58,799 nucleotides of DNA from an uncultured virus (IMG/VR IMGVR_UViG_3300021957_000006) (taxonomy: Duplodnaviria; Heunggongvirae; Uroviricota; Caudoviricetes), in IMG/VR virus record IMGVR_UViG_3300021957_000006; one strand, given 5' to 3'. Position numbers and translations under genes: made by a program. Below, piece after piece: positions 1 through 58,799 of this stretch. Position 1 is the first letter of the stretch. The number at the start of each line of letters is the position of its first letter. The notes below the pieces were generated by a model. It made no database searches. It saw only the letters and a program-made list of their open reading frames with translations, and was not told the DNA's origin.

Positions 1-1123
1 TTTTCATTATATCACTAGGATCTACTTTAACCTTTTTAGCTCCTTTAGTGCTTTTTGTTCTATAGTCAGCTAAGAGAGTAGATGTAGGTTTAGCAGTTGC
101 TGTTGTATCAGTTGGTGTATTTGTAATTGAACCGCGTACACCTACACTACCTGTATATGTAGATGGAGCAGCACTACCATCTGGATAAGATTGATGTTCT
201 GATGTAGCAGCAACATCAGCAGTACCATCCAGATCGCCGTGGAACGTTGGTGCGGTTACACCAGCTGTAAAAGTGCCAGACACTCCATAGATATTCTTTA
301 CATAAGCAATTATATTTTCACCACCTATCGTACCTGTATCTCCAAATACAGATAAGTTATCAGCAGCTATGTTAGCTTCTGCAGAGGTAAGTACAATCTC
401 TTGTTCTGCAGTCATAGTTAGTATACCTGATACTGCTTTTACATCATCACCTTCTACAAATAAATTATTAATACCTTTTACTACAGTAGTAAGACCTTCT
501 AGGTATTGATTAGCGCCAGCTCCTGTAACGATGCTAGTTTGATTGCCATCTACAGTCTTTATATCATCTCCAGATATAGAAGTTTCTACTGGACCTCTTA
601 CTACTTCTGTTTTCTTAGAAGAATTAACATTAAACTCTCCTCCAACATTAATATCTAAATTACCTGAAACATCTAAGGTTAAGTTACCTTCAAATGTCAT
701 GGTACCATTCTTTACTTCAAGAAAGTAATCTTCATTTGCTTTATCTATTCTTCTTTTACCTGAAATAATAATACTACCATCAGGTCCTATATTAATACCG
801 GTACCAGATTTATGGCGCAGCATTATTCTCTCATTACCTGGAGTATCATTATACTCTACTGTATGCCCTCCTGGGGTGTTAAAGGCTTGAACTTTACCAT
901 ATTCGTTATTAGTACCTTGAATGGTATCATCCGGAACATCTGCACCATATAGATCAATCTGCTTACCACCATTATTTGTTACAGGTTCTCCTTCTCCTCC
1001 TGGTATAGGATGTATACCTCTAGGATCATTATACCCGTCTGTGATTATACCTTGAGTTTGAGTTCTACCGCTACCTAAGGTATTACTTCTTTCTAATAAA
1101 CTTTCTACATTCTTAACAGACAT
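1..1123 (-). CDS. gp5-like baseplate spike, C-terminal part (runs off the window edge; not in the ORF track)
   Basis: Hand translation from ATG at 1123 (TAATG overlap): MSVKNVESLLERSNTLGSG...YGKVQAFNTPGGHTVEYNDTPGNERIMLRHKSGTGINIGPDG, then V/I-x-G-N/D beta-helix-type repeats. The GH..E.nDTPG.ERI...H.SGT motif is typical of T4 gp5/VgrG. Confidence 0.8.
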   Translation of the reverse strand, partial: MSVKNVESLLERSNTLGSGRTQTQGIITDGYNDPRGIHPIPGGEGEPVTNNGGKQIDLYGADVPDDTIQGTNNEYGKVQAFNTPGGHTVEYNDTPGNERIMLRHKSGTGINIGPDGSIIISGKRRIDKANEDYFLEVKNGTMTFEGNLTLDVSGNLDINVGGEFNVNSSKKTEVVRGPVETSISGDDIKTVDGNQTSIVTGAGANQYLEGLTTVVKGINNLFVEGDDVKAVSGILTMTAEQEIVLTSAEANIAADNLSVFGDTGTIGGENIIAYVKNIYGVSGTFTAGVTAPTFHGDLDGTADVAATSEHQSYPDGSAAPSTYTGSVGVRGSITNTPTDTTATAKPTSTLLADYRTKSTKGAKKVKVDPSDIMK

Positions 1124-2502
1124 TATATGCTCCCTTGAGCTGCAGCAATTAGTTGTTTAGTTGAGAATGATCTAGCCGCGCTTCCCTTATTAACCTTTTT
1201 AAAAGATTCTATAATTGAGGCTATAGGAACTCCAACTTCTACTTCTGATTCACCTATATCTAGCTGTGCGTCAAATATTTGACCTCCAGGCCAAACCTCG
1301 TAAAAAGTTTCAGCTATCATTCTTACTGTCTCCCCTTGCTTAACTGTAGCTGATGTATCTTTTATATGTGGTACAACTATGGCAATAGAGTAGTCTGTAT
1401 GAGTATCTGAATGATCTCCAGCTTTAAAAATGGTTCGACCTTTTTGTAAATTACCATTAGGTAACACTACATAGTGAAAAGGCATTCCATCAGATCCAGC
1501 TTCTACATAAGTTTTATGTATATCATTAGCTGTTAATACTTGATTGGCTGTCATTTCATGTCCATAAAATACTAACTCTGTAATCTCTCTAGTACATTTC
1601 AAAAACTCTACGTTTAAATACTCTTGAGTAGAAATCATTTCAAAAAAGACATCTGGAGTTTTAGCTCCTTTCCATTCATTAGCTTTACTTGTAACATCTA
1701 GTACTTCAGTAGTTGCTTCTCCTTTTAACGGACTCTCTACTTGACTTGCTATATTTTCAGGTACTTGATCTAAAGCTTTTTCTACTGTCTCTGGTGGTAA
1801 TTTGGTTGTCTTAACCACATCGTCTACAGCTTGACTCTTATCTCCAGCTAAAACTTTCTTCAATACTTCAGGAGATTGTTCTGGGGTAACTCCTAAATTC
1901 TCTATAATACTTAGTGATGTATTATCTACAGATAGAAAAACATCTTGTAATAGATTACCAGTTTTAGATCCTAGAAGGTTAGAAAATGCCGATGTAAAAG
2001 CACCTATAGAGCTAGAAAAATCCCCAGCAAAAGATGCAAAATCTTTACTAACTAAATCACCAACTTGAGACGAGTATTGAGAGGGTAAAATATTTGTAAG
2101 TATACCATTAAGCTGACTATCAGAAGGAGTTGCAATTGCTCCTATAGCGGTCTTTACTCCTTCAGCTGTAGGGTTAGTAATAACAGCATCTAAAAATCCA
2201 TCTGCTACAGCTGCCCCAGTTATAGCGTTTAGAGCTGTTTGTGACGAACTTACATCTTTAACTACCTGACTTTGTAGTCCAGGTAGGTTTTCGGTTAGAA
2301 TAGCCATTCCCTTTTTAGGATCGGAAGCTGTATTTAAGGCTTGAACCCCACTAATAGTTTCATTTAATGTCCCCCCTAAACTTGAGGAGTTTAAAGCTTG
2401 TATAGAAGACGCAATATTAGAAGTGGAAGATACTAAGTCGGAAAATCCAGATGATATACCTAAACTTTTTAACTTATTATTAATTAAATTTAAACTTGTC
2501 AT
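1123..2502 (-). CDS. Baseplate-associated protein: Ser/Ala/Leu-rich N-terminus plus a degenerate amidase_2 (T7 lysozyme/PGRP-like) C-terminal domain
   Basis: C-terminal DIHKTY..G.DGMPFHYVVLPNGNLQKGR...GDHS...YSIAI follows the amidase_2 pattern; lies between the two gp5 halves. Confidence 0.55.
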   Translation of the reverse strand: MTSLNLINNKLKSLGISSGFSDLVSSTSNIASSIQALNSSSLGGTLNETISGVQALNTASDPKKGMAILTENLPGLQSQVVKDVSSSQTALNAITGAAVADGFLDAVITNPTAEGVKTAIGAIATPSDSQLNGILTNILPSQYSSQVGDLVSKDFASFAGDFSSSIGAFTSAFSNLLGSKTGNLLQDVFLSVDNTSLSIIENLGVTPEQSPEVLKKVLAGDKSQAVDDVVKTTKLPPETVEKALDQVPENIASQVESPLKGEATTEVLDVTSKANEWKGAKTPDVFFEMISTQEYLNVEFLKCTREITELVFYGHEMTANQVLTANDIHKTYVEAGSDGMPFHYVVLPNGNLQKGRTIFKAGDHSDTHTDYSIAIVVPHIKDTSATVKQGETVRMIAETFYEVWPGGQIFDAQLDIGESEVEVGVPIASIIESFKKVNKGSAARSFSTKQLIAAAQGSI

Positions 2503-3617
2503 TATCCACTAAACTCCGTATATACTGCTTTTGAGTCGGCTAGTCTTTGGAGGTATTCTTGCTTATAAGATTTTAATGCAAGACTTTGTCCTGAACGTCT
2601 CTTCTCATAAGTTTTAATCCCACCTGCTCTTATGTATGTTCTGTAGTTACTTACATCAGCTCTCTCCCTCATAAAGTCAACAGAGGTCTGAGGGTTCTCA
2701 TATTGAGAGAATACTGTTTCAGTAGCTGACTCCAGAGTCTGATCATCTTTTAAATAAGAAAATACAAATGACATACTACCTTCTAATTCATGAGTAACAA
2801 AAGATAATTGCAAAGCTAAGCTTCCAACATATGCGTTGTGTTTAAGAGCATACTCTTCTAGCGGAACTCTTCTTCTTTTTCCAGTCCATTGAGCTAGTCC
2901 ATACCCCCCTCTACTACCTGACACAGCAGGTTGATCTTCATTAGTATTAGGTTCCAACCTAGGACCAGCCTCGTGCATAAAATTACCTACAAAAGCTGCA
3001 GCTATAAATCCAGGGTTATTATGACCTCTTTTTTGAAAGTATCCTTTAAGGTAATTAAAGATCTGCTCTTTTCTACCACTACCTACTAGCTCTATATTAA
3101 TATCACCTGAACCAGCAGTCAGTCCGTTTAACTCATTAGCCTGATCTTGATCTAAGAACTGCCCATTAGGTCTCGCTCCTGCTTCTTCTAATCTTAACCT
3201 CATTGCCTGACTAATCTGATCTCCTACTAGGTACTGATAAGATTCAGATGATTGAGTGGTTGGTACATAAGTATCTTCAGGGCCATCAAATGCAACTCTA
3301 AAAGCAGGGTTATGAGGTATAGAACCTATAACTAAAGGAGTTTGAGAATGTTGTCCATCCATAAAAATACCAAACACCTGAGCTCCAACCTGAATACCTA
3401 TTGGCTGTGTTACCTGAGATGTACCTCCATCTGTTACAGGAAGCACAACATTAGCCCATGGTAGATCTGTATCTGCAATAAGATCTGTGCGATTATTATG
3501 AATGCCAAATATTCTTACTCGCACTCTACCTAATCTATCAGGATCATCTATTGATCGAATGACTCCTATAAACCATCTCGTATCATCCCCGTAATATTCT
3601 GTATTAATAGTTCTCAT
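2502..3617 (-). CDS. gp5-like N-terminal OB-fold fused to a phage tail lysozyme domain
   Basis: WFIGV...DDPDRLGRVRVRIFGIH...DLPWA...VFGIFMDG..SQ.PLVIGS (gp5 OB fold); GNFMHEAG...GYGLAQWTG.RR...QLSFV.HEL (tail lysozyme). Confidence 0.85.
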   Translation of the reverse strand: MRTINTEYYGDDTRWFIGVIRSIDDPDRLGRVRVRIFGIHNNRTDLIADTDLPWANVVLPVTDGGTSQVTQPIGIQVGAQVFGIFMDGQHSQTPLVIGSIPHNPAFRVAFDGPEDTYVPTTQSSESYQYLVGDQISQAMRLRLEEAGARPNGQFLDQDQANELNGLTAGSGDINIELVGSGRKEQIFNYLKGYFQKRGHNNPGFIAAAFVGNFMHEAGPRLEPNTNEDQPAVSGSRGGYGLAQWTGKRRRVPLEEYALKHNAYVGSLALQLSFVTHELEGSMSFVFSYLKDDQTLESATETVFSQYENPQTSVDFMRERADVSNYRTYIRAGGIKTYEKRRSGQSLALKSYKQEYLQRLADSKAVYTEFSG

Positions 3618-5011
3618 TTGGTTTTATCCGTAAGCTTTACAATGTCCATAATTGTATCATGAATACCTTCTGTAAATTTATGTCTAGTTCTATAAATAAG
3701 AAATTTTCCAGACTTGTCTTTATCTAGTTGATTACTTCCTTTACTAACCATAGTTGATTCAGGATAATGAACTTGAATGTTTGTCCCTACTCCTATACCA
3801 TCACTAGCCAAATAAGGTATGCCTGTTACATTAATCTGATACACATTGTTCATTAAGATTGCTCTTAATGAAGCTGATTTAATTTTTAACTTGTAAAGAG
3901 CTGATTGTTTTGGTTCATCATGATAACCCGCTAACGGAGTTTTACCGTCTTCTTCATAATGCTGTCTCGAAGTTACAATACTACTAAAAATCTTAGAAGG
4001 AAATGATGAAATGTTTATCTCTCTCTTCTCTGTAGGTCCCATCATTAAAGTGTTATCATACCCTAGAGAGGATTCAATATCTGCTCCTGTGTCTATACTC
4101 TGTACAAATTTATTTAGAGTTTCATTAGCACTATGAAAGCTCTCTGCAGAAGTAGTTCCTGAAGTTAAATCATGAACGTTAAAATGACTACCAATTGCTC
4201 CTCCTTCAGCTAACCTCAATGTGCTTTCAACACTTGTAGCTGTAAAACTTTTTATATGAAATAACTCTTTTCTAAGTCTATCCGGAGAATTAGATGATCC
4301 AGGATCTGTAATAGCAGCTGCTTGGGAAAAAGTATAGGCATCTTCTTTATTCCAAGCATCTTCTCTCATTAGAGTATCTAAATCGTTCATGACAAGGTTA
4401 TCATTACGAAGGGTAGAGTATAAAAAATACGGACTACCATTAGAGTATGCCATTCGATCTCTTAACCAATCAGCAGCTTCTAAAGGTTTCCAGTATGGGA
4501 TGTTAACTCTCATTGGACTTTGCTGAGAAGAATTTCGGCTAAAGAAAAATATTTCTTTATTAAGCTCTGATTTTAAAATGTTTGATATAATTAACTCAGG
4601 GTGACCTTTATAAGACTTACTTATTTTTTGTATATTAGAAAGATAAGCATGTTCCTCTAACAGAGTTACAGTATGCACTTCTGTTTTATCATTAACAGAC
4701 TTATTAGAAGCTAATCCTGTTATCATAAAGTTTTTTAAAAATAGTTTAGAAGACTCTTTAGCCTGTAATCCTATCTGTATTTTTTCACTACCTTTAATTC
4801 CAAATTTACTTTTTAGTTTAGTATCATCTACAAAGGTCATAGATGCAGTTAGATAGGGACGCTCTAAACTTTCATATATGTTAAGTTCAGCTACAGATCC
4901 TCTTATATCAATCGGTTTAGAGTTGGGGTTATTATTTTGACTGAATTCAGGAAACCTATCAGTATAGAATAATACTCTCTCTATAATATATTGGCTTTGA
5001 GCGTTTGACAT
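3614..5011 (-). CDS. Baseplate hub protein (gp27-like)
   Basis: IYESL..PYLTA...D, IPYW.PL.A..W and D...SGKFLI...RH.F motifs; sits between gp53 and gp5. Confidence 0.55.
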   Translation of the reverse strand: MSNAQSQYIIERVLFYTDRFPEFSQNNNPNSKPIDIRGSVAELNIYESLERPYLTASMTFVDDTKLKSKFGIKGSEKIQIGLQAKESSKLFLKNFMITGLASNKSVNDKTEVHTVTLLEEHAYLSNIQKISKSYKGHPELIISNILKSELNKEIFFFSRNSSQQSPMRVNIPYWKPLEAADWLRDRMAYSNGSPYFLYSTLRNDNLVMNDLDTLMREDAWNKEDAYTFSQAAAITDPGSSNSPDRLRKELFHIKSFTATSVESTLRLAEGGAIGSHFNVHDLTSGTTSAESFHSANETLNKFVQSIDTGADIESSLGYDNTLMMGPTEKREINISSFPSKIFSSIVTSRQHYEEDGKTPLAGYHDEPKQSALYKLKIKSASLRAILMNNVYQINVTGIPYLASDGIGVGTNIQVHYPESTMVSKGSNQLDKDKSGKFLIYRTRHKFTEGIHDTIMDIVKLTDKTK

Positions 5012-5013
5012 TA

Positions 5014-5769
5014 TTATTCTCTCAAGAGTCTAAAATAATCATTTACAATTGTATCAATTACTTTTGGTTTAATAACAATAATCTCTTTAAGCTTATCATT
5101 ATAGTTTATGTTATCTTCTAAAATAGTTACTGGAGTTAACCCTGAAGTGTTTTGATTAAAAGTGTCAATATCTACAATATCCCCGCTAGAGTTTTTATAA
5201 TATAACACAGAATTATATTGCTCTGATTCACCTATAGCTGTTATAACATTAACCGCTTGCTCTTCTGCAGTAGCACCAGCCGCAATCTGCTCTGTTGCTC
5301 CAAAGTTATCTTTATTACCGTTAACATCCACAGTATCTGATGCAATAACTAACTGACCTAAATCTAAGTTACGCTCTACTATTTTGCCTGTAGTTCCAGA
5401 TGTTTTCCCTATAACTGGAACACCAGGTAAAAAGAAAGAGGCAATATTACCTTCTGTAACTACTGTTCGGTGAGGAAATCTTTTCTTAACTAGCTCTCTC
5501 ATCTCTCTTTCTGGGAGAGGCCAACCTGATTCTTTTAATTTATCATTCATTAAGAAAAAAGTCCAATGATAATCTGTAGTATCATAAAGCTTTTGAGATA
5601 CAGTGTCTGGTCTATCTCCATCAAGGATAGTATACTTTTCATAAAAAGCAACTTCTTGCTTCACCTGGTCAATAATATCAACATATGCAGAAATGTTGTT
5701 AAATAATATATCAGGTTCATTATCTCCGAAATTATAATCTACTACTGGAAATTTATTGAAATAAGACAT
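5014..5769 (-). CDS. gp53: Baseplate wedge protein gp53
   Basis: MSYFNKFP.V.Y, Y.I.DGDRPD.VS.KLY....YHW...LMN and WPL motifs. Confidence 0.85.
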   Translation of the reverse strand: MSYFNKFPVVDYNFGDNEPDILFNNISAYVDIIDQVKQEVAFYEKYTILDGDRPDTVSQKLYDTTDYHWTFFLMNDKLKESGWPLPEREMRELVKKRFPHRTVVTEGNIASFFLPGVPVIGKTSGTTGKIVERNLDLGQLVIASDTVDVNGNKDNFGATEQIAAGATAEEQAVNVITAIGESEQYNSVLYYKNSSGDIVDIDTFNQNTSGLTPVTILEDNINYNDKLKEIIVIKPKVIDTIVNDYFRLLRE

Positions 5770-6737
5770 TAGTAACCTTCCTTAATAAGATCTCTATGCA
5801 GAGTGCTTGATTCTACAAAGGACATTGCAATGTCTACTTCAGAGAAGTCACCTCCTTCAAGAAAGCCCATGCTACTTGAATTGTATGTAGCAGAAAAACT
5901 CTTTATGTAAGAAGGTAATATCTTTGTAGCGAGATGGTCTTTTTTATTAGTATATGTCATAGTTATTTCAAACACGTTTGGAAATTTATAACCAGCGTTA
6001 ATATCTCCAAGAGGTATGACCTCTGGATAAAGGTTAGTTCTAAAAAAGTCAATAATACCTTTTATCTCTTTAGTTTCATCTTTAGATGTTGGAATCATTT
6101 TAAAGTTAAATGTAAATTCTCTTAATGGGACACTTTTAAATAAAGCTCTAGTATTGGGATTAACTGCCACTCTAGTAGCAGAAGATACTGCACCTCTTAC
6201 TTGATCTGATGGTATTAGTTTAGCAGCTCTGTTTACTGCAAGTCTTGCTACATCTTGCGATAAAGGAGATCTTCCTGTAATAGCATCTACAATAGATCCA
6301 ACAGACCCGGCTACATTACTCATAAGAGAAGGTAAAAGAGCTCCTCCTTGCTGCAATCCTGCTTGAGTACCTGCTCCAAGTATACCAAGATCGATATTAT
6401 CGTATTGAGCTGTATCTGTAATTTGTATAGCCTGAGGTAGATAAAGAATAGCCTTACCTTGGGAACCTCCTTCAAATTGTTGATTGGTACCTGGTACAGT
6501 GTCTTTATCAGGATTTGTAGCGTTAAACTCTTTTAACCTTTGAGCTTCTAATCTTCTATCAAAAGATCTAAAATCTTCTTCAGTTTCAATATTCTTTGTA
6601 GGAAGACCAGCAGCATCAAACAAGAAGTCTACATCGAATGCTTTTATCTTACGTGCATTAAACGTAACCTTAGCTTCGTACTTTACATCCTCTTTATCTA
6701 GAGGGAACTGATGAAGGGTTGCCATATATAATTCCAA
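5769..6737 (-). CDS. gp48: Baseplate tail-tube cap gp48 (likely start at 6725)
   Basis: LYLP..I.....YD, NP....LFK.V.LREF.F.FKMIP.S..E...I..I..FFR, F.E motifs. Confidence 0.8.
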   Translation of the reverse strand: MELYMATLHQFPLDKEDVKYEAKVTFNARKIKAFDVDFLFDAAGLPTKNIETEEDFRSFDRRLEAQRLKEFNATNPDKDTVPGTNQQFEGGSQGKAILYLPQAIQITDTAQYDNIDLGILGAGTQAGLQQGGALLPSLMSNVAGSVGSIVDAITGRSPLSQDVARLAVNRAAKLIPSDQVRGAVSSATRVAVNPNTRALFKSVPLREFTFNFKMIPTSKDETKEIKGIIDFFRTNLYPEVIPLGDINAGYKFPNVFEITMTYTNKKDHLATKILPSYIKSFSATYNSSSMGFLEGGDFSEVDIAMSFVESSTLHRDLIKEGY

Positions 6738-6761
6738 TAAATAGTAGTTACACTTTGAAAG

Positions 6762-6769
6762 TATTTATA
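6762..6769 (-). promoter_or_regulatory. T4-type late promoter TATAAATA (gp48-gp53-gp5 operon)
   Basis: Exact TATAAATA on the minus strand upstream of gp48. Confidence 0.7.
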
Positions 6770-7281
6770 TGGCTTATTCCGGAAAATATCTCGTAAAACA
6801 TAGAAGTAAGTATAAGGGCGACCCAGATAAGGTAGTTTATCGCTCTATGTGGGAGAGACATTGCTTTGTTTGGTGTGATAGTAATCCTAATGTAAAGAAC
6901 TGGTCCTCAGAAGAAGTTGTGATACCATACTTTTGGGATGTAGATAAGCGTATGCATCGATACTTTATGGATCTTAAAATAAAGTATAAAGATGGAAGAA
7001 CCATTCTTGTTGAAGTTAAGCCAGATAAAGAAACTAAACCTCCTAAACGTCCAGACAAATCTAAACGCTATATTAACGAAGCAATGACATATGTTAAGAA
7101 TATGAATAAGTGGGAAGCTGCTAATGAGTATGCTAAAGATAGAGGCTGGGAGTTTCAGATATGGACTGAAAAGACTCTTACTGAAATGGGTATTATGCCT
7201 AAGCAAAGCAAAAAAGGCGGACTAAAAACGTTAAAACCTTTAAAACCCTTTCGTAAGAAAAAGGTCAGAAAAAAGACATAA
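6769..7281 (+). CDS. gp4: Head completion nuclease gp4 (TnsA-like)
   Basis: MAYSGKY...KYKGD...VVYRS.WE...WSSEEVVIPY...HRYF.D...EVKP...N..KWEAA. Confidence 0.9.
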   Translation: MAYSGKYLVKHRSKYKGDPDKVVYRSMWERHCFVWCDSNPNVKNWSSEEVVIPYFWDVDKRMHRYFMDLKIKYKDGRTILVEVKPDKETKPPKRPDKSKRYINEAMTYVKNMNKWEAANEYAKDRGWEFQIWTEKTLTEMGIMPKQSKKGGLKTLKPLKPFRKKKVRKKT

Positions 7282-7289
7282 ATAGAGGT

Positions 7290-7877
7290 ATGAGTAATTT
7301 ATTTCAAAATCTAGAGATGGAAGCATTCCGTAAAGGAATAACTCCTCGTACAGCAGAATCAAGAGACTGGTTTCGTAAGAAAGCTCAGTCCCTTCGTCGT
7401 GTCAATCGTAATACTATTATGAAAGAAGAGCCTATTGAGCTCAAGAGTACTTTTCAACCTGGTGCTATGGCTATGTTCTTCTATAATCCAAAAACAAAAG
7501 ACAAGCTGCCATACTATGACTCTTTTCCTTTAACTATTATTGTTGATAAAGCAGAAGGAGGTTTCTATGGAATGAATCTACACTACCTACCTCCTATCTT
7601 AAGAGCTAAGTTTTTAGATGTTTTATTAGATAATACTAATAACAAATACTATGATGAGAAGACTAGATTTGCTGTTAACTATAATTATTTAAAGAACTCT
7701 GCTCGAACAAAATATTTTAAACCATGTTTTAAGCACTATCTTACATCTCATGTAAAGAGTAGGTTTGCTGTAGTGCCAGCTCCTGAATGGGAGATTGCTA
7801 CGTTCTTACCTTTAGCTGATTGGCAGAAGCAAAGTGGTAGTAAAGTATATGCAGATTCAAGAAGGATGCTTAGATGA
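7290..7877 (+). CDS. gp2: DNA end protector protein gp2
   Basis: F.YNPKTKDKLPYYD.FPL, GF.GMNLHYLP..LRA, KPCFKHYL..HV.SRF, W..A.FLP; CATAAATA late-like element at 7277-7284. Confidence 0.9.
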   Translation: MSNLFQNLEMEAFRKGITPRTAESRDWFRKKAQSLRRVNRNTIMKEEPIELKSTFQPGAMAMFFYNPKTKDKLPYYDSFPLTIIVDKAEGGFYGMNLHYLPPILRAKFLDVLLDNTNNKYYDEKTRFAVNYNYLKNSARTKYFKPCFKHYLTSHVKSRFAVVPAPEWEIATFLPLADWQKQSGSKVYADSRRMLR

Positions 7878-8551
7878 ATATTAATCAATTAAAAGCTGTA
7901 GCTTCAAGAGCGAATGGCTTTGCCATGGCTAATCAGTTTATGGTTACTCTACCTTCTTTAGGAGGTAGGTATGACACTAACGATCTTAACGTTCTTTGCT
8001 CTAATGTAAATATGCCTGGTAGACAGATCCTAACCCAAGAGAGATTAATTGGTATTAAAGGACGTAAGATGCCTAATGGCTTTGCTTCTGATGATGTCAA
8101 TCTTACATTTAATGTTATGAATGATTATAGAATAAAACAATACTTTGAAGACTGGCAAGAAAGTACTATTAGTCAAAATACACATGAAATAAAATATGCT
8201 AAAGACTATTGTAGAGATGTAAGAATAGCTCAATTAAGAAAAGGTAAAGCTTTTGACTTTCCTATAGACAGATTTTTCGGTATTAATATTGATATTGATT
8301 TACGTACCGACGATGCTGTGGTGTATGAAGTGCTTTTAATGGATGCTTTTCCTACTACTATGAACGGTATTGAGTTAAGTAATGAATTAGACGGTTTAGT
8401 ACAGCTAAGTGTACAGCTATCTTACAGAAACTGGAAAAAAGTCACTAACAGAAAAACCGTTAAAAATAATAATCCTAAACCCCCAAACACTAGCTTAAGA
8501 CCGAGAGCTAGACCAGCTAAATCACCTGTGAGAGGTCCTGCTGGGCAATAA
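7874..8551 (+). CDS. gp54: Baseplate tail-tube initiator (gp54, gp19-fold)
   Basis: LC..VNMPG, V.LTF, YFEDWQ, AFPT....I.LS, VQLSYR.W; synteny. Confidence 0.65.
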   Translation: MNINQLKAVASRANGFAMANQFMVTLPSLGGRYDTNDLNVLCSNVNMPGRQILTQERLIGIKGRKMPNGFASDDVNLTFNVMNDYRIKQYFEDWQESTISQNTHEIKYAKDYCRDVRIAQLRKGKAFDFPIDRFFGINIDIDLRTDDAVVYEVLLMDAFPTTMNGIELSNELDGLVQLSVQLSYRNWKKVTNRKTVKNNNPKPPNTSLRPRARPAKSPVRGPAGQ

Positions 8552-8568
8552 TTATAATGGAGTAAATT

Positions 8569-9270
8569 ATGGCACTACCTAAGATTAATTCAAGTCCAAA
8601 GTATGAAATGGTAATACCTTCTACAAATGAAACCGTTCGTTTTAGACCGTTTCTTGTAAAAGAAGAAAAAGTACTAATGATTGCTATGGAATCAAATGAA
8701 AACTCTCAAATGCTTGGAGCTATTGTAGATACATTAGATAGCTGTATAGAAGGAGGAGTAAAAAGAGACTCTTTAACTACGTTCGATGTAGAGTATATGT
8801 TTACTAAATTAAGAGCAAAATCAGTAGGTGAAACATCTAAAGTTGGAGTTAATTGCGAGCACTGTGAATTACAAAATGAAGTAGTAATTAATATTGATGA
8901 TCTTAAAGTAGAAGTAGTTGAACCTAACTTTATGATAGAGTTAGATTCAAATATTTCCATTGAAATGAAGTGGCCTACTTATTCAACTATAGTAAAGATG
9001 AACCCTGAATCCAATGCTACAGATCAAGTGTTTGCTGTATTAAGAGCTAGTCTATCAGCTGTACACACAAGTGAAGAAAGAATTGATCTTAAAGATGAAT
9101 CAGAAAAGGAAATACACGAGTTTATCGAATCTATGGATAGAGGTCAATTTGAAAAGATACAGCAATTTATTGAACAGATGCCTAATCTATCACATAATGT
9201 TAATTTTAAATGTCAACATTGTAATGAAGAAAATAATATTAAGCTAGAAGGAATGCAAAGTTTTTTTTAG
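8569..9270 (+). CDS. gp26: Baseplate hub assembly chaperone gp26
   Basis: MALPKI..P.YE..IPST...VRFRPFLVKEEK.L, FDVEY.F..LRAKSVGE, two CxxC pairs, C-terminal EG.QSFF. Confidence 0.9.
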   Translation: MALPKINSSPKYEMVIPSTNETVRFRPFLVKEEKVLMIAMESNENSQMLGAIVDTLDSCIEGGVKRDSLTTFDVEYMFTKLRAKSVGETSKVGVNCEHCELQNEVVINIDDLKVEVVEPNFMIELDSNISIEMKWPTYSTIVKMNPESNATDQVFAVLRASLSAVHTSEERIDLKDESEKEIHEFIESMDRGQFEKIQQFIEQMPNLSHNVNFKCQHCNEENNIKLEGMQSFF

Positions 9271-9452
9271 TATGTCTATCTCACAATGATTTAGCTACTC
9301 ATTATCAAACTAACTTTTCTTTAATGCAGCATCATAAATATAGTTTGAGTGAGATAGACGAAATGATACCTTGGGAACGTGAAGTCTATCTTTCATTACT
9401 AATAGATTATTTAAAACAAGAAGAGCAAGCTAGAAGAGAAGCAGGTCACTAA
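9261..9452 (+). CDS. gp51: gp51-like baseplate hub assembly protein; open -1 frame from the T8 run, first ATG at 9324 (not in the ORF track)
   Basis: Hand translation FFLVCLSHNDLATHYQTNFSLMQHHKYSLSEIDEMIPWEREVYLSLLIDYLKQEEQARREAGH*; MQHHKYSL.EI..MIPWER.VY is the marine T4-like gp51 signature; TAATG overlap with the next gene. Confidence 0.8.
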   Translation, partial: FFLVCLSHNDLATHYQTNFSLMQHHKYSLSEIDEMIPWEREVYLSLLIDYLKQEEQARREAGH

Positions 9453-11140
9453 TGGCAGAATTAAAAGATGTAATAGAGCAACTTCAGGTTAACAATAAGA
9501 CCTCTATTGATACAAATAAAAATCTTAGCAAACTAGTAGATAAACTTACAGGTGGAGATTCGCTTGAGGATAGGCTAAAGAAGTCTAGAGGAAAGCAATC
9601 TAGCACTGGACTTGTGGATAATATTAATGAAAAGGGATTACTTAAAGGTACAGGTACATCTCTTCTATCAGGCATTACAGGTATATTTGCAGCTATAGGA
9701 GGATACGTTACTAAATTTATTAGCGTGTTTAAAAAGGTTGGAGGGTTTATTGCTACGTTTGGTAAACTTGCATCTAAACTTTTTCTTCCATTAACTCTTG
9801 CTATAGGAGCTATATCCGGTATTGTTGCAGGGTGGAAAGACTTTACAGAAGGTAACTATTGGGAAGGTACAGAGAAAACAATTACAGGGTTTTTTAATTC
9901 AATAGTAGGTATACCTCTGGATTTGATTAAGGATGGAATAAGCTGGCTCTTAAAGAAAATGGGGTTCAATGAAACCGCGGCTATACTAGATGACTTTAAA
10001 TTTACAGAAGAGTTTGCAAAGATTATATCCAGCTTGTTTGACGGAGTTAAAGAGTCAGTTAAAGTAGTTACAGATTTATTTAAATTTGAAGAAGAAGACA
10101 AGACAGCTTTAGGGTTATTAGGTAAACTTACAGATCTTGTATATGCTCCAGTTAATATGGCTATAGGGTTTGTAAGAGGTTTGTTTGGATTTGAAGAAAC
10201 AGACGAGCCATTTAAACTGCAAGATTGGATTAGTGATAAAGCTCTTGAAGGAATAGCTTGGGTTAAAGGACTATTTACTTGGGCAGGTGAAAATATAGCA
10301 ACTGGATGGACTAATCTAACAGATTACATATCAGGTGTTTGGGATGATATTAATACTTGGTTTACAGATAAATTCACCTGGGCTGGATATACGATTGCAA
10401 AGGGATGGACCAATCTAACAGATTATGTTGATATCAAATGGAAGTCTATCTTACGTTGGTTTACAGAAAAGTTTGAATGGGCAAAAGCTGACTTAGCAAA
10501 AGATTGGACTAACCTCACCACATTTGTTGGAGCAAAATGGCAGCAGGTAGTTGATTTTATTGATGAGAAGTTAGGTATTGATATTTCACAGCTACCTAAC
10601 CTTGACTTAAAGGCTACCCTTAAAAATACATATGAAAATGTAAAAAATAATTTTATGTCCTCTATGGAAGACCTTGCTATCTGGTTTACAACAATGCCTA
10701 AAAAAATTGGATTGGACCTTGAAGAAGAATGGGTTTATGCAGTAAAAAAACTTAAAACTGGTTTCGTTAGATTTGGCGAATGGATTGCTAGTTTGCCAGA
10801 TTCTGTCTTACTTGCAGCTTTAACAAAAGTCCAAGAGACAGCACCAAGAGTATCCTCATTTTTAGGAATAGATGAAAAAATAACAAACGCCAAAGATCGT
10901 CTTAAAAATAGATCGACTTTGTCAGCAGACTCTATTGAACGTATAGACACGTCTACTGCTAAGCGATTAGGTGAGATTAATAAAAAACGTGCAGATTTGG
11001 AAACATATGCACAATCGTTGATAGACGCAAAACAATATAATAATACTACTATGAATGGGTCTGTTGTATTACAACAAGACACTCCCACAGCTGATCCTCT
11101 CAACGGCGGGAGTGCTTATGATTTTATAGGGGCTAGATAA
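9452..11140 (+). CDS. Tape measure / baseplate hub protein (gp29-like)
   Basis: 562 aa, helical, Gly/Ala-rich amphipathic segment and Trp/Phe repeats at 11-residue spacing; follows gp26/gp51. Confidence 0.6.
   Translation: MAELKDVIEQLQVNNKTSIDTNKNLSKLVDKLTGGDSLEDRLKKSRGKQSSTGLVDNINEKGLLKGTGTSLLSGITGIFAAIGGYVTKFISVFKKVGGFIATFGKLASKLFLPLTLAIGAISGIVAGWKDFTEGNYWEGTEKTITGFFNSIVGIPLDLIKDGISWLLKKMGFNETAAILDDFKFTEEFAKIISSLFDGVKESVKVVTDLFKFEEEDKTALGLLGKLTDLVYAPVNMAIGFVRGLFGFEETDEPFKLQDWISDKALEGIAWVKGLFTWAGENIATGWTNLTDYISGVWDDINTWFTDKFTWAGYTIAKGWTNLTDYVDIKWKSILRWFTEKFEWAKADLAKDWTNLTTFVGAKWQQVVDFIDEKLGIDISQLPNLDLKATLKNTYENVKNNFMSSMEDLAIWFTTMPKKIGLDLEEEWVYAVKKLKTGFVRFGEWIASLPDSVLLAALTKVQETAPRVSSFLGIDEKITNAKDRLKNRSTLSADSIERIDTSTAKRLGEINKKRADLETYAQSLIDAKQYNNTTMNGSVVLQQDTPTADPLNGGSAYDFIGAR
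10306..10540 (+). repeat. Three 99-nt (33-aa) degenerate tandem repeats inside the tape measure gene
   Basis: WTNLTDY, WTNLTDY and WTNLTTF spaced exactly 33 aa apart. Confidence 0.8.
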
Positions 11141-12067
11141 TTAGTCGTCAGCTGCTAGCTTAGCAAAGTACGACATAGTATCATCCTCATCCAGATTAGT
11201 ATTCTCTGCTGTAGAGATCTCTGGTTGAGGAGCACCTGTAGGTTGCACAGGAGCGGCCGCAGCAGGAGCTGTATAAGCTTGCGAAGTATCAAGAGATACT
11301 TGCTCACGAACAGTACGAGGAGCACTCTCACCTAGAACCATAGCAAGACGAGACTTAAGCTCATCATACGTTTTATAGTTCTTAGGATCAGTCCACTCAG
11401 ACATATCATGCTGCTTATTATAGATAGCCTCTAAGTCGTCATCACTACCAGCAATTGCTGATGGAGACTTAAACGCAGAAGCATCGTAGTTAGGATAGCC
11501 TTCTACCTTACGAATCTTAACCGTAAAGTCAGCACCATTCCACATATCAAATGGATTAACAGGAGCCTCGTCAGGAAACTGAGGCTGCATAGAGTCCATA
11601 ATCTTATCAAAGATCTTTTTACCAAAGCGATACATCTTTACTTGACCTTCGTTCTCTGGATTAGATGGATCTGAGATAATTAGTACGTTAGCAATATAGC
11701 GAAGATTACGCTTACGCTCACGCACGATACGTTTAGCTTCTTCAGAACCATCTTCGTTCCAAAGCTTGCTATTGCTTTCTGATAAAGGATCAGCTTGACC
11801 AATAGAAGTAAGAGACTTCTCTACGTACCATTGACCGGTTGGTCCTTTAAAGAAATGATCCCAATAACGTACCCACGGAGTAGGTGCTTCAGCATCACCA
11901 GGTAGAAAGCGAATAACAGCATAGCCATTACCAGCTTTATCTCTAGTAGGTTGCCAGAAGCGTTCGTCGTTACGATTATCGGTTTTAGTTTCACCGGGAC
12001 CACTAGAAGCAGCTTCTACGAGTTTAGATAGGTCCGTACGGTTAGATTTAAGTGCTGCAAAGCTCAT
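11141..12067 (-). CDS. gp32: Single-stranded DNA-binding protein gp32
   Basis: DERFW.P..DKAGNGYAVIRFLP, GPTGQWY.E.SL, FGKKIFDKI, NPFD.W.GADF..KIRKVEGY.NYD, C-terminal SYFAKLA. Confidence 0.97.
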   Translation of the reverse strand: MSFAALKSNRTDLSKLVEAASSGPGETKTDNRNDERFWQPTRDKAGNGYAVIRFLPGDAEAPTPWVRYWDHFFKGPTGQWYVEKSLTSIGQADPLSESNSKLWNEDGSEEAKRIVRERKRNLRYIANVLIISDPSNPENEGQVKMYRFGKKIFDKIMDSMQPQFPDEAPVNPFDMWNGADFTVKIRKVEGYPNYDASAFKSPSAIAGSDDDLEAIYNKQHDMSEWTDPKNYKTYDELKSRLAMVLGESAPRTVREQVSLDTSQAYTAPAAAAPVQPTGAPQPEISTAENTNLDEDDTMSYFAKLAADD

Positions 12068-12124
12068 ATATATTTTCCTTGTATGTTATAGTATGTTATG
12101 TGTATAAGTTTTATCCACTTGATC

Positions 12125-12153
12125 ATTATATAGACTTATTTATAGTTAGTCAA
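12125..12153 (-). promoter_or_regulatory. Dual gp32 promoter: sigma70-type TTGACT-N17-TATAAT with a late TATAAATA (12137-12144) inside the spacer
   Basis: Read directly on the minus strand: TTGACT AACTATAAATAAGTCTA TATAAT. Confidence 0.75.
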
Positions 12154-12376
12154 CTGGCAATGTATTACCTTTAGGTAAATAATTGAGGTTCATTGCCTCT
12201 ACCTCAATCTTCTCTTTGATGCTGCCTGAGACATACTTGCGTATGTCTTCCAGGTCTAGCTCAATATCTTCACAGATGTGAATAATAGCATCCATATAAC
12301 TATACCGATGCTCTCTTACTTTTCCTTCCACTAGTTTTGCGAATTTGTTTTTTGTTAGAAACTGTTCTTTTGCCAT
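12146..12376 (-). CDS. gp33: Late-promoter transcription coactivator gp33
   Basis: F...VE..V......YMDAI...CE....D.E......S..IKEKIE.EA..LN.L; next to gp32. Confidence 0.9.
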   Translation of the reverse strand: MAKEQFLTKNKFAKLVEGKVREHRYSYMDAIIHICEDIELDLEDIRKYVSGSIKEKIEVEAMNLNYLPKGNTLPVD

Positions 12377-12836
12377 TTACCTCATCTGCCATTTCTTGCG
12401 TATAGACACCAATATCAGGATACTGAACCCCGACAGTTCTCTTAGGAGTGCCATCTTTGTTATAAGCCATAGTAGTACATCTGTATTTGATCTTAAACTG
12501 GCGCTCATCACCATAAAACAGATCACGATAAACTCCATCGCGCAGATAAGCCTGAAGATTATGTAAGTAACCTTCTTCGCAGAGAAAGGCCGCTTTCTGA
12601 CCTTTCTCTTTAGAGTTCTTCCAACCTCTCATACCAGAGAGTTTATCTTTAGAATTCTTAATCCACTGTCTGATATTTTTCGGAGAAAACATATCGTCAT
12701 CAGGTAGATTGCGAATAGACTCATGAATAGATAACTGAGCTGCAGGCTTCTTAGCAGCACGAGCTTTAGTAATTCTATCAACTAGAACTTTCTTCTGCTC
12801 TTCAGTTAGTTTACGCTTTTTACGAATCTTCTTCAT
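12300..12836 (-). CDS. Conserved hypothetical basic phage protein
   Basis: 178-aa ORF, GAGGAG SD, behind an early promoter. Confidence 0.65.
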   Translation of the reverse strand: MKKIRKKRKLTEEQKKVLVDRITKARAAKKPAAQLSIHESIRNLPDDDMFSPKNIRQWIKNSKDKLSGMRGWKNSKEKGQKAAFLCEEGYLHNLQAYLRDGVYRDLFYGDERQFKIKYRCTTMAYNKDGTPKRTVGVQYPDIGVYTQEMADEVNGKRTVSNKKQIRKTSGRKSKRASV

Positions 12837-12862
12837 ATCACACTCCTCATCATATATAAGTT

Positions 12863-12891
12863 ATTATAGGAACTTTTTACAATAAGTGCAA
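12863..12891 (-). promoter_or_regulatory. Early sigma70-type promoter TTGCAC-N17-TATAAT
   Basis: Member of the repeated AGTTGCACTT family. Confidence 0.8.
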
Positions 12892-12894
12892 CTG

Positions 12895-13098
12895 TTAAAT
12901 TTCTTTATCGTATTCATAGATTTCATATTCACCGTCAACCATCTTAGCTCTTACCATTCTTTGTTTGATAAGTGCTAAAATAGTTTGTTCGATGACCTCT
13001 TCAGTTTCATGTCTAGACCAGCTACGACCTATCATAAAAGCAGAAAGAGCAATTCCTCCTAAGAGGAGCCACTGTATAAGCGTCATAGATGTAAACAT
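12895..13098 (-). CDS. Small membrane-anchored hypothetical protein
   Basis: N-terminal hydrophobic helix; AGGAG SD. Confidence 0.6.
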   Translation of the reverse strand: MFTSMTLIQWLLLGGIALSAFMIGRSWSRHETEEVIEQTILALIKQRMVRAKMVDGEYEIYEYDKEI

Positions 13099-13122
13099 TT
13101 ATACTCCTTAAACATCTATTTA

Positions 13123-13383
13123 TCAGGTAAAAGAGACAACGTTCTCTACACGAAATGAGCGATAAGCTCCTTTCATAGTATCAAAAGCAACGATTACCTC
13201 TTCATTCACAGCACGAACTTTCTTCTGAGAGATAGGATCATCTTTCTTAGCATCAGGAAGAACATCTTCAATAAGAGTACATTGCATATCGCGCTCTTCA
13301 CCATTTACTTTTTTAAAGATCACTCGGCAAACACGTTGCTTGAGCTCACTGATCATATATTCACGAGTACACGAATCATTCAT
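13123..13383 (-). CDS. Conserved phage SH3/WYL-like protein
   Basis: V.FKKVNGEER.M.CTL...V.AFD.....YRSFR.ENV pattern. Confidence 0.65.
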   Translation of the reverse strand: MNDSCTREYMISELKQRVCRVIFKKVNGEERDMQCTLIEDVLPDAKKDDPISQKKVRAVNEEVIVAFDTMKGAYRSFRVENVVSFT

Positions 13384-13574
13384 TTATATGGGTCCTTTAC
13401 TTTATAGGTTACATCAGGGTTTTTATTTTGATTCTTTTTCAATTCTTTTACGCCAAGAGTGTGCATAAAGGTAGGATCGGCCATCAGTATATCGATGACC
13501 TTCTCCCATTCCTGTACCTTACCTTCGAGGTATTGTACTCTACGATCAATAAATGATATTTGATAATCACTCAT
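13380..13574 (-). CDS. Hypothetical protein
   Basis: ATGA-coupled ORF in the early gene string. Confidence 0.55.
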   Translation of the reverse strand: MSDYQISFIDRRVQYLEGKVQEWEKVIDILMADPTFMHTLGVKELKKNQNKNPDVTYKVKDPYK

Positions 13575-13750
13575 CGCATCACCAGAGGTTTTGTATTTTG
13601 ATTATCATGGTAATCACCTGATTGATAATAATCACGAGATGCTTCTTCTTTAATCATTATACCATTACGCATACGATAAGTTACAATCTCACGGCGAATA
13701 ACCCCATCGATATCAGCCTTAAAGGCTGCTTTAAAAGGTCCTTCACTCAT
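13571..13750 (-). CDS. Hypothetical protein, 59 aa (not in the ORF track)
   Basis: MSEGPFKAAFKADIDGVIRREIVTYRMRNG...PLVMR*; start and stop overlap both neighbours. Confidence 0.65.
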   Translation of the reverse strand: MSEGPFKAAFKADIDGVIRREIVTYRMRNGIMIKEEASRDYYQSGDYHDNQNTKPLVMR

Positions 13751-14028
13751 TAGTAATCACCCCAATCGTTATCCAAGCCAGTAGTAGCTCGAAAGGTTTC
13801 ACCATAGTACTGCTCAGCGTACTTAGAAGCATCTGACCAATGCATCTCTTCTTTACGAAGCATAGATTTATCTTCACGCTTAACTTTAGCTTGACGCGCC
13901 TGCTTCTTCATAAAGTTATCTTGCTTACGCTTTTCAGCTTTACGAAACTTAGTTACTTCTTTTTTAAGCTCTTCCATAAATTGGTCCATTGTAAAATTAC
14001 CTGCTTGTTTTTTCATACCATCCTCCAT
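13750..14028 (-). CDS. Hypothetical protein
   Basis: Tightly packed minus-strand ORF. Confidence 0.6.
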   Translation of the reverse strand: MEDGMKKQAGNFTMDQFMEELKKEVTKFRKAEKRKQDNFMKKQARQAKVKREDKSMLRKEEMHWSDASKYAEQYYGETFRATTGLDNDWGDY

Positions 14029-14203
14029 CTTTCAACATTTGCTTAAAAGAGATAAGCTCTTCAGCGTTCATAGTAACTTCAGCTCGCTTCAATCCGTTAG
14101 CGAACTCTCGTAGAGTATATACTCCTAATCCATTAAAGGCAACTGAATAATGCTTAGAGTCACCAAATTTTTCATTACGATATATCAACCCCAATCCTTC
14201 CAA
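13997..14203 (-). CDS. Hypothetical protein
   Basis: Tightly packed minus-strand ORF. Confidence 0.55.
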   Translation of the reverse strand: MEGLGLIYRNEKFGDSKHYSVAFNGLGVYTLREFANGLKRAEVTMNAEELISFKQMLKDGGWYEKTSR

Positions 14204-14451
14204 TCCATGTTAATAGTTTCATTATACTCATATCCAGCAAAATACTCAAGCAATTCTCGCTTGGTCATCTCACTTTTTTCTATGCGATGAGAAGTAATCG
14301 AATCACCAACATAATAATGAGGCTGTTCGCCACGACCATAATAACTGTCAGCCGATCCACGATCGAACGGACCTCCATGGCGGACTGTTTCAGACTTTGC
14401 AAATGTGACATCAAGATCGACTCCTTTATAGTTAAAAATTTCTTTTGACAT
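14185..14451 (-). CDS. Conserved hypothetical phage protein (HGGPFDRGSADSYYGR motif)
   Basis: Motif recurrent in small early proteins of large phages. Confidence 0.65.
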   Translation of the reverse strand: MSKEIFNYKGVDLDVTFAKSETVRHGGPFDRGSADSYYGRGEQPHYYVGDSITSHRIEKSEMTKRELLEYFAGYEYNETINMDWKDWG

Positions 14452-14798
14452 TACGCTACCTCCTTGAATCCAAAGTTAGCTACAACGTGACGATTACCAT
14501 CTTCGTCTTCGATAAGATCGCCAACCGATACAGAAGCCATACGACCCAGACGAGTAATCTGAGACTCAGGACCAATGTTACCAATCTCAAATACTTGATC
14601 TAAACAAGTAGCTTCGATTTTAGCTACACCAGTATAAAGATTTTCATATAGAGCTTTCTCTACCAGACCGATCATTTTCTCGCCACGGAAGTCCATAGCC
14701 ATATCATCACGAATCTCACGCTTCATGCTTTTAGTACCAGCATTGATTCCGTCGATCTCTGCTTCGGTGTAGCGGATTTGATAAACTGTATATTTCAT
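14451..14798 (-). CDS. YodL-like domain protein
   Basis: YTVYQI...Y..VA......LDQVF...N....SVSVGD.I.......V...GFKEV; AAGGAG SD. Confidence 0.6.
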   Translation of the reverse strand: MKYTVYQIRYTEAEIDGINAGTKSMKREIRDDMAMDFRGEKMIGLVEKALYENLYTGVAKIEATCLDQVFEIGNIGPESQITRLGRMASVSVGDLIEDEDGNRHVVANFGFKEVA

Positions 14799-14821
14799 TT
14801 CTTATCTCCTTAATATACCTT

Positions 14822-14850
14822 ATTATCGGAACTTTTTGTACTAAGTGCAA
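14822..14850 (-). promoter_or_regulatory. Early promoter TTGCAC-N17-GATAAT
   Basis: Member of the repeated promoter family. Confidence 0.75.
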
Positions 14851-14899
14851 CTAAAAAAGGGCTCAAACGCAAAAAAGATTTTCAATGATATCAATAAGT

Positions 14900-14907
14900 T
14901 ATAAATA
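14900..14907 (+). promoter_or_regulatory. Late promoter TATAAATA
   Basis: Exact match 19 nt before the ATG at 14927. Confidence 0.7.
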
Positions 14908-14926
14908 AAATGAAAAGAGGTTCAAA

Positions 14927-15166
14927 ATGAGTGACATGTTTGATTTCGGTTTTACAGCGGTAGATGAGCATGAGCTTGATGCTGTTAAAGAAGTATCCCA
15001 GACAGCTACTTCAACGGAAGAGCGACTAAATAATCTATACAATGCTATTGTACCTCTCTTAAATAATCTAAAGAAGAATCCAGAGAAGGATTATATTCTT
15101 TGGCCGAATAGGTTAGCTAAGGTAGAAGAGTTTGAAGATCATCTGCAGAAGATTTACAACGGATGA
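14927..15166 (+). CDS. Conserved late hypothetical protein
   Basis: FDFGFTAVDE..L...PLL.NLKKNPEKDYI.WPNR; late promoter and GAGG SD. Confidence 0.75.
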   Translation: MSDMFDFGFTAVDEHELDAVKEVSQTATSTEERLNNLYNAIVPLLNNLKKNPEKDYILWPNRLAKVEEFEDHLQKIYNG

Positions 15167-15729
15167 AGCTTTTTATCTGAGCCATACTTAGCAAAACTCC
15201 ATCCACAATCTTTCATTAGTCCAATACCACAACGCTTTGCAATCATAGCACGTTGTCTTTGACCGGCCTCTCCATCTACATATCCAAGATTATTATATTT
15301 AAACCCTTGAGGCTTTGCAACTGCCATAATATTTTCCTTTGGAGTAGGGCCTCCATATCCAGAGGTTAAAAACTCTTTTAAGAACGGCATAAACTTCTGA
15401 ATAATATAAACTCTGTCTTTCATAGATAGTTGCAGCTGATGTACTTCACTCTCATAGCGCCAGCTTACTTCTACTAACTCTATATCCCCTTCAGCTCTTT
15501 CTTCCCATCTCATTTCTTCATAAACAGACGAAAGCTCTTCAGCTGTAGTTTTATCATCGTTAATTAAAGAGAAGATAAAGTCTTCTTTTTTCTTATAAGC
15601 AAAATATCTTGCAATAAGATTTATCTCTCCAATCTCTAAAGGAATGACAATCTCGTGATCATACCCTGTAGGTTGTTGGAAATGGTCAACCCAATCCAGT
15701 ATAAATTGATTCTTATTAAACATTATCAC
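15154..15729 (-). CDS. Hypothetical protein
   Basis: 191-aa ORF, GAGGTG SD before the ATG at 15723. Confidence 0.6.
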   Translation of the reverse strand: MIMFNKNQFILDWVDHFQQPTGYDHEIVIPLEIGEINLIARYFAYKKKEDFIFSLINDDKTTAEELSSVYEEMRWEERAEGDIELVEVSWRYESEVHQLQLSMKDRVYIIQKFMPFLKEFLTSGYGGPTPKENIMAVAKPQGFKYNNLGYVDGEAGQRQRAMIAKRCGIGLMKDCGWSFAKYGSDKKLHPL

Positions 15730-15742
15730 CTCATTAAAATAT

Positions 15743-15772
15743 AAAAGGGGGGCTTACTGCAGAGCCCCCCTT
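15743..15772 (-). terminator. Intrinsic terminator
   Basis: GGGGGGCT-loop-AGCCCCCC followed by TTTTATATTTT. Confidence 0.75.
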
Positions 15773-15915
15773 CGCATCTGCATTTAACGTATGCAGAAAC
15801 CGACTGGGTTTTCTTCTACGGTACCAGTTCTTTTACCGACCTAAGTTAGAGGGCCACTTCCATACTTAGGGTTTATCGGGTACGTTTGACGACGTTGTCG
15901 AGCTTTCCCCTTCGC
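15743..15915 (-). ncRNA. Candidate structured RNA (three hairpins plus a terminator)
   Basis: Stems CCTAAGT/ACTTAGG (+CCGA/TCGG), ACTGG/CCAGT and TCTGCAT/ATGCAGA in a GC-richer intergenic stretch. Confidence 0.4.
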
Positions 15916-16168
15916 TCATCTCGTTAAGAATATCCACCTGCCGAATAAGCAAGTCAATCTTCTCATGATGGTTATCATGATCTACTCTTGTACGTGCATG
16001 TAAGGCTGCATGAGCTCCTTGCAATACCAAGAGATCTGTTTCTAAAATCTCTACATCAGTATCAACCCTAGCGATATATGCTTGCAATACTTTATTATGT
16101 TCATCGACTTTTTTAATCTCTTCGCCCATCGCGAACATAGATAAAAGCCATATTATAGCAACTTCCAT
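15866..16168 (-). CDS. Hypothetical protein, N-terminal hydrophobic segment plus coiled coil
   Basis: AAGGA SD; directly downstream of the tRNA. Confidence 0.55.
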   Translation of the reverse strand: MEVAIIWLLSMFAMGEEIKKVDEHNKVLQAYIARVDTDVEILETDLLVLQGAHAALHARTRVDHDNHHEKIDLLIRQVDILNEMSEGESSTTSSNVPDKP

Positions 16169-16183
16169 TTGTTTTCCTTTTAT

Positions 16184-16260
16184 TGGCGAACACGGAAGGA
16201 TTCGAACCCTCGGCCTAGTGCTTAGAAGGCACTTGCTCTATCCAGCTGAGCTACGTGTCC
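16184..16260 (-). tRNA. tRNA-Arg(UCU), CCA encoded
   Basis: GGACACGTAGCTCAGCTGGATAGAGCAAGTGCC-TTCTAA-GCACTAGGCCGAGGGTTCGAATCCTTCCGTGTTCGCCA; full cloverleaf, anticodon TCT. Confidence 0.95.
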
Positions 16261-16262
16261 AA

Positions 16263-16544
16263 TTAAACTCCAAAACTCTCTCCACATCCGCATGATGATG
16301 AAGCGTTTGGATTTATCACTGTCAAAAACGAACCACCTAATTCTTCTACATAGTCTATAGTACATCCAAACACAAACATCTCTGCCATTGGATCTAACCA
16401 TAAATTTTCTATTGTGGGGTCCTTATCTGTTAATCCCCACTCGTATTGAAACCCAGCGCATCCTCCTCCTTTTACAGTAAGAGATACATTCGGATCACCA
16501 ATTCGTTTTAAATACTCTTTAGCTTTTTCAGTTAGCTCTATCAA
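16263..16544 (-). CDS. iscA: A-type Fe-S cluster carrier (IscA/HesB family)
   Basis: GGGCAGFQY, IDYVEELGGS and NPNA.SSCGCGESF motifs. Confidence 0.92.
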   Translation of the reverse strand: MIELTEKAKEYLKRIGDPNVSLTVKGGGCAGFQYEWGLTDKDPTIENLWLDPMAEMFVFGCTIDYVEELGGSFLTVINPNASSSCGCGESFGV

Positions 16545-16752
16545 CGAAGTATTTCTCCATCATTTCCTTTAGGTCATGATATTTAGCTACTTCTTCTAAT
16601 TCAGTTTCAATAGCTTCCATAATATCAGGGTGTTCACCAACACCTACAGGATTATGTAAATACACTTCTACATTAGCAATATGCTTATCAATATGCCCTT
16701 GAGCATGAGATAAAAAAGCATCAATTAAAATACCTCTCATATTTTTCCTCAT
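16528..16752 (-). CDS. Conserved hypothetical phage protein
   Basis: H.ANVEVYL.NPVGVGEHPDI.EAIE.EL motif. Confidence 0.75.
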   Translation of the reverse strand: MRKNMRGILIDAFLSHAQGHIDKHIANVEVYLHNPVGVGEHPDIMEAIETELEEVAKYHDLKEMMEKYFVDRAN

Positions 16753-17189
16753 TTCTGAAACGGTACAACATACCGCTTTCCATTTAAATAAAACCTAATA
16801 GTAGAATGACTATACACTTCTACATTAGAATTCTGATAGACTGTAACATCACTACACTGACGTTGAATTTCGTATCCAGTTACCTTAGGTCCTTTAGCTG
16901 ATTCATTTGCAACTATAGCTCCCCCAAGCGCTCCAATTGCAGCACCGCTATCTTTACCAGACGCTGTGCCTCCAATAAGACCACCTAATATAGCACCTAA
17001 CAAAACATCACCACCAGAAGCATTGCCTCCTTGTTGATAGATAGGTACTTTAACATCTTGGCAACGCGTTTCTGATATAGGCACCGATTGAGTAACAATC
17101 TTAGTATGATCAAAAACCTTTACTTTTGATACATCAGCTGATGCTGTACTTGCTGCAAAGATAGCAGCGGTTGCAATTAAATATTTCAT
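16749..17189 (-). CDS. Exported glycine-zipper 2TM protein
   Basis: Signal peptide; GAILGGLIGG...GAAIGALGGAIVAN zipper; flanking Cys pair. Confidence 0.75.
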   Translation of the reverse strand: MKYLIATAAIFAASTASADVSKVKVFDHTKIVTQSVPISETRCQDVKVPIYQQGGNASGGDVLLGAILGGLIGGTASGKDSGAAIGALGGAIVANESAKGPKVTGYEIQRQCSDVTVYQNSNVEVYSHSTIRFYLNGKRYVVPFQK

Positions 17190-17425
17190 CGGATAATCTC
17201 CATCCCTGTAAATCCTTCTTGAGTCCAGCCACGAGCATCAGCATGCGCGCCTATGATATTATCATAATGCATATGAGGCCACAAACCTTCTTTCATAGCA
17301 TATGCTTTCATATCAGACTGTACCATACAAGACTGCTCGCCTTGAGCCGGTAAAGCTTCAAGGCGATTAATTTCTTCTTCAGCAATATCAAAGCCGTTAC
17401 GGGTTTCTTGAATCCAAGGTTCCAT
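17186..17425 (-). CDS. Hypothetical protein
   Basis: Coupled ORF. Confidence 0.6.
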   Translation of the reverse strand: MEPWIQETRNGFDIAEEEINRLEALPAQGEQSCMVQSDMKAYAMKEGLWPHMHYDNIIGAHADARGWTQEGFTGMEIIR

Positions 17426-17625
17426 TATGCAGCCCTCTTAGCAGCTAAAAATTGATCAGCCATATCGTTAAAGAATGAATCGAAGTTTTCACCTAAAACT
17501 TCCATCCATCCATCTAAAGCCAAATCTGACTCAACATAGTTCCATATAACGGTTCCATCTTCAGTCTGGTTAACATAGTTATTAACGGCTTTATCAAATG
17601 CAACTACGAAGCTTGAATCTCTCAT
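17425..17625 (-). CDS. Hypothetical acidic early protein (start moved to 17625)
   Basis: AAGGAGAG SD precedes the ATG at 17625. Confidence 0.6.
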   Translation of the reverse strand: MRDSSFVVAFDKAVNNYVNQTEDGTVIWNYVESDLALDGWMEVLGENFDSFFNDMADQFLAAKRAA

Positions 17626-17649
17626 ATCATCTCTCCTTATCATACATTT

Positions 17650-17678
17650 AATATATACCCAAATGAAACAAAGTGCAA
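17650..17678 (-). promoter_or_regulatory. Early promoter TTGCAC-N17-TATATT
   Basis: Promoter family member with upstream A-tract. Confidence 0.7.
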
Positions 17679-17707
17679 CTGTTTTTTTCAGTTTAACGTA
17701 ACTTTTT

Positions 17708-17989
17708 TTACACTTCTATATCGATATATTGACCTTGTGTCTCTCCAGGACTGATAGTTGTACCATCTTTATCATATCTAATAGCTGCTTGATCTCTCAA
17801 TTGTTGTATCTCTTTAGCGCGCTCTTCAACCCGTCTAGTTTGATCTAACTTTAAATCTGTGCGAGTAGCAGCTTCAACTACACGTATACGTTCTTTCTCT
17901 TGCGGCGGTTTAATATGCTCACTGTTAGGGTATACATTAGGGTGACCATACTGCTGGGCTTGTAATGCTTGAGACATTTCTACTTTCAT
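17708..17989 (-). CDS. Hypothetical late protein
   Basis: TATAAATA at 18009-18016 (minus) and AGGAG SD. Confidence 0.65.
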   Translation of the reverse strand: MKVEMSQALQAQQYGHPNVYPNSEHIKPPQEKERIRVVEAATRTDLKLDQTRRVEERAKEIQQLRDQAAIRYDKDGTTISPGETQGQYIDIEV

Positions 17990-18167
17990 AAGAGCTCCTA
18001 TTTACTCTTATTTATAACCTCAACCATGCTCAAAGCGAGCCCAAGAGTCTTGACGTCGACTTCGGTAATCCCTTTCCAATCGTTGTCTAGAATTCGTTTC
18101 GCTACTTCTGCCACTGTCACGTTTAGTCCATCCTGTTAAATTATCAGTTGTTACATCATCGCAAGGA

Positions 18168-18479
18168 TCATCGCTGTCTTGCATTTCTACCTCTTAAATC
18201 TTGAACTACATATTGTACTCTAGAAGGATACTCACCTAAGAATGTACCCGCAGTTAAATCATCTTTACTTATATGATGCTTGTGCATATGTTCAATATTA
18301 TCCCACTCACTAAGCATTTTTTTTGCCATTCTATCAAAACAGCTATCTGATAGAAGAGGGCGATCTTCCACATAATAAGCATATGCAGCCATAAGATACC
18401 AAGGTACTGACATATTAATATTATCGTCTATAAGATCACTACAATGCTTATCAAAGTTTTCATCTTCAGGTTCGGCCAT
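18168..18479 (-). CDS. Stand-alone protein resembling domain Ia of NAD-dependent DNA ligase
   Basis: AYAYYVEDRPLLSDSCFD matches the YY..D.P..SD..YD motif. Confidence 0.55.
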   Translation of the reverse strand: MAEPEDENFDKHCSDLIDDNINMSVPWYLMAAYAYYVEDRPLLSDSCFDRMAKKMLSEWDNIEHMHKHHISKDDLTAGTFLGEYPSRVQYVVQDLRGRNARQR

Positions 18480-18834
18480 TGAAAGCCTCCGTTAGTTGTT
18501 TCTCTTTACCATGCGCTTCGATCTCATGTGGGCGCTCATCATATGGTAGGTTATTGATCATAACCATTCCCCGAAGGTATTGACTGACGTGAACTAACTC
18601 GTGTAGTACAGTAGTTATTAAATTGTCGGGGGTTAAAGATTTGTCGAGACGAATAGTAAATTCGTTATCGTCTTCGTACATGCAGTCGCCACATACTCCT
18701 TGTTTGCGCATCGCACTAATATTTATATAAACGTCATCCTCATGTGGGAATAATTCTGACTGCCCAAACGCTATCAGCTTGCAGATTAAATCTTGCTTAC
18801 TCTTAGCAAATCTTGATTCGAATTCAACTATCAT
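18466..18834 (-). CDS. Zincin-like metallopeptidase (HExxH)
   Basis: TVLHELVHVSQY...PY..RPHEIEA. Confidence 0.75.
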   Translation of the reverse strand: MIVEFESRFAKSKQDLICKLIAFGQSELFPHEDDVYINISAMRKQGVCGDCMYEDDNEFTIRLDKSLTPDNLITTVLHELVHVSQYLRGMVMINNLPYDERPHEIEAHGKEKQLTEAFNGRT

Positions 18835-18840
18835 ACTATA

Positions 18841-18869
18841 GTTATAGTCTCAAAAGAATCAAAGTGCAA
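18841..18869 (-). promoter_or_regulatory. Early promoter TTGCAC-N17-TATAAC
   Basis: Promoter family member. Confidence 0.7.
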
Positions 18870-18872
18870 CTG

Positions 18873-19466
18873 TTATTTTGTGATTACCTCAACATTTTTT
18901 CCAAGATCAATCTTAGCATTGTTATGTTCATGATACAATACAAATTGAGTATTAGGAAACTCATTAAAGAGGTTTCGCCATACAGGGCGCCAGTTGTTAG
19001 CTAGTCTATTGTTATTAGATAGACTTCTATCGCTATTTAAATATAAGTCAGTACAGCTTCTAATATTGAAATCAAATATAGAATCAAAACCATACATATG
19101 TATTTCTTCAGCTTTTAATTCATTAGCGCTATAATGCGCTGCCATATGCCCGCAGTTAAAGTCAGTATAGTTAGCAACATACTTAGGTAGTGTAAGATAA
19201 AAACCCTTTATGTTCTGAGCTACTTTCATATAAAATTCTGGTCTTTGTTCCATCCAGATCTTAGGTCTATGCCCCAATGTCCATTCGCCTGGAATAACCA
19301 CACTACCTTCTGTCATAGCTTTCATCATCTTAAAGTCCACAAGACAGGTTGTATATACATTAGCTACTTCAAATGGTGGTATATTACAAGTTACTTTAAT
19401 ACCTTTAGAAGGTTTATACATTGTTGCATTATCACCATTACCTATTAGATGAACGGTTCTACTCAT
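18873..19466 (-). CDS. Hypothetical Rossmann-like protein of the glycosylation cluster (possibly sialyltransferase/DUF115-like)
   Basis: HLIGNG, CN, NCGH.A and IHMYGFD motifs. Confidence 0.45.
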   Translation of the reverse strand: MSRTVHLIGNGDNATMYKPSKGIKVTCNIPPFEVANVYTTCLVDFKMMKAMTEGSVVIPGEWTLGHRPKIWMEQRPEFYMKVAQNIKGFYLTLPKYVANYTDFNCGHMAAHYSANELKAEEIHMYGFDSIFDFNIRSCTDLYLNSDRSLSNNNRLANNWRPVWRNLFNEFPNTQFVLYHEHNNAKIDLGKNVEVITK

Positions 19467-20073
19467 TGATCTGCTTCCTTATTTCCTCTTTACCTTTTCT
19501 ACCAGTCCAGTGCATAATCTTTATATCTGGTGGTTCTGTTCCGTCGAGTAAATCTATCCTGAGAGTATTCCATTTTTTTGGAATAGTGTTAATATGTATC
19601 TGCCTATTAAGCCCGGTTCTAACCAAAGAGTGTAATATGTCTTGATCTCCGAACATAGGATCTGTATTTTCTGTAATCATAGTTGTTTCAAGATACCAAT
19701 GATTAAGTATAACAGGTTTCCGTTGAAAAGCTACTACTCCGCTATTATGCCAAGTCTCTCCTCGTCTTTTAGACCAAGGCTGATCTTCAATCATAGTTAA
19801 TTTATTAGGAACAATAAGATCAAATATACCAGTTATATCAGATCGTACTTCACAGTCTGTGTCAAGCCAACATACTTTATCAGCCATCTCACTCGCTTCT
19901 ACCATTGCATCAGGTTTACAGAACCACCCATTACCCATCTTATCAAAATCAAATACATGTAATTCTGCATTAGGGTTGTGTCTGTAGAAGTTGTCTTTAA
20001 ACCAAGGCAACATCCAGCGCGTATTCTTATCACATCCAGTAATAAATAATTTAGATAATTTGGTAACTGCCAT
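19459..20073 (-). CDS. GT-A glycosyltransferase (GT8/GT77-like)
   Basis: WF.KP, WLDTD, NSGVV, GDQD.L, WN and HWTG..GK motifs. Confidence 0.75.
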   Translation of the reverse strand: MAVTKLSKLFITGCDKNTRWMLPWFKDNFYRHNPNAELHVFDFDKMGNGWFCKPDAMVEASEMADKVCWLDTDCEVRSDITGIFDLIVPNKLTMIEDQPWSKRRGETWHNSGVVAFQRKPVILNHWYLETTMITENTDPMFGDQDILHSLVRTGLNRQIHINTIPKKWNTLRIDLLDGTEPPDIKIMHWTGRKGKEEIRKQINE

Positions 20074-20692
20074 TATAATTATGCTTTGCCAAGCATCCCT
20101 CTGTTTTTTGAATTGTTGTGAAAGTATCTCTTGCTTCTACCGGCCATGGATAATATTCCTGTAACCATTCTAATACATCTAGATTTAAAAAAACATCTGT
20201 AGGTCTCGCATAGAGCCTAGCTTGGGTAATCAATAAAGAAGCTCCAGCAGGATTAACTCTGTATGCATGAGCACCTGGGAAGTATCTTTTAGATGTTAGA
20301 GCGTTTAATCCTAGACGTTCAGGTATATTAAATTTACCATAAGATGGCTTTCCTAGATTAATACATCCTCCAAAGTGCATGTCTGGAATAGTATCTACTA
20401 CTACTGCATCATGCTCAAAGATGGTTACCTTCTGTCTAATCTCTGTACAATGTTTCCATAAAGACCAATGAGAGTGAAAAGCAGCCATACAATTTTCTAA
20501 CCGAGAATACTTTTCTTTAAAGCCTTCAGGTTTAATTCCTGCGTCTAAAAGAAATGCTGACAATAACTCGTTAGGAGTAGTTGCTTCCCACTTCTCTATT
20601 TCTAATCCATGTCTTGCTCCTGATTCAATACATCTTTCAGCTGCAGCTACTGACTTAGGGGTCTGAGACATGGTTATAACATAATGTTTCAT
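20051..20692 (-). CDS. Glycosyltransferase family 25-like
   Basis: AF.SHW.LW, IFEHDA, GAHAY.V.P.GA..L, P.D. Confidence 0.75.
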   Translation of the reverse strand: MKHYVITMSQTPKSVAAAERCIESGARHGLEIEKWEATTPNELLSAFLLDAGIKPEGFKEKYSRLENCMAAFHSHWSLWKHCTEIRQKVTIFEHDAVVVDTIPDMHFGGCINLGKPSYGKFNIPERLGLNALTSKRYFPGAHAYRVNPAGASLLITQARLYARPTDVFLNLDVLEWLQEYYPWPVEARDTFTTIQKTEGCLAKHNYNGSYQII

Positions 20693-21375
20693 AGTGTAGT
20701 TGTACTCCTAGTATTTTGTACTATAGTATAAAACTTACGGGTAACATACAAATTAGGAACTAATTGCTTACACATTATCGCATCATTAGGCCACAATCCG
20801 TATTCCTTTACAAGGTTTAACATATGTATAGCACCTTGTGGTTTAATTATATATGCTGAATTACCAGCTAAGCCTTGAGGTATAGTAACATCATCAATTG
20901 TAGGTGCACGTTGAAACATGTCTTGGTTCTTAATTATTTGATGATAATATTCATTTGATTTTCTTGTGCACCCTAGAGGATTATTAATACCAATAATATC
21001 ACCTTTAGTCTTGTTTAAATCCAGCTTAGTTATAAAGCATGCATCATGTTCTAGAACAAGTATAGGTTCTTGCAGCGTAGAGGCTTTCATCCAAAGAGTA
21101 TAGTGAGATAATGCCGCTGCTATTCTAGCTTTAGGACGAGCTGTTATGTATGCTGATTTAATTAGCCCAGTAGCAAAGTCAGACACTTTACCTTCCCAGG
21201 GGTAGTTCCATTTTATATTGTATGTCTTTAAAAGCTTGTCTACATCGGTAGGTACTACAGCATCAAATCTTTTTATCTCAAAATTGTTCTTAACTTTAAA
21301 CGAACTTTCTTGTAACTTACTAAAAGCAAATTCTGATAGTTCCATGCCTTTGATGACTATTGCATAAGCTTTCAT
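20689..21375 (-). CDS. Glycosyltransferase family 25-like
   Basis: FDAV, AALSHY.LW, LVLEHDA, GNSAYII.P.GA, PND. Confidence 0.75.
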   Translation of the reverse strand: MKAYAIVIKGMELSEFAFSKLQESSFKVKNNFEIKRFDAVVPTDVDKLLKTYNIKWNYPWEGKVSDFATGLIKSAYITARPKARIAAALSHYTLWMKASTLQEPILVLEHDACFITKLDLNKTKGDIIGINNPLGCTRKSNEYYHQIIKNQDMFQRAPTIDDVTIPQGLAGNSAYIIKPQGAIHMLNLVKEYGLWPNDAIMCKQLVPNLYVTRKFYTIVQNTRSTTTL

Positions 21376-21944
21376 TATGATTTCTTTATAATTATGTACC
21401 CAACATTAAAATTAGATTGTTCTATAATATTCCATTCGAGATTTTCTAATACACCAGTAAAGTCTAACACAGCTTCTCGTAGATCATTATTAGCTGCAGT
21501 ATCATGTACTATGATATAATTTTTTACCCACTTACTATGAAGATAAAGTTCTTGTACTAAATGCTCATATGTATGACACGAATCAATAAGCAATACATCA
21601 CACTTACCTCTAGCTGCTCTTGATCTTGAATCTGCTTGAATAACATTTAGATTAATATTTTTAGCTTTACAGTATTTTTCAAATAGAGGAAGATTAGGAG
21701 CAATTCTAGAATGATCTATATCAACTAAAGTAACATCTGTAGCTCCTCCTAATATAGCTGCAGCTGCAGTAGCTCCTTGATGAGTACCTAACTCTTTATA
21801 TACAGATCCATCTTTAAGACATTTTACTATAGCGTCATGATGAGATGTATAATGTACTCCATGAGACTCTATGTGTTGCTGTTGAATAGATTTATAAAAT
21901 TTTTGTAGAGTAGATATACTCTTATCAAATTCTGCATTAATCAT
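21375..21944 (-). CDS. Class I SAM-dependent methyltransferase
   Basis: ELGTHQG, VDID, D.LLIDS.HTY, I.VHDT. Confidence 0.75.
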   Translation of the reverse strand: MINAEFDKSISTLQKFYKSIQQQHIESHGVHYTSHHDAIVKCLKDGSVYKELGTHQGATAAAAILGGATDVTLVDIDHSRIAPNLPLFEKYCKAKNINLNVIQADSRSRAARGKCDVLLIDSCHTYEHLVQELYLHSKWVKNYIIVHDTAANNDLREAVLDFTGVLENLEWNIIEQSNFNVGYIIIKKS

Positions 21945-22627
21945 TATGATCTCCAGAAGTTTTTAGTAGGACCTGAATCAAAATCATATCCAAACGTTTC
22001 AATATCTTTTGCATACCAGTCAGCTACTATTTGAATAGTTTTATCAGTATACAAGTCTTTGTAGGTGCCTGGGTTTAATGCTGTAACATTTCTAGCTTCT
22101 GTCATTTTAGGAATGTTAAAGTATGAACACAGGTCTTCATTTAAGTTTTCGAATCTGATAATATCAGGTTTAATATTACCTTCTTGATCTGTAACATAAT
22201 CATATGCAGGATACCACCCTCTAATAGCTCGATGCCACATATAATTTACATTACCCCATTCAAACCTTTCTTCCAAGAATTGTTCAAAAGAGTCAATTTT
22301 ATGTTTGTTTGCTGGCTCTTTTTTCTCTACTTCAATAACTTTTTTAGCAAAGAAGTATCTTGATACAACTCTGTCAAAAGGATTACGAATAACAGCAAAC
22401 GAACCATGAGGATTAACTATATTAGGATTAAGGTCTCTCCATCGAGCATGTTCAAACCCATGATGATCTCCAATGGAATCCATATGAGCTTTAACCTCTG
22501 TTGTGTAAATAGGAGATTTGTGTACTTGAGGGCCTGCCCAAATAATTTTATCTCGTAGAACATCACTCCTACGGATTGTCATACCAGCGTTCTTAGGTAT
22601 ATGAATAAAGACTTTACGAAGAAACAT
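21944..22627 (-). CDS. Sulfotransferase family 2 protein
   Basis: FIHIPKNAG (5'-PSB), RNPFDRVVSRY (3'-PB), RFENL..D, Y..DI..FGY. Confidence 0.85.
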   Translation of the reverse strand: MFLRKVFIHIPKNAGMTIRRSDVLRDKIIWAGPQVHKSPIYTTEVKAHMDSIGDHHGFEHARWRDLNPNIVNPHGSFAVIRNPFDRVVSRYFFAKKVIEVEKKEPANKHKIDSFEQFLEERFEWGNVNYMWHRAIRGWYPAYDYVTDQEGNIKPDIIRFENLNEDLCSYFNIPKMTEARNVTALNPGTYKDLYTDKTIQIVADWYAKDIETFGYDFDSGPTKNFWRS

Positions 22628-23417
22628 ACTTCATTAACTCCTCTACATTCTCGCCGCGGTTAGGAAGTTTGTCTTTTAAGAAGAAATGAATAAAGTTACA
22701 ATCTTTAATCTTATTCATTTCAATACCTGTAAATAATCCATTCCACTTCCAATGAAGATTATTTACTCTCATATTTTCTTCTTTAACCCAGACGTTAAGA
22801 AGAGTTTGATCTGTCGACCACTTCCATGCACCCATACCATCAATGAATGGTTTGAATTTAGGACGTCGAAGAAACTGTTGAGGGGTTTCGCCATTGAGGT
22901 ATCTTTCAATCGATTTATTAATAACCATCATACCCATATTATAGAAGTTAGCTCCTGCTGGATGTTTCCAGTTAAACAACTGATTAAGTCCAGGATGAGC
23001 ATACTGCATACGAGTATAGTTAGCCAGCTTCTGTGTATAAGCTGGAGTAATAGGCATTGTGCGTTCTATAACTCCAGCAAAATCAACAGCAGTGCCAACA
23101 GTGGTAAAAAGGCAATCTTCGCAATCAGGCCGTACGTAAATATCAGCGTCAATAATAGCAATTTGATCATACGACTTGAGGTAGGAGAAAGCATTTTCTT
23201 TCTCATAGATCGGAAGGAATCCACCATATTTTTCATACGACTCTTTGCTCCTGTTGGTTTGAAATGGATCAGGTTTAATCATAAGAATAGGAGTTCGCTG
23301 AACAATATGATCAGCTCCTATTCTCTTAGCATATTCAGCTACAGACTTTGTACAGTGGTCGTAGAGCTTACTCTTCTTTCCTGTGTATACCTGATAGATT
23401 AGTCTTTTCATTTTCAT
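22614..23417 (-). CDS. GT-A glycosyltransferase
   Basis: YA.RIGAD, YEK, IIDADI, NMGMMV, DQTLLN, WN, FIHF. Confidence 0.75.
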   Translation of the reverse strand: MKMKRLIYQVYTGKKSKLYDHCTKSVAEYAKRIGADHIVQRTPILMIKPDPFQTNRSKESYEKYGGFLPIYEKENAFSYLKSYDQIAIIDADIYVRPDCEDCLFTTVGTAVDFAGVIERTMPITPAYTQKLANYTRMQYAHPGLNQLFNWKHPAGANFYNMGMMVINKSIERYLNGETPQQFLRRPKFKPFIDGMGAWKWSTDQTLLNVWVKEENMRVNNLHWKWNGLFTGIEMNKIKDCNFIHFFLKDKLPNRGENVEELMKYVSS

Positions 23418-23664
23418 AACTCGTTATAATATGTTTAGCAATGGATACTGCTTCATCAAAGTTTTTACGGAACCTATTATTTTTAGCTCCCTGGTTTACG
23501 AAATAGTATAAACTATCTATATCGCTATTATAGTTAGGTAAATCAAACGACTTTCGAAAAGATACTATCTTTTCATATTGATAGCGTAAACTTAAAATCT
23601 CAAATAGACTATTATCCATTGAGGGATTGAGGTTTATCATCCAGGGGTCCTTCATACTCATCAT
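23368..23664 (-). CDS. Hypothetical protein
   Basis: ORF in operon; start uncertain. Confidence 0.55.
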   Translation of the reverse strand: MMSMKDPWMINLNPSMDNSLFEILSLRYQYEKIVSFRKSFDLPNYNSDIDSLYYFVNQGAKNNRFRKNFDEAVSIAKHIITSYENEKTNLSGIHRKEE

Positions 23665-23803
23665 ACATAACTTCGTTCAGACTAAATCCTGGAAGCCTTG
23701 TTTCGTTATTTAAAGTCTTAATTCGCTGATCTTTTTCTAGCGAATTTTTTTTGTTACGGTCTTTCTTTTTATTACGGGGATCGTAGCGCCCAAACTTAGC
23801 CAT
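23612..23803 (-). CDS. Conserved small basic protein (MAKFGRYDPRNKK)
   Basis: TAATG coupling to glutaredoxin. Confidence 0.65.
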   Translation of the reverse strand: MAKFGRYDPRNKKKDRNKKNSLEKDQRIKTLNNETRLPGFSLNEVMYDEYEGPLDDKPQSLNG

Positions 23804-24075
23804 TAGAAACCTCCTTGGCCATACTCTCTAGTGTTTTCAATATAAGACATAAGTTCATTATAACCACCAATAAACTTATCGTGATGCCAGATTACTGGCA
23901 CTGTTTTGATAGTTAAATTTTCCTTCAAAGCTCTAGCTTTAAGCTTATCAAAGTAAACCTGACCATCAAATCTATCATCAATAGAGTAATATTTAAATTG
24001 AATACCATACTGATGACAAATCTCTTTAGCTTTGTCACAGAATTCACACATTTCTTTTCCGTAAATTAGCATCAT
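23803..24075 (-). CDS. Glutaredoxin
   Basis: IYGK..CEFC.KAK, TVP.I and IGGY.EL motifs. Confidence 0.9.
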   Translation of the reverse strand: MMLIYGKEMCEFCDKAKEICHQYGIQFKYYSIDDRFDGQVYFDKLKARALKENLTIKTVPVIWHHDKFIGGYNELMSYIENTREYGQGGF

Positions 24076-24776
24076 GATTCCATTCCTAACATTTCTTTTG
24101 TCATTATATAGTCTCTAACAAAATCTGACCGCACAATATCTTCCCAACCAAAGTTAATAATTTCGAATTTCTTTAGCTGTTCTACAATTGTTAAAAACTT
24201 AATTATACCATCTTTCTCATCTTTAAACTTAAAGTCTGATTGCAGATAGTCTCCTGCGAATATAATTCTCGAGCCCTTACCTACTCTAGTAATAACAGAA
24301 TCTAACTCGTGAAAAGAAAGGTTCTGCATTTCATCTACTAATATTATAGCATTATCTAATGTAAGTCCACGTATAAAGGATGTAGACTCAAATTGTATCT
24401 TTTTAGAGGATACCGCTCTACCCCATGATGTAGTATCTCCAAATAACTCATTAGCTATAGCTTTATATGGTGAAGTAAATACATCTTCTTTTTCTTCTTT
24501 AGTCCCTGGTAGAAAGCCTAACTCTCTAGTAGGTACCATTGATCTAATAATAACTAATCTATTTTGTTCAGTATCTGCATCTAATACTTGCTCGAGCCCA
24601 AGATACATTCCCATGAATGTCTTTCCGGTTCCAGCAGATCCAGTAAGAACAAGATTGTAATCGTCCTCCCAAGCATCATATGTAAGTTCCTGATTTTTAG
24701 TAATAGGGTGATACTCTAGCAGATCGTCAAGTCTAACCTGTAAAGAGTTATGTGAAGTTTTATGTCGTTTAGGCAT
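24072..24776 (-). CDS. phoH: PhoH-like ATPase
   Basis: P.TKNQ, GSAGTGKT, GFLPG...EK, SFIRGLT, DEMQN, TRVG, GD..Q.D, DIVRS. Confidence 0.95.
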   Translation of the reverse strand: MPKRHKTSHNSLQVRLDDLLEYHPITKNQELTYDAWEDDYNLVLTGSAGTGKTFMGMYLGLEQVLDADTEQNRLVIIRSMVPTRELGFLPGTKEEKEDVFTSPYKAIANELFGDTTSWGRAVSSKKIQFESTSFIRGLTLDNAIILVDEMQNLSFHELDSVITRVGKGSRIIFAGDYLQSDFKFKDEKDGIIKFLTIVEQLKKFEIINFGWEDIVRSDFVRDYIMTKEMLGMES

Positions 24777-24784
24777 TACTGTTA

Positions 24785-25015
24785 TTATATATTAATTGTA
24801 TTATCTTTGCCAGAGCCTTTTTTAATCTCTCTCAATTTATCTTTCCATCCATCAGAAGTTAGACGAGCAGTACCTCCAATCCCTGAAACAATTTTAGCGG
24901 TGGTAAGTTTTTGAGTATGATTACCCCTAGATAATAGCTCATCTCGTTCAGCAAAAGATAGAACCATGTCCTGCTCTTCGCCGGTTTCTTTATTAATCAT
25001 CGTATAAGTTGGCAT
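24785..25015 (-). CDS. Conserved small protein (FmdB-like N-terminus, no Cys)
   Basis: MPTY...N.ETGE...DGWKD.L..IK; typical neighbour of phoH. Confidence 0.65.
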   Translation of the reverse strand: MPTYTMINKETGEEQDMVLSFAERDELLSRGNHTQKLTTAKIVSGIGGTARLTSDGWKDKLREIKKGSGKDNTINI

Positions 25016-25032
25016 TTTATTTCCTAATGGTT

Positions 25033-25054
25033 GTGGTCAGCCGAAGCTGACCAC
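25033..25054 (-). other. Stable 9-bp hairpin with a C(UUCG)G tetraloop
   Basis: GTGGTCAGC-TTCG-GCTGACCAC, no U-tract. Confidence 0.75.
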
Positions 25055-25072
25055 TGTTACACCCTCCGTATG

Positions 25073-25225
25073 TTAGATATGAACAGCAATTCTTGATTCT
25101 AAAAACTCTAACTTCTTAGATAACTTCGTCACAAGAGCATCTTTACCCTTAGCTGTGAGTTCCGTTATATATTCGCGAAGTTCCTCTGAGTCCTGTTGAA
25201 GTACAGAAAGCTGAAAATCAGTCAT
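25073..25225 (-). CDS. Small hypothetical protein, 50 aa (not in the ORF track)
   Basis: MTDFQLSVLQQDSEELREYITELTAKGK...IAVHI*; AAGGAG SD. Confidence 0.65.
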   Translation of the reverse strand: MTDFQLSVLQQDSEELREYITELTAKGKDALVTKLSKKLEFLESRIAVHI

Positions 25226-25255
25226 ACACATCTCCTTATGTTTTCAGTTTGAAGG

Positions 25256-25684
25256 TTAATTTATAAGTCCTGGAAAGGCCTCCTCTACTAATTTCTTAGT
25301 TACGCCTTTTGCCAGCTGCTTTTTTGCCACCATCTTTAATAGAAGTTCGGCATCGTCGGGGTGGACATTTTCTATCATACGGATGAATATTCTCTCTCGT
25401 TTGAAGGCCGGAAGGTTGTCGCCTGGGCCACCCTTTACTAAATCGTTAAAATTTCGAGTTTGTTTAAGTAGATTAGAAGGAATGCTGCCTTCCTCTGAGG
25501 CTTCAAAAGGAGGTCTACCCTCAGGGAGGTTCCACTCTACATTAGAATGATATGTACCTACAAGTACATCTTTCAACGCCTGTGATTCGTTTTCTTTAAG
25601 AAGAGTTATCTTTTCTTCCTTCGTTTTAGCTTTTGATACTATATCAATAACCTCATGTACACGTTTAGTTACATAGTGTGCCAT
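25256..25684 (-). CDS. Conserved T4-like hypothetical protein
   Basis: W.LPEG.PP, KRE..FI...E..HP.DAELL, VEEAFP; usual partner of rnh. Confidence 0.75.
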   Translation of the reverse strand: MAHYVTKRVHEVIDIVSKAKTKEEKITLLKENESQALKDVLVGTYHSNVEWNLPEGRPPFEASEEGSIPSNLLKQTRNFNDLVKGGPGDNLPAFKRERIFIRMIENVHPDDAELLLKMVAKKQLAKGVTKKLVEEAFPGLIN

Positions 25685-26541
25685 TATATAAAATCCTTTA
25701 CATCTTCTAATAATCTACGACAACGTTTCTCTACAAGATATGGAAACACTTTACTTTTATTATCCCACTTGTCTTGGTTCTCATAATTATATATAATTTT
25801 CTCTCTTAGAGGTTCTGGTGTTTCGGTTAAGTCTATTAACTTTTTATTACGTAGATAGTTACGATAAACTTCTTCTCCTAGAGCTTTAGGATCGTTTATT
25901 AGTTCGTCAATCTTCTTCTGTCTTAAAGGAGTCTGGCGATCACCATCTACAAATACATTGTCTCCTGATAGCACATTAGGTACACCATCTGCAGTGTCTC
26001 CTTTGAGTATAAGCTCCATAAGCTGTTTACGTGGAGTAGCTTCTTTGATATACTTTCTTGTTATAGGAGAGTACTGATGTATATTCTTATACTTCTGTAG
26101 TTGAGCAAAGTCTTTATCACCAGAGATAATCATAACATCTTCACCCTTACCAAACTCTTGAGTGTCTTCGCAAAGAACACCGATAATATCATCAGCTTCT
26201 ACTTCATCTACTTCTACCATTTTATATGGAAAGTTCTCTTTGATCTCTTCTTTGACCATATTCATAATACGAAAGACTTCATTCCAATCCATACTAGATT
26301 GTTTACGAGCATCTTTACGCTTATATTTGTATTGAGGGTAAACCTCCTTGCGCCAGTTCTTAGAACCGTCAATACATAGAACTAACTCACCAAACTTCTC
26401 TCGGTGTTTAGCTCTATGCATTCTAAGACTGTTAAGGATCATATGACGAATTAAATCTTCTTCAATATCCAATTTTTGAGTTACTACATTACTAATAGCA
26501 ATAGCGCTATAATCAACAAGGATCATATATCCTACCTCCAC
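25684..26541 (-). CDS. rnh: T4-type RNase H (5'-3' exonuclease)
   Basis: MILVD, RHMILNS, WRK..YP.YK..R, EADDII, SGDKDF.QL, GD..DGVPN.LS. Confidence 0.93.
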   Translation of the reverse strand: MEVGYMILVDYSAIAISNVVTQKLDIEEDLIRHMILNSLRMHRAKHREKFGELVLCIDGSKNWRKEVYPQYKYKRKDARKQSSMDWNEVFRIMNMVKEEIKENFPYKMVEVDEVEADDIIGVLCEDTQEFGKGEDVMIISGDKDFAQLQKYKNIHQYSPITRKYIKEATPRKQLMELILKGDTADGVPNVLSGDNVFVDGDRQTPLRQKKIDELINDPKALGEEVYRNYLRNKKLIDLTETPEPLREKIIYNYENQDKWDNKSKVFPYLVEKRCRRLLEDVKDFI

Positions 26542-26554
26542 ATCATCTATATGT

Positions 26555-26582
26555 ATTATATAGTAATCGCTTAGATGTGCAA
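26555..26582 (-). promoter_or_regulatory. Early promoter TTGCAC-N16-TATAAT (rnh operon)
   Basis: Promoter family variant. Confidence 0.65.
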
Positions 26583-27062
26583 CTACTTTTTCATCTTTTC
26601 AACAGCTTTATCATAATCTTCTTGAGAGACAATACCTTCAGCTAATAGGCGAGTGCGGTTTCTCATATGCTGAGCCTGTGTCTCCTCTTTGCTGCCGCCG
26701 AAATAAGGTACACAATGACCTTCCAGTTCCATTATCTCTGTAACACGTTTCATTTCTCCGCTGTAATCAACTTTGAAGTCTCCAAGGATTCGGCCGAACT
26801 TGCCCTTCATATCCTCACCATGTTTGTTTTCTGTTGTAATCAGTTTACCGCCATGCTTCATAAGTTCTTTAAGTCTAGCTTTAGCAGCTTCTCCGAATAA
26901 GTCTTCTACCTTATCTCTAGTGCGGCTCTCTGGAGTATCGATGCCCATGATACGTACACGCTCATCTTTTAAACATATTCCAAACCCTAGATCAATATCT
27001 ACATCTACTGTATCTCCATCTACGACTTTAATTACAGTTACGTCATACTCGTTTGTATTCAT
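26583..27062 (-). CDS. Staphylococcal nuclease (thermonuclease)-like protein
   Basis: KVVDGDTVDVDIDLGF, RVRIMGIDTPESRT, GKFGRILG. Confidence 0.88.
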   Translation of the reverse strand: MNTNEYDVTVIKVVDGDTVDVDIDLGFGICLKDERVRIMGIDTPESRTRDKVEDLFGEAAKARLKELMKHGGKLITTENKHGEDMKGKFGRILGDFKVDYSGEMKRVTEIMELEGHCVPYFGGSKEETQAQHMRNRTRLLAEGIVSQEDYDKAVEKMKK

Positions 27063-27471
27063 TTTTTATGCTCTTCTCTAAATGTTTACTATGAATCTTA
27101 CATCCTATAAATTCATTGTAAAAATCGTCGCGAAGCAACACGTCATTCTCGAATTGATATTTAGCTTCGAAGTAGGAACATTCTCCTTTAGTCTTACATA
27201 GTCTTAAAATCTCACGTTTGAAGTTATCAGAGCCCTTCAATTCCAATAGCTGCTGCACTTCTTTAGAACTTCCATAGTATATACGCCAATCGGACTCTAC
27301 ACGAGTTTTCACACGTCTCTTGCGCTTCTTTGTAACAGGTAACGTTTTTGGTTTCCAGAAAAACTTCTTTCCAATATATTTCTTGTCAGTATCAAGCTCA
27401 GTTATAAGATAAACAAACCCCTGATACTCTTCTGGAGTTTCGTTGTACTCATTACCATTATATGTCCACAT
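27043..27471 (-). CDS. GIY-YIG endonuclease
   Basis: GFVYLIT...KYIGKK, ESDW..YYGSS, F.REIL, E, FYN. Confidence 0.85.
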   Translation of the reverse strand: MWTYNGNEYNETPEEYQGFVYLITELDTDKKYIGKKFFWKPKTLPVTKKRKRRVKTRVESDWRIYYGSSKEVQQLLELKGSDNFKREILRLCKTKGECSYFEAKYQFENDVLLRDDFYNEFIGCKIHSKHLEKSIKNEYKRV

Positions 27472-27506
27472 AAAAAAAATCCCACCTTTCGATGGGATTA
27501 TTTATC
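27472..27506 (-). terminator. GAAA-tetraloop hairpin plus T8, preceded by a late-like GATAAATA
   Basis: GATAAATA ATCCCATC-GAAA-GGTGGGAT TTTTTTT ATG. Confidence 0.65.
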
Positions 27507-27642
27507 ACTCTTCTTCTAGCTGTTCAAATTGCATAGGAGAGCCACACATTGGACAGTACTGAGGCACTTCTTCGTTATCTATTACCATTACCTGGGATTC
27601 TGTATCACAGGCGATACATTCAGTCCAATATTCTTCTTCCAT
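27505..27642 (-). CDS. Small acidic zinc-ribbon protein, 45 aa (not in the ORF track)
   Basis: MEEEYWTECIACDTESQVMVIDNEEVPQYCPMCGSPMQFEQLEEE*; two CxxC; AGGAG SD. Confidence 0.75.
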   Translation of the reverse strand: MEEEYWTECIACDTESQVMVIDNEEVPQYCPMCGSPMQFEQLEEE

Positions 27643-27650
27643 TTGATCTC

Positions 27651-29879
27651 CTAAAACGTTATTTCGCAAGCTCCTCCAACGCACGCTGCTGAACCAATCG
27701 TGTCTACATCTGTAAACTTTTTAATCTCTAACTGAGATACAAAGTCAATTGGTGATAGGTTCTGTTGTGCCTTAGTCCATTTATGTAGCAAGAAAACATC
27801 TTTGAGACAATACTCTGCTTCTTTTAAGTCATTCATGAAATAGTTATCTGCGAACTTCTTGAAACGACGAATCCATTCAGCATTAAGATCAGATACTTCT
27901 CCACGATACTCAGCAGGTGTTTGAGCTTGCATAGTAGCATCCCACAGATCACGGAAACCAGACTTACGAGTATCTACAATCAATCCAGATGCAAATAAAG
28001 CAGCTTTACCATAACGATTAACGATTTGATCTTCTGTAAGTACTTCTGTCATTGGAGCTTGGTTAAAGTCTTTATCACCCATACCAGCTAAGAAAGAGAT
28101 ACCAGCAAATGAATGTCTGTTATTGTATACGTAATCTTCTACTTGAGTCCACTGATGAGGTTGTACTGTAACTGTATTAGAAACGTTATGCCTAATACGA
28201 GGATCAGCGCATAACTCAATATTAGTCCCAGCTTCTACCCAGTTATTCTGTACTAGTGATACCTTTTCTAGTAAGTCAGTACCATATAGCTCATCTCTAT
28301 ACAAAGAACCTTCTGGAGCAATGATTGGGAAAGCAACACAGTAATCTGTATTGTTAGCATTCCATACAGACTCTTCTACCATATAAGGGTTAGTCTTAGC
28401 AATCAGTTGAGCAACTTCTGTCTCTTTGTTAAGTTGGATATGACGAATATAACGAGGTGAATGCTCAGCATGAATACCAGATGCAGTCTCAAGTAATACA
28501 GAAGCATTACCAGAAGGTTTAACACAAGTAGTACGAGCAGCTTGATTAATACCAATAAGAGCAGCTACTTCTTTATTTACTTGCTTTACAATCTTAGCAC
28601 CTTGCTTCTGAATATCAGCGTCTAATAGTACTTCTGGATTATTCATCCAACCCGTTACAGATACACCAAGCAATGCTTCTCTATCAAAGATCTTTCTAGA
28701 TGTTTCTGATAGGTATTTGAACTCAGTATAACCAGCTTGTAGAGTACCCATAATAGCACCTGCACGACAAGCTTTATAGAACTCTTCTGGTGTCTTACAT
28801 TTACCGCCATTGATCTCAGTTAGGTTACATCCTTGCCATCCTGACTCACCATCAATCTGAGGATACATGCCAATCTCAACACAAGGGTTAGTTGTGAAGT
28901 CTTTATCTTCTACAAAGTAGAATCCAGGCTCACCAAACTCTTTGATTGAGCTCATAAACTTAGAGAAGTCTTCTTTACTAATTTCATCGCGTACTATTAC
29001 AGCAGAGTTGTTTGAACGACCACGCTGTGGGTTATCCATAAACCAGTTACCTGTTTTTGCTTTCATCATCTCTTCGTCATCGTATGAGAACAAAGCAATA
29101 GTAGCAGAACGTCTAACACCACCAGCGAGCACAGCATCAGCTGCATGCATAGAGATATCATATACATCGATAGGACGTAGACGAGTTTCGCCGGCTAAGA
29201 TACGGGTTTGTATTAGGTGCTCAATCTTATCGAGAGCCCTGCGGAGCGGTTCAGGTCCTGGGGCTTTGAAGCCTCCATTTATCATTGCGCCTTTAGGACG
29301 AACATGGTTAATATCGAAGTAAACTTTACGTCCTTCTACCTCTGGAAACTGACCTCCGCCAACAAAGTATGATGACATAAGAGCACCGAGAGCATCAGCC
29401 CAACCTTCGATTGAGTCTTCTACTACCCAACCTTTAGCTTGCTTCTTACGTTCTTGTAGATCTGGCATTTTAGCTACATGGTGCTTTTGTACTGAGAAGC
29501 CAGCACCAGCACCGCATAGTAAAATGTATAGCAACTCAGAGAAGTATCTTGGTCTATCAGCATAGGTAGATGTGCAGTTATACATTTTCATCTGATGCTT
29601 TAGTAATTGATCACCACCGAATTGCAATGCACGTTGAGCACCGAGAGTATACTTAAGTTTATATGCTGCTTCTGCTTCGTCAATCAATAGAGATAATTCT
29701 GGAGACATTTTCTCAGAGTAAAAGCCACGATGCATGTCCATCACACGTGCAACAGATTCGTCCCAAGATTCATATCGTTCTTTTTCATCATCCCACCTAC
29801 TATAACCTTCATAAAATTTAGCTTGTGACATTACGTGTCTTGTATCGACTTCACGATTTGATTGAACGACTTTTAACAT
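27651..29879 (-). CDS. nrdJ: Class II (adenosylcobalamin-dependent, monomeric RTPR-type) ribonucleotide reductase
   Basis: YNC, G.GAGFSV, DSIEGW, GP.PL, AGGVRRSA, TNPCVEI, CNLTEIN, TCVKPSGN, HNVSNT, C-terminal C.GGACE; no nrdB nearby. Confidence 0.85.
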   Translation of the reverse strand: MLKVVQSNREVDTRHVMSQAKFYEGYSRWDDEKERYESWDESVARVMDMHRGFYSEKMSPELSLLIDEAEAAYKLKYTLGAQRALQFGGDQLLKHQMKMYNCTSTYADRPRYFSELLYILLCGAGAGFSVQKHHVAKMPDLQERKKQAKGWVVEDSIEGWADALGALMSSYFVGGGQFPEVEGRKVYFDINHVRPKGAMINGGFKAPGPEPLRRALDKIEHLIQTRILAGETRLRPIDVYDISMHAADAVLAGGVRRSATIALFSYDDEEMMKAKTGNWFMDNPQRGRSNNSAVIVRDEISKEDFSKFMSSIKEFGEPGFYFVEDKDFTTNPCVEIGMYPQIDGESGWQGCNLTEINGGKCKTPEEFYKACRAGAIMGTLQAGYTEFKYLSETSRKIFDREALLGVSVTGWMNNPEVLLDADIQKQGAKIVKQVNKEVAALIGINQAARTTCVKPSGNASVLLETASGIHAEHSPRYIRHIQLNKETEVAQLIAKTNPYMVEESVWNANNTDYCVAFPIIAPEGSLYRDELYGTDLLEKVSLVQNNWVEAGTNIELCADPRIRHNVSNTVTVQPHQWTQVEDYVYNNRHSFAGISFLAGMGDKDFNQAPMTEVLTEDQIVNRYGKAALFASGLIVDTRKSGFRDLWDATMQAQTPAEYRGEVSDLNAEWIRRFKKFADNYFMNDLKEAEYCLKDVFLLHKWTKAQQNLSPIDFVSQLEIKKFTDVDTIGSAACVGGACEITF

Positions 29880-29962
29880 TTATTGACCTCTCGGGAAAAG
29901 TATTTACGCCCGTGTAAGCATATTCTTACACAGAGTATTATGGATTGTTATTTTGTTAGTGT

Positions 29963-29991
29963 ATTATATATTACTTTTGAGTCCTGTGAAA
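29963..29991 (-). promoter_or_regulatory. Early promoter variant TTTCAC-N17-TATAAT (nrdJ)
   Basis: Same upstream AAAATAACAG context as the family. Confidence 0.65.
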
Positions 29992-30026
29992 CTGTTATTT
30001 CACGTGTTTCTGAAAAAATATTTTTT

Positions 30027-30404
30027 TTATTTTTTTTCGTCTACTGGCTCAGGCTCAGGCTCGTCTTCAAGAGCTTCTTCGTAATAAGCAATAATAGCTT
30101 GTTGATCTTTTACGTAGCGACGAAGATCAGCAATACCAATAGCTAGGTTCTCATACCCTTTTGGAGTGATTGTAAATAGAACCACATTACCAGTCTTAGT
30201 ATCAATCTCTGCGAGTTTCTCTTCTAGATTCTCTTCAGTGATTACAAACCAATCAACAGGAGGAAATTCTACTGCTTTTGGTCTTTCTTGAACAGGTATG
30301 TTTTGCTCTTGGTACTTAGTCTCAACTACTACCTCAGCCTCCGGAGTTCTCCCCAGACACCCCGCTAGTATCATCGGGCTTATCAGAAGGAGGAGTAGTT
30401 TCAT
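30027..30404 (-). CDS. o-spanin (Rz1-like lipoprotein); start moved to 30404
   Basis: MKLLLLLISPMILAG-C lipobox, Pro-rich segment, C-terminal YE.LA.....LRRY..Q...II.YYE helix; overlaps the i-spanin. Confidence 0.7.
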   Translation of the reverse strand: MKLLLLLISPMILAGCLGRTPEAEVVVETKYQEQNIPVQERPKAVEFPPVDWFVITEENLEEKLAEIDTKTGNVVLFTITPKGYENLAIGIADLRRYVKDQQAIIAYYEEALEDEPEPEPVDEKK

Positions 30405-30765
30405 CTTGGATCCGTCCAATAAGTTTGTTAACGGCGTTGTTAACTCGGTCTTCAAGTCCTTGTGCATTTGTTAATGCCTCCATAGTCAAATCGATTTTAG
30501 CAAATACACCTCTTAGCTTATCTAAGTGTTCTTGGGATTGCTGCAATCTTTTGGTTAAATCTTTATTTAGTTGTTCATTCTTCTTTTGATCAGCTGCCAT
30601 CTTCTCTACAGTCGCCTGGAGCGTTTCAGCTGCTGACTTTAATTTTACATTATTTTCACGCAAAGTGCCAATGGTTTCTTGTGACCACATATAATAACTG
30701 TAGCCTGCATAACCAACACCGCTCATCAAAGAGATGAGAAATAAAAATAAATATACCTTAGCCAT
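30334..30765 (-). CDS. i-spanin (Rz-like)
   Basis: N-terminal TM helix then long coiled coil; overlaps the lipoprotein gene. Confidence 0.7.
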   Translation of the reverse strand: MAKVYLFLFLISLMSGVGYAGYSYYMWSQETIGTLRENNVKLKSAAETLQATVEKMAADQKKNEQLNKDLTKRLQQSQEHLDKLRGVFAKIDLTMEALTNAQGLEDRVNNAVNKLIGRIQDETTPPSDKPDDTSGVSGENSGG

Positions 30766-31102
30766 TATCTTCCATGTGCTTTCTGAACCGTTTTAACAGT
30801 ACGGGTAACTGACTCTTTTTTCGTCTACGGTCCGTTACATTAATTTCTTTAGGTCTCTTACCCATAACAGTAGTAGCTGGATTAGGAATAGATCCTGTAT
30901 TTACAGCTGCTACATCTTCGTTTTTTTGTTTACCTTTACGCATATTAATCTGCCAATGTGCTAATTGTTTCTTACGCTTACTCGCTGTGGAGGATGATCT
31001 AATCTTTTTAAGAGCTGAGATAGAAGCCTTTTTAGGTATTCCGTGTCGTGCACTATCCCCTTTGTCTTGAGGGTTACGACCGTCTTGGAAGTTTTCTTTC
31101 AT
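30758..31102 (-). CDS. Basic hypothetical late/virion protein
   Basis: K/R-rich; AHWQINMRKG motif. Confidence 0.6.
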   Translation of the reverse strand: MKENFQDGRNPQDKGDSARHGIPKKASISALKKIRSSSTASKRKKQLAHWQINMRKGKQKNEDVAAVNTGSIPNPATTVMGKRPKEINVTDRRRKKSQLPVLLKRFRKHMEDNG

Positions 31103-31665
31103 ACTAGCAACTCGCTTATTGTCACGTATACTTTTTGATTTGTATTTCTATGAGTCATTTCATATACTGGCATACCAAAAATATCACCTACAGGATAACA
31201 ATCTTCATTAGCTATAACAACATCTTTTTTTCTTACCATCTCATCTAAGGACTTATTAAGCATCTTACCTTCTCTTACTTTATAAGAGCCAGGAGACATT
31301 CGTCCGTCATCTAGTATGAACCACTGAGAGCTTTCTTCTAACAAGTCTAAATGATCAACACCAGCTTTACTTAATGCTTCCTTAATAGTCTTCTCAGACA
31401 CGCTAAAATGCTCTTTAATTAGATAAAGAGCACTAGCATAAGAACCTATCTTACCACCAGGTATTAATTTTTTAATATTATATACTAGCCTATGAAAAGG
31501 CGTATATACGTTGCGCTCATCTGATGTTTCTGGCTTTCTAACTCTTTTACCTTTTTCATCTATGATGCCTAGTTTAAATGCTTCTGTATCCTCAAAGTTT
31601 GTTATCAATAACTTTAAAAATCTAAAAGTATAAACTAAATCACCAGCGCGTTTAATTATACCCAT
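31099..31665 (-). CDS. Conserved T4-like hypothetical protein
   Basis: YTFRFLKLL...F..T.AFKLGIID.KG, YT.FHRLV.NIK, SYA.ALYLIKE. Confidence 0.75.
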   Translation of the reverse strand: MGIIKRAGDLVYTFRFLKLLITNFEDTEAFKLGIIDEKGKRVRKPETSDERNVYTPFHRLVYNIKKLIPGGKIGSYASALYLIKEHFSVSEKTIKEALSKAGVDHLDLLEESSQWFILDDGRMSPGSYKVREGKMLNKSLDEMVRKKDVVIANEDCYPVGDIFGMPVYEMTHRNTNQKVYVTISELLV

Positions 31666-32018
31666 TATATCTTCCTTAATGCGTCTACTATGGTTAAGTC
31701 TTTTTCAAGCTCAGGATGATCATTAATAGCATTAACAAATACTAAGAATGGATTAATTAACCTCCAGTGCTTTTCATGCAACTTAAGTTCTAATATATTT
31801 AAACCAGCCTCCATACCAAACACATTAAACATAATAACTAAATGATTTAATATGAGACGCTCTGATAGTTTACCTGTCTCCAGGTAACGATTTAACAATC
31901 TTTTAATATACTTGAACCTTTTTAATTCCTCTTGAAACTCCTCTGCATCAATATACTTTGGATTATAATAATGCTTGGCAGCGTATAGATGAAGGTTCTC
32001 TTCAGTTAGTTTAATCAT
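31665..32018 (-). CDS. Conserved T4-like hypothetical protein
   Basis: YAAKHY.NP...EEF.E.LKRFKYIKRLL.RY...G.L.ERLILNH. Confidence 0.75.
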   Translation of the reverse strand: MIKLTEENLHLYAAKHYYNPKYIDAEEFQEELKRFKYIKRLLNRYLETGKLSERLILNHLVIMFNVFGMEAGLNILELKLHEKHWRLINPFLVFVNAINDHPELEKDLTIVDALRKI

Positions 32019-32042
32019 AGCGACTCCAATAGAATGTTACTT

Positions 32043-32408
32043 CTATTTAGAGGGAATTATATCTTTCATTTGTTCTACAAGAGCTTTTTTAGATTGACGT
32101 CTATCTAGCTCTACCCCATGTTCACGTCCAAGGTCTTCTAGCTCTTTTTTAGACATAGAACTAAGCTCGTTATCTGCCATTGCAGCTTGAATCTTACCTT
32201 CAGTAATCATATCCTGAACGTCTTCTTCTGTTGCAACAGGAGCAGGAGCAGGAGCAGGAGCAGCTGCCCCTTCTTTTTCAGCCCAGAACTCGTCAATCTG
32301 TTCTTGAGTAAACGTTTTAGGTAGTAGAATTTCACTTGTTGCCCAATGCTTCCATCCATGAAGTACTGGGACTGCACGTCTACACCAGGCGGGAGGTTTA
32401 ATAGCCAT
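32043..32408 (-). CDS. Hypothetical protein with PA linker and C-terminal helix-extended-helix (Rho-N-like) motif
   Basis: LSSMSKKELEDLGREHGVELDRR.SKK.LV. Confidence 0.6.
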   Translation of the reverse strand: MAIKPPAWCRRAVPVLHGWKHWATSEILLPKTFTQEQIDEFWAEKEGAAAPAPAPAPVATEEDVQDMITEGKIQAAMADNELSSMSKKELEDLGREHGVELDRRQSKKALVEQMKDIIPSK

Positions 32409-32423
32409 TTAATTTCCTTTCAC

Positions 32424-33134
32424 TTAACCAGCTTTTGTTGTGTCCTTAACGGGATTTCTTACTGACTTGTCACCCTTCATATTGTCACCTGATCTAGCTT
32501 TTGCTTTTGGACCAGCGCGACCTGCTTTAGATGCATCGTCATGACCTTTTTCTTCGGTATCGTCTACCTTCATGCCAGCTTCCATGTCTTTTTTAGTCTT
32601 CTTGGTCATAGGAGCCATACCGTCTTCTTTATCTTGAGCAGGCGCTGCGCCTTTATAGTGCATGGCTCTGGCTTCTAAGATACGAGCATAAACAGAAGGT
32701 AAAGTACTTTCCATTGTATCAGCGTTCTGAGTTGACGCTTTGTCTTTAGTTTTCTTAGGATTCATTTCTACTTCATCTCCACCTTTAACGTTCTTAGAGA
32801 TAGCTTTGCGACGCTTGTGTAGATACTTATCTGTTGAGTCAGCATCTCCGTCATTGTCAATATCTTTGTCGTCACGGTCTTTATGCTTACCTTTAAGCTC
32901 TTTATGGTTTACTGGGTCCATAGCTTCTTTTTTCTGAATAGGCATTTTCTCTGCCTTATTCGGAATATCAAAAGGTGCTTTAGGTAGCGTTACAGCTGCC
33001 TTGCCTTTTTCTGATCCTGCTGAAGCTTTGGCAAGTTTCTTTGCCATAGCTGCTTTTTGACTTTCGTTAACTTCAGAATACGCCTCAGTCAACTTTTTGA
33101 TCCATTCGCTCATTTGTATTCTCCTTACATCCAA
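32424..33134 (-). CDS. Probable internal head protein, K/D-rich, with an EF-hand-like loop
   Basis: DIDNDGDADSTDKYLHKRRKAISK; several x-x-E|A sites; SD suggests a start at MSEWIK. Confidence 0.6.
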   Translation of the reverse strand: MDVRRIQMSEWIKKLTEAYSEVNESQKAAMAKKLAKASAGSEKGKAAVTLPKAPFDIPNKAEKMPIQKKEAMDPVNHKELKGKHKDRDDKDIDNDGDADSTDKYLHKRRKAISKNVKGGDEVEMNPKKTKDKASTQNADTMESTLPSVYARILEARAMHYKGAAPAQDKEDGMAPMTKKTKKDMEAGMKVDDTEEKGHDDASKAGRAGPKAKARSGDNMKGDKSVRNPVKDTTKAG

Positions 33135-33403
33135 AGTTGAGCTGCGATTGATCCTGCTATAGCAACGAGAGCTATCCAGAATAGTTTATTAATAGTATGT
33201 ACAGTACGAGCATTATCGTCGCACTTCTTTTCAATTACATCTAATTTAGCTGAGAACTTGTTCATTCGTTCCCATGATCTTTCTCGATACTCGTTATAAG
33301 CATCCATTTTTTCTTCAAAACGAGCTAGTGATATTAACACATCACCCATCTTATCTAACTTTTCTTCTATGCGATCTAATCGCTTATTTGTTGGCTCTGC
33401 CAT
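33125..33403 (-). CDS. Coiled-coil protein with C-terminal TM helix
   Basis: RLDRIEEKLDK...LFWIALVAIAGSIAA. Confidence 0.65.
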   Translation of the reverse strand: MAEPTNKRLDRIEEKLDKMGDVLISLARFEEKMDAYNEYRERSWERMNKFSAKLDVIEKKCDDNARTVHTINKLFWIALVAIAGSIAAQLWM

Positions 33404-33413
33404 TATTTATACC

Positions 33414-33806
33414 TTAACAGTTCCAGCGTCGTCGCGCTGCCTTTCCTCTTTCGCCAGTCCATCCTCTAGATCTAGCACAGAAACTTTTACGTCTACCGTG
33501 TGCTTTAGTTCCAGGCTTAAGAGTACTTGGCTTTGCTGTAACAGCTGTTTGTAATTTACTGCCAGGGTTGCGACGTCTATATTTTGCGACGCCTTGTTTT
33601 GTCATTCCAGCTCCTTGCTTTACAGATAGCTTATCGCCAGACTTAACTGACATACCAGACATATCTTCTTTAACAAGAAACCCATCATCGTTTTTCTTCA
33701 TACCTTTTGGAATAGGTTTGCAAGTAAGAGTCCTTTGACAGTAATATTGGCCAGCAGGACAATCTCCTGCTTTAGCTTCTTTAACAAAGGTCTTAAACTT
33801 AATCAT
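33414..33806 (-). CDS. Probable capsid-targeted basic protein
   Basis: MIKFKTFVKEA N-terminus; GMT..GV.KYRR.NPGSKL.TAVT...RRKSFCARS...ARRRWNC. Confidence 0.65.
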   Translation of the reverse strand: MIKFKTFVKEAKAGDCPAGQYYCQRTLTCKPIPKGMKKNDDGFLVKEDMSGMSVKSGDKLSVKQGAGMTKQGVAKYRRRNPGSKLQTAVTAKPSTLKPGTKAHGRRKSFCARSRGWTGERGKAARRRWNC

Positions 33807-35239
33807 TTCTTTTTCTCACGATCAATCATCTTACGAATCTTAGCTAGCTTGTCTTTATCATTGTTAGTCAATTCTGGACGTTTAGTCATAGCTGTTTGAC
33901 CATCAGGAATAGTAGCTTCTTTTTTCATAGCATCTTTACCGAGAGCTTGCTTCACTTTCTTTTGTGCATTTTTATCTAAGCTTTTCAATCCACCTGGTCC
34001 TTTTTGACCTATCATATGTGGATTGTCTTTCATCATACGTACCGTATCTGGATCTGCAGTAGCTTCCTTTGTAAGCTTATCTACTGCTTTACTAATACCT
34101 TTTTGACGGTTTTTAGCTTTATCCATAGCTCGTTGAGACTTACCATAAGCCTTATACATATCTCTATCTTTATCAGCCATATCACCAGCATCTGCATGAC
34201 GTTTTGCTTGTGCTGTTTGCTTTACTGCATCAGGACCAGCTTTCTTAATATAAGAACCTAGAGTCTTTTTATCAAGCTCACTAATTGTTTCTTCTGCAGT
34301 TGGCTTAACTTTAGAACGACCTGTCATTTTATTAACATACATATCAGATCCTCTAGATCTTTTTGTTAGACCTTGCATAGCTTTCATCCCAGCTTTTGCA
34401 TGTTTAACACTTGCGGGTTGATCCAAAGCTGCTTTGACTTTGTTACGTTTTTGATCAATGTCTTTTGCAGCAGCTTTTCCATAAGCCTGCATTTTGCCCA
34501 TTGAGATTTCACTGAAGCTTTTCATGGTAGACTCCGTTTTAGGTTTTGATTTTACATTCATAAGCTTACCGTCTCTATCCCGATCAGCTTTTTCTTTATC
34601 AAGACGAGCTTTGTGTAAAGGTGACATCATACTTTTAGCTTGACTTTGAGGCTCATCATAAGCTTCTTTACCGTCATATTTACCAGACTTCTTAAGCTTG
34701 GCCATTACAGCTGCTTGTTGAGCTGGATTAGCAAACTTTTCAGGTAGGGGTGGAATCTTTGAGCGCTGCTTATCAAGAGGATCAGACCGTAACTTAGCAC
34801 CTCCATCACCATCTGCTCCAGCATCGCCTTTTCTTAACTTACCGTCTCGAGTAAAGTGATACCCTTTTGGTGCACCTTTAGTCTCTTTTTGCATCTCTCT
34901 TTTCTTGAAAGTCTCAAGACCTTTTTTATCTCCAGATGCCATACGATCTGTTTTATTAGACTGAGTAGTAGCAATGCGTTTCATAGCACCTTCAGTCTTA
35001 GGTTTATCATGAGAGTATCCCATTTTATTCATACGATGATGATCAGCAGGTTTTCTAGCCATATAGCCTTTACCTGTTTTAAGATCATACATCATATGGG
35101 GTTCAAACTCATCTTTAGACTCTCTTTGCATTTCTCTTCTATCCCGTTCTGCTTTTGCCGCTGCATGATGAGGATGATCTGGGTTTTTTAAAATTGTTGA
35201 TAGTTTCCTATGTGAAAACGAAGTTATATCATCCATCAC
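33803..35239 (-). CDS. Low-complexity K/D/A/M-rich probable internal head (poly)protein
   Basis: Mosaic of short modules separated by x-x-E|A/G/S/T sites; ELDKKTLGSYIKKA-type repeat. Confidence 0.6.
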   Translation of the reverse strand: MMDDITSFSHRKLSTILKNPDHPHHAAAKAERDRREMQRESKDEFEPHMMYDLKTGKGYMARKPADHHRMNKMGYSHDKPKTEGAMKRIATTQSNKTDRMASGDKKGLETFKKREMQKETKGAPKGYHFTRDGKLRKGDAGADGDGGAKLRSDPLDKQRSKIPPLPEKFANPAQQAAVMAKLKKSGKYDGKEAYDEPQSQAKSMMSPLHKARLDKEKADRDRDGKLMNVKSKPKTESTMKSFSEISMGKMQAYGKAAAKDIDQKRNKVKAALDQPASVKHAKAGMKAMQGLTKRSRGSDMYVNKMTGRSKVKPTAEETISELDKKTLGSYIKKAGPDAVKQTAQAKRHADAGDMADKDRDMYKAYGKSQRAMDKAKNRQKGISKAVDKLTKEATADPDTVRMMKDNPHMIGQKGPGGLKSLDKNAQKKVKQALGKDAMKKEATIPDGQTAMTKRPELTNNDKDKLAKIRKMIDREKKK

Positions 35240-35245
35240 TCTCTC

Positions 35246-36835
35246 CTAAGCTAAATCTTTATCGTGGTTGAGACCACCTTGTTTTTTCTTTCTGATAAAC
35301 GCATTTACTCGCGCGTGGCCCCATTGCTGAGGTGTTGTACCAGGTCTATGACCTGTCTTCCATGCAGCTACTCCTCGATTATAAACTTTCTTTAGAGTAC
35401 CGGTTGAAATTCCTGATGCTTTAGATTTATCTGCAAATGAACCTTCAGTTTGCATATTTACTTTCTTAACATCTCTTGTACGAGCACGATCCATTATACG
35501 GTCATGCTTCTTTTTATCCATTTCTTTTTCGCGATCTACTCGCTTCTTAGCTACGTCAACGTGAGACTGCCTGTCATCTTCTTTCATCATATTGCGAACA
35601 AATTTAGTATGCTTAGATACAGGCATATCTTTCTTACGAGCTTCTTTATCTCCAGGAGCATCTTTATATGCAGCTGGGTTACTATCAGACATCTTAGATT
35701 GTTTCTTAAACTGACGATCTCTTACAGCTTTAGTAGCCTTAGCTAATCCTTTATGATAACGAGCTGGCTGCGTACCTTTACGATCAGCAATGTCTGTATC
35801 TTGAGGAGTAGTAGCTTCCTGTGCACGCTTGATTTGATCTGGAGTAGGTGCGCCTTTAGCACCTTTCTTTCTCATCTTCTCTCCACGCGCTCTCTTAGCA
35901 TGCATATTAGCCCATAAGCCTTCGTTTTGACCTGGAGTCATTTTTCTAGCTAATGCTGCAGCTGCTGGAGTACCTTCTTCGTGTTTCTGAGGACTATACT
36001 CTTCTTCAATCTTCTCTACAGCATCTAACCATTGACGAGTCTTACGTTCAGAAGTCTCAACTATAACATAATTAGACCCTAGTACAGATATTATACCTAC
36101 TTCGTCTGTCTTTTTGATGATGACTTGCTCACCGATGTCGAAGAGCTCACCTTCAATAAACTTTTCTCTAGTTTCTGATACGGGCTGCAATTGAATATGT
36201 CTTTTAAATTCATTTTCTTCTTTTAATCCCATTCCTTTTCGTACATCATTAAACAATCTACGTGCATCATTATTTGACATTGTAGTAGGTAGACCTTGAG
36301 CAAACTTAGTAAAGTTACCATCTGTAGCATATCCACGTTGCTTAGTACCTGATGCTCCTTCAGCTCCTTCAGCGTCAGGATCTCTAGCGCCAGCATTAAT
36401 AATCTTTACGCCACCATCGAAGTTAAAAAAGCCATGAGAGCCTTTCTTACCGTTATATTTGTTTAGACGGAGATCATATTCATTTATTCTATCAGAGCCA
36501 GCAATCATTACTACCTTGCGATAACCTTTACTATAAAGATCTGACAGAGCATGAAAAGGAGTGATTACTTTATTATTAATAACAACCTGTCTAGCATGTT
36601 TAGGAAACATCTTGCGGACATGTTTAATCTTGCTCTTATATTCTAATGGATCTTTTTTAGGACTATTAGATTGAGACAGGTAAATAAAATAAGGATTACG
36701 TCCAGCTTTTTTGCTTAACGCATCCATAAGTTTTCCGTGACCAATAGTAGGAGGGTTCATTCTACCAAAGGCAAAATAAACTACTTTTTCTTCTTCTACT
36801 AAGTAACGGCTAAAAGAGTTAATCATTTTTTGCAA
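35246..36835 (-). CDS. HIGH-superfamily (cytidylyltransferase/NMNAT-like) nucleotidyltransferase with C-terminal basic modules
   Basis: FAFGRMNPPTIGHGKL, KDPL, GSDR, SGTK.R; C-terminal LKKVYNRG.AAWKTGHRPG.TPQQWG.ARVN.F module. Confidence 0.8.
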   Translation of the reverse strand: MQKMINSFSRYLVEEEKVVYFAFGRMNPPTIGHGKLMDALSKKAGRNPYFIYLSQSNSPKKDPLEYKSKIKHVRKMFPKHARQVVINNKVITPFHALSDLYSKGYRKVVMIAGSDRINEYDLRLNKYNGKKGSHGFFNFDGGVKIINAGARDPDAEGAEGASGTKQRGYATDGNFTKFAQGLPTTMSNNDARRLFNDVRKGMGLKEENEFKRHIQLQPVSETREKFIEGELFDIGEQVIIKKTDEVGIISVLGSNYVIVETSERKTRQWLDAVEKIEEEYSPQKHEEGTPAAAALARKMTPGQNEGLWANMHAKRARGEKMRKKGAKGAPTPDQIKRAQEATTPQDTDIADRKGTQPARYHKGLAKATKAVRDRQFKKQSKMSDSNPAAYKDAPGDKEARKKDMPVSKHTKFVRNMMKEDDRQSHVDVAKKRVDREKEMDKKKHDRIMDRARTRDVKKVNMQTEGSFADKSKASGISTGTLKKVYNRGVAAWKTGHRPGTTPQQWGHARVNAFIRKKKQGGLNHDKDLA

Positions 36836-37229
36836 TAGCTTTATCTAATTTAGCGTTAGAGTTACCTCTTTTACGCTCTTGTTCAAGTTTACGCATCTTG
36901 GGAAGTAGCTTTTTAGCCATTCTATCAATGCGGGGTTTCATTTTCTCTAGACGCTTTTCTATTTCTTGTTTTCTAGAAAAGGATAGAGAGCTGTAGTCAG
37001 CCTTTGCAAGTTTCTTTGCAAGCATATTACGAGCCTGTTTACGTGCTCGTTTAGCTAAACGCTTAGGATCAGCTGTTCTTCGTTTAGCCTTCTCTCTACC
37101 AATTTTGATACGAGAAGCATACTTTTTCATTTGACGAGACTTCTTTAGTCTTTGCTGCAGTGTAAGAGCTTCGTCTACACTATTTTCGTCGCTATAATCT
37201 TCAGTAAAAAAATGTTTAAATTTTAACAT
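36819..37229 (-). CDS. Probable capsid-targeted basic helical protein
   Basis: MLKFKHFFTED N-terminus; VDE|ALT..QR.K; very K/R-rich. Confidence 0.65.
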   Translation of the reverse strand: MLKFKHFFTEDYSDENSVDEALTLQQRLKKSRQMKKYASRIKIGREKAKRRTADPKRLAKRARKQARNMLAKKLAKADYSSLSFSRKQEIEKRLEKMKPRIDRMAKKLLPKMRKLEQERKRGNSNAKLDKAIAKND

Positions 37230-38459
37230 CTAACTTCTTCCTGGTTTGTCCCATCCCTTTAATATATCCTTGCTGAAGTTGTTATACGAAAATTCCATTC
37301 GATCAACAATTTTTACAGCATCACCACCAATTTTGTCAATTGCAACGTAACCTTCTTCTCCGGTTACCTTGTATCCATTTTTAGTTTTAACAAAGGTTCC
37401 CACCTTGCTTAATTTATTAAGACTATTTATAAGTTTAAGTTTCGCCAATACTATAACTTTTTGTAAGTCAAACATATATTTAAGACTAGTTTTATTTCTT
37501 GCAGAGAAAAAATTTAATATCTCATCAAGCTTTTTTTGTTGAGCAGCCTTACCTTTATCACTCTTACGCTTATCTATCTCTTTTTTATATCTATTGCTGA
37601 TCCATTTGATAAGGGCGGTGACATGTCGGTTGGTATCTCCAATGACCTGGCCTTCTCTGACGAAGGTGTTGTTAAACTGTTCCACGAGACGGGCAAGCTC
37701 TTTATTGGATTCCAATTGTCGTAAAGTTGATCCTGCGATCTTGTTGAAGATAAAACCTGCTTGCGAAAGATATTCATTAACAATTTCAGTATCCTTTTTA
37801 CTCATTGTCATATTAGTTAAATCTCTTAACATTGCGTCTTGTGACCACACAGCTCTGGTTGATTTAAGCTTGGATACGTCAACTCCGTACGAAGCTCGCA
37901 TAGACTCGAAGGTGTTACCTTTATAGGTTGTGTGCCACACAATACCAATTTTTGCTGACTTAACAGCCTTAGCTCCATCCGACTTAGCTGGCAGCGCATA
38001 GACGATAGTATTTGGATGAAATGTAACATACTTTTCCCCTTTAATAGTAGCAGTAGATAAGTCACTTTTACTAAAGAGAAAATCACCTTGAATAACTCCT
38101 TTGATACCTAAAGCTGGAAGATACTTAAGAGCGTCTTTAAGTTTAACTGCAAGATCACCAGAAGTGTCAGCGTCCACGTCAGCATTAGACTTATAAACCT
38201 TAGGATTCTTATTGAAGATTCCTTTCTTAGCAACAAAGAAATTGCCATCGCGGGGATCAATGCCAGCAAAGATGGCAGGTGCCCCGTCCCATTTAACACT
38301 GACAGATCCATCATGTTCTCCTCTTAACATATCTCTAAGTGAACGTAAAGCTAATATTGCTTCTCTAGTTCCTTTCACACCACCGTAGATAACTTTATCT
38401 TCGATATGAGTCATATGAGTGTTTTTAGACTCTGTGATATAATTTTTAAAATTGTCCAT
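37230..38459 (-). CDS. Conserved phage protein with ligase-type covalent nucleotidyltransferase motifs
   Basis: SVKWDGAP (motif I KxDG), VIQGDFLF (III), EEGYVA (IV), AVKIVDR (V); N-terminal MDNFKNYITES and HMTHIED. Confidence 0.6.
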   Translation of the reverse strand: MDNFKNYITESKNTHMTHIEDKVIYGGVKGTREAILALRSLRDMLRGEHDGSVSVKWDGAPAIFAGIDPRDGNFFVAKKGIFNKNPKVYKSNADVDADTSGDLAVKLKDALKYLPALGIKGVIQGDFLFSKSDLSTATIKGEKYVTFHPNTIVYALPAKSDGAKAVKSAKIGIVWHTTYKGNTFESMRASYGVDVSKLKSTRAVWSQDAMLRDLTNMTMSKKDTEIVNEYLSQAGFIFNKIAGSTLRQLESNKELARLVEQFNNTFVREGQVIGDTNRHVTALIKWISNRYKKEIDKRKSDKGKAAQQKKLDEILNFFSARNKTSLKYMFDLQKVIVLAKLKLINSLNKLSKVGTFVKTKNGYKVTGEEGYVAIDKIGGDAVKIVDRMEFSYNNFSKDILKGWDKPGRS

Positions 38460-38460
38460 T

Positions 38461-39846
38461 TTATCTCGATTCTACTTTCACGTATACTGAAGCGTCAGAG
38501 CTTTTAGACCCTGCATAATTAATTAGATGAGAAACAAATTTGTCTCTTTGTGTTCTATTAGATCTCATAAGAGCATCTGCAATGTAAGTAATACCTAAGT
38601 TAGCATGAATACGGCCACCGTCTGATTCAGCAATACCAGACATGAACTCGTCTTTTTTAATATCGCGATGAATCTTAGATAACATTTTATAAAAAGCTTC
38701 TGCTTTTCTATTATTTTTGCCACCCACCATACTACGAGCATCTGCTACTAGTTGCTTGTTAGTAGGAAGAGTTTTATTCATATGAACTTTAGCAGCGTAT
38801 TCAATTTGTTGATATCCAGCTCTACCACCTCGTGCACCTTTACCTTGTATCTCTACATTAAGAGCAGCAAAGTTAGCAGGCGCTCTCATATCCATTTTAC
38901 GTGCCCCATCAAAGAAAATAAATCCATATTTTGATTTCCAGAATGTAGACCCATCTGACTTTAGCTTAACAGCAGAGAACTTATGCACATCTTGTTGTGC
39001 TGCAGTAAGGTTATATTCTGTATGCTTAGCTTTCTTTTTAAGACTATTAACTTGCTTTAAAGAAATACCTATAACCTTTTTTTCTTGATAAGCTTTGATT
39101 AATGAAGCATTAAGAGTCTCAATGGAAGAGTCATCTAAAATAGAGTTAATATTAACTCCTCTCTCTACCGCCCATATGTCACCTGGATTCCATTTATCAT
39201 CTGTTAGTACTGGCTTTCCGCTTTTCTTAAACGCTGTCTTTTTCATATTATAGATTTTCTTCATAACAGAAGAGCCTCTATGAAAGATATGCTTTTTGTT
39301 TACAAATTTTTTATCTATTAGATATTCTGCAGATACATATGCTGAGTAATGCCATGCAGGATCAATCTTCATAATTTCTACAAAGGAAGCATCTACATCA
39401 ATATCATTGTAAGAGTCTTTTAGCAGTTCTGGAGTAAAATGAGGGAAGTCTGGTTTACCTCTTTCTCTCAACATAGCTGCAAGGTACAAGCATTGCAACG
39501 ATTCACCTTTAGCGGTGTTACCAGTTGCTCCTTGTCCTTTACCTTTACCTCCAAAGGGAGGAGATTTACCAATCTTATTACTCTCTACAGTGCCGCTTTT
39601 AAGATCCAGTACAAATGTTGCGGAAGGACCTGATGGACCTGCTTTAATAAAATCGTCTATCCTATCAATATTAGTTTTATTATTTTTAATATGGAGATCT
39701 TTCCCGTTAACATCACTTACAGGGTCACCATCTTTAATAATATCTTTAAGCTTGTTTAAGCGGTCATTACCATATTTGAACCACTCACCACGTGACATGC
39801 TTCCAAACATAGTAGCCTCCGTTATAAAAGATTTAAAACTCTTCAT
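38461..39846 (-). CDS. Putative PD-(D/E)xK restriction-like nuclease with capsid-targeting N-terminus
   Basis: MKSFKSFITEA; GESLQC...DKWNPGDIW...IGISLKQ. Confidence 0.5.
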   Translation of the reverse strand: MKSFKSFITEATMFGSMSRGEWFKYGNDRLNKLKDIIKDGDPVSDVNGKDLHIKNNKTNIDRIDDFIKAGPSGPSATFVLDLKSGTVESNKIGKSPPFGGKGKGQGATGNTAKGESLQCLYLAAMLRERGKPDFPHFTPELLKDSYNDIDVDASFVEIMKIDPAWHYSAYVSAEYLIDKKFVNKKHIFHRGSSVMKKIYNMKKTAFKKSGKPVLTDDKWNPGDIWAVERGVNINSILDDSSIETLNASLIKAYQEKKVIGISLKQVNSLKKKAKHTEYNLTAAQQDVHKFSAVKLKSDGSTFWKSKYGFIFFDGARKMDMRAPANFAALNVEIQGKGARGGRAGYQQIEYAAKVHMNKTLPTNKQLVADARSMVGGKNNRKAEAFYKMLSKIHRDIKKDEFMSGIAESDGGRIHANLGITYIADALMRSNRTQRDKFVSHLINYAGSKSSDASVYVKVESR

Positions 39847-39871
39847 GATACTCTCTTAAGATATATGGAAG

Positions 39872-39879
39872 TATTTATA
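39872..39879 (-). promoter_or_regulatory. Late promoter TATAAATA heading the internal-protein operon
   Basis: Exact match 25 nt upstream of the ATG at 39846. Confidence 0.75.
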
Positions 39880-39884
39880 ATGGT

Positions 39885-39905
39885 AAAAAAGGCCCAATGG
39901 GCCTT
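39885..39905 (-). terminator. Intrinsic terminator closing the early unit
   Basis: AAGGCCC-ATT-GGGCC TTTTTT directly after the stop at 39904. Confidence 0.75.
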
Positions 39906-40110
39906 ATTTCGTCTTAATATAAATTGAATCCCTTTTCTTAAGAGCCTTAGCTTGGTATCGCTCATATCCAGAGTCGATAAGATCTTGATTAAGATTAGCT
40001 ACAATCTGAGATATCTGCTTCCAATCTTCTTCTGAACAATCTACACCAAGCAAGTCAGGATCTTTATTACTGTTTACAAGTTTCATTGTACATCCTCTTA
40101 ATAAATTCAT
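39904..40110 (-). CDS. Hypothetical protein
   Basis: Early string ORF; likely start MKLVNS. Confidence 0.55.
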   Translation of the reverse strand: MNLLRGCTMKLVNSNKDPDLLGVDCSEEDWKQISQIVANLNQDLIDSGYERYQAKALKKRDSIYIKTK

Positions 40111-40294
40111 GATAACGTTCTTGAGTCTCTTCAGTAGGAGTCCACTTGTTTCCAGTCAGCTCTGCAATACGTTTATAAGCAGCATACCTAGCAGCAGTCT
40201 CTTCAGCAAGTTGACGTTTGAGTATTTCAATCTGATCAGCTTGCTGGAGAAGAATCTTGCGATTCTTCTCTGCTTCCATTTCATCTGGTAACAT
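40067..40294 (-). CDS. Hypothetical coiled-coil protein
   Basis: AGGAG SD. Confidence 0.6.
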   Translation of the reverse strand: MLPDEMEAEKNRKILLQQADQIEILKRQLAEETAARYAAYKRIAELTGNKWTPTEETQERYHEFIKRMYNETCKQ

Positions 40295-40302
40295 ATTTGC
40301 TC

Positions 40303-40596
40303 CTATACAAAAGCTCTAGGCCGACCTCTTTTACCAGCATAGTTCCACTGGTTATCCTCATACTTGTATTGAGGTTTAGTCATAAGGTATTGACCATATT
40401 CATTAGCTACAATCTGCACCCTATATTTGTGACGGATTTTGCTAATATGTTTACGGATATTAACTCGATTCTGAGTAGTATCAGTTCCATAGATCAACCG
40501 CGCCAGAGTAGCGTTGGTTGGAGTTGACGATTTCAATAAGTAATAAACTTCGTTTAACATGATATAATTCCTTCTATGCTGCGTTAGCAAATTCAA
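40303..40596 (-). CDS. Winged-helix DNA-binding protein (OmpR C-terminal-like)
   Basis: LARLIYG......NIRKHISKIR.K.....I.....GQY. Confidence 0.55.
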   Translation of the reverse strand: MNLLTQHRRNYIMLNEVYYLLKSSTPTNATLARLIYGTDTTQNRVNIRKHISKIRHKYRVQIVANEYGQYLMTKPQYKYEDNQWNYAGKRGRPRAFV

Positions 40597-41545
40597 CTGC
40601 TTTATTAGCAGCTTTAAGTTTACGAGATTGATTGATACCGAACCATGCAGATTGCATGCGAGTATCAGCTGAACGACCCATCTTATGATCTGTAAGATAA
40701 GTCACGGAGTTAAGAGCCTGCCACCAGGTTCCTTCACCATACTGAGCACCAGGCTGAGTATATAACAAGTCCATCGCTGCACGAGCGTTCTTGGACAGAT
40801 CTTCTGCTTTAGTAGGAGCTTCTGCTTGCTTATGAGTGTATGGAAATACTTCGTTATAGTATTGAATAAGAGTCTCAGCAGAGAAGCGACGAGTAGATAA
40901 GAACTCAGCCATTTCTTTATACTGAGCAAACTTCTCTGAAGCAATACCCATTTGCTGCTTAACCATATCAGCGTCAAACTTAGAACGGTGACCAACCTTT
41001 ACAAAGTTCTTAGAAGAAGACTGTAAAGAGAAAGTTAATGTATTATTGCATACAACACGAATGGGAGTAAACCTAACGTCAACAGCCTTACCATATTCGT
41101 GAGGATTGCTAAACAGTAGATAGGAGTCGACTTGGTCTTGTCCAAGGATATCAAAAGACTCTTTAACTTTAGCGAGGGCAAATACATTCTTTCCACCTTT
41201 CAAAGATCCAGCAGTATTCATTTCCATATCACCAGCAAGTACATACTCACTGAAGAACTCAAACGCTTCTGCGTTCTGAACAGGATTCCAGTCATCACCG
41301 ATAACATCTAGTACTTTACTATCGTGAGAGCGTACCAGAGCATGCTTATTTACTGACTGCAGCTTACCACCACGGTTAGTAAAAGATAGAGGCATTTTCT
41401 CTACTTCCCAATCCAAGCCAGCTTTAGCCATAATCTGACCAGGAGTGAGGTCATTAGAGACCTCTACACCTAAACCATGCCAAGGCTTATCACCAGCATA
41501 TGCCATTTGAGCTTGACCATCGATCATTTCTACTTCATGTGCCAT
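40574..41545 (-). CDS. DUF932 / LGT_TIGR03299 family protein
   Basis: PWHGLG, AGLDWEV, PVQN.EAF.FF, TAGSL.GGK.VF.LA, TPIRVVC.NTL, H, GT.W.A.N.VT...DH. Confidence 0.88.
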   Translation of the reverse strand: MAHEVEMIDGQAQMAYAGDKPWHGLGVEVSNDLTPGQIMAKAGLDWEVEKMPLSFTNRGGKLQSVNKHALVRSHDSKVLDVIGDDWNPVQNAEAFEFFSEYVLAGDMEMNTAGSLKGGKNVFALAKVKESFDILGQDQVDSYLLFSNPHEYGKAVDVRFTPIRVVCNNTLTFSLQSSSKNFVKVGHRSKFDADMVKQQMGIASEKFAQYKEMAEFLSTRRFSAETLIQYYNEVFPYTHKQAEAPTKAEDLSKNARAAMDLLYTQPGAQYGEGTWWQALNSVTYLTDHKMGRSADTRMQSAWFGINQSRKLKAANKAVEFANAA

Positions 41546-41733
41546 TATATAGTTTCCTTCATTTCATTTTCCATACGATTTACATTTGAGATAAGATCAC
41601 TAATAATCATATCCAGTTCAACTTGAATATCAGACTTAGACATTCCAAAAGTATTAGACCGACGCAGCAGGCTAGAAAGCTTCTTCTGCATTACTAGGGT
41701 ATCTTGAATATCAGTCATAATCATCATAATCAT
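41545..41733 (-). CDS. Hypothetical early protein
   Basis: GAGGAG SD; behind an early promoter. Confidence 0.6.
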   Translation of the reverse strand: MIMMIMTDIQDTLVMQKKLSSLLRRSNTFGMSKSDIQVELDMIISDLISNVNRMENEMKETI

Positions 41734-41742
41734 ATCTCCTCA

Positions 41743-41794
41743 TTTGATATCTTATTATAGGATACTTTTGAACTAAGTGCAACTGTTATTTTCA
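41743..41794 (-). promoter_or_regulatory. Early promoter TTGCAC-N17-TATAAT; copy 1 of a ~50-bp direct repeat
   Basis: -35 at 41777-41782, -10 at 41754-41759. Confidence 0.8.
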
Positions 41795-42048
41795 AATAAA
41801 CACTTAGCAATTCGAACGTATTCAGTATTCCAACCCCGTGGAGAACGACTCCAACGAACTGGAGAATCTTCATAACCTAATTCAAACAAAGTTGATTCTA
41901 AATCTTCAGCTTGTTGCTCAGTTACATTCGCAATACAAACATAACGTAACGACTCATCGTTGTATGGTTTATCAGTCCAAGAATAACCAGTCTCAATGCC
42001 TAAGCTCTGAGCAATTTTTCTAACTGTTTTAGTTCCAACTTTTTTCAT
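41773..42048 (-). CDS. Hypothetical early protein flanked by promoter repeats
   Basis: AAGGA SD; C-terminal ENNSCT* is encoded by the repeat itself. Confidence 0.65.
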   Translation of the reverse strand: MKKVGTKTVRKIAQSLGIETGYSWTDKPYNDESLRYVCIANVTEQQAEDLESTLFELGYEDSPVRWSRSPRGWNTEYVRIAKCLFENNSCT

Positions 42049-42063
42049 AGTGTATAATCCTTA

Positions 42064-42115
42064 TTTGATATCTTATTTTAGGCTCTTTTTGAACTAAGTG
42101 CAACTGTTATTTTCA
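42064..42115 (-). promoter_or_regulatory. Early promoter TTGCAC-N17-TAAAAT; copy 2 of the ~50-bp direct repeat
   Basis: -35 at 42098-42103, -10 at 42075-42080. Confidence 0.8.
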
Positions 42116-42349
42116 CATATCTGCATATTTTTTGAACTTATTTCGAAATGCATCGGCATCTTGTTTATACTCAAAATGAAACGTATCTTCATAGTTATCA
42201 GTATACTGACTAAAGTCCCATTGCTGCTTCATAAGTTGAATCTTACAATATTCTTTACCTTGAGAGCGAAGATCTGAATGAAGACGGACAGCATAACCTC
42301 CAGCACGTTGCCAGCGTTGTTTATACTCAAAGATTTCTATAGGTATCAT
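42113..42349 (-). CDS. Hypothetical protein
   Basis: Coupled ORF with SD. Confidence 0.6.
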   Translation of the reverse strand: MIPIEIFEYKQRWQRAGGYAVRLHSDLRSQGKEYCKIQLMKQQWDFSQYTDNYEDTFHFEYKQDADAFRNKFKKYADM

Positions 42350-42546
42350 ACTTGTTCCTTATACAATACAACTTCAGGATTAACTCTTGTCATTCTAAGC
42401 TCAGAATATTCATCTGTATCATACAAACGTTGATAATATTCTCTAGCATGGCGGGTACCAAATCCAGTACCCCATTCCACAAGTTCACGCTTACCTTCCT
42501 TATGCTGATAAGCTTTAATTGTCCATGAATCATTACGCATAATCAT
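42346..42546 (-). CDS. Hypothetical protein
   Basis: Coupled ORF with SD. Confidence 0.6.
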   Translation of the reverse strand: MIMRNDSWTIKAYQHKEGKRELVEWGTGFGTRHAREYYQRLYDTDEYSELRMTRVNPEVVLYKEQV

Positions 42547-42940
42547 ACTCCTTATACTCTACGATAGCAGCTAGATCTTTTACTAGTTGCTTGCCATAAT
42601 CGGTAAACAAGATACCTTGCTCCCAAACAAAATGCTCAACACATTGAACATTATAGAATGTCTCTGTACCAGACATCCACAAAAGAGCGTTAGTGCGATT
42701 ACCAGCACCTAGCTCAATAATATCTTGGATACGAGCTTCAAACTTCTCGATAGCGACTACTTCAGCTGCTTTCTCAGCCTTAGTATTTTCCTCAAGCTCA
42801 TCGCAAAGAGCATTCCAAAGCTCTTGCTTCTGGCGAGGAGTACGATCATTCCAATCGTCCATCAAAGAGCCACGAGGACGGAAACCATTAACGTCCTTGA
42901 AAAGATCTGAGAAGCAATCGTCTGAGTAAGTAAATTCCAT
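42533..42940 (-). CDS. Conserved early phage protein (SDL.KD..GFRPR motif)
   Basis: Motif plus F...I...I..GA..R..AL.W; AAGGAG SD. Confidence 0.7.
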   Translation of the reverse strand: MEFTYSDDCFSDLFKDVNGFRPRGSLMDDWNDRTPRQKQELWNALCDELEENTKAEKAAEVVAIEKFEARIQDIIELGAGNRTNALLWMSGTETFYNVQCVEHFVWEQGILFTDYGKQLVKDLAAIVEYKEYDYA

Positions 42941-42963
42941 TTCATTTCTCCTTATTACACCTT

Positions 42964-42992
42964 ATATTAGTCTCTTTTTGTACTAAGTGCAA
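42964..42992 (-). promoter_or_regulatory. Early promoter TTGCAC-N17-TAATAT
   Basis: Promoter family member with long upstream A-tracts. Confidence 0.75.
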
Positions 42993-43052
42993 CTGTTTTT
43001 TTCAGTTTTTAGGAACTTTTTTTAGTCATATATATAGTGTAAGGGGAATATA

Positions 43053-43559
43053 ATGTTACAGTATAAGTATCGTAAACAACTAGTGATTAATAGAAAATTA
43101 CCTCAATATAAACTTTTAGGGCAATTAGACAATAACTTTATGTTATCTGCAGTTGCTGATTGTAAGACTTCCTTGTCAACTATCGAAGTGACAAAGAAAA
43201 ATAACCACTTTATAAATGAATATAAAGTTCTAAATCATTACGATCAAAAACATACTAAGTTAAAGTTACCTAAGATATTTAATATATTTGGTGAGATCTT
43301 TGATTTACGATATGGCATACTTGAGCCAAATAAGGTAATACCTCCACATATTGATGCTCCAGATGGCCATAGGTTTATAGCTTTACTAGAAGGCAATCAT
43401 ACATATGTAACAAATAATAAGAAAATAAAAATGAACCAAGGGGAGTTATGGTTTATAAATTCGAGCTTCGAACACTCAATAATAAATAGTAACACCCGAA
43501 GAATTGCATTGCTAGGAAAATTTAATAATGTCTCTGAACTACTACGAACAAAAACCTGA
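43053..43559 (+). CDS. 2OG-Fe(II) oxygenase, aspartyl/asparaginyl beta-hydroxylase-like
   Basis: L.P...IPPHID, M..GELWFIN...EHS..N...RRI.L. Confidence 0.75.
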   Translation: MLQYKYRKQLVINRKLPQYKLLGQLDNNFMLSAVADCKTSLSTIEVTKKNNHFINEYKVLNHYDQKHTKLKLPKIFNIFGEIFDLRYGILEPNKVIPPHIDAPDGHRFIALLEGNHTYVTNNKKIKMNQGELWFINSSFEHSIINSNTRRIALLGKFNNVSELLRTKT

Positions 43560-44415
43560 AGATAATACTTTTATTGAAGTGGTTGCTGATGTAACACATA
43601 GATGTAATATGAACTGTAAAAACTGTTATATCCCTAACAGGGATGTTCCAGATATGAATATTAATAAACTAATTGACTGTGTAAGTAAATTTCCAAAACG
43701 TGTAATGGTACGTATTATTGGTGCAGAGCCTACTATGAGAAACGATTTACCGGAAATAATAACAAGAGTTAAAAGCGCAGGACATAAAGTATGTTTACTT
43801 ACAAATGGGTTAAGACTTTCTAAGTCTCATTATTGTCAACAATTAAAAGATGCAGGGTTACGTCATACGTATATTAGTATGAATGGAGTAGATGTAGATG
43901 ATTGGTATGAAGAAATTGATGAATTAAGATGCGCAAGTAAAAAGGTCGCAGCATTACGTAACGCTAAGGCTATGAATTGGGTAATTGATATTGGATGTAT
44001 AATAGTTAAAGGAGTTAACGACGATGCACCAACTCGTATGATTAATCTTCTTAAAGAGTGTGGAATTGAAAATTGTGTAATAAGATTTAAGAATGTAGGA
44101 CAAATAGGAAGATATCTTAAAAGAGAAAATCATACAATGGAATCTCTTACCCAGCTTGTTGCAGATCAGTTTAACCTATCTCTTGATCATATTAAAGAAA
44201 AATCAATACCTATCGAAAAAGAAAGTATACTATTTCCTGTAAATCCTAATGCTAAGTTAGTGTATAAAGGGGGAATATGGATAAAACTTACTAACTGGGA
44301 CTCTGAAGGAAAATACTCTCCTCTACTAGATAGTAAAAGAAGAGGCCGCATAACAGAAGATTTTAAAGTCGCGCCGTTTTTTGAACATGTTAAAATAAAT
44401 GAAGGTGGATATTAA
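43528..44415 (+). CDS. Radical SAM enzyme
   Basis: CNMNCKNC (CxxxCxxC), GAEPT, LLTNGLRL, L.DAGL...YISMNG, GVND. Confidence 0.9.
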   Translation: MSLNYYEQKPEDNTFIEVVADVTHRCNMNCKNCYIPNRDVPDMNINKLIDCVSKFPKRVMVRIIGAEPTMRNDLPEIITRVKSAGHKVCLLTNGLRLSKSHYCQQLKDAGLRHTYISMNGVDVDDWYEEIDELRCASKKVAALRNAKAMNWVIDIGCIIVKGVNDDAPTRMINLLKECGIENCVIRFKNVGQIGRYLKRENHTMESLTQLVADQFNLSLDHIKEKSIPIEKESILFPVNPNAKLVYKGGIWIKLTNWDSEGKYSPLLDSKRRGRITEDFKVAPFFEHVKINEGGY

Positions 44416-44960
44416 TGCATGTTACAGAAGTAACAAGTGATAAAGACATTGAAGTATTATTTTATCAAGCTAGTCAGTACAACCATAGAAATTCTACGAA
44501 TTATAAAAGAGTTGATAGAATACCAGACTTTTTAAAGTTTTATGTTTTGTATGATAAAGAAACTCCTGTTGCGTTTTCTGGCATATATAAATATAATGAT
44601 ATGTGCGTTAGGGTACTTGACTCTACTTTTTATTTTCCAGTACGTAGAATAAAAGGGGGTAATTATTATGGTACTGCAAGTGATTACTTTCTTCCGCTTA
44701 TGACAGAATATGCAATAAAAGAAAATATGACTCCGTTTTTTTCAATACAAAGTGACAGACCTCATAAAAGAAGTATGAAGAGAATTGTACAGAATTTTAA
44801 CGAAAAAAATATTCATCAGTATAAAGTAATAGATGGCTATCATTGGACATGTTTAAAAAAACCTGAACTAGATAATAAAAAATGTTGGCAGACAATTGCA
44901 GTTTGCGGAGAAGAGTTTGTAATATTAGAAACATTGTCTACACGTATAAGGAAAGTATAA
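44415..44960 (+). CDS. GNAT-fold-like hypothetical protein
   Basis: YVLYD...PVAFSGI......RVL..TFY.P..R pattern. Confidence 0.4.
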   Translation: MHVTEVTSDKDIEVLFYQASQYNHRNSTNYKRVDRIPDFLKFYVLYDKETPVAFSGIYKYNDMCVRVLDSTFYFPVRRIKGGNYYGTASDYFLPLMTEYAIKENMTPFFSIQSDRPHKRSMKRIVQNFNEKNIHQYKVIDGYHWTCLKKPELDNKKCWQTIAVCGEEFVILETLSTRIRKV

Positions 44961-45652
44961 TGACAAAGAGACACCCTAGGACTGCAGATACAGACAGATC
45001 TGCAATTTTTAACTCTTTTTTCCCAGAGTTAGAAAACAAGTCGGTTTTAGATTTTGGAGGAAACAGAGGAAACCTTCTTCATTTTCAACCTAATATTAAT
45101 CAATCAAAGTATACTTGTGTTGATATAGATCAAAATTTATTAGATGAAGGTGCTGAAGAATTTACTACAGCTAACTGGGTATATTATAATCGTTGGAACA
45201 TGCATTATAATCCCAGTGGCAATCAAGACGAATCTTTTCCTGAGGTAGAAAAGCATGACTATGTTTGGTCTTTTTCTGTATTCTCTCATACAGCTTTAGA
45301 TGATACTATTCAAAGTATACAGTGGTTAGTTTCTAAAGCTAAAGAAAAAGTAGTTGTAAGCTTCTTAAATTTTGATACAGAGTTTAGACAGTTTTTCTAT
45401 AACAAACGAGTAAGTGCTTTTTCCTCCTGTGAAGATATAGTAAATATGGATTTAACAGGTATTAATAATTTCTACTTAATTAATAATAGTAATGTAATTA
45501 CAAATGAAGACTCATTATCTGCAACAGAAGAAGATAAAATGATACTATCTTTTATTGATTCAGATGTTATAATTAATAGATTAGCTGAGGTAGGAATTAC
45601 TGCTACTGTGACAAAATCATTAGTACCATTCCTAGTTATTGATGTATCTTAA
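44960..45652 (+). CDS. Class I SAM-dependent methyltransferase (start moved to 44960, TAATG overlap)
   Basis: SVLDFGGNRGNLL, YTCVDID, DYVWSFSVFSH. Confidence 0.85.
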   Translation: MTKRHPRTADTDRSAIFNSFFPELENKSVLDFGGNRGNLLHFQPNINQSKYTCVDIDQNLLDEGAEEFTTANWVYYNRWNMHYNPSGNQDESFPEVEKHDYVWSFSVFSHTALDDTIQSIQWLVSKAKEKVVVSFLNFDTEFRQFFYNKRVSAFSSCEDIVNMDLTGINNFYLINNSNVITNEDSLSATEEDKMILSFIDSDVIINRLAEVGITATVTKSLVPFLVIDVS

Positions 45653-46190
45653 TTCTTTAGATATACAGATTGATTATGAGCAGCTATTAAAAGAATTTAC
45701 AGAGATTTTAAAACCTAAAGCTATAAACAATCAATTATCTTTACAAGCTAGAGTAGACACCCCTAAAGATAAGCAATTAACTGAAGGATGTGGTAGTTTA
45801 TATTTTGACTGGGATGCTTATGATGAAAATACTATGGACAAGGTTCCTAAGCATGACGTTGAATTAAACGAAAAAGACTTTGTAGTTGCAGTTGATCTTA
45901 TAAAAAATACTTACACAGAAAAATTGCTATATCTTCTAGTAAAAAAATATAATATACATCGAACCAGACTCATGGGTATGAAATCAAAAGCAGCTTTATC
46001 ATGGCATCGAGATTACAGCAAGCGGTTACATATACCTTTAGTTACTAGCTCTGATAGTTTTATGGTAGTAGAGGATACAAAAATACACATACCCTATGGA
46101 AAAGCCCACATTGTAGACACTACTCTCTACCATACTGCTGTTAATTGCGGGTTAAAGGATAGATGGCATATAGTTGGATGTGTTTCTTAG
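45639..46190 (+). CDS. 2OG-Fe(II) oxygenase, aspartyl/asparaginyl beta-hydroxylase-like
   Basis: RTRLM......LSWHRD...RLHIPL.T, HIP..G....VDT...HTAVN.G...R.HIV. Confidence 0.8.
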   Translation: MMYLNSLDIQIDYEQLLKEFTEILKPKAINNQLSLQARVDTPKDKQLTEGCGSLYFDWDAYDENTMDKVPKHDVELNEKDFVVAVDLIKNTYTEKLLYLLVKKYNIHRTRLMGMKSKAALSWHRDYSKRLHIPLVTSSDSFMVVEDTKIHIPYGKAHIVDTTLYHTAVNCGLKDRWHIVGCVS

Positions 46191-46191
46191 A

Positions 46192-46746
46192 TTAATCTGA
46201 TAGAGGATTGTCTAGAGCTTCTTGCAGTCTTTCGTTGAGTCTCTCTTCAAGTCTGTCCATTTTATTCTCAAGCTCTGTTACAGTTTCTTTCATTACATTA
46301 CGCACGTCTTTTTCAGATGCTCTTACCGTTGCTTCTACTTCTCGAATAGAAGAGGTTACATCTTTACTCTGAGTATTTAGATCGTTACGAACTCCTGCCA
46401 GAGTTGTTTCTATTGAAGCCTGAGTATCCTTTACTCGACGTTCAGAACCATCTACTTTATCTTCCATGCGATCAATGTTGGCTTCAAGTTTAAGAATGTC
46501 ATCTCTCAAACCAGATTTGATATCTCTTGTATAGTCAATAGCTTCATCAAGCTTAGTCTCAATCACATTGTTACGAGCAGCAATAGCATCAGTATCAATG
46601 TTTTGAATAATCTCTTTCATATCCATATAGTCTTTGTAGATCTCAAAACCACCCCAAGCAGCACCGCCAAGAGTAGATAAAGCAGTAAGAAGCGCGAACA
46701 TCTTACCACCAGAAAATTTTAATCCACCAAATTCTACCTCTGCCAT
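46192..46746 (-). CDS. Membrane-anchored coiled-coil protein (last gene of the export operon)
   Basis: N-terminal TM (FALLTALSTLGGAAWGGF), long heptad region, C-terminal ALDNPL. Confidence 0.7.
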   Translation of the reverse strand: MAEVEFGGLKFSGGKMFALLTALSTLGGAAWGGFEIYKDYMDMKEIIQNIDTDAIAARNNVIETKLDEAIDYTRDIKSGLRDDILKLEANIDRMEDKVDGSERRVKDTQASIETTLAGVRNDLNTQSKDVTSSIREVEATVRASEKDVRNVMKETVTELENKMDRLEERLNERLQEALDNPLSD

Positions 46747-46747
46747 A

Positions 46748-47152
46748 TTAGTCCTCGAATTTTAGTTCTCTGAGTTGTTGTAGCTCTCTTTCAAGCTTCA
46801 TCACCTCTAGTTGTTTTTTTCTTAATTCTAATTCATATAATCTATTACAGTCAATTCTTGATTTAGTTCTCTTACCTAGTGGTATTGTTATTCTAGCAAA
46901 TACACCTACATCAGTTTGTTGACCTATAGTAAAATCTCGTTGAGGGTCATAGTACTCTTTGTCTATTATACCTGTTACTCCGAATTCTAAATTAGTAGCA
47001 GACCCGATTGCATTAGAGCAGTCGAGTTCACCAGCACGAAACTTATCTGATTGATAGTTTCCTCCTGTACTTGGCAACTGTAAGTTTAATGATGATGAAT
47101 CAGCGTGTGCTGATACTCCAATCACTGTAAACAATAGTGCTAGTATTCTCAT
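46748..47152 (-). CDS. Exported protein with beta-hairpin and C-terminal coiled coil
   Basis: Signal peptide (SAHA|D), two Cys, GVFARITIPLG, C.RLYELEL. Confidence 0.7.
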   Translation of the reverse strand: MRILALLFTVIGVSAHADSSSLNLQLPSTGGNYQSDKFRAGELDCSNAIGSATNLEFGVTGIIDKEYYDPQRDFTIGQQTDVGVFARITIPLGKRTKSRIDCNRLYELELRKKQLEVMKLERELQQLRELKFED

Positions 47153-47160
47153 AGGTCATC

Positions 47161-47535
47161 TCACTTTACCTTCGAACAGATTCTAGATTTAATCCCAGTC
47201 GACTGTACATCTTGTTTTAATTGTTTAGAAACAGTGCAAACGTATGTAATATTATCCCGATCAGCATCTCTTATATACAACTCAAATGATTTATGTTCTA
47301 AATATCCCATCTTGAGTATTCTATCTGATGTCGCAAATGGAACAAGATTCCAATTTTCATCAAACACATTTATTTCATAATAATTTGCGTCATTTCTTCT
47401 ATTCCACATTTTCATTTTTATAACATATACACCGTCGATATAAGATGTTTCTACCTTAGGATACGTTGGTGTCAGTTCATGAGCAGCAGCGCCAGTAGTA
47501 ATAAGCGCTGCTGTAATTATTGATATTAGTTTCAT
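47161..47535 (-). CDS. Exported Ig-like protein, possibly a PapD-N-like pilus chaperone (start moved to 47535)
   Basis: Signal peptide (AAA|H), LTP.Y, N......Y.I.V.D; C-terminal Cys pair; TAATG coupling. Confidence 0.45.
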   Translation of the reverse strand: MKLISIITAALITTGAAAHELTPTYPKVETSYIDGVYVIKMKMWNRRNDANYYEINVFDENWNLVPFATSDRILKMGYLEHKSFELYIRDADRDNITYVCTVSKQLKQDVQSTGIKSRICSKVK

Positions 47536-48038
47536 TATTTTGCGACACACTCCGCTACAACACTAGCTTTGTACTCACCGCCTGGCAAAGACTTAGCTGA
47601 TCCATACTTAGCTTCTGATTCAATTTTAAACCAAGTTGATCCTGCAAGTGTTAAACCAAATTCTGTATGGTTTTCATACTCTACCTTTGCTGCTTCATAT
47701 GCAGACATACCTGATACAGAATGACTTTTTACTGATGTTTCTCCATCCCAGTTCACAGCATCTGAAAGACTTGGTGATGATGTAAATGAATTTGGCCAAG
47801 AAATCTTAGCCTTATATTTGTCGGCAACTGTAACATCATAACGGACAACGGGGTCTACCCCACCGTCAGCTGCTTTAGTACTTAGTTCATCAGGTGTAGG
47901 GTTACCATAAACACCTGTAGTGTCTGTAAAGATTGAACATTTAGATGAAACGTTACCCACGATGGGCGTTTCGGCGGCCAACACCGCAGAGGATGACACC
48001 AGACCGATTGCACCCAAAGTTAATAATTGCTTGAACAT
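47535..48038 (-). CDS. Exported beta-rich protein, fimbrial/pilin-subunit-like
   Basis: Signal peptide, I.G.V.S.C.I N-terminal strand, C-terminal LPGG.Y.A.V...C. Confidence 0.5.
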   Translation of the reverse strand: MFKQLLTLGAIGLVSSSAVLAAETPIVGNVSSKCSIFTDTTGVYGNPTPDELSTKAADGGVDPVVRYDVTVADKYKAKISWPNSFTSSPSLSDAVNWDGETSVKSHSVSGMSAYEAAKVEYENHTEFGLTLAGSTWFKIESEAKYGSAKSLPGGEYKASVVAECVAK

Positions 48039-48056
48039 ATATTTCTCCTATTGTTC

Positions 48057-48959
48057 TTAGTCGTATTGAGAGCGTACCATTTTTCTATGATTAGCATCTG
48101 ATGCTAAGTTTCTCATAGCTCTCGGGTTGTCAGGCAAAATTGTATCCTCAAGTACCACCGCATCATTATACTCACCACCTGGTATATCTAATATGTAGTA
48201 AGATTCAATTTTTGGGATCTGAGCAAGTGCTGCTAACATTCTGTTTTGCTTTTCTAGATCTACCAAATCGGATATTGAATTCTCTCCACCTAATTTTTTC
48301 TCAAAGTTTGATAACTTTTCTTCTGGTTCTTTAGTTTGTTCTTCTTGTTCTTGTTCATCTTCTTTATCATTTAATGACATATTAGCCTGTACCCATTCAT
48401 TATAAAAAGGATCATCCGGACTAAGGTCTCCCATATTATTTAGGTAATCTAGTAAGGCATCTTGAAACCCTGGACATGAAGGATCTGATAAAGGAGATAG
48501 AGAGCATCTCATAAGTAGCTCATCTACTTCCATTTTATAGTTGTATGTAACTGATGGATCTTCAACTACACCGTCACCTTCAACATCTATAGATCCTTTA
48601 CCCCATCTAGTAGAATCACTGTATGGGAACCTAAAGTATTTTTGTATGTTACCTCCTGGATTTCCTGACCAATCGTCCTTTTGTTCAAATACATATCCCC
48701 CATCTATTGCATCTTCATTTCTTACATATACTACAGCGTCACTTTCAGGATCTTTCACCATCTTATATCTATATGTTAACCCATGAATTTGCAAGGTCAC
48801 ATAAGGACTCGATGCATCAGGAAGTATAGTTCCCATACCCCATGACAGCCCAGCTCCTGCAGCATTACCTGTTACTCCGTAAGTAGTATCAGAGTAACAG
48901 AAGGAGGAAGAGGCTAGCAACAAAACCGCTGCCAAAAAATGTTGACTTCTCGTCTTCAT
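48057..48959 (-). CDS. Exported protein, beta-rich N-domain plus acidic C-region
   Basis: Signal peptide; C..PLSDPSCPG motif. Confidence 0.65.
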   Translation of the reverse strand: MKTRSQHFLAAVLLLASSSFCYSDTTYGVTGNAAGAGLSWGMGTILPDASSPYVTLQIHGLTYRYKMVKDPESDAVVYVRNEDAIDGGYVFEQKDDWSGNPGGNIQKYFRFPYSDSTRWGKGSIDVEGDGVVEDPSVTYNYKMEVDELLMRCSLSPLSDPSCPGFQDALLDYLNNMGDLSPDDPFYNEWVQANMSLNDKEDEQEQEEQTKEPEEKLSNFEKKLGGENSISDLVDLEKQNRMLAALAQIPKIESYYILDIPGGEYNDAVVLEDTILPDNPRAMRNLASDANHRKMVRSQYD

Positions 48960-49461
48960 CTAAATCCTTTAATGGGTTTAAAGACCCTGTATCTGTATCT
49001 GGTTGTAATTCTTTATTCGCTATCCAAGCAGCTTTAGCTTCCGCTCCAATCTTACCATCAAAAGGACATGGAGTCCCTGCATCCATCATCGCAGCAAAAA
49101 CTCTCTCGTCTTGACACATAACAGATACCGCTGCAACTTTCATTCCCATATCATAAAGTACTTTTGCGTTCTTTAGCTTCTCACAGTTCATATCTCTTAC
49201 TGTCTTACCAGCAGAGAAGCCTAAGATTTGCGTCTGCACAGCTCCTGATACTCCTACTGTACATAAGTCAGAATTAGCAGAATTAATAGAAGGAGAGATT
49301 GCAGAAGGAGGAGGAGATCTAACTGTAGTGGTTGAATCACTAGTACTGTTAACCGTACTTGTGTTATTGTTATCTGTGTAGATAACTTCATCACCTGCTT
49401 CTTGAGCGAAGGCCACATTAGCAATACATAAAAAAGATAATATTAATAATACTTTGTTCAT
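48889..49461 (-). CDS. Exported Cys-containing protein with C-terminal membrane anchor
   Basis: Signal peptide (AFA|Q), SPPPSAISP, DLC..G.SGAVQTQILG.S.G, NCE.LK....L..MGMKVAAVS.MCQD.RV..AM..AGTPCP, hydrophobic tail. Confidence 0.7.
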   Translation of the reverse strand: MNKVLLILSFLCIANVAFAQEAGDEVIYTDNNNTSTVNSTSDSTTTVRSPPPSAISPSINSANSDLCTVGVSGAVQTQILGFSAGKTVRDMNCEKLKNAKVLYDMGMKVAAVSVMCQDERVFAAMMDAGTPCPFDGKIGAEAKAAWIANKELQPDTDTGSLNPLKDLDEDEKSTFFGSGFVASLFLLLLL

Positions 49462-49494
49462 TTTTAGTTCCTATCAAAACATAATAAGCAATAG

Positions 49495-49502
49495 TATTTA
49501 TA
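49495..49502 (-). promoter_or_regulatory. Late promoter TATAAATA heading the six-gene export operon
   Basis: Exact match 33 nt upstream of the ATG at 49461. Confidence 0.7.
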
Positions 49503-49507
49503 AGAAT

Positions 49508-49681
49508 TTATTTTTTTATACACACTGCTTGCTGTCCTGCAGGAAAATAACCAGGTCGTCCTGACAGTTCTGCGCCAAGAGCTTCTCTGGCTTGAAAGCA
49601 TTCAGTCATAAATCGATATTGTCCATACTTTTCTACATAAGGAATTTCATCGTAAAGATAAACGAATACAAGAACCCACAT
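49508..49681 (-). CDS. Small hypothetical protein, 57 aa (not in the ORF track)
   Basis: MWVLVFVYLYDEIPYVEKYGQYRFMTECFQARE...QQAVCIKK*; TAATG coupling. Confidence 0.6.
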   Translation of the reverse strand: MWVLVFVYLYDEIPYVEKYGQYRFMTECFQAREALGAELSGRPGYFPAGQQAVCIKK

Positions 49682-50025
49682 TACAGTTCTTCTTTCTTTT
49701 CATCCCAAGGCTGTCGACCACTATAAGGTACCCACTCTGCGCCTGCAACTATTAAACATGACATAGGAGGTCCATCTTGATTTGGAAATGATAAGACAAA
49801 AGCTAATGTACCTGTGTCTTGATTTAAAAATATTTGTGCTGCAGAGGTAAAAGTTTTTCCATCTTTAGAAGCGATCGTACCGGTTCCTTGCAGTAACAGA
49901 GCGTTCTTATATTGTGTCATTATTCTCATTACTTCAGGAGATGGATCACAAGGCACATTTATTTGTATCATATCTGCATATACAGGAGTTGATATTAAGC
50001 CAAGTGCTAATAATAGTTTCTTCAT
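49681..50025 (-). CDS. Exported hypothetical protein (start moved to 50025)
   Basis: MKKLLLALGLISTPVYA signal peptide with GAAAGGA SD; the upstream extension runs through a terminator. Confidence 0.65.
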   Translation of the reverse strand: MKKLLLALGLISTPVYADMIQINVPCDPSPEVMRIMTQYKNALLLQGTGTIASKDGKTFTSAAQIFLNQDTGTLAFVLSFPNQDGPPMSCLIVAGAEWVPYSGRQPWDEKKEEL

Positions 50026-50043
50026 AGTATATCCTTTCTCAAT

Positions 50044-50071
50044 AAAAAAGGGGAGCTCACCATGGCCCCCC
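50044..50071 (-). terminator. Intrinsic terminator after the porin gene
   Basis: GGGGGGC-CATGGTGA-GCTCCCC TTTTTT. Confidence 0.7.
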
Positions 50072-50108
50072 GCGCACTTATTAAGTAGTGACCCTACAGG
50101 TATATAGC

Positions 50109-50501
50109 TTAGAAGCTGAACGTAGCTCCTACTTTTGAGCTTACTGCATCTGATGCATCTACATCCCATGTAGTTTCACCGAACAACTCAAGCCCACCAA
50201 ACATTTCATATGTCGCACCAAAGTTGATTTTTGGATTGTCAAATGCATTGCTTAGTTGGAATTCTTCGTTGTTGTATACTGGTAGATCCATATCGGCTGT
50301 AAGTCCAACACCAAACATTGAGTAGCCGATTTCAGGAGTAATCTTTACTCCAAAGTCTTCTACTGCTTTTCCTGTTGCATCGTTAATTGTGAATGCGGCT
50401 TCTGTTTCTACGCCCCAAGTGATACCTGTTGCTCCAATCTCATTTGCTGAGACTGATGTTGCCGTTACAAGAGCGGCTGTTGCGATTGCTGCAATTTTCA
50501 T
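50109..50501 (-). CDS. Small outer-membrane beta-barrel (porin-like) protein
   Basis: Signal peptide (VSA|N), alternating amphipathic strands, C-terminal VGATFSF beta-signal. Confidence 0.7.
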   Translation of the reverse strand: MKIAAIATAALVTATSVSANEIGATGITWGVETEAAFTINDATGKAVEDFGVKITPEIGYSMFGVGLTADMDLPVYNNEEFQLSNAFDNPKINFGATYEMFGGLELFGETTWDVDASDAVSSKVGATFSF

Positions 50502-50529
50502 TTTTTTCTTCCTAGATTAAGTTAACATT

Positions 50530-50750
50530 ATTAAAGTGCCACATTTCCTGTTGCTAAGCAAGTGGCCAGCTCCCTGTGATTATGCAGCTAGTGCAAATCC
50601 AGATGGTGCAAAATTGTCGTTTGCATTTACGTTTTGTAAACTAGAATACATGTCGATCCTATTTCAGCCCCATCAAAAATACACATCATGTACTTGTGGT
50701 GGAGCTGTCCGGTACTGCCCCGGAGTCCAAATACCCCTTATCGCGCTTAC
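50530..50750 (-). ncRNA. ssrA: Two-piece (circularly permuted) tmRNA, alphaproteobacterial type; tag ANDNFAPSGFALAA
   Basis: Acceptor piece GGACTCCGGGGCAGTACCGGACAGCTCCACCA (CCA ends at 50697), 25-nt spacer, then GGGGCTGAAATAGGATCGAC (from 50671); GGGGCTG/CAGCTCC stem with G3:U70; tag ORF 50624-50580. Outer ends approximate. Confidence 0.93.
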
Positions 50751-50756
50751 CCATTA

Positions 50757-50785
50757 ATTATATAAGAAAGCCCGAAGAAGTGCAA
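50757..50785 (-). promoter_or_regulatory. Early promoter TTGCAC-N17-TATAAT driving ssrA
   Basis: Near-consensus; overlapped by an 11-bp inverted repeat (50770-50780 / 50794-50804). Confidence 0.8.
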
Positions 50786-50840
50786 CTTTTTTTCTTCTTC
50801 GGGCCCTTTTTTTTCAGAGTATGGTATTTTTACCATACTT

Positions 50841-51323
50841 TTAGCCAAAGCGTGCTAGGTACTGACCAATACGACCTACGAATGGGAGTAACATTACAGC
50901 CATTAATAAGTTCATACCTGTATGTGCCATAGCTATTCTAAGCGTGTCTCCCTTGGGAAGCCCATCAGAGACAAAGAGTCCAGCTAACCATATAGTACCA
51001 GTAGTGCCAATATTAGCCCCAAGCACACAAGCTATAGCTGCAGGGAGAGGTAAAGCTCCTGATGCTACGAGAGCAATAATAGCTGTAGTTGATAATGAAG
51101 ATGATTGCCACAACAGAGTCATTATGATACCACCGAAGAACATATACAACGGGTTACCTAGAAACCAGGTAAGATGTTCCATATTACCCATTGACTTCAT
51201 TCCCCCTGAGAATGTTTTAAGTCCAATGTAAAAAATAACAAGCCCTACTAGAGCCGTGATTGCAGGATTACCTAAATCCATTTTCTTTACCTTCTTCCAA
51301 AGTTTCTTTCCTTCGCTCTTCAT
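50841..51323 (-). CDS. Na+/phosphate cotransporter family protein (single repeat)
   Basis: GL.IFY.GL..FS.GM, G...T.L.QSSS..T, A....LGANIGTT.T, R.A.AH...N. Confidence 0.88.
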   Translation of the reverse strand: MKSEGKKLWKKVKKMDLGNPAITALVGLVIFYIGLKTFSGGMKSMGNMEHLTWFLGNPLYMFFGGIIMTLLWQSSSLSTTAIIALVASGALPLPAAIACVLGANIGTTGTIWLAGLFVSDGLPKGDTLRIAMAHTGMNLLMAVMLLPFVGRIGQYLARFG

Positions 51324-51495
51324 TTAAATATTCCTCATACGCTTCTTCGAATCCGTCTTCGTGATAACATATTTCGTGGTTGCCCCACATACGTTTAAAA
51401 TATCCATCATAGCTATCTTCCATAGTTTTTTTATCTACTAAATGCCCTTTAACTATATAGAACATTTTAGCGATATCTCTACCACTGGGGGTCAA
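51268..51495 (-). CDS. Hypothetical protein
   Basis: SYDGYF.RMWGNHE motif; coupled ORF. Confidence 0.6.
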   Translation of the reverse strand: MTPSGRDIAKMFYIVKGHLVDKKTMEDSYDGYFKRMWGNHEICYHEDGFEEAYEEYLNEERRKETLEEGKENGFR

Positions 51496-51737
51496 AATGG
51501 AGGTTCCTCACCTTCGTATGAAGGTTTCCATCCCATAGATGTACCAGTGCGAACTGCATACTCAATTGCAGTTTCTTCTTCCGGCCAAACAACATCTTGT
51601 TTAGACCCATACAGAGCTCTCATATCTTCTGCTGGAAGAATGCCATGCTTAAGCATCCAGCATTCTAGTTCAATAGGTATTTCTTCAGTTGTCTGCATCC
51701 CAGTCACCGTCCCATGTATAAAATAAATGATTGCCAA
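51492..51737 (-). CDS. Hypothetical protein (likely start MQTTEE)
   Basis: C-terminal W.PSY.GEEPPF; coupled ORF. Confidence 0.55.
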   Translation of the reverse strand: MAIIYFIHGTVTGMQTTEEIPIELECWMLKHGILPAEDMRALYGSKQDVVWPEEETAIEYAVRTGTSMGWKPSYEGEEPPF

Positions 51738-52173
51738 TCACCTTAGACAGAACCATATATTTTGCCCAGTTAGGATTGACATAGTTAGCATGATAGTAGA
51801 CTGCTCCTTTAGTAGGATCCTCTACGTTACCTATCATAACATCACGTGCTATAACTTTAGCTTGAAACCAAGCTCTGTTTTCTTTAGGATCTTGATCCTC
51901 AATCATATGAGTCCAGCTAAACTGTTTAGGTTGATAAACAACCTCACAAATAGTAGATCCCCACTCATCGTGCTTAACACGATTCAATGTTACTTGAGCA
52001 ACTGCGATCTGACCTTCTACTCTCTCACCTCTAGCCTCATGATAGATGTTCAAAGCAAGACATTCGTGCTGCTTTGGATCGACAGTAGGAGGAGCCATCA
52101 TCGCTGCTGCTACAATACCTGCAGCAATAGACATGGTTATTAATCCACTTATTATATTTGTTGTTCTGCTCAT
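51685..52173 (-). CDS. Cell wall hydrolase, SleB/Hydrolase_2 family
   Basis: CLALNIYHEARGE...GQ.AVAQV.LNRV...TICEVVYQ..QFSW, DPT.GA.YYHA.YV.P.W, IGNH.FY. Confidence 0.92.
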   Translation of the reverse strand: MSRTTNIISGLITMSIAAGIVAAAMMAPPTVDPKQHECLALNIYHEARGERVEGQIAVAQVTLNRVKHDEWGSTICEVVYQPKQFSWTHMIEDQDPKENRAWFQAKVIARDVMIGNVEDPTKGAVYYHANYVNPNWAKYMVLSKVIGNHLFYTWDGDWDADN

Positions 52174-52177
52174 AAGC

Positions 52178-52208
52178 TATTTATAGTCTCTTTTTTAACT
52201 AAGTGCAA
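52178..52208 (-). promoter_or_regulatory. Hybrid promoter: TTGCAC-N17-TATAAA whose -10 is also a late TATAAATA
   Basis: -35 at 52203-52208; TATAAATA at 52178-52185. Confidence 0.7.
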
Positions 52209-52218
52209 CTGTTTTTTT

Positions 52219-52226
52219 TATAAATA
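52219..52226 (+). promoter_or_regulatory. Late promoter TATAAATA
   Basis: 20 nt upstream of the ATG at 52247. Confidence 0.7.
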
Positions 52227-52246
52227 TACAGAAAAAGGGCATATAA

Positions 52247-52480
52247 ATGGCAGATCAACCTACCCCTATCAGAGATGAAGATACCCCTGAAGGTAAAATG
52301 GAGTTACAATTTAGAGTACTCGGTAACGAAATGATTGGTATAAAGATGATTGTCGATGATATGAAAATGAAATGGGTCTTTATTGGTCTATTATCTATAT
52401 TGGTTATGACATGGGCTGCCGCAGCTTTTGTACCAGTAATTACAGACACACTCTCAGATGAAATAGTAGTAGAAGAGTAA
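52247..52480 (+). CDS. Small late membrane protein
   Basis: Single TM (WVFIGLLSILVMTWAAAAFV). Confidence 0.65.
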   Translation: MADQPTPIRDEDTPEGKMELQFRVLGNEMIGIKMIVDDMKMKWVFIGLLSILVMTWAAAAFVPVITDTLSDEIVVEE

Positions 52481-52483
52481 ACG

Positions 52484-52906
52484 ATGGCTGAGAAAAATTC
52501 ATTTGGAGTAGAAATGGCAACTAAAGAATCTAAAAAACAAGAAGCCAAAATGATGCAGGCTGATTCTATCTATGCTCATCTGGATACAGATGGTGATGGA
52601 ATTATTACTGATGAAGAAATGGCTAGAGCTAAAGAGATAGCAGAGTGGGAGCATCAAAAGAAGATGCGAGAGAACGAAGATGCTAAAGAAGATCAGATTA
52701 GAGCTATGGCTTGGTTTGCTCTTTGGGGTATGCTTCTTTACCCTGTGCTTATCTTAATTACAACTATCTTTGGAGTAGATAGCGCAGCAAAGGTAATCGG
52801 TGATATTGCACCGACATACTTTGTAGCAATCGCAGGACTTGTAGCAGCATTCTTCGGTGCTCAAGCATACTCAAAGGGTAAAGATAAAACACCTCCTAAA
52901 GGTTAA
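52484..52906 (+). CDS. Late two-TM membrane protein with EF-hand-like loop (possible holin)
   Basis: DTDGDGIITDEE loop; MAWFAL.GML.YP and YFVAIAGLVAAFFGAQA helices. Confidence 0.6.
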   Translation: MAEKNSFGVEMATKESKKQEAKMMQADSIYAHLDTDGDGIITDEEMARAKEIAEWEHQKKMRENEDAKEDQIRAMAWFALWGMLLYPVLILITTIFGVDSAAKVIGDIAPTYFVAIAGLVAAFFGAQAYSKGKDKTPPKG

Positions 52907-53400
52907 CTATAAGCGTAACGAATATCGCTGATTAACTCATCAACATCATTTTCGTTAGCTTGATATAACAAACCAATACCCCCAGCTTTATTCCATTTGT
53001 GAATATTGCTGGGCTTATCATCAACTAGAATATTAGGTTCACCAGACAGCCGTTCAGCTGCATACTTCTCCTTTTGTTCAACAAACAATAGGTTAGGAAT
53101 CTCAGGTAAGAACCCATGACGATCTAACCACACTCGTTTCCAATAAGATGAGTTAGGCAGATCTCCAGCAATAGGAGATGAACAAATCCCATAATCACGT
53201 CCGGCAATTGCTCTACATTGATCAACTAACCAACCTGAATTGGAAAACGGATAAAGTTTATTAAACCAATCAGTATTCTTCATAGCCTCAATAGCTGTGA
53301 TAGCATCGGGATGATCTTTCCAATGCTTTAAGTTATGCACGTGTTCGAAGTGCCCAAAGAAGTCAGCGATGACTCCATCCATATCCAAATATAATTTCAT
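52903..53400 (-). CDS. HAD-family 5'(3')-deoxyribonucleotidase
   Basis: LYLDMDGVIADF, ICSSP, K..W, K.KYA, NILVDD...N...W...GG.G. Confidence 0.85.
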   Translation of the reverse strand: MKLYLDMDGVIADFFGHFEHVHNLKHWKDHPDAITAIEAMKNTDWFNKLYPFSNSGWLVDQCRAIAGRDYGICSSPIAGDLPNSSYWKRVWLDRHGFLPEIPNLLFVEQKEKYAAERLSGEPNILVDDKPSNIHKWNKAGGIGLLYQANENDVDELISDIRYAYS

Positions 53401-53618
53401 AGACCTAATATTCTCCTTACTACTACAGGATCATCACTATTCAAAGAACCACCATCGGATATATGATCGATAAACTGCTCGAAGTAAAACTGAGCGTCAG
53501 AATTATCTTCGACTAAGTTAGCAGCAGTACGAAAGAAAGCACGAAGCTTCATATCGTTAAGACCACCATCTCGCATAGCCGCAGGCTTGAACTTACCAGC
53601 ACGTTGATTACTCATCAA
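53397..53618 (-). CDS. Hypothetical protein
   Basis: Coupled ORF. Confidence 0.6.
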   Translation of the reverse strand: MMSNQRAGKFKPAAMRDGGLNDMKLRAFFRTAANLVEDNSDAQFYFEQFIDHISDGGSLNSDDPVVVRRILGL

Positions 53619-53814
53619 ATTTCTCCTCTATATTACGTATATGCTTACACTTGCGAAACGCAGGACACGAACAAGTAAAGCCATTCTCTTTCATTTCAAT
53701 ATTATAGGAACTTTTACCATTTGAGGCAACTGCATTCCATATAGTTCCTATCAAGAAGTTACCTTTAGTAATGATGCTATCAGCAGCAAATACTTTAGGA
53801 CCAAACTTACTCAT
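53608..53814 (-). CDS. SWIM-type zinc-finger protein
   Basis: S.G..Y.I......FTCSCP.F.KCKHI. Confidence 0.7.
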   Translation of the reverse strand: MSKFGPKVFAADSIITKGNFLIGTIWNAVASNGKSSYNIEMKENGFTCSCPAFRKCKHIRNIEEKFDE

Positions 53815-54082
53815 AAAGGCTACTCCATGCCATTAGCTTAGATTTTTTATTCTCCATAGCAATATGAAGCTCTTCATCTTCAATACCAAATGTATTCTGT
53901 AAAAGTTTAAGAAGAAGCTTAACGTCTCCCATCTCTTGAACTAGACGTTTTCCAGTATCTCCAGGGGTGTACCCAAAGCGCATAGCCTTGGATAGCACCT
54001 GAATCAATTCAGCCATCTCTTCCATGGCAATAACAGCAGTTTCATCTTGCTGCTTACTAAGTACAAAAGTTTCATTTTTCAA
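53807..54082 (-). CDS. MazG-like nucleotide pyrophosphohydrolase
   Basis: MEEMAELIQ.LSK..RFG...L.QEMGDV......K..K. Confidence 0.75.
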   Translation of the reverse strand: MKNETFVLSKQQDETAVIAMEEMAELIQVLSKAMRFGYTPGDTGKRLVQEMGDVKLLLKLLQNTFGIEDEELHIAMENKKSKLMAWSSLYE

Positions 54083-54288
54083 TCTGTATACTCCTTATCT
54101 ACAGCTGAGGCGTCCCACACATACTTGTACATTCTAGGATCGCCGATTACAACAACATCACTATCACCAACTTCACTATAGACACGAGCGTCCATATATT
54201 TGTGATAGTAAGCAGGACCTCCGAATACTCTGCGAGCAGCTTGATAACGCGCATCGCTCATTCCTACATAGTGAACAGTTCTAGTCAT
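54079..54288 (-). CDS. Hypothetical protein
   Basis: VHYVG....Y.AA.RVFG.P...H...D.R motif. Confidence 0.6.
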   Translation of the reverse strand: MTRTVHYVGMSDARYQAARRVFGGPAYYHKYMDARVYSEVGDSDVVVIGDPRMYKYVWDASAVDKEYTD

Positions 54289-54482
54289 TTTAACTTTGGA
54301 TACTCCCGTTTTAAAATAGGATCAATAGCTGCTTTACACTGACTATCATTCCAGTTATATCTCTTCTTCATATCTGCATACAAAGCTTTTTTAGTTTTAG
54401 ATATAGAAGCTACATTACGAATCGTAGCATCAATCTCGATGAAGTTAACAGGTTCAATATTTCTAGTTTTCTTTTTCAACAC
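54285..54482 (-). CDS. Hypothetical protein
   Basis: GGAGG SD, GTG/TTG start. Confidence 0.55.
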   Translation of the reverse strand: MLKKKTRNIEPVNFIEIDATIRNVASISKTKKALYADMKKRYNWNDSQCKAAIDPILKREYPKLK

Positions 54483-54490
54483 CTACCTCC

Positions 54491-54658
54491 TTATGCTACT
54501 AGCTCATTAATCATCTTATTTAACACTTTAATCTGCGCTTTTTCAGATAATGTCATTGCTAAGTAGCGGCTAAATGTTGGTGAAATCTCAACACCATTTT
54601 CATTTAAAAACTCAATCTTTTCTTTTATCAGCTGCAGCTGGGTGCGGTTAAGAGTCAT
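54491..54658 (-). CDS. Hypothetical early protein (start moved to 54658)
   Basis: AAGGAG SD precedes MTLNR. Confidence 0.55.
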   Translation of the reverse strand: MTLNRTQLQLIKEKIEFLNENGVEISPTFSRYLAMTLSEKAQIKVLNKMINELVA

Positions 54659-54699
54659 CGCAGTTATCTCCTTATCTACATTATTTCTTATCATACCTT

Positions 54700-54728
54700 A
54701 TCATATACTCTTTTTGAAGTAAGTGCAA
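54700..54728 (-). promoter_or_regulatory. Early promoter TTGCAC-N17-TATGAT
   Basis: Promoter family member. Confidence 0.75.
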
Positions 54729-54760
54729 CTAAAAAAGGGCTAGTCTCGAAACTTTTTTTC

Positions 54761-54768
54761 TATAAATA
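54761..54768 (+). promoter_or_regulatory. Late promoter TATAAATA
   Basis: Followed by GAGGAG SD and the ATG at 54792. Confidence 0.75.
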
Positions 54769-54791
54769 GCAACAGGAATGAGGAGAATGTA

Positions 54792-55268
54792 ATGATAGAT
54801 CCAGTCACAGCTGTTGGCTTGGCTACTACTGCGTTTAACGGTATAAAGCAAGCTATCGCTATGGGAAAAGATATTCAAGATATGAGCGGGCAGCTCGGTT
54901 CTTGGGCTAAGGCTATATCTGATGTAGACTATGCACATAAAAAAGCAGAGAAACCTAAATGGTGGAAAAAGCTAGGAGGAGGAGTCCAAGCCAACGCCAT
55001 GGAGGTTTGGCTTCAGAAAAAGAAAGCTGATGAGATGAGAGAAGAGCTTAAATCTCATATCAGTACTTTCTATGGTCCATCAGCTTGGAAAGAGATTTTG
55101 CGTATAGAAGCTCAAATGAGAAAAGAGCAGCAAGAGGCTGTCTATGCTGCTCAGGAGATGAAAGAACAAATCGTTCAGTGGTTTTTTGGTATTATAATTG
55201 TATTAGTTGCAGTGGGTATAATGGGCGGTATTGTTTATTGGATAGGACTATCTCAAGGCACTTGGTAG
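54792..55268 (+). CDS. Late membrane-anchored helical protein
   Basis: MIDPVTA...A..AF..IK.....G; C-terminal TM. Confidence 0.7.
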   Translation: MIDPVTAVGLATTAFNGIKQAIAMGKDIQDMSGQLGSWAKAISDVDYAHKKAEKPKWWKKLGGGVQANAMEVWLQKKKADEMREELKSHISTFYGPSAWKEILRIEAQMRKEQQEAVYAAQEMKEQIVQWFFGIIIVLVAVGIMGGIVYWIGLSQGTW

Positions 55269-55505
55269 TTAAAAGTCTCTTGTTAGATTAGTTACAAATG
55301 ATCCTTCAGGTGATTGCCAAGCTGTCATAAGCTCGGCATACATTTCCGGTGTCATCTGTATTAAGTCCCACTTGTTTTTCTTTTCATTAAACTGTCTAAT
55401 ATACACTACTTCATCATACGAGAAGACTTTAACGTCATCGTAACGACCCCTGTCATCTAAGACAGTGATCTCTATTTCATCTAAGTCCATCTCAACTGTA
55501 TACAT
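55269..55505 (-). CDS. Conserved hypothetical protein
   Basis: MYTVEMD.DE..IT.LDD...VYIRQ...SPEG. Confidence 0.65.
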   Translation of the reverse strand: MYTVEMDLDEIEITVLDDRGRYDDVKVFSYDEVVYIRQFNEKKNKWDLIQMTPEMYAELMTAWQSPEGSFVTNLTRDF

Positions 55506-56002
55506 TACTCGTACTTTTTATCATGTTCTTTACCTATACCATAGTCTCCATCATATTTATGTAAAGACTCAGCTTTAAAGCAAAGATATTGACCAATACG
55601 AGTACCAGGTTTAACTTTCATACGGCCACACGTTACGTGCATGACCCCAGCCATAACCCCATGATAGCCAGTATCATAGAGACCTGTAGTAAGGTGAACC
55701 CCATTACGATTAAGAGTACTGCGGGTGATAACGAACCCAGCTTCGCCCATTCCAACTTCAATTTCATTCTCCATAATAACTTCATAAGCACCAGGATACA
55801 GATACCAGTATCCGTCTTCGAATAGTTCTACTTCTTTAGATCCTCTATGAACCTTTTGCGTCTCATCGACAGTAAAGTCATTACCAAGAATCTCTAATAC
55901 CTTACCTAATCGCAAGTCAACAGCGTTAGGTTGAATATCTTTAGGTAATACGTTAGTAAGAGAGCTAGTACTCTTCTCACCCATAATATGTCTCATAGCC
56001 AT
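55505..56002 (-). CDS. Trimeric dUTPase / dCTP deaminase family protein
   Basis: QPNAVDLRL, RSTLNRNG, GLYD.GY.G, GTRIGQ, Y.G.YG. Confidence 0.85.
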   Translation of the reverse strand: MAMRHIMGEKSTSSLTNVLPKDIQPNAVDLRLGKVLEILGNDFTVDETQKVHRGSKEVELFEDGYWYLYPGAYEVIMENEIEVGMGEAGFVITRSTLNRNGVHLTTGLYDTGYHGVMAGVMHVTCGRMKVKPGTRIGQYLCFKAESLHKYDGDYGIGKEHDKKYE

Positions 56003-56044
56003 AGCTTATCTCCTTAAGTATTATTATAGTATATAGAACAAAGT

Positions 56045-56081
56045 AATGCCAGCCGATTTCTCAAAAGGCTGGCATTTTTTT
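56045..56081. terminator. Hairpin/terminator between yhhQ and the dUTPase gene
   Basis: AATGCCAGCC-N12-GGCTGGCATT; T-tract on the plus strand. Confidence 0.55.
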
Positions 56082-56083
56082 AA

Positions 56084-56701
56084 TTAAGCAGCTCCGGTGC
56101 CTACTTCCATTCGCTTACGAAGTTGCTGTAAGAGCAATCCATAAACTGGGAGAAAGACTACAAACGATACTGCGATCTTAAACACAACGTCTACTGATGC
56201 AATCTCTAGCCAATTAGCACGCATGAACTCATCTGGTCCATATGCGAATGCAGCCCAGAAGAACGCATAGGTATCTAAGATGTTAGCAAACACAGTAGAG
56301 ATAGCTGGAGCTACCCACCACATATCTGTTAGCTTCTCACGAATACGTTGAAAGATAGAAACATCTAGCATCAAACCTAATGCATATGCAAGAGCGGAAG
56401 CAAACCCAATCATAGGAGTAGCAATAATACTACTAATAATAATCGCCGGTACAAAGGCAATAGCAATAATCTGACGAGCAACATACTTATTAGTTAGTCG
56501 TACAGTTAAGTCAGTAGCAACAACAATAAGAGGAAACACAAACATGCCCCAAGTAAAGTTAAGATTGAGTACTGGAATAACACCAGCAATCTGCACTGTA
56601 TAGTTTGCTAATGCAATGATTACAAGATGCAATACTACAAGTTTACCGACGAGAGATAAACTCTCGTCTCCGAAGTTAAAGTGACGTTTAATTAGTTCCA
56701 T
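56084..56701 (-). CDS. yhhQ: Queuosine-precursor (preQ0/preQ1) transporter, YhhQ/VUT family
   Basis: I.LANY.VQ, TWG.F.FP.I..ATDLTVR, AS..AY..G..LD..IF..IR, WW.AP..S....N.LDT..FF..AF, D...K. Confidence 0.88.
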   Translation of the reverse strand: MELIKRHFNFGDESLSLVGKLVVLHLVIIALANYTVQIAGVIPVLNLNFTWGMFVFPLIVVATDLTVRLTNKYVARQIIAIAFVPAIIISSIIATPMIGFASALAYALGLMLDVSIFQRIREKLTDMWWVAPAISTVFANILDTYAFFWAAFAYGPDEFMRANWLEIASVDVVFKIAVSFVVFLPVYGLLLQQLRKRMEVGTGAA

Positions 56702-56711
56702 TAGTTTTTCC

Positions 56712-57506
56712 TTAAGCTAAAATTTGTTGAGCATGAGTAAGAGCTTTCTCATACGGTACAGGTCCAGTCTCATCAGCATATGCAACAGGGTCAGGACGAC
56801 CTAGTTTAATAAATGCTTCAAGACGTTCTACAGAAGATGAGCTCTTATAATCAGAATACCAAACACCATTATGCTGCATAGGCTTATACGAAGTATTAGT
56901 ACGTTTATATACTTCATCAAAGTCTAAACCTAAGTCATCACATAGTACTTGACCATCCTTTAAGATATCAAACTTATCTAGTTCTAGGTAAGGAGTGAAA
57001 TAAGTCACCTTATCAGCATCCCAGTTACCTTCACGAAATGCATGATCATCAGCATCACGAAACTCCTGACGACAGTCAGGATATACTGCATGATCGCCAG
57101 CATGAATGCCTAGAGCGATAGCAGTTTCTTCATCTGTATCTTTAACCACGCTAAGAGCTGCTGCTTGTACAATAGAAGCAAAGATCTTATTACGGTTAGG
57201 TACTACAGTTTCTTTCATCGTCTCTTCTTCGTAATGACCTTCTGGCACATCTGCACCTCCGGTTACTAACGTAGAAGATAACAATGATACTAATCCATCT
57301 AACTTAACAGGCTGATACCTGATTATATGCCCATGTATTGCAAGATAGTATACTAGTTCTTTAGCACGCTCTAATTCACAAACGTGCTTTTGTCCATAAT
57401 CAAACGACAAAGCTGTTACATTACTTGCGCCTACTTCTTTAATAGCACGCAATAGTAGAGTAGAGGAGTCCATTCCTCCTGATAATGATACAACGATATT
57501 TTTCAT
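56712..57506 (-). CDS. queC: 7-cyano-7-deazaguanine synthase
   Basis: SLSGGMDS, FDYGQKH..E, T.VPNRN.IF, GIHAGDHAVYPDCR.EF. Confidence 0.92.
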   Translation of the reverse strand: MKNIVVSLSGGMDSSTLLLRAIKEVGASNVTALSFDYGQKHVCELERAKELVYYLAIHGHIIRYQPVKLDGLVSLLSSTLVTGGADVPEGHYEEETMKETVVPNRNKIFASIVQAAALSVVKDTDEETAIALGIHAGDHAVYPDCRQEFRDADDHAFREGNWDADKVTYFTPYLELDKFDILKDGQVLCDDLGLDFDEVYKRTNTSYKPMQHNGVWYSDYKSSSSVERLEAFIKLGRPDPVAYADETGPVPYEKALTHAQQILA

Positions 57507-57519
57507 TTAGTTCTCCAAT

Positions 57520-57565
57520 ATGAAAGCGGTGTGTTGTTTAAAGTGGTTAGCTTTCATGAACCACT
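57520..57565 (-). promoter_or_regulatory. H-type RNA pseudoknot in the queC leader (candidate riboswitch/operator)
   Basis: S1 AGTGGTT/AACCACT, S2 ATGAAAGC/GCTTTCAT, then ATT-GGAG SD. Confidence 0.6.
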
Positions 57566-58523
57566 ACTGCCTCATAGTCTTTGAGGTAAGAGTATAAGCA
57601 TCTGAAATAGAGTTCTTATACAATAGATTAAAGCTTGATGCTCTAATAGGGTTAATGTCAATACCGCCTCTACGTGTATAGAGACAGGAGACAACAAGCT
57701 CTGACGGGCCTAAAAGGTCCCATAGACGTTTGTATACACATTCACAGATCTCTTCGTGAAAATGATTCTCCTTACGCATCGAGACAATATACTGCATTAG
57801 CGACTCTGGAGTAATAGTTTTAGCTCCTTTTACATGAATATAAATATCACCCCAGTCGGGCTGATTAGTAACGCGACAGTTAGAGCGAAGAGAGTTAGAC
57901 ATATAACGAGTTGCTTTACCATCACTTTCTACCACCTGTAAGATATCTGGACTTTCATTATAGTGACTAAAGTCAATATGTTCAACTGCTACATGCTCTT
58001 CTAGCTGTGTCCATGATCCAGCCATAGGCTTAGCATAACCAGCATCTTCATTAATATGTAATACTACATTGAGATCTTGCTCATCCTCACATTTAAGAAC
58101 TTCAAGCATATCTTTCCATACTGTCTCTTCTACATTTGCTCTTGCAACTGTAATAGTAGAGCCCATCTTAGCCATATTAAACGAGTTTAGATATAGTTTA
58201 GCAGACTTCGATTCAACAATATTCTCTGAATGAGATGCATAAGACCAACGCAACCAACCAGAGATAGGAAAGCCATTATCAAGTAAGCAACTAAACTCAT
58301 AAGAGTTCCAAGTATCGATACCATTAAACTCTTCACCAGTTAAGTTATACTGAGTACGATTAAGATGACGAGGAATACCTACTAGTAGACTTTTATCTAC
58401 TTCATCAGGCGTTTCATAACGCATCATAGTTTTACCGTCAGAGGTCTTACCTAAGACCTTGCTAGCAATCTGTTCAATTTCATCCATCTTTAGCTCTTTC
58501 CTCTTCAATAGCTTCCTTAGCAA
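57564..58523 (-). CDS. queF: NADPH-dependent preQ0 reductase QueF, bimodular type (likely start MDEIEQ at 58487)
   Basis: D.W..YE.S.L...G.P, IVESKS.KLYLNSFN, LRSNC.VTNQPDWG, FHE...E, YTRRGGIDINP.R, RQ end. Confidence 0.93.
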   Translation of the reverse strand: MLRKLLKRKELKMDEIEQIASKVLGKTSDGKTMMRYETPDEVDKSLLVGIPRHLNRTQYNLTGEEFNGIDTWNSYEFSCLLDNGFPISGWLRWSYASHSENIVESKSAKLYLNSFNMAKMGSTITVARANVEETVWKDMLEVLKCEDEQDLNVVLHINEDAGYAKPMAGSWTQLEEHVAVEHIDFSHYNESPDILQVVESDGKATRYMSNSLRSNCRVTNQPDWGDIYIHVKGAKTITPESLMQYIVSMRKENHFHEEICECVYKRLWDLLGPSELVVSCLYTRRGGIDINPIRASSFNLLYKNSISDAYTLTSKTMRQ

Positions 58524-58758
58524 ACGTTAAGAACGTTATAGCTTTATTAATATCTAACAACACATCATCTTTCTGACCTAAACGCCAGAGATACTTAAAC
58601 GCTTGATAGCGATTATAATCAGTATACGGATCATTCTGATGCTCTTCACATAGCTGCTTAATAACTTTAATGCACTCTACATGACCCTCTTTCTGACTAT
58701 AATGATTAGGTCTCGGATCATCAGACTCTTCTACCTCACCTTTAAACAGCTTCTTCAA
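58480..58758 (-). CDS. DUF3310-family protein
   Basis: P.HY....VECI..I...AFKYLWR.G.K....DI.KA..FL. Confidence 0.8.
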   Translation of the reverse strand: MKKLFKGEVEESDDPRPNHYSQKEGHVECIKVIKQLCEEHQNDPYTDYNRYQAFKYLWRLGQKDDVLLDINKAITFLTFAKEAIEEERAKDG

Positions 58759-58799
58759 TTATTCTCTCCTTTAGAAACACAGTCCATAAATCTATAGAC

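Follow-up and report, generated by a model that had tools for sequence, protein, structure and literature searches.

A conserved pseudoknot between queF and queC

The DNA analyzed here (the window, 58,799 nt) is the terminal part of a linear T4-like phage record of 120.8 kb (58% complete). It carries queF and queC one after the other on the minus strand and stops shortly upstream of queF. The short region between the two genes can fold into a 44-base H-type pseudoknot, which raises the question of whether this knot is a genuine RNA element and, if so, what it does for queC. An initial annotation of the sequence had described stems of 7 and 8 bp with loops of 1, 1 and 14 nt, a Shine-Dalgarno sequence (SD) outside stem 2, and flanking queF and queC genes. 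The described fold is exact on the minus strand: 57565-57559 pairs with 57548-57542 in 7 Watson-Crick bp (stem 1), 57557-57550 pairs with 57527-57520 in 8 bp (stem 2), and the loops have the lengths given. The GGAG lies 3-5 nt beyond the knot, both neighbors were identified as QueF and QueC by Pfam, the queC ATG is at 57506, and the queF TAG (57566-57564) shares two bases with stem 1 (Table 1). The 8-bp stem 2 is present in the window copy and proved to be specific to its lineage. Of 33 SD-type cores of related leaders, 17 have a stem 2 of 6 bp, while lengths of 7 bp and 8 bp are found in 8 cores each, and the conserved core is therefore taken to have a 6-bp stem 2 and a 3-nt loop 1.

Table 1. 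Features of the queF-queC region in the window
Feature	Position	Strand	Remarks
yhhQ-type transporter (PF02592)	56084..56701	-	Pfam; downstream of queC
queC (PF06508)	56712..57506	-	Pfam; gene controlled in the proposed model
Alternative hairpin, stem-2 3' strand with queC start	57501..57525	-	-4.5 kcal/mol; window lineage only
Shine-Dalgarno GGAG of queC	57513..57516	-	outside the knot
Stem 2, 3' strand	57522..57527	-	6-bp core; reaches 57520 in the window copy
Loop 3	57528..57541	-	14 nt, A/C-rich; conserved AYAC at 57532-57529
Stem 1, 3' strand	57542..57548	-	first A invariant
Invariant U	57549	-	directly 5' of the 3' strand of stem 1; 93/93 cores; candidate ligand contact
Stem 2, 5' strand	57550..57555	-	6-bp core
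Loop 1	57556..57558	-	3 nt in the conserved core; two bases can lengthen stem 2 here
Stem 1, 5' strand	57559..57565	-	7 nt; last U invariant; first two bases within the queF stop codon
queF (PF14819 + PF14489)	57564..58487	-	Pfam; upstream gene

Taken alone, the window knot is only moderately above chance: two perfect knots with 7 + 8 bp were found in the 120.8 kb genome, versus one in 12 Markov control genomes. We accept it as real because of its conservation and not because of these single-copy statistics.

Relatives of QueC were collected from viral, metagenome and genome collections (80 loci per retrieval), and leaders could be cut for 381 of 401 loci, giving 279 distinct sequences, 209 of them viral or metagenomic. 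A structure-only search with no sequence constraint detected an H-type knot in 120 of these 209 leaders, compared with 7 of 418 shuffled sequences. Although the search was blind to sequence, loop 3 ends in AYAC in 117 of the 120 matches, and the 3' end of the knot lies 13-23 nt ahead of the start codon in 118. With a wider descriptor, the element is carried by 146 of the 209 leaders and absent from 63.

A set of 93 distinct cores, re-registered on the helix junction, revealed which bases are fixed. The last pair of stem 1 is U-A and the base preceding its 3' strand is U in all 93, counts that are slightly helped by the re-registering, which moves one base where that U could also pair. The fourth stem-1 pair from the junction is G-C in 90 cores, the second and third pairs vary, and the set contains 44 distinct stem-2 helices and 12 distinct stem-1 helices. 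The fixed bases (the last U-A of stem 1, the U before its 3' strand and AYAC) thus converge at the junction of the two helices. The first base of loop 1 is variable (U in 39, A in 26, C in 20 and G in 8), and no conserved G partner for the C of AYAC is present in loop 1 of the 93 cores.

Covariation among phage queC leaders had been suggested as a check on the knot, and both stems do covary. In 23 long copies of equal length, 99.7% of cells pair, which exceeds all shuffled and slid controls, and 5 of the 13 pairs change on both sides. Since these copies were selected by structure, the covariation count leans towards structure, and the structure-only 120/209 is the fairer test. A looser pattern scan returned 120 matches, mostly chance; both full stems were present in seven, six of which precede queC.

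The element occurs in two forms that share one core. The long form, to which the window copy belongs, has a 7-bp stem 1, a 6-bp stem 2, a 14-nt loop 3 and an SD, while compact forms have a 5-bp stem 1, a stem 2 of 3-5 bp, a loop 3 of 8-11 nt and no SD; the SD is missing in 60 of the 93 cores. On a quick QueC tree without support values, presence or absence of the element flips 28 times, with descriptor misses scored as losses. Contigs from three of four metatranscriptome runs span the element without differences; strand, ends and level cannot be read from contigs, and they are therefore not taken as evidence of transcription.

Specificity for queC and for phages

The core descriptor gave a single match in the phage's own genome, namely the window element. 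In 5.1 Mb of redundant loci, it gave 225 matches within 60 nt of queC and only five other distinct places, of which one is a queC with an uncalled start and four apparently lie within queE coding sequence. A model search detected a single copy in each long-type genome but no copy in two compact-type genomes, and no second copy ahead of queD was seen by eye in five queD leaders, which overlap or abut the coding sequence upstream of them.

The cellular genome collection supplied 71 leaders, of which one carries the element. It lies on a 6.8 kb contig (L364) whose genes are exclusively of the phage modification type, and the same contig accounts for the only carrier among 151 genomes of one class. 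L364 is binned in a Sediminibacterium MAG and holds queC, a DpdA3-like gene, queF, a formyltransferase gene and the element; it is probably a phage contig. T4-like phages and Flavobacterium-type phages alike carry the element together with queC. Of 50,697 phage records, the one with the best QueC match (62.6%) is the cultured Flavobacterium phage immuto_2-6A (NC_055915.1), which has a compact copy before queC, directly ahead of KNV73_gp028.

No match to the element was found in Rfam at E values up to 10; at the gathering score, Rfam 15 gave no riboswitch in the window and no match to the element in 13 related loci. Thus, the element is real, conserved, specific for queC and uncatalogued.

Relation to preQ1 riboswitches and other known pseudoknots

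One of the closest known systems is the preQ1-I riboswitch (RF00522). Both RNAs are small H-type pseudoknots with an A-rich loop 3 and are located before queC or other que genes. The five outer stem-1 pairs of the element equal P1 of the Rfam PreQ1 consensus, its loop opens with UU in the window, its A-rich tail ends in a conserved C, the G-C pair four positions from the junction (90 of 93 cores) is a further shared feature, and the compact members, with their 5-bp stem 1 and loop 3 of 8-11 nt, come close to it in size. By consensus alignment, from which this equivalence is inferred, AYAC would correspond to A30 and C31 in loop 3 of type I.

The initial annotation had described the element as not a textbook preQ1-I match, and this was borne out by the negative Rfam PreQ1 search and by the pocket bases. 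According to PMC11625349, the preQ1-I ligand sits between both helices and is read by a C, a U and an A; that paper and PMC8752633 state that the class requires U6, a floor formed by a G-C pair, and a cytosine immediately 5' of the second strand of P1. In the family register of the element, by contrast, the position of the specificity cytosine is occupied by U in all 93 cores, the closing pair is U-A throughout and not G-C, and U6 is not kept. In a register possible only for the window, in which P1 is formed by the five Rfam-like pairs, G-C and UU are present, but AA replaces UC and the specificity C is again missing. Because the defining cytosine is missing in either register, the element is not a member of preQ1-I. 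It also differs in that its stem 2 is a full helix of 4-8 bp in most copies and never uses the SD, that no terminator follows it, and that it was found here on phage contigs only. Judging by the alignment, the scaffold appears to be shared while the pocket has been rebuilt, and the element may descend from preQ1-I.

Genuine-looking preQ1-I aptamers did score in the same Rfam search tool. One lies on a viral-collection contig (L538, 493-536, +) before a transporter-like frame, with 38.4 bits against a cut-off of 39. The other, on a second viral-collection contig (L593, 493-536, +), scored 23.1 bits; it lacks an SD and stops 18 nt short of an uncharacterized gene. No genuine preQ1-I was found among the 151 sampled genomes of one class.

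The preQ1-II and preQ1-III riboswitches (RF01054, RF02680) have helices of about 7 and 6 bp with a single junction U, an outline like that of the long form. The junction U is conserved in the element as well, and in those classes it reads the ligand. However, both classes fold as HLout knots that possess additional helices, U-A-U triples and a conserved loop-1 C pairing in trans, whereas the element has only two stems, a variable first base in loop 1 and no Rfam match.

The leader pseudoknot of T4 gene 32 is a phage H-type knot that, like the element, lies upstream of a start codon and outside the SD; it binds its own ssDNA-binding protein and has no link to queC. In the window, a second perfect pseudoknot (12157-12208, -), with stems of 8 and 6 bp and a hairpin in loop 3, was observed about 90 nt ahead of the gene for the gp32 ssDNA-binding protein. 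It occupies the last codons of a short open frame, which we take to be gp33-like, and a late-promoter box (TATAAATA) lies downstream of it at 12137-12144; this knot could serve a read-through message as an operator of the gene-32 type, or it may be a chance product. A strong G/C hairpin at 15745-15782 (+), whose loop can pair downstream, is probably a terminator-type stem of the opposite strand.

Genomic context and candidate ligand

A dCTP deaminase-like protein is encoded further downstream of queC and the YhhQ-type transporter. The window also contains a tRNA gene (16187-16260, -) and a permuted tmRNA of alphaproteobacterial type (50535-50789, -), the latter of which hints at an alphaproteobacterial host. 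A QueC fragment 93% identical to that of the window was noted on a contig in a Rhodobacteraceae bin (L383).

A contig with a 100% identical QueC continues past queF with genes for a formyltransferase and an unannotated protein, and folE. One protein encoded on it is 55% identical to the DNA guanine transglycosylase (DpdA3) of immuto_2-6A, and the formyltransferase is 47% identical to that phage's formyltransferase (DpdN). In PMC10516641, DpdA3 and DpdN form the pathway through which fdPreQ1 takes the place of every guanine, and fdPreQ1 is reported as measured in the DNA of cultured immuto_2-6A. Because relatives of DpdA3 and DpdN are encoded nearby, the context is DNA modification and not tRNA queuosine. 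In one relative (L348, 599-2258, +), two DpdA3-like frames are arranged in tandem, the second of which is longer and divergent and has no Pfam match.

In 49 virus records searched, queF and dpdN occur together in 11 (8 distinct leaders), all of which carry the element, and neither gene is present in any of the 16 records without it; weak PF14489 matches on frames of 210-230 aa were taken as FolE cross-matches and left uncounted. Another 22 element carriers, including seven of the nine near-complete ones, show neither queF nor dpdN. A DpdA3 relative was found in 16 of 16 genomes checked, DpdA3 in all 15 near-complete genomes tested, and an ArcS domain in none of 16. These and the related counts are not independent, as the genomes are related.

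With queF and dpdN missing from seven of nine near-complete carriers, and ArcS from all of them, the pathway step common to the carriers ends at QueC. This favors preQ0 (or ADG) or the QueC substrate CDG over preQ1 as the putative ligand; a host QueF could still supply preQ1 to phages that have no queF of their own. The element is dispensable, given that 63 of the 209 leaders lack it, including those of six of the 15 near-complete DpdA3/QueC phages.

Proposed mode of action and alternatives

We propose that the element is a ligand-stabilized riboswitch that gives feedback on queC by steric block, and assign this reading a probability of roughly 0.45. A 7-deazaguanine intermediate, probably the preQ0 made by QueC, would dock where the two stems meet; the knot would thereby be stabilized and the loading of ribosomes hindered. 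Synthesis of QueC would then drop, so that the switch would be OFF by steric block and not by SD pairing, and such feedback would curb production of the modified guanine placed in phage DNA. Small-molecule binding, the identity of the ligand and the OFF direction are all inferred. A parallel is offered by a preQ1-I aptamer of Carnobacterium antarcticum that, according to PMC10018353, still represses when moved off the SD to positions 13-24 nt ahead of the start codon but does not do so at 29 nt. The knot of the element likewise lies upstream of the SD and within this repressing range; unlike that engineered spacer series, it would be a natural case, with another pocket and a putative ligand. 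Steric block is favored because the distance is the conserved feature of the element and 13-23 nt fits the Carnobacterium range.

Several observations count against a steric-block riboswitch. The specificity cytosine of preQ1-I is missing, 63 of 209 leaders do without the element, and in the window lineage a start-codon hairpin would give the opposite sign. With 13-15 Watson-Crick pairs, the long form may not need a ligand to fold, a fixed distance to the AUG is also expected from tight gene packing, and neither a conserved switch structure across the family leaders nor a terminator near the element was found. Conserved junction bases are also known in ligand-free viral pseudoknots.

The explanation that ranks second is a constitutive knot that needs no ligand and either guards queC mRNA against degradation or determines how fast it is translated, its fixed bases forming only junction triples. 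The long copies, being all Watson-Crick, are probably stable alone, and no alternative fold is conserved. In 28 of 33 SD-type cores, stem 1 touches or shares bases with the stop codon of the upstream gene, and terminating ribosomes could therefore open the knot. However, the compact copies, with only 3-4 pairs in stem 2 and with junction mismatches, look too weak to fold unaided, and a generic stabilizer need not be confined to queC. We regard this explanation as unlikely.

Ranked third, and likewise improbable, is a translational operator bound by a phage protein (QueC or DpdA3), for which the fixed loop bases would be protein contacts. Autoregulation of T4 gene 32 is a precedent, the association with queC in both T4-like and Flavobacterium-type phages and the presence of DpdA3 in all 15 near-complete genomes agree with such an operator, and a location adjoining the initiation region suits a repressor. 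On the other hand, the Pfam scan of QueC showed the QueC domain with a weak NAD-synthase overlap and no RNA-binding domain, six of the 15 DpdA3/QueC genomes do without the element, and the likeness to the preQ1-I consensus is left unexplained.

A riboswitch of the opposite sign follows as the fourth reading and is rather doubtful: a ligand such as CDG would stabilize the knot, draw the 3' strand of stem 2 off the start codon and raise queC translation. The knot-free fold of the window pairs 57525-57515 with the edge of the SD and the AUG, so that an open knot leaves the start codon buried in this hairpin; this suggests an ON sign in the window lineage. Opening the start region costs 6.0 kcal/mol in this fold versus 2.5 with the knot, and none of 15 random-strand controls reaches 6.0. 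Across the family, however, the hairpin fails as a conserved ON switch: only 7 of 42 SD-type leaders exceed the random-strand control by 1 kcal/mol (means 5.2 vs 4.7), and among the other leaders 3 of 75 do (means 2.65 vs 2.71).

A queuosine-sensing leader peptide controlling queC through ribosome speed is highly improbable: the 16-codon uORF pointed out in the initial annotation does exist in the window, with four NAC codons and a stop right at the queC start, but no more than 8 of 33 SD-type cores keep 16 codons in frame with queC, and the remaining ones differ in both length and frame. Any ATG at all is present in just 1 of 60 SD-less cores, and the AAC/CAC triplets are dictated by stem 1 and loop 3. 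The uORF was rejected as a by-product of the RNA sequence.

Three further candidates were rejected. Readthrough or fusion of queF and queC would find both genes in the same frame in the window. However, TAG serves as a normal stop codon in this phage, ending 20 of 91 long ORFs; in relatives the stop is TAA and the frame is shifted, and there is another stop ahead of the queC ATG. For a frameshift stimulator, inspection by eye found no slippery heptamer upstream. For transcription attenuation, there is no terminator nearby, and promoter-like sites occur at chance level.

Novelty and significance

No published description of this queC-leader phage RNA was found in the full-text papers searched; large motif surveys may list the element in their supplements. 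The main text of PMC5737381 has no passage on queC or queuosine, and the phage paper PMC4342423 cites no more than a review. In the full-text literature searched, phage-encoded riboswitches are rare, and none tied to phage DNA modification was found. Cultured immuto_2-6A, which has fdPreQ1 in its DNA, possesses a compact copy and so makes the question open to direct testing.

The broader reading is held a little more tentatively than the steric-block riboswitch as such: that these RNAs are a phage-only class derived from preQ1-I with a rebuilt pocket, sensing preQ0 or CDG, acting by steric block without SD contact and metering whole-genome guanine replacement. If so, a preQ0 or CDG sensor would extend an aptamer fold that is among the smallest to a new ligand. 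The element would also provide a natural test of riboswitches predicted, in PMC10018353 and PMC11625349, to regulate without sequestering the SD; it would bear out in nature the SD-independent type foreseen by the preQ1 field and would work in both SD-using and SD-less hosts. For the phages themselves, it would mean that those replacing all their guanines meter the supply of the precursor.
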